Source: Eubacteriales bacterium | Lineage (GTDB): Bacteria > Bacillota > Clostridia > Lachnospirales > JAVBKL01 | Direction: 5' to 3' | Assembly: GCA_031554055.1 (NCBI GenBank) | Contig: JAVBKL010000002.1 | Coordinates: 1-14,159, forward strand | Length of the DNA stretch: 14,159 nt | Shown: one piece after another, positions 1-14,159 of the stretch | Layout: each line of letters opens with the position of its first letter | Position numbering within the stretch: position 1 is the stretch's first letter | Position numbers and translations under genes: made by a program | The notes under the pieces: generated by a model | The model's database searches: none | Seen by the model: the letters and a program-made list of their open reading frames with translations, nothing else | What the model was told of the DNA's origin: nothing

Positions 1-88
1 TCCATTTGCAATCATTTTAGTTTCGGGACTTTATCTTTGTTCTCTCGTAGTCAAAGATGAAAGTTTAAGTGGAAATTAAACTCCACAC

Positions 89-126
89 AAAAAACGAGCT
101 TTCCCCATGGGGTAAACTCGTTTTTT
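89..126. terminator. Bidirectional rho-independent terminator downstream of the flotillin operon
   Basis: Inverted repeat aaaaaacgag...ctcgtttttt with an inner cccc-atgg-gggg palindrome. An A-tract lies on one side and a T-tract on the other, immediately after the minus-strand stop at 150-152. Confidence 0.6.
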
Positions 127-149
127 GTGTCGTTCTCCTTATTCAGGTC

Positions 150-1523
150 TTAGTAAGCTTTTTCCTTCTTCGGAGAAATAAACGACGGCATATCAAGCCC
201 CGCCATGCTATAAATGTCGCTGAGTGGAGGGAGGGATTTTAACAACCCAGAAGCAAAGTTTGCGGTTTGGGTTTTGCCGTTTTCTGTGTTGCCGCCGTCC
301 CAAACAGTAACTTTATCAATTTTAAGATTCGAAATTGCTTTTGCCTGTACATCAACTATATCTTGCAACTTGTCAGTGATCATCATTTTAACAGCACCGT
401 CAACATCGCCGTTTGCCGCTGTGATAATTTGCAACATACCAGCCGCTTGTGCACGAAGAATTGCTTCGGTACCACGGGCTTCTGCTTCCATTTTTGCATA
501 CAACGCATCGGCTTCGCCTCGTGCCACACGTCTGGTTTGCTCGGCGGTTGCTTCGGCTTCAATCTCGAGTTGTCTTTTTTCGATTTCGGCTTTTACGATG
601 ATATTGGCTTCGTAGGTAGCCTTTTCACGTTCGGCACGAACAAGCTCGGCACTTTTTTCTGCGGAATATGCTTCTGCAAGAGCTTGAGCGGCTTGCACTT
701 TTTCGGAGGCATTCGCACGTTTTTCGGCTTCGGCTTCTCTCTCACGCAAGGTTGCGTTTGAACTTGCAATTTCCATTTGTGCTTCGTTCTCGCCTTTTAC
801 TGCGATGGAGTTTGCCACACTCACTCGCACCCTCTGGTCTTTTTGGGCTTCGGCTTGTCCGACGGTACCGTCACGGTCTTTTTCTGCAACAGAACGTTTT
901 GCATCATTGATTGCTTGTGCAGCCGCTTCTTTTCCGAGTGCTTCGATGTATCCGGATTCATCAGAAATATCTGTCACGTTTACGTTGATAAGTCTTAAAC
1001 CAATTTTTTTGAGTTCGGATTCCACGTTGAGCGAAACGGCCTCTAAAAACTTTTCACGGTTGGTATTGATTTCTTCAATGTCCATAGTGGCAACCACCAA
1101 ACGAAGTTGACCGAACAAAATATCTTTCGCAAGTTCTTGCACATCGGAATGTTTAAGTCCTAAAAGTCTTTCTGCCGCATTTTGAATCACGCCAGTCTCG
1201 GTGGAGATACCAACTGTAAATCTTGAAGGTACATCAATACGGATATTTTGGCGGGACAATGCACTTTTTAAATCAACTTGAATGGAGATTGGTGTTAAAT
1301 CCAAATATTCGTAAGCTTGAATAACCGGCCAAATAAATGCGGCACCACCGTGAATACATTTCGAACTGCGTGTGGAACCATCGTGGCTGTTTCCGACTTT
1401 TCCATAAATGACCAAGACTTGATCGGACGGACATTTTCTGTAACGAGAGAGAAACAGAATGATTGTTCCAAAAAATAGAACGACGATAATGACAATGATG
1501 GCTAAAGCAATTTCAAAACCCAT
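150..1523 (-). CDS. floT: Flotillin-like SPFH/band-7 domain membrane protein (FloT/YuaG/YqiK family)
   Basis: N-terminal TM helix, then an SPFH domain, then a long Ala/Glu/Lys-rich coiled-coil with EA-repeat character (AEAEKRANASEKVQAAQALAEAY...). It sits directly downstream of an NfeD gene, the classic yuaF-floT arrangement. Two in-frame ATGs occur at 1529 and 1523. The SD aagggg is 9 nt from 1523 but only 3 nt from 1529, so 1523 is preferred. Confidence 0.85.
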   Translation of the reverse strand: MGFEIALAIIVIIVVLFFGTIILFLSRYRKCPSDQVLVIYGKVGNSHDGSTRSSKCIHGGAAFIWPVIQAYEYLDLTPISIQVDLKSALSRQNIRIDVPSRFTVGISTETGVIQNAAERLLGLKHSDVQELAKDILFGQLRLVVATMDIEEINTNREKFLEAVSLNVESELKKIGLRLINVNVTDISDESGYIEALGKEAAAQAINDAKRSVAEKDRDGTVGQAEAQKDQRVRVSVANSIAVKGENEAQMEIASSNATLREREAEAEKRANASEKVQAAQALAEAYSAEKSAELVRAEREKATYEANIIVKAEIEKRQLEIEAEATAEQTRRVARGEADALYAKMEAEARGTEAILRAQAAGMLQIITAANGDVDGAVKMMITDKLQDIVDVQAKAISNLKIDKVTVWDGGNTENGKTQTANFASGLLKSLPPLSDIYSMAGLDMPSFISPKKEKAY

Positions 1524-1553
1524 GCACATACACCCCTTTTAATTTTTTTAATT

Positions 1554-2141
1554 TTAGTTTTTCTCGACAACTAAAATATTATTTTCTAAAATGTCAGTTA
1601 CTCGCACGCTAGCGCCTGTTGGAATAGCCTCTAGGTCATTGGTAACTGCAGAGAACTCTGTTAAACGTTCTTGGATAATTAAATTTACCTTTCCTTTGCC
1701 TTTGTTGCTTGCAGGAATTGTTAAATAGACTTCTGCTGTTTCTCCCAGTGCTCTTTTAATTTGCAAGTTTCCAGAGTGTTGTAATGAGATAAGCCATTTA
1801 ATTAAGTAAGCAATCGCAATGAGTGCAATAAAACCGAGTAAAGTAGATAATATTAATGTGATAAGTTTAGGCATACCAGATTGTGAAATGATCAGTCCAC
1901 TTAGTCCAAAGGTGCTTGTAAAAGCTAAGATTCCTCGGACAGAAAACAATTTAAGTCCAGCATCTAAATGGTCAGTGTGCCCCCCAACATCGTCAGGAAC
2001 ATCGAAGTCAGAATCGGAGTCGCTGCCGCCAAGTCCAAAAATTAGTCCAATGGTTTGAATTGTAAGAATAAGAATTGAAGGTGCTGCAATGACTGCAAAA
2101 ACTTGTTCAAGAAAATCTAAAGACGACCACCAATTTACCAT
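1554..2141 (-). CDS. NfeD-family membrane protein (YuaF-like), flotillin partner
   Basis: 195 aa with N-terminal TM helices and a C-terminal beta-rich OB-like segment typical of NfeD. RBS aagggag lies about 7 nt upstream of the ATG. Stop is 24 nt before the flotillin start. Confidence 0.75.
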   Translation of the reverse strand: MVNWWSSLDFLEQVFAVIAAPSILILTIQTIGLIFGLGGSDSDSDFDVPDDVGGHTDHLDAGLKLFSVRGILAFTSTFGLSGLIISQSGMPKLITLILSTLLGFIALIAIAYLIKWLISLQHSGNLQIKRALGETAEVYLTIPASNKGKGKVNLIIQERLTEFSAVTNDLEAIPTGASVRVTDILENNILVVEKN

Positions 2142-2231
2142 TCGCTCACTCCCTTGAGGTAATTAATATTTACCCTAAGTATAAGTCAAAGATAATAAAA
2201 TGTCAATAGAAGAAAGAAATTTGAAAACATA

Positions 2232-2260
2232 TTGAAATATCTTTTGACAGATGATATACT
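2232..2260 (+). promoter_or_regulatory. Sigma-A type promoter for the XRE regulator
   Basis: TTGAAA at 2232-2237, a 17-nt spacer, TG at 2252-2253 (extended -10), then TATACT at 2255-2260. RBS gaggtg is 5 nt before ATG 2311. Confidence 0.5.
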
Positions 2261-2310
2261 AGGGTAAATACAAGTTACTAAAACTAATTTCGGGTAATCG
2301 AGGTGAACAT

Positions 2311-2937
2311 ATGAATCTAGGTCAGAGAATTAAAGAAGCAAGGATTCAAAAGCAAATGACGCAAAAAGACTTGGTAGGGGATTACATCACGAGAAACATG
2401 CTATCGAAGATTGAAAACAACAACGCATTTCCCTCAATTAAAACACTTGAATATATTGCGACCCAATTGGAATTATCCATTAAGGAACTTTTGGAAGTAG
2501 GTGACAGCACCGAAAACCCAGATACAAATTTTAGAGACTTGGCAGAATCATTGATACTTGCTTGTGAGTATGGCATCGAGAACGGTACAAGTTTTGAGGC
2601 CGAGCTTGTGCGGTTAAGGGACTTGGTGTCTCCTGTTTTGTTTGGCTATCTGCTGTTGGAAGCCAAGATTGCGGTAACAGGACAAAATCACCAAAGGGCT
2701 AAAGATATTTTGCAAGTCATGGAAACGAGCAACGTAAAGAAAAATATTTTGCTTGCGGATATTGCAATGATTGAAAAAAGATTTGATGATGCAATCGAAT
2801 TTCTTTTGCCGTGCACAGGCAATTTAAACGACACGGAACTTGAGTATTCACGATTGATTTATGCAAAGCTCGAACAATGCTACATTGCGGTGGAAGATTA
2901 TAAGAATGCGTACAACTACGCTAAGCTACAAAAATAG
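2311..2937 (+). CDS. XRE-family HTH transcriptional regulator with a roughly 140-aa helical C-terminal domain
   Basis: N-terminal Cro/C1-type HTH (MTQKDLVGDYITRNMLSKIENN...P). The rest is predicted helical. It is divergent from the nfeD-floT operon. Confidence 0.75.
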   Translation: MNLGQRIKEARIQKQMTQKDLVGDYITRNMLSKIENNNAFPSIKTLEYIATQLELSIKELLEVGDSTENPDTNFRDLAESLILACEYGIENGTSFEAELVRLRDLVSPVLFGYLLLEAKIAVTGQNHQRAKDILQVMETSNVKKNILLADIAMIEKRFDDAIEFLLPCTGNLNDTELEYSRLIYAKLEQCYIAVEDYKNAYNYAKLQK

Positions 2938-2940
2938 AAA

Positions 2941-2979
2941 AAAACACAGGGAGTCGGATTATTCGACTCCCTGTGTTTT
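2941..2979. terminator. Bidirectional terminator shared by convergent genes
   Basis: aaaacacagggagtcg / gattatt / cgactccctgtgtttt, a 14-16 bp stem flanked by A7 and T5. The stop codon of the minus-strand TPR gene (2959-2961) lies in the loop. Confidence 0.7.
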
Positions 2980-3807
2980 TGCGTGCAGAGATTTTAACTG
3001 CTGCTCAATCTGTTCCGTTGTAACGGTGTTCAGTGCCGATATATTACACCGACTGGCTTTGTTCAAATATTCCGCCGCTTTTTGGTCATCGCCGTTTTGC
3101 TCTTCGAGTAGTCCAAGATAATAGTAGCTGTCAACCAAATTGCTGTTAAACTCAATTGCTTTAAGAAAAGCGGCCTTTGCTTCTTCTAGCTCGTTCTTTT
3201 GGTAATGAATTTGCCCAAGGTTATCCCAAGCGGCGCCAGAACTCGGCGATTCTTCAATTGCTTTTGTTGTAAGCGTATGGGCCTCTTCAAAATTGCCTTT
3301 CAGTAAATACATATAACCAAGCGTGGTCAACACATGGCAGTTTACGTAGTCGAACTTCGTTTTAAGCTCCTCTAACACTTCAATTGCACGGTCAACATCA
3401 CCAATCACCCAATAGCAACTGCCCATAGTGAGCAACACATTTTTTTCAACCATAATGCTTGGTTCCAAAGTAAGTGCTTTCTGCAAATGGGGGAGTGCAT
3501 CGGTGCCGTTTCCAGCCTTCACCAAAATGATGGCTTGGTTGAGGTAAATCGTCGGATTTTTTGTGTTACGTTTGATTGCGGTTTTAAAGATTTTTTCCGC
3601 AACATCAATCCTACCGTTTGCAAAATTAAAGTTACCGATGTACCCAACAATATCGTCACGGCTAGATACGGCAAGAATTAAGAAGAAGCCGAGGTAAGCC
3701 AGAAACAAATAGTAAAAAGGATAGTGCTGAATAAAAATGATATACACGAAAGCGACAATGAAAAAGACCAATGCGATGTAGAACTTCAAATGCTTTTTCG
3801 GTTTCAT
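2959..3807 (-). CDS. TPR-repeat membrane protein
   Basis: Two N-terminal TM segments followed by multiple TPR-like repeats (AWDNLGQIHYQKNELEEAKAAFLKAIE...). I chose the start at Met MKPKKHLKF because an RBS agagggg lies 8 nt upstream and the track's longer start would overlap fliS. The stop of the upstream gene is 14 nt before it. Confidence 0.65.
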   Translation of the reverse strand: MKPKKHLKFYIALVFFIVAFVYIIFIQHYPFYYLFLAYLGFFLILAVSSRDDIVGYIGNFNFANGRIDVAEKIFKTAIKRNTKNPTIYLNQAIILVKAGNGTDALPHLQKALTLEPSIMVEKNVLLTMGSCYWVIGDVDRAIEVLEELKTKFDYVNCHVLTTLGYMYLLKGNFEEAHTLTTKAIEESPSSGAAWDNLGQIHYQKNELEEAKAAFLKAIEFNSNLVDSYYYLGLLEEQNGDDQKAAEYLNKASRCNISALNTVTTEQIEQQLKSLHAKTQGVE

Positions 3808-3820
3808 CTCAACGACCCCT

Positions 3821-4288
3821 CTACGCCTTGAAACTCTTTTGGGTGTCCTCGGCAATGTATTCTTGCAACTCGCCACGCCCATAAGTTAAGCCGGCATAAA
3901 TGGTTTGGGATTTCTCCATAAGTGGTGTTGGGTTCTCTTCGTTTTTAGCCACTTCTTGCCAACCCTCGAGCAATGGCGTTAAAATCTTTTTCACATCAGA
4001 AAGCCCCTCGGTTCTGCCGGAGACTTTCGCCTGAATCAAAAGTTTGTTTACATAAATATAAAGTGGGAAGAGCGTGCGGCTTAGTTCGTATTTCATATCA
4101 AGAGAATCGATTAAAGTGCCGAGCAAATCAACAGCAACGCCCAGCGGTTTAGCAAATTCGGCTTGGTTCCCCTGTGCGGCAACAGCGTCGTCTACATTCT
4201 TAAAAATTAATTCGTAAGTGATGGCAATTAGATTTACTTTGCTCGCACTCGAAATACGAGCTACAAAGTCTGCATTTGTAAGTTTCAT
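3821..4288 (-). CDS. fliS: Flagellar export chaperone FliS
   Basis: 155 aa. The FliS pattern ...SLD..YELS..L..LY.Y....L.QA.........L..LLEGW... aligns with Bacillus FliS. RBS GGAGG precedes the start. It is located in a flagellin locus. Confidence 0.7.
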   Translation of the reverse strand: MKLTNADFVARISSASKVNLIAITYELIFKNVDDAVAAQGNQAEFAKPLGVAVDLLGTLIDSLDMKYELSRTLFPLYIYVNKLLIQAKVSGRTEGLSDVKKILTPLLEGWQEVAKNEENPTPLMEKSQTIYAGLTYGRGELQEYIAEDTQKSFKA

Positions 4289-4398
4289 TTCGTACCTCCA
4301 TTTTTGTTTTTATGATCGGTTTCATCAACATATTTAACTACAGCGGAAATCAGTGTGAGCAGTTCGCTCGAAAGTTTTTTATCCTTGTTCGCTGGCAT
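4285..4398 (-). CDS. Unannotated 37-aa ORF translationally coupled to fliS
   Basis: Encodes MPANKDKKLSSELLTLISAVVKYVDETDHKNKNGGTK. RBS aaagggg lies 8 nt upstream. Its TGA overlaps the fliS ATG (ATGA). It fills the 124-nt gap between the 1088-aa gene and fliS. Confidence 0.35.
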   Translation of the reverse strand: MPANKDKKLSSELLTLISAVVKYVDETDHKNKNGGTK

Positions 4399-4412
4399 GA
4401 CTAAACCCCTTT

Positions 4413-7400
4413 TTATATCGTGGCTTCATATTCAGACGCTTGGTACGGCGTATAATCTACTTGGTTTTTGACGGTTTCTGGCAAGTCGTTTACAAGAGCT
4501 TTCTCTGTGAAAACGATGGAGTCTGCGTGAAACCCAGATTCACGGATATAGGCAACGAGGCTTGCTTCGTTATCCTTTAATAACTTGGACGCACCCACTT
4601 TGTCGGTGCTGATTTCAAGCTGAACAGCGTCTTTGTCTCGTTTTAAGAAAACAGAAACGTTTCCAATTGTGTCTGTGTTGAGCGACATAATCAAATCAGA
4701 AGTTTGCTTTTTGGATACGTTTTCATCAACGATGTACATATTTAAGTTTGCAATTTTGTCGGTCAGCTTAATGGGGATTTGCAAACGGTTGTTCTCTTCG
4801 TGTTGTTCAAAGTGCCGTCCCACTTGGACTGAATTTTGAACCAGCTCAAGTTCTTCAAGCAAGCTCCTAGACGTAACGTTCTGCTTTAAGTCTTCAAGCT
4901 GTGCAGAAACAGAGTCCAAAATATCGATGGTGCTGTTGCCCAATTTTAATTCAGCAAGATCCGCACTTGGTAGCTCCAACTCAAACTCGTCGTCTTCGTG
5001 TTTTAAATCTCGCTCAAGTTTATCAAGAGATTTCCCCATCGTAAAAGAGTCTTTAAGAAGCATTTGCATGGCTTGAATATTGGAAAGTGTTGTGGGCATT
5101 TGTCCACGCTGCATAAAATTGATGATGGTTGGCGGCGTGTTTAACGTATCCGTAATTTTCTTAAACGCCTGTTCCAATCTCTCATCGGAAATGGACTCTT
5201 TGTGGTCGAGGTTGGCAAGTTCAAGCTGTTCTGCCGCTTCTTCAATCAAAAGCTCTTTGGCAGGACGTTCGTTATTTGTTTTGGTCTTAAACAATTCAGT
5301 TACGGCATGGGGTGTTGCTTCTGCCGCCATTTTCTCAATAACGAGTGAATTGTATTCAAACTCGGACAATTTCTTAGCAGGGAAACTCTCTATTCGGCTT
5401 CTGATGTTTGAATCAAACGGACGCTCCAAAGCACCAAAGTTATCATCGACCGAAATATTATAATCGGCTTTGCCATGCTTGGATTTTTGATAAAACTTGG
5501 CGTCGTTCATTAAATCGCCAAGCTTGAGGTTTGAACCGTACTTTAAACTGATTCCGAGCGAAACGTTGTTGTCCTTTTGGATAATGTTCAGCATTCTGTA
5601 AAAATCTATCATGGACTCACGCTCGTCTTTCGTGAGGGTCTTTGTATCATCTAAATTTTTTATGCACTCATAAATATTATCAGACACGGACACGCCATGT
5701 TTTTCGTCCCATTCATAAATATAATTCAGAACATCGTCCACTTTCATTTCACGAGGGTTAAGCCCTTCTTTAATCATTTGTGCCGCAATATTTGGGTGTA
5801 GCTTATTTTGAATGGAGGACATTTTTGAATCAAGAATTTTAATTTCTGTTAAGTTTGCATCGGTCACGTCCAGATTGCTCTTTGATAAAATGGATGCGGC
5901 TTTTACATTTTCAGAAGTAGGGGTGATGCCCATATCTTCCAGAAATTTCGAAAACTGTGCTTCGACCTTCTTAAAGGAATCGCCGTGCTTAGGGTTTGCC
6001 ACGGTTTCAAACCGCTCATAGTCTTTGAGCAAACGGTTGGAGCGAACATTATCAGCAATGGCCCTTACCGTAAACGGAACAGCCTTGCTTAACAACTGGG
6101 CAAACAAATTGTTTTGTTGTGTCTGTGAATCTTTTAAATCTTTATATAAATTGTTTATTTTCGCTATGTTTTCGGGGCTGTCATCGGCGTTCATGGCACG
6201 AAGACTCGACGAATAATCTGCGTTTTGCTCAAGGCTTTCGAGTTTTGCAATGGCTTGTGCAAGAGGCAGGTTTAAGATGTTATCTTTTTTGGAGGACATT
6301 CTTTGCGCGGCTTCATACGTGAGCTTTAACTGAATGTCAACGAGCTGCTTTTTTGCAATGGCAACTTCTTCGGTTTTGGTGGTATCAACCGCTATTTTTT
6401 CAGATACCACAAGTTTCTCTTTAAGCGATTGTGTTAAATTCTCAATGGTCGGCTTCTGGTTCTTATTTAAAATAAATTCAATATGTGATGCTGTAATAAA
6501 TGGAATGTCTTTGATTGCGTTTTCATACTGAATCGGTAGGCTCTTTGTGTCTACAGGCACATTTGAAACGCTTTTATCAAATTTTATATTTTGTGCCGCA
6601 CCCCTTAAAATATCTTGTACATTCAAATGCGACTTTAAATTTCTTAGAAAAATAACTTTTTCCACATTGGGTTGTGTAACAGGGGTTTCGTTCTCTATTA
6701 AAAGTTTTGCCGCACTAACGGTTTCATCGGTCTTTTCGATTCCCTCACGGTCAAAAACTTTGTTGATTTCTGGGTCAAGTGCCTTCCAAGTTTCTGGGGG
6801 AAGCTTTTCCTTTGCTTGAAAACTAGAGGATGTATGTTTGGCTAAATATATATTTTCAACAGTCAGAGATTTCTCTTCTTTAACAAGTTGTGCAATCGTT
6901 TCGTCGTCTGGGCTCTGGATTTCCTTGAGCTTGAACACGACGGTGTCGAGGGACTTAATGTTTTTATCTGTCGGTGGCAACCCCTCGCTCGACAAAGCTT
7001 TTACGATTGCTTTGTTCTTGCTTGTGTTTTTTACAGGTAAGTTGTTCTCTTCGAGATATTGGTTTATCATTTTATCGAGCTCGTCTGGCGAAACTTGTGA
7101 GGTTGGCTTTGACTGTATTTCTTTCATAACGGAGTTTAAAACGCTTAGGCTTATTTTTTCAAGGGTAACACCGCTCGCCAAAAGCTCTTTTAAGGCACTT
7201 CGGCTCATGTTGTTGCTTACATAACGAACTTGCCGTTTGATTTTTGAGATGGCTTCCATTTCTTTCATTTTAAGGTCTTTGTCTTGTGCCTTTGGGTCGT
7301 CTTCGGTGATTAAATTATTCTTTTTAAACATTTCTTTTAAGTCGACGTTGGAACGTTTTTTCTCAATTGCCTTGGCAATGTCTGTGCTTTCACGAGTAAT

Positions 7401-7679
7401 TTGTTTCAGTTCGATTCCGTCGCCTGTTTTTTTAACCACTTGAAATTGCAGTTCTTCGCCGACTTGACCAGTTATTTTGTCATTGTCTGCTTCAAACTGG
7501 TAATTGTCTTTTGTGGCTAGCATCGTTTTGGTATCAGTTTTTTTAGTGACGGTTGCAGAAATTATTTGCCCAAGTTCAAGAGCGATCTTGTTTTTTTCTT
7601 TGTCCTGAACTTTTTTTGGTGCAATTGAGCTGGGTAATTGCGAATTGTTAATTTGAAAAGAACTGTTCAATTGCAGCAC
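4413..7679 (-). CDS. Large Lys/Glu-rich protein with a FliK-like (Flg_hook) C-terminal domain
   Basis: 1088 aa with a GTG start and an SD aagga. The C-terminal about 100 aa (LQIPIKLTDKIANLNMYIVDENVSKKQTSDLIMSLNTDTIGNVSVFLKRDKDAVQLEISTDKVGASKLLKDNEASLVAYIRESGFHADSIVF) fits the hook-length-control C-terminal motif L.P..LG.V.V...........A..L......L...G. The rest is low-complexity and extended. Confidence 0.45.
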   Translation of the reverse strand: MLQLNSSFQINNSQLPSSIAPKKVQDKEKNKIALELGQIISATVTKKTDTKTMLATKDNYQFEADNDKITGQVGEELQFQVVKKTGDGIELKQITRESTDIAKAIEKKRSNVDLKEMFKKNNLITEDDPKAQDKDLKMKEMEAISKIKRQVRYVSNNMSRSALKELLASGVTLEKISLSVLNSVMKEIQSKPTSQVSPDELDKMINQYLEENNLPVKNTSKNKAIVKALSSEGLPPTDKNIKSLDTVVFKLKEIQSPDDETIAQLVKEEKSLTVENIYLAKHTSSSFQAKEKLPPETWKALDPEINKVFDREGIEKTDETVSAAKLLIENETPVTQPNVEKVIFLRNLKSHLNVQDILRGAAQNIKFDKSVSNVPVDTKSLPIQYENAIKDIPFITASHIEFILNKNQKPTIENLTQSLKEKLVVSEKIAVDTTKTEEVAIAKKQLVDIQLKLTYEAAQRMSSKKDNILNLPLAQAIAKLESLEQNADYSSSLRAMNADDSPENIAKINNLYKDLKDSQTQQNNLFAQLLSKAVPFTVRAIADNVRSNRLLKDYERFETVANPKHGDSFKKVEAQFSKFLEDMGITPTSENVKAASILSKSNLDVTDANLTEIKILDSKMSSIQNKLHPNIAAQMIKEGLNPREMKVDDVLNYIYEWDEKHGVSVSDNIYECIKNLDDTKTLTKDERESMIDFYRMLNIIQKDNNVSLGISLKYGSNLKLGDLMNDAKFYQKSKHGKADYNISVDDNFGALERPFDSNIRSRIESFPAKKLSEFEYNSLVIEKMAAEATPHAVTELFKTKTNNERPAKELLIEEAAEQLELANLDHKESISDERLEQAFKKITDTLNTPPTIINFMQRGQMPTTLSNIQAMQMLLKDSFTMGKSLDKLERDLKHEDDEFELELPSADLAELKLGNSTIDILDSVSAQLEDLKQNVTSRSLLEELELVQNSVQVGRHFEQHEENNRLQIPIKLTDKIANLNMYIVDENVSKKQTSDLIMSLNTDTIGNVSVFLKRDKDAVQLEISTDKVGASKLLKDNEASLVAYIRESGFHADSIVFTEKALVNDLPETVKNQVDYTPYQASEYEATI

Positions 7680-7717
7680 ACCTTTCCTTGTTTGTTTAAC
7701 TTGCGTCTGGTTGTATC

Positions 7718-7753
7718 ATATAAAAACGACGATGGCAATGCCAACGCCGTTTT
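7718..7753 (-). terminator. Rho-independent terminator after flagellin
   Basis: On the minus strand: acggcgttggc / att / gccatcgtcgt followed by ttttt, starting 22 nt after the flagellin stop. Confidence 0.5.
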
Positions 7754-7774
7754 ACTTTGTGCTAGAGGGAACTG

Positions 7775-8617
7775 TTATTGCAACAATTGAATTATGTTCT
7801 GAGGTGTTTGGTTTGCTTGGGCCATAATGGAAGTTGCTGTTTGTGTTAACACAGACAACCTTGAATACTCCGCCATTTCTCCTGCCATGTCCGTGTCAAA
7901 AATTCTTGACAAGGATTCAGAAGTTGAGGTCGAGGCTTGGGCTAAGTTATTTACGGTATGCTCCAAGCGGTTTTGATACGCACCGATTCTTGCACGGTAC
8001 TCGGATAACCTAGTAAGTGCTTCGTCTGCGGCAACAAGAGCCGTCTGGGGGTTTGTCACTACGTTAAGAGGGTTTGCCGAACTTTCATCCGTGTTTAATT
8101 TTAAAAGCTCACTGGATATTTTAGGCAAATTTACTTTTAGGCTAAGCCCTTTGTTTGAGCCAACGTGAAAAACAAGTTGCAAATCGCTGTTTTCTTCGTA
8201 GCCGCCGTCAAGAAGCTTAATTTTGTTAAAGTCAGATTTTCCAACCATTTCGTCAATCTCTTTGGATAACTGATCCACTTCAATTTGAATCGTTTCACGG
8301 TCTTCTGTTGTGTTCGTGTCGTTGGCCGCTTGGATACTTAACTCACGAACTCGTTGGACAATGTTTTGAATTTCGTTCAAACCACCGTCGGCAGTTTGAA
8401 GCACAGAGATTCCGTTAGATGCGTTTTGTCCCGCTTTGTCGATGCCTTGGGTTTGCATACGCAATGAGTTTGCGATTGCCAAGTTGGCAGCATTATCAGA
8501 AGCAGATTTTATTTTCACACCACTCGAAATGCGAGCAGAAGTTTTCACCATGCTGTTGTCGCTACGAGCGAGTGCATTATACGCATTTAATGAAGAACCG
8601 TTGTAGCTGATTTTCAT
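7775..8617 (-). CDS. fliC: Flagellin (D0-D1 only, 280 aa)
   Basis: Conserved flagellin N-domain (GISVLQTADGGLNEIQNIVQRVRELSIQAANDTNT...) and C-domain (RARIGAYQNRLEHTVNNL...AQANQTPQNIIQLLQ). RBS AAGGAG is 7 nt before the ATG. Confidence 0.9.
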   Translation of the reverse strand: MKISYNGSSLNAYNALARSDNSMVKTSARISSGVKIKSASDNAANLAIANSLRMQTQGIDKAGQNASNGISVLQTADGGLNEIQNIVQRVRELSIQAANDTNTTEDRETIQIEVDQLSKEIDEMVGKSDFNKIKLLDGGYEENSDLQLVFHVGSNKGLSLKVNLPKISSELLKLNTDESSANPLNVVTNPQTALVAADEALTRLSEYRARIGAYQNRLEHTVNNLAQASTSTSESLSRIFDTDMAGEMAEYSRLSVLTQTATSIMAQANQTPQNIIQLLQ

Positions 8618-8724
8618 ATCAACACTCCTTACAGTTTTAGTCTAAATCACTTTATACACAGTATTAATCGTAAAATTCAACAAAAAACATTAGAGCAAGT
8701 TTGCATTTCACAGATTTATAGCCC

Positions 8725-9603
8725 TTAATTTCCGTGCAATTGGGCTGCAATTTTTTGTGCGGTTGGGGTTGCGGCTACACCACCCTCGGCGGTTTCCCTC
8801 AAACAAGCGGGCATCATGTTTCCCACAGATTCCATTGCGTCGATTACCTCGTCCACAGGGATAATACTTTTGATTCCGCTTAAAGTAAGCTCGGCACAAG
8901 TAATGGCAACGCTTGCAGAAGATGCATTTCTTATCACGCAAGGTTCTTCCACAAGACCTGCCACAGGGTCACATACCAATCCCAAAAGACTCTTGAGCGT
9001 TTGAGCCGCAGCGTGTCCACATTCGTCTGGTGTGCCGCCCAAAATTTCTACAATCGCACTAGCCGCCATGGCCGCCGCCGAACCACATTCTGCTTGACAG
9101 CCGCCATGTGCACCCGACACAGAAGCCCTGTGGGAAATAACCATGCCGATTGCCGATGCATTGATTAGCCCCATAACCATTTTTTCTTCTGGGATTTCAA
9201 AATGTTTTTGCACAGTGCAAAGACAGGCAGGGATAATTCCACAACTGCCCGCCGTGGGTGCGGCAACAATTTTACCCATCGCCGCATTGTACTCCGCAAC
9301 CGATAAAGCACTCGAAATGATATCGGACATGAACCCTCCGGAAATTGTTTTTCCAAGTCCGCTTGCATGTTTCACTTTGTACGCCATGCCGCCTGTTAAA
9401 CCGCTCGTGGATTTTAAATTTTCGTCAAAACCTTGCTCAATCGAATTTTGCATAACCAAATAGGTTTCACGCATTTGTTGAAAAATATCTGCTTCACTTC
9501 TATCAAGACTCTCCGAAGATTCTTTGAGCATGAGTTCTGAAATACTCAAATTTCTTTCGGTTGCCTGTTCGATCAACTCTTGAACACTTTTAAACAATAC
9601 CAT
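8725..9603 (-). CDS. sdaAA: L-serine dehydratase, iron-sulfur-dependent, alpha subunit
   Basis: 292 aa with characteristic Cys-rich motifs (GSCGIIPACL, GGCQAECG). It lies 14 nt downstream of the beta subunit gene. Confidence 0.9.
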   Translation of the reverse strand: MVLFKSVQELIEQATERNLSISELMLKESSESLDRSEADIFQQMRETYLVMQNSIEQGFDENLKSTSGLTGGMAYKVKHASGLGKTISGGFMSDIISSALSVAEYNAAMGKIVAAPTAGSCGIIPACLCTVQKHFEIPEEKMVMGLINASAIGMVISHRASVSGAHGGCQAECGSAAAMAASAIVEILGGTPDECGHAAAQTLKSLLGLVCDPVAGLVEEPCVIRNASSASVAITCAELTLSGIKSIIPVDEVIDAMESVGNMMPACLRETAEGGVAATPTAQKIAAQLHGN

Positions 9604-9617
9604 TTTGCACCTCTCAC

Positions 9618-10280
9618 TTACATCAGTTTAGAAACAACAGTCGCCTTTTTTATATTCTTAGAATGAGATAGCGATAACACAATGTTTTTATCAAGTGACC
9701 CATCGGCTTCAATGAGCATGATGGCATCGCCGCCTTTTTCGGAACGGTACACGAGCATCCTTGCAATATTGATTTCCTCGTGCGAAAGTACATTGCAAAC
9801 AAAGGCAATCACACCACGCTTGTCCGTGTGGCTCACAATCAATGTATCGTATTGCCCATCGAACTCAACTGAAATGTCGTTTATCTTTCGAATCACCATG
9901 CAACCGCCGCCGATTGACTCACCTTGAATGGATAACGTCCCAAGCGCAAGGCTTTCCGCTTCAATCAAAACCGTGTTGGGATGTGCATTTGGAATATTAA
10001 TTGTCTCAAAAGAAAATTCGAGCCCGAGTTCCTTCGCAATAGGAAGGCTCGTTCTGATTCGCTCATCATCCGGTTTATACCCCATCACACCGGCAATGAT
10101 TGCCTTGTTGCTCCCATGCCCCTCATACGTTTTTGCAAACGAGCCGTGAAACTTCACCACGACTTTATCAGGTACCCCACCGAGAATACTGTGAACAACG
10201 TTGCCGATTCGTACAACGCCTGCGGTATGTGAACTCGAAGGCCCTACCATAACGGGGCCGATAATATCAAATAAATTCAT
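9618..10280 (-). CDS. sdaAB: L-serine dehydratase, iron-sulfur-dependent, beta subunit
   Basis: 220 aa. N-terminal MNLFDIIGPVMVGPSSSHTAG matches the SdaAB signature. C-terminal ACT-like region. RBS aaaggggg. Confidence 0.9.
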   Translation of the reverse strand: MNLFDIIGPVMVGPSSSHTAGVVRIGNVVHSILGGVPDKVVVKFHGSFAKTYEGHGSNKAIIAGVMGYKPDDERIRTSLPIAKELGLEFSFETINIPNAHPNTVLIEAESLALGTLSIQGESIGGGCMVIRKINDISVEFDGQYDTLIVSHTDKRGVIAFVCNVLSHEEINIARMLVYRSEKGGDAIMLIEADGSLDKNIVLSLSHSKNIKKATVVSKLM

Positions 10281-10348
10281 GTAGGTAAACCCCCTTTAAA
10301 AATTCTTCTAGTTAAACATAGCACCAATTGCATTTCAGTTCAATAGTA

Positions 10349-10457
10349 GACTTGTTCGATAACCGCTAGTATTTCAACTTTTATGGGGCGAAAATATCAG
10401 GCTTCAATGATTTTTCGTCACAAAACAGTTAGAAATTCTTAGGTTATCGAACAAGTC
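10349..10457. repeat. Perfect 16-bp inverted repeat (gacttgttcgataacc / ggttatcgaacaagtc) with a 77-nt spacer
   Basis: Read directly from the sequence. The arms are at 10349-10364 and 10442-10457. It sits in the sdaAB 5' region, which is also upstream of the Met-rich peptide gene. Confidence 0.6.
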
Positions 10458-10585
10458 GAGTAGTTAAAAATTTGTCGGGCTTTGTGTTTTTAGTATTGCC
10501 AAAAAAAATGTTTTTCTGGGACAGACAACAAAATTAAATTTGAGAGTACACTATACCATAACTATTTTTTGGGAGGTTTTCTTCT

Positions 10586-10750
10586 ATGAATAATGTTGGA
10601 GCAGGTTGTGGACCACAAGGCGGAAACAGCGATATGCTAATGCTTTTCTTCATGCTAATGATTATGTGCCCCGGAATGTTTGGCGGTATGGGCGATAATC
10701 CAATGATGATGTTAATGCTGATCATGATGATGAGTGGCGGACGGTTCTAG
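10586..10750 (+). CDS. 54-aa Met-rich hydrophobic micro-protein (MNNVGAGCGPQGGNSDMLMLFFMLMIMCPGMFGGMGDNPMMMLMLIMMMSGGRF)
   Basis: Strong RBS GGGAGG lies 9 nt before the ATG, and a terminator hairpin follows the stop. There is an internal tandem repeat: MLMLFFMLMIM and MMMLMLIMMM. The C-terminal 15 codons are duplicated at 14005-14049 with synonymous-only changes. It is below the ORF-track length cutoff. Confidence 0.6.
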   Translation: MNNVGAGCGPQGGNSDMLMLFFMLMIMCPGMFGGMGDNPMMMLMLIMMMSGGRF

Positions 10751-10766
10751 GGGAATATTTAGAAAT

Positions 10767-10808
10767 GAAAAAAGCTCGCAAGCTCGTGTAACTTGCGGGC
10801 TTTCTTCT
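10767..10808. terminator. Bidirectional terminator between the peptide gene (+) and the hydrolase gene (-)
   Basis: gaaaaaa, then agctcgcaag / ctcgtgtaa / cttgcgggct, then tttcttct. It runs into TTTTTT on the minus strand, so it is strongest for the hydrolase gene. Confidence 0.6.
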
Positions 10809-10850
10809 ATTCTGTACGACTGACATGCCAATAACCTCAGGTGAGATGAA

Positions 10851-12656
10851 TCATGGCTGGATCCAAGCCACTATATCTCCCAAAACAGTGCTATCTACAT
10901 GACTTGCGCTCTTATATTCTTCAGCAGTACCTGTTGTGGACAGCATAAACAAATGATTTAAGTCTGCGTATAGCTTAAATGCTACATTCGTTTTCCCGCT
11001 TAACAATGTTTGATATTCTTTATAATCCTTGTCGGGATAAACTTGAAAATCTTTGCCGCCTTGTAGTATCAGCACTGGTTTTTGAATGGCTTTTAAATAT
11101 GAAAAGGCAGGATGAGCCTCCATTTCTTTATAATAATAGCCAGAAGCTCCGACCAAAGTAATTTTCTTTGCATCCGCATCGGACATATCTTTTAAAGCTT
11201 CAAAGGTCGCAACCAATGCATCAACTTGACTTTGCCCTTTGATTTTAGTATCGCCCGTAAGCGTGTTTACGATAGCCATATATTGGTCACATATAACATC
11301 CGAAAGAGTGCGGGGTGTGCCTGCCATCATAATAATTCCTGCAAAGTTTCCGCCTTCCGCATCTATCCTTGGGGCAAGCATTCCACCTAAACTATGCCCA
11401 ATTATAAAAACCTTGTTTTTATCCATTCTTGCATCTGCTTTTAATATATTTGCTGCGAGTATTGCATCATCAATTGTTTCTTCTTCTACGGTAAACGCTG
11501 CAATATTTTGCGCAATTTGTTTTTGGTACACGTAAGTGCGCTTGTCATAACGCAAGACTGCAATTCCGTTTTCTGCAAGGTAATCAGCCATATCCTTAAA
11601 AGGTTTATTATTGTAAATCGTTTCATCTCTGTCGTTGGGACCAGAGCCGTGAACCAGAACAACAGAGGCCAAGGGCTTCTTTACATCTTTGGGTAATGTT
11701 AATGTGCCACTCAATTCATAATCTGTCCCCTTGCCGATTGTAATATTTTCTTCAATAATGCCAATATTTGATGGTATCATTTCTTTATAAACTCCCCCTC
11801 CTGCATGTTGCAAATTCACAATATAGACTGAGTGATTGGCCATGTCCACCAATATGGGATTCATCGACTTAAAGAAAGCATAACGCCCAACCTGACCGAT
11901 ATAGGTCGTGTCGTCAATACTTGATGAGGTATATGCTTCATTGTTTCCCTCAGGCTGGAGGAGCTTCACATCCTTGTGTAATTGGTCTTTTAGCCAATTT
12001 GTCACCTGTTCCTGCGTTTGTCCAGCATGATTTATGATGGCAGGGTCATCCACCCATACGACAGCGTGATAGGCCAACAAATCTCTGCTTGGATAGTTTT
12101 CCTCTTGAAACGCAGGTACATAACCCACGGTTTTACCCATCGATTCAGAGACAAACCTCAAAGGCACGTAGGTACGATTGTCATGGATGAAAGGAGGGGT
12201 TGATAACGTCTGGGGCGTGCCATTGACTATGGCACGGGCGTTGCCGATAGACATTGTAATTTTCATATCTGTTCCGCTAATTGTTACTTGATTCGTTTTA
12301 TTGTTCCACGCCACATTTGCGCCAAAAGATTCTGCTGTTACTCTTAATGGCACAAAAGAAGAATCGCCTTTTACAATCGCTTTGTAGGGCACGAATCGCC
12401 CATTTATCATTAGGAGACAATCATTTGGGTTCATATCAATACTACCATTTATAAAGGTATATGTGTAATCGTCTGTCATACCCTCGTCGGCTATTATGGA
12501 TTTACAAACGTATTCAGGCGTACTAGTAGAGTTAAGTGAGGTTTGTATGGTAGATTGTGTATTGGAAGAAATGTTATTAGCTATTTTAATGGTATTAAAA
12601 GTGAATGATAAAGCTAAACCCATTGCAACCATCTGGTAAATTTTTTTCATATTCAA
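10851..12656 (-). CDS. Secreted alpha/beta-hydrolase (GHSLGG nucleophile elbow) with N-terminal copper-amine-oxidase-N-terminal-like domain repeats
   Basis: Signal peptide MNMKKIYQMVAMGLALSFTF. Two segments with the Cu_amine_oxidN1-like motif (FVPLRVTAESFGANVAW; RTYVPLRFVSESMGKTVGY). C-terminal serine-hydrolase fold with GHSLGG. RBS AGGAGG is 8 nt before the ATG and abuts the stop of the upstream gene. Confidence 0.75.
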   Translation of the reverse strand: MNMKKIYQMVAMGLALSFTFNTIKIANNISSNTQSTIQTSLNSTSTPEYVCKSIIADEGMTDDYTYTFINGSIDMNPNDCLLMINGRFVPYKAIVKGDSSFVPLRVTAESFGANVAWNNKTNQVTISGTDMKITMSIGNARAIVNGTPQTLSTPPFIHDNRTYVPLRFVSESMGKTVGYVPAFQEENYPSRDLLAYHAVVWVDDPAIINHAGQTQEQVTNWLKDQLHKDVKLLQPEGNNEAYTSSSIDDTTYIGQVGRYAFFKSMNPILVDMANHSVYIVNLQHAGGGVYKEMIPSNIGIIEENITIGKGTDYELSGTLTLPKDVKKPLASVVLVHGSGPNDRDETIYNNKPFKDMADYLAENGIAVLRYDKRTYVYQKQIAQNIAAFTVEEETIDDAILAANILKADARMDKNKVFIIGHSLGGMLAPRIDAEGGNFAGIIMMAGTPRTLSDVICDQYMAIVNTLTGDTKIKGQSQVDALVATFEALKDMSDADAKKITLVGASGYYYKEMEAHPAFSYLKAIQKPVLILQGGKDFQVYPDKDYKEYQTLLSGKTNVAFKLYADLNHLFMLSTTGTAEEYKSASHVDSTVLGDIVAWIQP

Positions 12657-12662
12657 TTCCTC

Positions 12663-13475
12663 CTAAATATTATTTTTTAGTCTTTCGATTATATTTTGAA
12701 AACGACGCTCATTGGCAAGGGCGGAAAAGGCTGGATTATTTACTATTACATCAGCCATGCTTTGCTTTATTGTTTTTTCGTCACGCGGCAATGCTGTCCC
12801 TAATGGAAATTCCTCTAGCCAGTCATCCAGTAAATTGAAAAACCCATCCCCTTTTAACTGTAATGGGTATATATCACCTGTGACAATCTCTGTATATTTT
12901 TCCAATGTGCCAAGGCTTTTATCCATTTTTTCATTAATCAGGTATACTTGTGCGGCAGATAGATAGAAGTTCAATACAATAGACGGATGAAGGCTGTTTA
13001 TATCAAAGGTTTCCACTATGTTCATTGTTCGTCGATATACTTCCTCAAACCGTTTCGTATCGTCAGCGCATAACGCAAGATAAGAGGGGAATATCCCAAA
13101 CAGGGACATAATATGTTGGTATATGCCGACTTGTAGTATGGCCTTCGCTTCTTTCATTTTACCGACCATCTGGTAAGCCTGAGCAAGCAATGTTTCTGTG
13201 GAAACCACTGGTGCATTTGTTTCCCCAAGAAGTTCCAATACTTCATTCGCGTTACCAAGAGTGAGTGCACAAAGCGCTTCCTGCGATAATGCCTGTTTCG
13301 TCAATTCCACATCATCGCTTTCTTTTTTGACTCTAATGAAAAGCTCTCTTGCCTCCGAGATGATGGAGGTCATTTTATCAGTATCTTTACAAACTGCGCA
13401 GTAGTTAAAAAATAGCGCACCTATTTGAAATAGCAGCGGAAAACATGAAAAGTATTTCTTACGATTTCGCGGCAA
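12663..13475 (-). CDS. Helical-repeat (TPR/RNPP-like) domain protein, likely the C-terminal part of a split XRE-family regulator
   Basis: The track ORF has a TTG start. The first 34 codons look like out-of-frame translation, and plausible protein begins at MTSIISEAREL (ATG 13373, poor SD). It overlaps the upstream HTH ORF by 55 nt. Its stop is 6 nt before the hydrolase ATG, with the hydrolase RBS overlapping it. Confidence 0.5.
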   Translation of the reverse strand: MPRNRKKYFSCFPLLFQIGALFFNYCAVCKDTDKMTSIISEARELFIRVKKESDDVELTKQALSQEALCALTLGNANEVLELLGETNAPVVSTETLLAQAYQMVGKMKEAKAILQVGIYQHIMSLFGIFPSYLALCADDTKRFEEVYRRTMNIVETFDINSLHPSIVLNFYLSAAQVYLINEKMDKSLGTLEKYTEIVTGDIYPLQLKGDGFFNLLDDWLEEFPLGTALPRDEKTIKQSMADVIVNNPAFSALANERRFQNIIERLKNNI

Positions 13476-13768
13476 TGGTCCATAACTTCGTTAAACGGCT
13501 TGGTCGCAAAATCAGCCGATAATGATAGGTATAATTTACGAATATCCTCTTTAGTCATTTGCGGTTCATAACCCATCAAATCATCAATGCTAATATTAAA
13601 GTATGTTGCAAGTTGTGGAAGAAAAGTAATATCAGGATAGCTCTGCCCTGTTTCCCATTTTGAAATGGATGCTTTAGAAACGCCGATATAGGTTGCAAGG
13701 TCATCTTGTGTAATGTTTTTTTCTTTTCGCTTATGCACAATTACTTTTGCAATGTTTATTTCTTTCAT
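13421..13768 (-). CDS. XRE-family HTH DNA-binding protein (N-terminal part of a possible RNPP/Rgg-like regulator)
   Basis: Cro/C1 HTH (ITQDDLATYIGVSKASISKWETGQSYP). RBS GAGGTG is 6 nt before ATG 13768. The track's GTG at 13777 is less likely. The C-terminal 15-20 aa (RNTFHVFRCYFK) look like frame-shifted junk. Confidence 0.65.
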   Translation of the reverse strand: MKEINIAKVIVHKRKEKNITQDDLATYIGVSKASISKWETGQSYPDITFLPQLATYFNISIDDLMGYEPQMTKEDIRKLYLSLSADFATKPFNEVMDHCREIVRNTFHVFRCYFK

Positions 13769-13822
13769 ACGCCTCACCTCTGTTTAGAGTATACAAGTAA
13801 GCAGCTATTTACTCAATGGATT

Positions 13823-13856
13823 TGTGGTTGATTTTAGTTGAAAAAATCAACCCACA
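13823..13856. promoter_or_regulatory. Imperfect 13/14-bp palindrome (tgtggttgatttt agttga aaaatcaacccaca), candidate operator
   Basis: Read directly from the sequence. It lies about 55-85 bp upstream of the XRE regulator start. There is no adjacent T-tract on either strand, so it is unlikely to be a terminator. Confidence 0.35.
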
Positions 13857-14004
13857 GGCAACCAAATAAAAAAAGAAGTAATCTAATGGGAATGAGGATG
13901 ATTAATCTATTGAAATAGTGCGGAGCTTTTGTGACGAATTTTGGATTTTAAGAATAGCCTGTCGTAAAATGTAAATGTATTTAGTCTTTGCTTGACACTA
14001 GCAG

Positions 14005-14049
14005 ATGATGCTCATGCTGATTATGATGATGAGCGGCGGACGGTTCTAG
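14005..14049 (+). CDS. 14-aa Met-rich mini-ORF MMLMLIMMMSGGRF, a paralogous copy of the C-terminus of the 54-aa peptide
   Basis: The ORF has a stop and is followed 15 nt later by a GNRA-loop terminator. It is 88 percent identical to 10703-10753 over about 50 nt, with synonymous-only differences inside the ORF. No SD is recognisable, so translation is uncertain. Confidence 0.3.
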   Translation: MMLMLIMMMSGGRF

Positions 14050-14064
14050 GGAAAACCAAATTTT

Positions 14065-14092
14065 GGCGAGGGCGAAAGCTCTCGTCATTTTT
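14065..14092 (+). terminator. Rho-independent terminator with GAAA tetraloop
   Basis: ggcgagggc / gaaa / gctctcgtc, a 9-bp stem with two G-U pairs, followed by atttttg. Confidence 0.5.
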
Positions 14093-14159
14093 GTATTTAC
14101 TCAACTTTCGCACACATAAAAAGTGGGCGAAAGCTTGCAAATAACAAGATATAAAGCAT

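Follow-up and report, generated by a model that had tools for sequence, protein, structure and literature searches.

The intergenic region between a serine dehydratase gene and a hydrolase gene of a Eubacteriales bacterium contains a short, Met-rich open reading frame (ORF), which raises the question of whether it is a gene and, if so, what its product could do. The window analyzed here is the whole stretch of 14,159 nt from which this region is taken. The original prediction described an ORF at 10586-10750 with a GGGAGG Shine-Dalgarno (SD) sequence, a 9-nt spacer and a terminator after it, located between sdaAB (serine dehydratase beta/ACT) and the hydrolase gene. Direct reading confirmed the ORF, the SD and the spacer, the gene table confirmed the neighbours, and the terminator corresponds to a stem at 10771-10803 (-22.8 kcal/mol, z = -4.1, 0/200 shuffles equally stable). 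The features of the locus and the regulatory genes of the window are the following:

10586..10750, + strand: micro-protein coding sequence, ATG start and TAG stop (10748-10750), 54 aa, Met-rich (from translation)
10571..10576, + strand: Shine-Dalgarno GGGAGG, 9 nt 5' of the ATG (read directly)
10771..10803, no single strand: intrinsic terminator, bidirectional, common to the micro-ORF and the convergent hydrolase gene (two-strand terminator scan and fold)
9618-10280, - strand: serine dehydratase beta/ACT gene, the neighbour on one side of the micro-ORF
10851-12656, - strand: Cu_amine_oxidN1 and alpha/beta-hydrolase gene, the neighbour on the other side, convergent with the micro-ORF
12663-13777, - strand: XRE-HTH ORF and TPR-like ORF, 1.9 kb from the micro-ORF, past the hydrolase gene
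2311-3882: second HTH/TPR pair, more than 6.7 kb from the micro-ORF, with other genes between

The translated product of 10586-10750 (+) is MNNVGAGCGPQGGNSDMLMLFFMLMIMCPGMFGGMGDNPMMMLMLIMMMSGGRF. Its Met content, originally given as 19 of 54 residues, was miscounted and is in fact 15/54 (28%); M, L, I, F and V together account for 27/54 residues, and Gly for 11. The GC-rich terminator hairpin starts 20 nt past the stop codon and has an A-tract and a U-rich tract on its flanks, and it scored as a terminator in both directions; it was taken as bidirectional because the better U-tract is found on the minus strand. A promoter scan returned a sole sigma-70-like match near the gene, at 10540-10568, whose start would fall inside the SD, and placed the only minus-strand promoter-like sites at 10897-10870 and 10289-10261, both outside the micro-ORF. 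Elsewhere on the contig there are flagellar genes, HTH/TPR genes and an SPFH/Band 7 gene, and the 195-aa product encoded beside the latter is without a Pfam match. The gene table of the window (14 kb) lists no sporulation genes.

Homologs were gathered by several routes. A word-indexed protein search with the window peptide led to a 55-aa relative, and among the members of its cluster is a 'hypothetical protein' from a Clostridiales metagenome-assembled genome (MAG). A first exhaustive HMMER profile search yielded eight representatives, and a second yielded 31 proteins of 35-91 aa, mostly of 51-65 aa, with starts apparently set too far upstream in the longest ones. Further loci, in one MAG and five metagenome contigs, came from a degenerate DNA pattern that describes the conserved turn (see below), and a search with it found no family locus in viral contigs. 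These searches led to ~45 homologs of 46-71 aa, all from MAGs or metagenomes, and those that are named belong to a Defluviitaleaceae bacterium or a Clostridiales bacterium. As far as the databases show, the family occurs solely in uncultured Clostridia, whose annotation is Defluviitaleaceae or Clostridiales; the former are reported to be abundant in the guts of higher termites (PMC7024585). The family HMM matches the micro-ORF of the window with E = 2.6e-23 as its sole copy there, and homolog loci likewise carry one copy each. All homologs have a GGAGG-type SD 6-9 nt 5' of the ATG, and a hairpin terminator is located directly 3' of the micro-ORF in every homolog locus.

The frame of 10586-10750 is kept in all homologs found, and codon alignments combine an almost saturated pS of 0.55-0.74 with a pN of 0.05-0.30, giving a dN/dS of 0.03-0.18 (for the window against its closest homolog locus, L005, pN 0.24, pS 0.74 and dN/dS 0.09). 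Since homologs conserve the frame at this dN/dS, the ORF is more than a chance occurrence. That it could be one, or that conservation could concern the nucleotide sequence only (as an RNA element or through the antisense ORF 10534-10725), gains some plausibility from the tendency of ATG-rich DNA to open long antisense frames, of 63 aa in the window and 114 aa in L007. However, amino acids are kept although synonymous sites are saturated, the antisense frame open in the window is broken by one to three stops in each of the homologs, the other antisense frame, which part of the homologs keep open, is broken by three stops in the window, and the region matches no Rfam family. Hence two of the outcomes that, according to the original prediction, would have counted against the gene, nucleotide-only conservation and a conserved antisense ORF 10534-10725, both turned out negative. 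A chance origin is scarcely credible and, within the reach of sequence analysis, refuted; the antisense ORF 10534-10725 arises as a side effect of the ATG-rich DNA. Comparative evidence thus shows that 10586-10750 is a genuine, previously unannotated, monocistronic protein-coding gene.

The absence of a described family, which the original prediction had noted, is borne out by the database searches. The window peptide matched no family in Pfam or NCBIfam at E<=10, the 32 aligned members gave only chance matches (E>=0.016) against Pfam, NCBIfam and PHROGs, and the best match of the family profile among PDB sequences had E 0.51. In particular, the YjcZ / tiny_TM_bacill model was matched by neither the window peptide nor the 32 members in the NCBIfam scan. 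Rfam returned no family for the micro-ORF region at gathering score, and at E<=5 only leader or snoRNA noise, all of it sub-threshold (Thr_leader, 23.5 bits vs a gathering score of 55; Trp_leader, 15.9 vs 41). In the literature library that was searched, no paper describes the CPGMFGG motif or such small Met-rich proteins of sporulation or of membranes. As judged from its sequence, the micro-protein is a member of a small, previously undescribed family.

The architecture of this family is a pair of hydrophobic units joined by a conserved turn, which in the window correspond to the following segments:

10631..10675, + strand: repeat unit 1, residues 16-30, DMLMLFFMLMIMCPG, with an N-cap, ~11 hydrophobic residues and C-P-G; predicted helix 15-27
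10667..10702, + strand: central turn C-P-G-M-F-G-G-M-G-D-N-P, residues 28-39, where conservation within the family is highest
10697..10741, + strand: repeat unit 2, residues 38-52, NPMMMLMLIMMMSGG, predicted helix 39-49, followed by the conserved R-F

The general 15-residue unit, N-P-hydrophobic10-small-G-G, is present twice, with family-wide consensus sequences NPMMMFLMLMILCPG (first) and NPMMLILLIMMMSGG (second). The two related hydrophobic blocks proposed originally are confirmed by a family-wide comparison of the two halves, which align best when offset by 22 residues, and by a weak direct DNA repeat (10634-10654 vs 10709-10729, 76%). Within the turn, P29 and G30 are invariant, N38 is found in 31/32 sequences, F32 and G33 in 29/32 each and C28 in 24/32, the remaining 8/32 having Y, F, A, S or N in place of the Cys. 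The C-terminal end follows the pattern S-G-G-(K/R)-hydrophobic, with G51 and G52 each present in 28/31 sequences and K or R at column 53 in 26/31, and some C-termini finish in CC or C-x-x-x-C. The N-terminal ~15 residues are variable, polar, Gly-rich and free of basic residues, and differ clade by clade, some clades having one to three Cys and another HH-M-D/E.

Met content across the family ranges from 12 to 33%, and in divergent members (12-13%) Met gives way to L, I, V or F; examples are P0014, with 12% Met, and the likewise Met-poor P0036 and P0037. Met is preferred at columns 20, 25, 35, 40 and 47-49 (72-78%) and Leu at columns 22, 24 and 45 (66-84%). Met is therefore not mere 'hydrophobic filler', as it is column-specific although Leu has six codons and Met one. 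The suggestion that one face of a strand or helix would be lined with thioethers stands for an extended strand, in which Met occupies odd positions from 17 to 31, and fails for a helix, in which Met is spread around the axis.

AlphaFold2, run on the 32-sequence alignment, predicts helices at residues 15-27 and 39-49, with a mean pLDDT of 60 overall and ~70 in the two blocks that hold most of the helices. The uninterrupted hydrophobic stretch of ~35 residues is split midway by the invariant Pro/Gly turn. With ~11 residues, neither helix is long enough to cross a normal bilayer by itself, so that the topology is uncertain; short helices combined with an invariant Pro-Gly turn suggest a hairpin reaching into a single leaflet or into a thin membrane. 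On this model the two-helix micro-protein is probably membrane-embedded; we infer both the membrane location and the hairpin topology. Among the four functions originally offered, that of a tiny membrane protein is the best fit.

The genomic context of the relatives adds a second component. The outer flanks of homolog loci differ, including proS, histidine biosynthesis genes, alaS with an epimerase gene, spoIVA, and spoIID with a thioredoxin gene. The only recurrent neighbour is a gene for a 142-188-aa protein, located 110-460 nt downstream on the same strand, past the micro-ORF terminator, in loci L001, L009, L012/13, L014, L015 and L019. The partner proteins are mutually homologous (pairwise BLASTP E from ~1e-4 down to 1e-44), and searches of Pfam and NCBIfam assigned them to no family. 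In most of them the N-terminus contains a short hydrophobic segment, and the protein is probably exported or membrane-anchored. AlphaFold2 models the partner as an all-helical bundle (pLDDT 76), for which Foldseek returned generic helical bundles only (best E 0.03). Partner-seeded searches led to only 14 proteins, and reciprocally all partner-seeded loci examined (L020, L021/L022 and L023) have a family micro-ORF as the immediate upstream neighbour. Promoter-like sequences that seem to belong to the partner genes themselves follow the micro-ORF terminator. An adjacent partner is missing at L005 and L017, and tblastn found no partner homolog in the 14 kb of the window. A comparison of the window with L005 found no synteny.

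Most relatives also share a promoter block, GACAnGCAAyATTT-n11-CATAnAAT, upstream of the micro-ORF within intergenic regions that are otherwise unrelated, often with GTACTATTTT a few bases 5' of it. A weight matrix built from nine training loci found the block ~200 nt upstream in two non-training loci, L019 and L020, and no other match of comparable score in the 174 kb scanned. The CATAnnAT-type -10 element is described in C. difficile as the 'canonical -10 box for mother cell sigma factors', and promoters of sigma-K in this organism combine the shared mother-cell -10 with a -35 'AC' (PMC3789822). The family block has an A/G-C dinucleotide 18 nt 5' of the -10, as in the sigma-K promoters CD0896, mapped as TAGCAAAATATT...CATAGTAT, and CD1063.2 (PMC3789822, Table S7). 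Sporulation genes occur in the host lineages (SpoIID, Spo0E-like, SpoIVA); the spoIID gene of L012 has the same -10, CATAAAAT, plus a proper sigma-E -35, and spoIVA of L014 is preceded by GAATATT-n14-AATACATT. Additionally, the GACAGGC core resembles the SpoIIID site TAGGACAAGC (PMC11180830).

The assignment to a particular sigma factor is ambiguous and, as far as the motif can be read, not secure. The spacing to ATA (sigma-E type) is 14-15 nt vs the usual 16-18, and the sigma-K -35 position has GC, not AC, in most loci. The -10 also agrees with the sigma-A hexamer at 5/6 positions (TAnAAT), so that sigma-A could act here together with an activator. Three other candidates were rejected: sigma-54 (GG-n10-GC), since the -12 GC varies among loci; sigma-H, given an overlong spacing and the lack of a conserved GAAT; and sigma-A alone, for which no acceptable -35 is left. 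The upstream block is strongly conserved and specific to this gene, and this favours a dedicated regulator, which may explain the motif better than a general sporulation sigma factor. In the window, a scan with the matrix at variable spacing did not find the complete block (score 2.8, reached by 74/500 shuffles) and gave no positive -10 block; one further segment was recorded:

10518..10529, + strand: possible remnant of the promoter upstream box, GGGACAGACAAC, with an 11-nt match, GGACAGACAAC, to L021; alone not statistically significant

The window copy is an orphan, as it has neither the partner (on the 14-kb contig) nor the family promoter.

On balance, it is probable that the micro-ORF encodes a small membrane hairpin protein that, in relatives, is linked together with its partner to sporulation or envelope remodelling. 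The peptide would insert into the membrane as a helical hairpin with both ends cytoplasmic, each helix opening at an Asn-Pro or Asn-Ser cap and closing in small residues or Gly, and the inserted hairpin could serve as a small structural or assembly subunit. Its flexible, position-specifically conserved Met side chains would then make the hydrophobic contact surface malleable. In most relatives the family would work with the ~180-aa helical-bundle partner, probably during sporulation or envelope remodelling; joint action appears most likely given the dedicated mother-cell-type promoter and the pairing with the ~180-aa protein. We infer both the sporulation timing and the interaction with the partner.

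Other functions compatible with a short Met-rich product have to be weighed against this hairpin reading. The micro-protein could bind soft metals (Cu(I)/Ag(I)) or scavenge oxidants, with Met, the Cys of CPG and N-terminal Cys/His as ligands or as a sacrificial sink; in the latter case a strict anaerobe would have an oxidant sink in its membrane or spore envelope. The 12-33% Met of the family and the choice of Met over Leu at specific columns are in agreement with such a role, as are C28 in 24/32 sequences, the HH-M-D/E motif or one to three Cys of some N-termini, and the CC or C-x-x-x-C of some C-termini; moreover, a thioredoxin gene is located two genes upstream in L012/L013, and a Zip transporter and a DtxR-type repressor are encoded 4-5 kb away in L009-L011. 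However, divergent members freely swap Met for L/I/V/F (down to the 12% of P0014), the Cys is replaced in 8/32 sequences, the helical Met residues make no single face, and the thioredoxin and Zip neighbours are limited to one lineage each, and copA, copZ, csoR and msrA/msrB recur in none of the locus tables. Such an activity appears unlikely. A little less likely still is a broader version in which the family represents a new class of 'half-membrane' hairpins, whose Met-lined helices, CPG Cys and N-terminal Cys/His would act as a membrane thioether/thiol device, a sacrificial antioxidant or a soft-metal trap, in the spore or cell envelope of gut Clostridia that are strict anaerobes, together with an exported four-helix partner and under a gene-specific regulator of GACAGGCAAYATTT. 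Type I toxins share with the micro-ORF a small, very hydrophobic product, an intergenic, monocistronic gene and a strong SD, and translation of a toxin-like peptide could be curbed by an antisense or nearby small RNA. These toxins typically have a charged C-terminal tail and a single long transmembrane helix and are often multicopy, whereas the micro-protein has neither such a tail nor such a helix (two ~11-residue helices and one basic residue instead), is encoded by a single copy per locus and is under strong purifying selection with a conserved detailed architecture. In addition, relatives have a conserved protein partner and a dedicated promoter, and the promoter scan found no antisense promoter-like site overlapping the ORF, all of which makes a toxin improbable.

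Two further alternatives would make the ORF a precursor or a sensor. A precursor, be it for a secreted pheromone of the RNPP type or for a RiPP natural product, would suit the shortness of the product and the presence in the window of the XRE-HTH and TPR-like ORFs (12663-13777, -) and of the HTH/TPR pair (2311-3882); the original prediction had looked to XRE/RNPP regulators, a signal precursor and a RiPP precursor. Yet other genes and distances of 1.9 kb and more than 6.7 kb separate these regulators from the micro-ORF, and no homolog locus has an adjoining XRE/RNPP regulator (0 of about 15 distinct loci), peptidase-ABC exporter or modifying enzyme, the recurrent neighbour being the ~180-aa helical protein, which is unrelated to such regulators. 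A signal-peptide-like layout with a basic n-region is also lacking, since the first K/R of the window peptide is at residue 53 and family N-termini are acidic or polar, and a conserved would-be core behind a variable N-terminus is the reverse of RiPP precursors. The link to these regulators and both precursor roles therefore found no support, and we consider a precursor very improbable. Very improbable as well, to the same degree, is a leader peptide, i.e., an upstream ORF that senses the Met-tRNA supply and attenuates the downstream gene. Runs of Met codons, the terminator after the ORF, the sub-threshold Rfam matches to Thr and Trp leaders (23.5 bits vs gathering 55) and the same-orientation gene that always comes next in relatives would all suit attenuation. 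But these Rfam matches are far under threshold, with none at gathering score, and the most conserved residues are non-Met (CPG, FGG, NP, SGG-K/R) and unneeded in a leader. Likewise, the next gene of the window is convergent, so that there is nothing to attenuate, the downstream genes are not methionine-related, and the partner genes appear to have promoter-like sequences of their own past the terminator.

The membrane hairpin reading places the family beside several known systems. Small hydrophobic sporulation proteins of Firmicutes, such as YjcZ / 'tiny_TM_bacill' (TIGR01732-type), SpoVM and CmpA, have fewer than 60 aa and are usually missed by annotation. The micro-protein resembles them in its length below 60 aa, its monocistronic gene, its Gly-rich/small-residue frame around a hydrophobic core, the mother-cell-type -10 of its relatives and its occurrence in endospore-forming Clostridia. 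It differs in that its family matches no NCBIfam/Pfam model, its sporulation link is predicted from promoter sequence, it has two short helices and a CPG...NP turn rather than one helix, and its family combines extreme Met content with a conserved ~180-aa partner. Small hydrophobic, possibly sporulation-linked micro-proteins are already known, whereas the composition, architecture, partner family and regulatory motif described here are new. For the hairpin itself, the 'proline knot' of oleosin and the re-entrant hairpin of caveolin offer an analogy of mechanism only: they too have a Pro turn midway and arms too short to cross the bilayer, but they are eukaryotic, have much longer arms and share no sequence or evolutionary relation with the micro-protein, whose topology is putative.

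Among Cu(I)/Ag(I)-binding proteins with Met motifs, the Mets motifs of Ctr1 and those of CusF and PcoC/CopC recall the MxM and MxxM spacing of the micro-protein and the His or Cys of some of its clades. These motifs, however, are located in soluble or extracellular segments and not in an all-hydrophobic helix; moreover, Met in the micro-protein is not conserved family-wide, and CopA, CopZ and CsoR appear in no locus table. The type I toxins Fst, TxpA, BsrG, Ibs and Hok are similar in size, hydrophobicity and intergenic location, but for the micro-protein gene no antisense RNA is evident from the sequence; the gene is single-copy, selection on it is strongly purifying, and its family comes with a protein partner and a promoter of its own.

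Small membrane proteins are systematically overlooked by annotation, and few have known roles. For researchers of small proteins and of sporulation, the family offers a two-gene module in abundant, little-studied gut Clostridia (Defluviitaleaceae). Its Met content (up to 33%) is among the highest in natural protein families. The family is also a natural system for studying why hydrophobic helices should contain Met in place of Leu. A conceptual parallel is found in the Met-rich M-domain of SRP54/Ffh (PMC12648545), whose 'methionine bristles' likewise present many flexible Met side chains as an adaptable hydrophobic surface, in a domain of unrelated fold, size and context.

Just downstream of the micro-ORF, which encodes the methionine-rich micro-protein, most relatives carry a gene for a helical-bundle partner of ~180 aa, found at the following positions in loci from MAGs and metagenomes:

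L001 371-931, partner gene
L009 6278-6706, partner gene
L012 6553-7074, partner gene
L014 5453-6013, partner gene
L015 5522-6070, partner gene
L019 5644-6189, partner gene
L020 4001-4552, partner gene
L021 4001-4564, partner gene
L023 2572-3123, partner gene

This recurrent partner is a family undescribed in its own right, for which a profile search gave 14 proteins in total. Its N-terminus is hydrophobic and structure prediction yields an all-helical bundle (pLDDT 76), a model for which the PDB offers no significant structural match. Loci L002 and L003 are two motif-bearing contigs of MAG Mx356_bin48, in which positions 1-119 of the former correspond to 740-858 of the latter; this 119-nt overlap equals the assembly k-mer length and lies inside the micro-ORF. 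The two are a single locus, not a paralog pair.

The 5' regions of relatives hold further elements. Members of one clade share a short GC-type hairpin, ACGGCGCGnnCGCC, immediately 3' of the -10 of the micro-ORF promoter. This conserved element may act as a stabilising stem-loop at the mRNA 5' end; it is absent from the window. In the L017 homolog, the 5' untranslated region contains a tandem repeat placed after the promoter block and before the SD.

L006 about 630-650, GC hairpin ACGGCGCGnnCGCC
L009 about 5950-5965, GC hairpin ACGGCGCGnnCGCC
L004, minus strand, GC hairpin ACGGCGCGnnCGCC
L017 about 4930-4975, tandem repeat ATATAGCTT, about four copies

One clade (L007, L004, L006 and L008-L011) also encodes a second micro-protein, divergent to the Met-rich gene at a distance of about 130 nt; it has no match in Pfam or NCBIfam and is lacking from the window.

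L007 2442-2597, minus strand, unannotated Cys-rich micro-protein of 52 aa (MDINCVSDCAYQQEGKCALTELP...)

Within the window, a long near-perfect hairpin separates the sdaAB start from the micro-ORF:

10339-10467, hairpin with 26-nt arms of 85% complementarity

For the 146-nt hairpin stretch, the folding energy is -42 kcal/mol when read as minus strand and -47 kcal/mol as plus strand, with a z near -7. The hairpin occurs once in the window and in none of the 23 loci L001-L023, and Rfam gave no match for it. Possible identities are an sdaAB leader, a small RNA and the palindromic remnant of mobile DNA.

Two further window ORFs, both minus-strand, share an overlap of 55 nt (12663-13777):

13421-13777, minus strand, XRE-type HTH ORF, 118 aa
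12663-13475, minus strand, TPR-like ORF, 270 aa

A frameshift or sequencing error may have divided one RNPP-like HTH+TPR regulator into these two ORFs; the pair is not kept beside micro-ORF homologs. Elsewhere in the window, the flagellar cluster includes, adjoining FliS and flagellin, the gene for a very large (1088 aa) DUF6240/FliK-like hook-length control protein (4413-7679, minus strand).

What the first reader, a model, noticed from the sequence alone, without database searches (positions are those of the whole stretch)
10703..14052. About 50-bp direct repeats (peptide-gene 3' ends) bracket a 3.3-kb regulator plus secreted-hydrolase module
The two homologous blocks are in direct orientation on the plus strand. 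They flank exactly the minus-strand operon [XRE-HTH][helical domain][secreted alpha/beta-hydrolase] and its terminator. Direct repeats consisting of the 3' end of a small gene are what is left when an element integrates into or duplicates across that gene, similar to att sites at the 3' ends of tRNA or small genes. They are also what is expected if a peptide-gene, regulator and enzyme cassette was tandemly duplicated and partly deleted. Either way, the regulator-hydrolase unit appears to have been acquired or rearranged together with the Met-rich peptide gene. This supports a functional link such as peptide sensing, processing or export. Both peptide copies contain Pro (CPG, DNP), and the neighbour is a secreted serine hydrolase, which is speculative support for a processing role.
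Basis: inference. Interest (0 to 1): 0.6.

Follow-up and report, generated by a model that had tools for sequence, protein, structure and literature searches.

The report
Cargo insertion in a tiny gene's tail
A 3.3-kb regulator-plus-esterase gene block appears to have been spliced into the last 14 codons of a tiny methionine-rich peptide gene, bringing its own replacement gene end and leaving the old end as an orphan; this is a familiar way for bacteria to pick up DNA and gives no sign that block and peptide work together.

Summary
The repeat is real. Positions 10705-10755 and 14004-14054 match at 46 of 51 bases, and about 7e-14 such matches are expected by chance. Both copies encode MMLMLIMMMSGGRF followed by a stop. 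All four in-frame differences are synonymous (dS about 1.1, dN 0; p about 4-6e-4). The copies are therefore two long-diverged, translated versions of one gene tail, not a fresh duplication or a decaying scar.

- **Copy 1:** it ends an intact 54-aa gene with a strong ribosome-binding site.
- **Copy 2:** it is an orphan, with a stop codon just upstream, no ribosome-binding site and none of the gene's 5' part.
- **DNA between the copies:** it holds one frameshifted 368-aa HTH+TPR regulator (not two genes) and a secreted esterase-like hydrolase. This pair forms its own operon in other Firmicutes, never next to such a peptide.
- **The peptide:** it belongs to a tiny unannotated family that usually has a different conserved partner gene.
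- **Independent junction:** in another lineage, two metagenome contigs are 100% identical for 1,327 nt and then diverge exactly after the same GATGATG, each with its own complete tail.

Best reading: an att-type insertion of a recombinase-less, CIME-like islet that carries a surrogate tail. No recombinase and no same-species empty site were found. The proposed peptide-sensing or peptide-processing link is not supported.

The parts
10586..10750 (+). Intact 54-aa Met-rich hydrophobic peptide gene (MNNVGAGCGPQGGNSDMLMLFFMLMIMCPGMFGGMGDNPMMMLMLIMMMSGGRF), with a GGGAGG ribosome-binding site 8 nt upstream. This is the target gene.
   Evidence: Family members were found. No Pfam or NCBIfam hit.
10705..10755 (+). 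Repeat copy 1. It is the last 14 codons plus stop of the expressed gene (proposed attL, possibly the element-borne surrogate tail). It begins with the GATGATG junction heptamer at 10705-10711.
10777..10802 (.). Bidirectional intrinsic terminator that serves the peptide gene (+) and the hydrolase (-). It is unrelated to the terminator after copy 2.
10851..12650 (-). Secreted 599-aa hydrolase: N-terminal hydrophobic signal, Cu_amine_oxidN1 'stalk' domain, and an EstD-like alpha/beta-hydrolase domain. Cargo gene 2.
   Evidence: P0122 is an identical 599-aa protein. The catalytic half is 71% identical to P0123, which closes the regulator-ABC operon in L045.
12663..13777 (-). Single 368-aa XRE-HTH + TPR-like regulator, interrupted by a 1-nt deletion in an A-run near 13458-13462. 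It is either a pseudogene or a sequencing error. Cargo gene 1.
   Evidence: 100% coverage of 368-aa homologs, up to 83% identity. Fold of the homolog P0001 is nearest to ComR, PlcR, PrgX and Rgg2, weakly.
13778..13885 (-). The regulator's own upstream/promoter region, conserved at DNA level with the L045 operon.
   Evidence: blastn: window 13885-13418 matches L045 4810-5279.
13886..14003 (.). 118-nt spacer with no match to anything examined. It would be the inner arm of the right-hand junction. An in-frame TAG lies at 13999-14001.
14004..14054 (+). Repeat copy 2. It is an orphan 14-codon tail plus stop (ORF 14005-14049) with no ribosome-binding site and none of the gene's 5' part (proposed attR, the displaced native tail).
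14064..14087 (+). Intrinsic terminator that follows the orphan tail. The contig ends 72 nt later.
   Evidence: The contig length equals the window length.

Best explanation
A recombinase-less DNA segment of about 3.25 kb (10751-14003) was inserted into the 3' end of a tiny Met-rich peptide gene at or next to the heptamer GATGATG. The segment carries a self-contained regulator-esterase operon.

The incoming DNA brought its own version of the last 14 codons, so the peptide gene still reads through to an identical C-terminus. The displaced tail was left as an untranslated orphan at the far end. The two tails are therefore att-type junctions (attL and attR), and the segment resembles a CIME, a decayed island that keeps both att sites but has no integrase. 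Which tail is native and which was imported is not determined.

Shown directly:
- the repeat itself;
- identical peptide with silent-only divergence;
- the orphan status of copy 2;
- the identity of the cargo and its independence from the peptide;
- the recurrence of a junction at the same heptamer in another lineage.

Inferred: that the event was a site-specific or Campbell-type insertion, and that a recombinase acted in trans or has since been lost.
For: 1. The repeat equals the gene tail: 46/51 identity, far above chance.
2. Four of four in-frame differences are silent. dS is about 1.1 over 6.8 silent sites and dN is 0 over 35 sites, with p about 4-6e-4 under random change. This is expected if each tail evolved as coding sequence in a separate lineage (host gene versus element-borne surrogate). 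It is not expected for a new duplication or a decaying scar.
3. Copy 1 completes an ORF with a strong ribosome-binding site. Copy 2 has an in-frame stop one codon upstream, no ribosome-binding site and no similarity to the gene's 5' part.
4. Similarity stops about 5 nt after the stop codon, and each tail has its own unrelated terminator.
5. L041 and L043 are 100% identical for 1,327 nt up to ...AAC CCG ATG ATG, then unrelated. Each has a complete alternative 14-codon tail and different downstream DNA. The window's repeat starts at the same GATGATG. The chance of coincidence within a 165-nt gene is roughly 0.04.
6. L041 shares the order peptide-partner-ProRS with L022, so it looks like the unoccupied state.
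7. The cargo is an operon type found elsewhere without the peptide, including on a plasmid. Here its regulator is damaged.
8. CIMEs of 1.2-13 kb with cargo, at the 3' ends of protein genes, are documented (PMC7563491).
Against: - There is no integrase, transposase or relaxase on the 14-kb contig, and no remnant of ICE or IME genes.
- No empty site or occupied site with a recombinase was found for this species. The genome is absent from the collections searched.
- The cargo's GC content (0.38-0.42) lies within the backbone range.
- No viral contig carries the peptide gene or its tail.
- The L041/L043 junction rests on short metagenome contigs and could be an assembly chimera.
- The contig ends 105 nt after copy 2, so the native downstream cannot be seen.
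- Exact identity of 14 residues despite saturated silent sites is a little surprising for tails from separate lineages, given how variable tails are across the family.
Confidence: 0.55

Rival explanations
1. Copy 2 is the remnant of a second, once full-length paralogous peptide gene. The genome once had two peptide genes near each other. A deletion or rearrangement that brought in or lay next to the regulator-hydrolase operon removed the 5' two-thirds of the second gene.
For: Silent-only divergence with dS about 1.1 also fits two old paralogs, both under selection until a recent truncation. No recombinase is needed. Small hydrophobic peptide genes often occur in multiple copies (general knowledge).
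Against: - No locus or MAG examined has two family members. The genome and metagenome scans gave one hit per locus.
- This model does not explain why the truncation point coincides with the L041/L043 junction heptamer.
- It does not explain why the tails are identical at protein level when tails vary across the family.
Confidence: 0.25
2. The 14-codon ORF at 14005-14049 is a functional mini-gene. One possibility is an SHP- or ComS-like hydrophobic pheromone read by the divergently transcribed RRNPP-like regulator. Another is a Met-codon leader peptide.
For: - The peptide sequence is preserved (4/4 silent changes).
- It lies divergently, 227 nt from the regulator start, and has its own terminator.
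- The regulator's fold is nearest to ComR, PlcR, PrgX and Rgg2.
- A weak Thr-leader-like Rfam hit lies over the copy-1 tail plus terminator (23.5 bits, E = 0.29).
Against: - There is no ribosome-binding site and no usable promoter spacing, and an in-frame stop lies one codon upstream.
- There is no charged N-terminus as in SHP peptides.
- Four intact regulator homologs have no comparable divergent small ORF.
- The regulator is frameshifted here.
- The sequence is simply the C-terminus of a 54-aa family protein.
- The Rfam hit is far below the gathering score of 55.
- Structural matches are weak (TM 0.2-0.36).
Confidence: 0.05
3. The arrangement is an assembly artefact of a metagenome-assembled contig, a chimeric join between two strains or loci that share the peptide gene.
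For: The window is a complete 14,159-nt contig of a MAG-type assembly that ends 105 nt after copy 2. The frameshift lies in an A-run, which hints at imperfect consensus.
Against: The longest exact run shared by the copies is 17 nt, below usual assembly k-mer sizes. Both copies lie inside one contig with 3.2 kb of unique sequence between them. A chimera would not create an orphan tail preceded by unrelated DNA.
Confidence: 0.07

Closest known systems
CIMEs (cis-mobilizable elements) and related att-flanked islets at the 3' ends of protein genes such as fda, rpmG, rpsI and rplL in streptococci (PMC7563491)
   Same: Direct repeats made from the target gene's 3' end flank the element. The target gene is kept intact. 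The size is a few kb, the cargo includes a regulator and a hydrolase-type gene, and there are no integrase or transfer genes.
   Different: No cognate ICE or IME, integrase or tandem partner element is seen. There are no relics of ICE or IME modules. The repeats are only 90% identical at DNA level although 100% identical at protein level. The target is a 54-aa unannotated peptide gene, and the host is an uncultured Clostridia lineage.
SCCmec and pseudo-SCC elements at the 3' end of orfX/rlmH in staphylococci (from my own knowledge, not checked here)
   Same: Insertion is into the last codons of a gene. Direct repeats bound the cassettes. Recombinase-less cassettes exist that depend on recombinases supplied in trans.
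   Different: SCC repeats are about 15 bp and nearly identical, and the ccr serine recombinases are well defined. Nothing equivalent has been identified here.
tRNA- and tmRNA-gene integrating islands and prophages that carry a surrogate 3' end of the target gene
   Same: The logic is the same: the element supplies a replacement gene end, and the displaced end persists at the distal junction.
   Different: The target here is a protein-coding mini-gene, so the two ends can diverge at silent sites. No tRNA or tmRNA is present in the window, and there is no integrase.
RRNPP/Rgg receptors with adjacent pheromone genes (ComR/ComS, Rgg/SHP, PlcR/PapR, PrgX)
   Same: The cargo regulator has an HTH plus TPR-like architecture. 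Its nearest solved folds are these receptors. A short hydrophobic ORF lies divergently upstream.
   Different: The structural match is weak. The family's conserved neighbours are a PLDc_N mini-protein, an ABC-2 transporter or CPBP protease, and a hydrolase, not a pheromone gene. The orphan ORF lacks translation signals.

Membership tests
att-flanked integrated islet / CIME | Direct repeats at both ends derived from the 3' end of the target gene | tested here: met
   A 51-nt repeat equals the last 14 codons plus stop, 46/51 identity.
att-flanked integrated islet / CIME | The target gene stays functional through a surrogate 3' end | tested here: met
   ORF 10586-10750 is intact and full length relative to its family. 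Both tails encode the same 14 residues.
att-flanked integrated islet / CIME | No integrase, relaxase or transfer genes inside the element | tested here: met
   Only a regulator and a hydrolase lie between the repeats, and there is no recombinase anywhere on the contig.
att-flanked integrated islet / CIME | Derived by deletion from an ICE or IME (relics or related full elements) | tested here: not met
   No relic genes. The cargo matches ordinary chromosomal or plasmid operons. No phage or viral match.
att-flanked integrated islet / CIME | The same site is used by a recombinase-bearing element, or an empty site exists in relatives | tested here: inconclusive
   L041/L043 show a junction at the same GATGATG in another lineage, but no recombinase is visible. 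The source species is absent from the collections searched.
Transposon with target-site duplication, or fresh tandem duplication | Identical duplicated DNA, terminal inverted repeats, a transposase | tested here: not met
   The copies differ at 4 of about 6.8 silent sites (dS about 1.1). There are no inverted repeats at the inner ends and no transposase.
RRNPP/Rgg receptor with cognate pheromone gene | HTH + TPR receptor fold | tested here: inconclusive
   The AlphaFold model of homolog P0001 has pLDDT 87. Best PDB matches are ComR, PlcR, PrgX and Rgg2, at E about 2e-4 and TM 0.2-0.36.
RRNPP/Rgg receptor with cognate pheromone gene | An adjacent, translatable small peptide gene conserved with the receptor | tested here: not met
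   The orphan ORF has no ribosome-binding site and a stop just upstream. Homolog loci L001-3 and L045 have no comparable ORF.
Leader-peptide attenuator (Rfam Thr_leader type) | A match to a curated leader model at gathering score, and a regulated gene downstream on the same strand | tested here: not met
   23.5 bits against a gathering score of 55. The next gene after copy 1 is on the opposite strand.
Known small-protein families (Pfam / NCBIfam) | A significant profile match for the 54-aa peptide | tested here: not met
   No family in Pfam or NCBIfam. Only 9 cluster representatives were found among 1.84 billion proteins.

The most novel reading that the evidence does not exclude
The last 14 codons of this tiny Met-rich peptide gene are a dedicated, recurrently used attachment site for a so-far unseen family of integrating elements in spore-forming gut or digester Clostridia. 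Each element carries a surrogate peptide tail, so tail alleles are swapped by element traffic. In addition, the peptide and its conserved downstream partner gene form an undescribed, possibly sporulation-expressed, two-gene module.
Probability: 0.3. Interest if true: 0.5.

Novelty: new member of a known kind. Interest (0 to 1): 0.3.

Why it matters
If the reading holds, it adds a protein-coding mini-gene to the list of attachment sites used by integrating DNA in uncultured Clostridia. It also gives a clean example of a useful diagnostic: silent-only divergence between flanking repeats tells imported surrogate gene ends apart from simple duplications.

The result also removes a tempting but unsupported functional story, in which the regulator senses the peptide and the hydrolase processes it.

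As a by-product it defines two unannotated gene families: a peptide of about 55 aa built from two Met/Leu-rich segments around a CPG-x-FGGMG turn, and a partner protein of 144-188 aa. These could be followed up as a small membrane or sporulation module. None of this is surprising to a specialist in mobile elements.

Tried and rejected
- **Exact-protein look-ups** for the window's peptide, HTH fragment, hydrolase and SdaAB, meant to find the same species or an empty site: nothing on record.
- **Genome-collection scan** with a GMG[DQEH]NPMM pattern: 32 loci, of which only 3 are true family members (L016, L018, L022). The window itself was not returned, so the source genome is not among the GTDB representatives.
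- **Metagenome scan:** 8 loci, 6 of them true members, none from the same species.
- **Viral-contig scans** for the tail (two patterns) and for the peptide core: either none or only chance hits inside unrelated proteins.
- **Phage database** search for the cargo: no match.
- **Composition test** for foreign origin: uninformative.
- **Terminal inverted repeats or shared arm motifs** at the element ends: none.
- **Rfam and tRNA scans:** nothing at gathering score, and no tRNA.
- **Idea that the regulator family co-occurs with Met-rich or other divergent small ORFs:** rejected.
- **Idea that the partner gene lies elsewhere on the contig:** rejected. Whether it lies beyond the contig end cannot be tested. 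L069 shows that the partner is not universal.
Full report
**1. The observation**

The window holds one outstanding direct repeat, 10705-10755 and 14004-14054 on the + strand. It is 51 nt long, 46/51 identical, and the starts are 3299 nt apart. About 7e-14 matches of this quality are expected in the window. The 17-nt exact core GGCGGACGGTTCTAGGG occurs only at these two places and is longer than any exact repeat in 100 shuffles, where the maximum was 16.

Copy 1 is the 3' end of a 54-aa ORF at 10586-10750, which has a GGGAGG ribosome-binding site. Its product is MNNVGAGCGPQGGNSDMLMLFFMLMIMCPGMFGGMGDNPMMMLMLIMMMSGGRF. The interval between the copies contains only minus-strand genes and a bidirectional terminator.
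- The 'HTH' ORF (13421-13777) and the 'helical' ORF (12663-13475) are one gene. It is broken by a 1-nt deletion in an A-run near 13458-13462. The repaired 368-aa protein aligns end to end with 368-aa homologs at up to 83% identity.
- Copy 2 contains only the final 14 codons, so it has no CPG or DNP motif.

**2. What the repeat is made of**

In frame, both copies read MMLMLIMMMSGGRF followed by a stop. The four differences inside the frame are all synonymous: TTA/CTC, ATC/ATT and AGT/AGC. The fifth difference lies after the stop. Only 20 of the 126 possible single changes in this segment are silent. Four random changes leave the peptide unchanged with a probability of about 4-6e-4. By Nei-Gojobori counting there are 4 changes at 6.8 silent sites (dS about 1.1) and 0 at 35 replacement sites.

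The two tails are therefore not a recent duplication, because their DNA would then be identical. They are also not a scar decaying neutrally, because 84% of random hits would change the peptide. They are two versions of one coding segment that diverged while both were under selection as protein, and that now sit 3.3 kb apart.

The two copies are not equivalent.
- Copy 1 completes an ORF that has good translation signals.
- Copy 2 is preceded by an in-frame TAG one codon upstream (13999-14001). It has no ribosome-binding site, and the DNA before it shows no similarity to the gene's 5' part.

Similarity ends about 5 nt after the stop codon. Each copy is followed by its own unrelated terminator, at 10777-10802 and 14064-14087. 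There are no inverted repeats at the inner ends.

**3. The peptide family**

The peptide matches nothing in Pfam or NCBIfam. A word-indexed search of 5.8 billion proteins found one relative, P0121. An exhaustive profile search of 1.84 billion cluster representatives found nine. DNA-pattern scans added members from Defluviitaleaceae and Clostridiales MAGs and from termite-gut-type metagenomes: L016=L041, L018=L038, L022, L039, L040, L043 and the more distant L042.

All members are 51-59 aa and share one plan:
- a polar, Gly-rich N-terminus;
- N[DE/P];
- a Met/Leu-rich stretch of about 12 residues;
- CPG-x-FGG-x-G;
- [DEQ]N;
- a second Met/Leu-rich stretch;
- (S/F/L)GG(K/R)(x)F.

In L042, Leu replaces most of the Met, so hydrophobicity is the conserved property rather than methionine itself. 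Silent differences between close members such as L004 and L022 confirm that the gene is translated.

In 7 of the 9 loci with enough downstream sequence, the peptide gene is followed on the same strand by a homologous protein of 144-188 aa with no Pfam match. In L018 this partner is shortened to 77 aa. The loci are L018, L022, L039, L040, L041, L042 and L070-72, with pairwise E-values of 1e-17 to 1e-33 and HMM E-values of 1e-20 to 1e-90. The exceptions are L069, which has a convergent GH77 gene, and this window, where the partner is absent from the whole contig. None of these loci has an XRE-TPR regulator or an alpha/beta hydrolase next to the peptide gene.

**4. The cargo**

The regulator belongs to a strongly conserved family, with at least 60% identity across Clostridia, Paenibacillus and Desulfitobacterium. 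In L001-L003 it heads an operon of regulator, PLDc_N mini-protein, ABC ATPase and ABC-2 permease. In L045 the same operon ends with a 344-aa hydrolase that is 71% identical to the catalytic half of the window's hydrolase. DNA similarity to L045 starts 108 nt upstream of the regulator's start codon, at window position 13885. On a Bacillus cereus megaplasmid the layout is regulator, CPBP protease, alpha/beta hydrolase.

The regulator-hydrolase pair is therefore a self-contained operon type with variable middle genes. In the window the two genes are directly adjacent. The hydrolase has gained a signal sequence and a Cu_amine_oxidN1 stalk domain, and the regulator is frameshifted.

An AlphaFold model of the intact homolog P0001 (pLDDT 87) is closest to the RRNPP peptide receptors ComR, PlcR, PrgX and Rgg2. 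The match is weak, with E about 2e-4 and TM 0.2-0.36. The regulator may well bind a small ligand or peptide, but intact homologs have no Met-rich or other conserved divergent mini-ORF.

**5. An independent junction at the same place**

L041 (contig Ga0123353_10000269) and L043 (contig Ga0123352_10283595) are 100% identical over 1,327 nt, up to and including ...CAG AAC CCG ATG ATG. From the next base they are unrelated. L041 continues with LILMFMMMSGGKMF and a stop, then its partner gene and ProRS. L043 continues with YLMLIMMMSGGKLF and a stop, then different DNA. L022 shares the order peptide-partner-ProRS with L041, so L041 looks like the unoccupied arrangement.

The window's repeat begins at the same heptamer, GATGATG, immediately after the N-P-M codons. 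Two independent junctions falling on the same 7 nt of a 165-nt gene has a chance probability of about 0.04. The pair L039/L040 shows no such junction.

**6. Interpretation**

The most economical account is an att-type insertion. DNA carrying the regulator-esterase operon and a surrogate 14-codon tail recombined with the peptide gene at or near GATGATG. The gene was kept intact, and the displaced tail remains at the distal junction. Silent-only divergence is exactly what is expected when the host tail and the element-borne tail evolved separately as coding sequence.

The segment has no recombinase, and none is present on the contig. This resembles CIMEs, which are decayed islands of 1.2-13 kb that keep both att sites and their cargo, sit at the 3' ends of protein genes, and move only with help in trans (PMC7563491). 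Unlike typical CIMEs, the segment shows no ICE or IME relics, and no cognate integrase-bearing element was found. I therefore describe it as working like a CIME, not as a proven member of that class.

The weaknesses of this account are:
- no same-species empty site;
- uninformative base composition;
- no phage or viral link;
- the contig ends 105 nt after copy 2;
- the L041/L043 evidence rests on short metagenome contigs.

**7. Rivals**

- **(a) Copy 2 is the stump of a second full-length paralog.** This also explains the silent-only divergence and needs no recombinase. It predicts paralog pairs that were never seen, and it leaves the shared junction position unexplained. Confidence about 0.25.
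- **(b) The 14-codon ORF is a functional pheromone or leader peptide.** It lies divergently from an RRNPP-like regulator, but it has no translation signals and no counterpart next to intact homologs. The only RNA-family hit is far below threshold. Confidence about 0.05.
- **(c) Assembly artefact.** This is unlikely, because the copies share at most 17 exact bases and lie inside one contig. Confidence about 0.07.

**8. Verdict**

This is a new example of a known kind of event and is of modest interest. The by-products are an unannotated mini-protein family, its partner gene, and a possible new attachment site.

Noticed in passing
L004, L018, L039, L040, L041 and L070, 55-80 nt upstream of the peptide start codon; looser version at window ~10520-10560: There is a conserved promoter-like motif, GGCAAYATT-N12/13-CATAnAA, upstream of the peptide genes. 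From memory it resembles mother-cell sporulation (sigmaE/sigmaK-type) promoters. The L070 neighbourhood also holds SpoIID, a Spo0E-like gene and a sigma factor.
   Followed up: partly
L018, L022, L039, L040, L041, L042, L070-L072 (immediately downstream of the peptide gene): A conserved partner gene lies on the same strand. It encodes 144-188 aa (77 aa in L018), has an N-terminal hydrophobic segment and motifs such as SE.Q[IV].AF and INGII.A, and has no Pfam family. It is absent from the window and from L069.
   Followed up: partly
window 10339-10364 / 10442-10467: A 26-nt inverted repeat, 85% complementary, with a 77-nt spacer, lies between sdaAB and the peptide gene. It has no Rfam match, and its role is unknown.
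   Followed up: no
window 13458-13462: The regulator's frameshift is a 1-nt loss in an A-run (GTAAAG to GTAAG by comparison with homologs). It could be a true pseudogene or a consensus error in the assembly.
   Followed up: partly
L069 1426-1575: Downstream of the closest peptide relative there is a long hairpin built from tandem CTCTCAACTCTCCA-like units and their complement, in place of the partner gene.
   Followed up: no
L039 vs L040 (peptide gene, first hydrophobic segment): Two samples carry the same locus, nearly identical throughout, except for a short mosaic patch (ATGCTCATACTC vs ATGATGTTCCTC) and a Gly-codon indel. This suggests intragenic recombination between alleles.
   Followed up: no
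L001-L003, L045, L073 (B. cereus plasmid NZ_CP053953.1): The 368-aa HTH+TPR regulator family (at least 60% identity across Firmicutes classes) always heads an operon with a membrane component (PLDc_N plus an ABC-2 transporter, or a CPBP protease) and often an alpha/beta hydrolase. It looks like an uncharacterised, widely conserved sensing and export module.
   Followed up: partly
window 4413-7679 (minus strand): A 1088-aa protein with DUF6240 and a weak FliK (hook-length control) C-terminal match lies in a flagellar cluster with flagellin (7775-8617) and FliS (3821-4288).
   Followed up: no
L012, L014, L020, L021, L025: The scan pattern also hit a recurring conserved stretch, which translates as LSMDMAGMGENPMMRSGPYF, in Anaerolineales, Flavobacteriales and Terriglobales contigs. 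It is probably a conserved non-coding or rRNA-like element unrelated to the peptide family.
   Followed up: no

What the first reader, a model, noticed from the sequence alone, without database searches (positions are those of the whole stretch)
14002..14052. Truncated paralog of the Met-rich peptide with synonymous-only divergence, divergently placed upstream of the XRE/helical regulator
A roughly 50-nt block is 88 percent identical to the 3' end of the 54-aa gene at 10703-10753. It keeps the stop codon, and homology ends 3-4 nt after the stop. Inside the retained ORF (MMLMLIMMMSGGRF) every difference is synonymous: tta to ctc (Leu), atc to att (Ile), agt to agc (Ser). The only non-synonymous change (atg to cag) is in the codon just before the new first ATG. 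This is the signature of selection on the peptide, not on the DNA. The mini-ORF corresponds exactly to the segment following the DNP in the long form, which suggests this C-terminal block is the functional unit. It lies about 230 bp upstream of, and divergent from, the XRE-HTH regulator. That is the arrangement seen for Rgg/SHP short-hydrophobic-peptide pheromone pairs, and SHP cores such as DIIIIVGG / DILIIVGG also end in a hydrophobic run followed by GG. It is followed by a clean GNRA-loop terminator. The caveats are that no SD is visible and only 6 differences are available, so the statistics are thin.
Basis: partly seen in the sequence, partly recalled or inferred. Interest (0 to 1): 0.8.

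Follow-up and report, generated by a model that had tools for sequence, protein, structure and literature searches.

The report
Leftover duplicated end of small gene
The 14-codon "mini-ORF" is a real, promoter-less copy of the last 15 codons of a small sporulation-type membrane-peptide gene, and it is most likely a displaced gene end left by a 3.25-kb insertion, not a pheromone gene.

Summary
Window 14004-14054 repeats 10705-10755 (51 nt, 90% identical). Inside the retained frame all four nucleotide differences are synonymous, which random substitution gives with P of about 0.0004-0.0014. The pheromone reading is not supported.

- The long gene belongs to a real, unannotated family of 47-71-aa Met/Leu-rich proteins in Clostridia. 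Every full-length member has a GGAGG ribosome-binding site and a shared sigmaK-like promoter. The mini copy has neither, and a stop codon lies two codons upstream of its ATG.
- Seven independent family loci carry no truncated copy.
- Five loci with homologues of the neighbouring HTH/helical-repeat regulator carry no Met-rich ORF.
- That regulator normally heads a PLDc_N/ABC-transporter operon, has no Rgg domain, and is frameshifted here.

The two copies are direct repeats flanking a 3.25-kb esterase-regulator segment. One copy completes the gene. The other is a bare 3' fragment with its own strong terminator. This is the icd/icdC pattern seen at insertions into gene ends. The synonymous-only divergence would then come from selection on two full-length genes before the insertion.

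Against this model, there is no recombinase in the segment and no empty site to compare with. Interest is low to moderate.

The parts
10586..10750 (+). Full-length 54-aa gene (MNNVGAGCGPQGGNSDMLMLFFMLMIMCPGMFGGMGDNPMMMLMLIMMMSGGRF). It is a member of an unannotated family of small Met/Leu-rich hydrophobic proteins.
   Evidence: ORF list. Homologues of 47-71 aa were found with E down to 2e-19 and aligned. No Pfam or NCBIfam hit.
10520..10576 (+). Promoter and ribosome-binding site of the long gene. The -35-like GACAGACAAC is at 10520-10529, the -10-like TACACTATA at about 10547-10555, and the SD GGGAGG at 10571-10576.
   Evidence: The alignment of eight family upstream regions shows ACA[G/T]GCA[A/C]C, then 15 nt, then CATAnnAT, and an invariant GGAGG. 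AC at -35 with CATA at -10 is the sigmaK type (PMC3789822). The assignment to sigmaK is inferred. The window's own -10 is the weakest match.
10705..10755 (+). Repeat copy 1: the last 15 codons, the stop, and 5 nt of the long gene.
10774..10802 (.). Bidirectional terminator hairpin shared by the long gene (+) and the convergent esterase gene (-). The better U-tract is on the - strand.
   Evidence: -22.6 kcal/mol on +, -27.5 kcal/mol on -.
10851..12650 (-). Secreted alpha/beta hydrolase (EstD-like esterase) with a Cu_amine_oxidN1 stalk domain. It lies inside the segment flanked by the repeats.
   Evidence: Pfam and NCBIfam hits. The start ATG is at 12650, after a GGAGG.
12663..13768 (-). XRE-HTH plus helical-repeat regulator, split into two ORFs by a 1-nt deletion near 13459. 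Reconstructed, it is 368 aa.
   Evidence: The reconstructed protein matches more than 2000 homologues of about 368 aa, the best at 83% identity. The predicted structure has pLDDT 84.5.
13778..13862 (-). Conserved promoter (TTGAGT-17-TATACT) and palindromic operator-like element (GGTTGATTTTTTCAAC..AAATCAAC) of the regulator. Homology with regulator orthologues stops at about 13862.
   Evidence: Alignment with L001 and L002. Promoter scan.
14004..14054 (+). Repeat copy 2: the truncated 3' end of the small gene. The 14-codon ORF is 14005-14049. There is an in-frame TAG at 13999-14001, no SD and no promoter.
   Evidence: (family HMM positions 51-64 only, E 0.0028).
14064..14087 (+). Strong intrinsic terminator (10-bp stem, GAAA loop, T-tract) 14 nt after the stop of copy 2. 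It is proposed to be the original terminator of the small gene.
   Evidence: Its role as the native terminator is inferred.

Best explanation
Copy 2 (14004-14054) is an untranslated remnant. It is the displaced 3' end of the 54-aa gene, left behind when the 3.25-kb esterase-regulator segment (10756-14003) came to lie inside the end of that gene.

The incoming DNA carried, or recombination created, a substitute gene end. That is copy 1, which now completes the ORF. The original end, with its own terminator (14064-14087), was pushed 3.3 kb downstream. There it has no promoter, no ribosome-binding site and no 5' coding part.

The two ends differ only synonymously because each evolved as part of an intact, selected gene before the event. 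They could have been in different lineages, or in two paralogues. Flanking non-coding DNA is unrelated because neutral sites between the two versions are saturated (pS 0.57).

The remnant shows no damage, so the event is recent: less than about 0.08 substitutions per site.

Shown:
- the direct repeats flank the segment;
- one copy is complete and the other bare;
- expression signals are absent from the bare copy;
- the copy is not conserved elsewhere.

Inferred:
- the insertion mechanism;
- which copy is native.

I put about 0.8 on 'non-functional remnant' and about 0.45 on the specific icd/icdC-like insertion route. The confidence field below refers to that specific route.
For: - The repeats are direct and flank exactly two genes.
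- Copy 1 completes a family-typical ORF. Copy 2 matches only HMM positions 51-64.
- All eight full-length family genes share GGAGG and a sigmaK-like promoter. Copy 2 has no SD, no such promoter and no sigma-70-like site. A TAG lies two codons before its ATG.
- There is no similarity outside the block, as expected with pS 0.57 and dS of about 1.
- Copy 2 is followed within 14 nt by a strong + strand terminator, as family genes usually are.
- No truncated copy occurs in seven other family lineages. No Met-rich ORF occurs next to five regulator homologues.
- The regulator cassette sits in different neighbourhoods in every locus. Its downstream cargo is swapped exactly at the start codon. A regulator plus hydrolase version is on B. 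cereus plasmids. So the cassette moves around.
- The regulator carries a single fresh lesion, consistent with a young, non-essential insert.
- There is a precedent. Prophage e14 is flanked by icd, whose end lies in the prophage, and by the icdC C-terminal pseudogene. The differences between them are mostly synonymous (PMC13626634).
Against: - The 3.25-kb segment contains no integrase, recombinase or transposase.
- It has no terminal inverted repeats and no GC shift.
- No close relative or empty site could be found. The source genome is absent from every collection.
- Zero amino-acid changes in 14 residues despite dS near 1 is a little tighter than expected for two orthologous ends. About 1.5-3 changes would be expected at omega 0.05-0.1. 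A selected mini-ORF would also explain this.
- The window ends 105 nt after copy 2, so what lies downstream is unknown.
Confidence: 0.45

Rival explanations
1. Functional mini-ORF. The 14-aa peptide MMLMLIMMMSGGRF is translated, leaderless or without an SD. It acts either as a signalling peptide sensed by the adjacent HTH/helical-repeat regulator (Rgg/SHP-like) or as a stand-alone version of the family's C-terminal hydrophobic module.
For: - The divergence is synonymous-only with 14/14 residues identical.
- The ORF is intact with its own terminator.
- It starts right after the conserved [D/E/Q]N[P/S] linker that separates the two hydrophobic blocks of the family.
- The regulator has the HTH plus helical-repeat architecture. 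Its best solved-structure matches are ComR, PlcR, PrgX and Rgg2.
Against: - It has no SD and no promoter, whereas 8/8 family genes have both.
- It is absent next to 5/5 regulator homologues and from 7/7 other family lineages.
- The regulator has no Rgg C-terminal domain. The fold match is weak (TM 0.2), and generic TPR proteins score alike.
- The regulator is frameshifted here.
- The peptide has no basic N-terminal region as in SHP precursors.
- The conserved operator region ends 140 nt before the ORF.
Confidence: 0.08
2. Recently truncated second paralogue, with no insertion involved. The genome once had two full-length family genes. A deletion or rearrangement removed the promoter and the first 40 codons of the second one. 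The neighbouring esterase-regulator genes are unrelated to the event.
For: It has the same explanatory power for the synonymous-only divergence and the lack of expression signals. It needs no recombinase, which matches the absence of one. A -35-like ACAGGCAAC lies 150 nt upstream, at 13854-13862.
Against: - None of the seven other family lineages shows a second copy within 10 kb.
- It does not explain why the fragment and the intact gene are direct repeats that neatly bracket a two-gene cassette found in shifting contexts elsewhere.
- There is no trace of the 5' coding part.
- The -35-like 9-mer overlaps the regulator's own conserved upstream region, where orthologues have ACAAGAAAC. It is probably coincidental.
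Confidence: 0.25
3. Met-rich leader peptide of a ribosome-mediated attenuator. It would control a gene that starts beyond the window end. The terminator at 14064-14087 would be the attenuator.
For: It is a short ORF with 8 Met in 14 codons, followed 14 nt later by a strong terminator. A further structured region follows, and 13975-14159 folds with z = -3.2.
Against: - It has no SD.
- No sequence in or after the ORF is complementary to the 5' arm of the terminator, so no antiterminator is seen (and direct reading).
- The block is plainly homologous to the coding end of a 54-aa protein whose relatives replace many Met by Leu, Ile or Phe.
- No Rfam match.
Confidence: 0.03
4. RNA-level element. 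The copy acts as RNA, for example as a decoy or pairing partner for a regulator of the long gene's mRNA 3' end, not as a coding sequence.
For: The block is followed by a terminator, so a short stable RNA is conceivable.
Against: Selection on RNA pairing would not restrict changes to synonymous positions of one frame. No promoter is predicted. No Rfam family matches.
Confidence: 0.03

Closest known systems
icd / icdC at the e14 (and phage 21) attachment site of E. coli K-12
   Same: An intact gene whose 3' end abuts an inserted segment. A promoter-less duplicate of just that 3' end sits at the far side of the insert. The two ends are direct repeats that differ mainly by synonymous substitutions (PMC13626634).
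   Different: The insert here is only 3.25 kb and has no integrase or phage genes. The repeat is 51 nt, against about 165 nt. The target is a 54-aa gene. Excision or an empty site has not been observed.
Rgg/SHP and other RRNPP regulator-peptide pairs (ComR/ComS, PlcR/PapR, PrgX)
   Same: A short hydrophobic ORF sits divergently upstream of an HTH plus helical-repeat regulator. RRNPP receptors are the top, though weak, structural matches of the regulator.
   Different: - The regulator has no Rgg C-terminal domain.
- The peptide ORF is not conserved beside regulator homologues.
- The ORF has no SD or promoter.
- The peptide has no Lys-rich N-terminus.
- The regulator normally heads a PLDc_N/ABC-2 transporter operon.
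- The regulator is frameshifted here.
Tiny hydrophobic sporulation proteins of Firmicutes (e.g. the YjcZ-type 'tiny TM' family; from my own knowledge)
   Same: The long gene is a monocistronic gene of about 55 aa with a Gly-rich N-terminus and hydrophobic core. It occurs in spore-forming Clostridia and has a mother-cell-type (AC / CATA) promoter.
   Different: No sequence match to any NCBIfam or Pfam model. It has two hydrophobic blocks separated by CPGMFGG-x-[DEQ]N[PS] and an unusually high Met content.

Membership tests
Rgg/SHP (RRNPP) pheromone pair | The regulator carries the Rgg/RRNPP peptide-binding TPR-like domain. | tested here: inconclusive
   No Rgg_Cterm or other RRNPP model hit in NCBIfam or Pfam. 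PDB sequence search hits only the HTH domain. Foldseek ranks ComR, PlcR, PrgX and Rgg2 first, but at E 5e-4 and TM 0.17-0.25. Generic TPR proteins score alike.
Rgg/SHP (RRNPP) pheromone pair | The peptide gene is conserved next to the regulator in related loci. | tested here: not met
   Five regulator-homologue loci (L001, L002, L018, L019, L020) give no family-HMM hit better than E 0.4, and the regulator's upstream neighbours differ in all five. Upstream homology, aligned for L001 and L002 only, ends at about 13862.
Rgg/SHP (RRNPP) pheromone pair | The peptide precursor is expressed: it has a promoter, an RBS, a basic N-terminus and a hydrophobic C-terminus. | tested here: not met
   No SD and no sigma-70-like or family promoter. 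The sequence MMLMLIMMMSGGRF has no N-terminal Lys or Arg.
Rgg/SHP (RRNPP) pheromone pair | Export and processing (PptAB/Eep) and re-import (Opp), with the peptide changing regulator activity. | not testable with these tools
   This needs experiments. In addition, the regulator ORF is interrupted by a 1-nt deletion.
Gene 3'-end duplication at an insertion site (icd/icdC type) | Direct repeats of a gene's 3' end bracket an inserted segment. One copy completes the gene and the other is a bare fragment. | tested here: met
   Copy 1 completes the 54-aa ORF. Copy 2 is stop-bounded at 13999-14001 and covers HMM positions 51-64 only.
Gene 3'-end duplication at an insertion site (icd/icdC type) | Differences between the two ends are mainly synonymous. 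| tested here: met
   4 of 4 differences within the shared frame are synonymous, P 4e-4 to 1.4e-3.
Gene 3'-end duplication at an insertion site (icd/icdC type) | A site-specific recombinase or other mobility genes lie in the bracketed segment. | tested here: not met
   The segment holds only an esterase and an XRE regulator. It has no terminal inverted repeats and no GC shift.
Gene 3'-end duplication at an insertion site (icd/icdC type) | An uninterrupted (empty) site exists in related genomes. | not testable with these tools
   No close relative is available. Exact-protein look-ups failed. The nearest family member is 63-67% identical.
Met/Leu-rich small-protein family (unannotated) | A full two-block architecture: N-terminal MNN.G.G / GN[DE], hydrophobic block, CPGMFGG, [DEQ]N[PS], hydrophobic block, SGG[RK]F. 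It also has GGAGG and the shared promoter. | tested here: met
   This is met by the long gene 10586-10750. The mini copy at 14005-14049 meets only the last block, so it is a fragment and not a member gene.
Ribosome-mediated attenuation leader peptide | A translated leader ORF whose translation toggles alternative terminator and antiterminator hairpins upstream of a regulated gene. | tested here: not met
   No SD and no alternative pairing with the terminator's 5' arm. The downstream gene is unknown because the window ends at 14159.

The most novel reading that the evidence does not exclude
The C-terminal hydrophobic block of this sporulation-type small-protein family has been 'spun off' as an independently selected 14-aa peptide gene. 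It is translated without a Shine-Dalgarno sequence and may be sensed by the adjacent HTH/helical-repeat regulator. That would be a newly born pheromone or micro-peptide caught just after its origin from a gene fragment.
Probability: 0.07. Interest if true: 0.7.

Novelty: new member of a known kind. Interest (0 to 1): 0.25.

Why it matters
If the main reading is right, this is an ordinary by-product of genome rearrangement. It is still useful in two ways.

- It is a clean example of why synonymous-only divergence does not prove that a short ORF is functional. The selection may have acted earlier, on a longer gene.
- It marks the 3' end of a tiny gene as an insertion point for a mobile regulator-esterase cassette.

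The by-products are of some independent value:
- an unannotated family of Met/Leu-rich proteins of about 55 aa with a conserved mother-cell-type promoter;
- a widespread, highly conserved XRE/helical-repeat regulator whose cargo operon is swapped between lineages.

If the minority reading is right, it would be a rare snapshot of micro-peptide gene birth.

Tried and rejected
- Finding the source genome or close relatives. Exact-protein look-ups for five window proteins all failed. The genome-contig and metagenome-contig scans returned only distant family members at 54-73% identity. A degenerate DNA pattern for the block found nothing in viral contigs. So dN/dS across orthologues, the decisive test, could not be done.
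- Extended homology around the block, such as a decayed 5' half or a shared terminator: none above shuffles.
- Terminal inverted repeats or a compositional signature of the 3.25-kb segment: none.
- Known RNA families in the whole window: only a chance snoRNA hit below threshold.
- Pfam and NCBIfam for the peptide family: no hits.
- A family-type promoter upstream of the mini copy. Only a -35-like 9-mer at 13854-13862 was found. It overlaps the regulator's conserved region and has no CATA -10. I judged it coincidental.
- The attenuator idea: no antiterminator pairing and no SD.
- P0146, a 35-aa database entry. It is an N-terminally shortened gene call on a 940-nt contig that still contains both blocks. 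It is not a natural short form like the mini-ORF.

Full report
**1. The observation**

The block is there as described. The repeat finder ranks 10705-10755 / 14004-14054 (51 nt, 90% identical) as the top direct repeat of the window. Nothing else comes close.

Codon by codon, the copies differ by atg>cag, tta>ctc, atc>att and agt>agc. Both keep TAG, and similarity ends after TAGGG. The ORF is 14005-14049 (MMLMLIMMMSGGRF). An in-frame TAG at 13999-14001 means it cannot be longer.

A 10-bp GAAA-loop terminator follows at 14064-14087. The regulator's ATG (13768, minus strand) is 236 nt away and divergent.

Only 7 of the 48 sites are synonymous, because eight codons are ATG. Four random substitutions would all be silent in only 0.04-0.11% of simulations. 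Allowing for the post-hoc choice of the ORF boundary, the figure is 0.06-0.14%. So the 'selection on the reading frame' signal is statistically real. No similarity exists outside the block.

**2. The long gene**

The 54-aa ORF at 10586-10750 has no Pfam or NCBIfam match, but it is a real gene. Profile searches recover about 33 clusters of 47-71-aa proteins from Clostridia, Defluviitaleaceae MAGs and gut or digester metagenomes, with E down to 2e-19.

They share this layout: MNN.G.G...GN[DE], a hydrophobic block, CPGMFGG, x, [D/E/Q]N[P/S], a second hydrophobic block, then SGG[R/K](M)F. In relatives many Met are Leu, Ile or Phe, so the property conserved is hydrophobicity and not methionine.

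The genes are monocistronic in varied neighbourhoods. All eight upstream regions examined share an invariant GGAGG. They also share a promoter-like motif ACA[G/T]GCA[A/C]C, then 15 nt, then CATAnnAT. 'AC' at -35 with a CATA-type -10 is the sigmaK signature described for C. difficile and B. subtilis (PMC3789822). My inference is a late mother-cell sporulation gene. This is not shown, and the window's own -10 is the poorest match.

**3. The mini copy**

It corresponds to family-HMM positions 51-64 only (E 0.0028). It has no Shine-Dalgarno sequence (tttagtctttgcttgacactagcag|ATG) and no family promoter. The sigma-70 scan finds nothing on the + strand between 13413 and the window end.

The only nearby resemblance is a -35-like ACAGGCAAC at 13854-13862. 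It lacks a CATA -10 and overlaps the regulator's own conserved upstream sequence, where orthologues have ACAAGAAAC. I treat it as coincidence.

**4. The regulator**

The two overlapping ORFs (13421-13777 and 12663-13475) are one gene broken by a single-base deletion near 13459. Adding one base gives a 368-aa protein that matches more than 2000 homologues of about 368 aa, the best at 83% identity.

In three orthologous loci it is followed by a 66-aa PLDc_N protein and an ABC-2 transporter. In a fourth, an ABC ATPase follows directly. On B. cereus plasmids it is followed by a CPBP protease and an alpha/beta hydrolase. In the window, homology to L001 runs through the stop codon and SD up to the ATG of the next gene. 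After that the cargo is a 599-aa secreted esterase instead.

Upstream, a promoter and palindromic operator region of about 85 nt (13778-13862) is conserved with L001 and L002. Homology stops there, 140 nt short of the mini-ORF. None of the five homologue loci has a Met-rich ORF, and their upstream neighbours all differ.

The predicted structure (pLDDT 84.5) is an HTH followed by helical repeats. Foldseek puts ComR, PlcR, PrgX and Rgg2 first, but weakly (E 5e-4, TM about 0.2), and generic TPR proteins score similarly. No Rgg C-terminal model matches. The RRNPP likeness is therefore architectural at best, and membership is not established.

**5. The most likely explanation**

The two copies are direct repeats that bracket exactly the esterase and regulator genes (10756-14003).
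- Copy 1 completes the small gene. It is followed by a bidirectional hairpin whose better U-tract serves the esterase on the minus strand.
- Copy 2 is a bare 3' fragment, followed within 14 nt by a strong plus-strand terminator, as family genes typically are.

This is the anatomy of an insertion into the end of a gene in which a substitute end keeps the gene intact and the original end is displaced. The textbook case is e14 in E. coli. There icd runs into the prophage, and an icdC C-terminal pseudogene lies at the other prophage end. Their differences are mostly synonymous (PMC13626634).

Under this model the synonymous-only divergence (pS 4/7, dS about 1) accumulated while each end belonged to a full-length, selected gene. 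The unrelated flanks are simply saturated neutral DNA. The remnant is undamaged because the event is young, less than about 0.08 substitutions per site. The single fresh lesion in the regulator fits a young, dispensable insert.

**6. Weaknesses of this explanation**

- The segment has no recombinase, no terminal inverted repeats and no compositional shift.
- I could not find an empty site. The source genome and close relatives are absent from all collections.
- A simple 'second paralogue recently truncated' scenario explains the data nearly as well. Against it, no second copy occurs in seven other lineages, and the fragment brackets a cassette that is in a different place in every genome.
- The functional mini-ORF reading cannot be excluded from sequence alone. 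It would explain 14/14 identical residues a little better. But it needs translation without any of the signals that every real family gene has, and a partnership that no related locus shows.
- An attenuator or RNA role has no positive support.

**7. A testable prediction**

In three divergent family lineages the small gene is followed, on the same strand, by a conserved 145-188-aa gene (L003, L008-L010, L011-L014). No homologue of it is in the window. If copy 2 is the native end, that partner may lie just beyond position 14159. The partner is missing from the downstream sequence available in L004-L007 and from downstream of the family gene in L015, so its absence would not refute the model.

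**8. Verdict**

The 'selection on the frame' inference is correct, but it was attributed to the wrong object. The pheromone-pair interpretation is not supported.

The best reading is a young, untranslated, displaced gene-end remnant of the icd/icdC kind. That makes it a new instance of a known kind. I put about 0.8 on 'remnant' and about 0.45 on the insertion route. Interest is low to moderate.

Noticed in passing
window 12663-13768 (-), lesion near 13459: The XRE/helical-repeat regulator is split by a 1-nt deletion relative to L001 and L002 (atcgt-aagaaa vs atcgtcaagaaa). Restoring one base gives a 368-aa protein matching more than 2000 full-length homologues. It could be a real pseudogene or a sequencing error.
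   Followed up: partly
window 10586-10750; loci L003-L017: An unannotated family of 47-71-aa Met/Leu-rich hydrophobic proteins in Clostridia, with no Pfam or NCBIfam model. All examined members share a GGAGG and an ACA[G/T]GCA[A/C]C-N15-CATAnnAT promoter that resembles the sigmaK type. This suggests a late sporulation micro-protein.
   Followed up: partly
L003 1033-1467; L008 10553-11074; L011 10522-11070: A conserved 145-188-aa gene of unknown function follows the small gene on the same strand in three divergent lineages (24-28% identity; tblastn E 8e-14 to 4e-16, pairwise BLASTP 1e-19). It is a possible functional partner. It is absent from the window.
   Followed up: partly
window 13778-13862 (and L001 about 1975-2067, L002 about 8580-8640): A strongly conserved promoter plus palindromic element (GGTTGATTTTTTCAAC...AAATCAAC) lies upstream of the regulator across loci that are 73-83% identical at the protein level. 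It is probably the autoregulatory operator.
   Followed up: no
window 12650-12665 vs L001 3171-3188: Homology between regulator loci runs through the stop codon and SD up to the ATG of the next gene. After that the cargo differs (esterase here, PLDc_N/ABC transporter elsewhere, CPBP plus hydrolase on B. cereus plasmids). This looks like a cassette-like cargo swap at the start codon.
   Followed up: partly
L001 939-1056 / 6227-6344 and 102-478 / 5166-5380: In the closest regulator locus, the regulator-ABC cassette is also bracketed by a 118-nt direct repeat (88% identical), which is the 5' end of a 185-aa gene duplicated as a 32-aa ORF. It is also bracketed by inverted partial copies of a DUF2200 gene. 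This hints that the cassette sits in rearrangement-prone DNA.
   Followed up: no
window 14070-14079 and 14126-14135; 14089-14150: GGGCGAAAGC occurs twice. Once it forms the terminator top, and once it is in a second GAAA-loop hairpin that pairs better on the + strand (G-U pairs). The region 13975-14159 folds with z = -3.2. The window ends before its context is visible.
   Followed up: no
window 10339-10364 / 10442-10467: A 26-nt inverted repeat (85% complementary, 77-nt spacer) lies in the intergenic region between the serine dehydratase beta gene and the small gene's promoter. Its function is unknown.
   Followed up: no
L007 about 1400-1500: One family member (P0131) has a C-terminal extension that runs into a tract of ctcaactctc/cactctc tandem repeats directly after the normal SGGRL end.
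   Followed up: no
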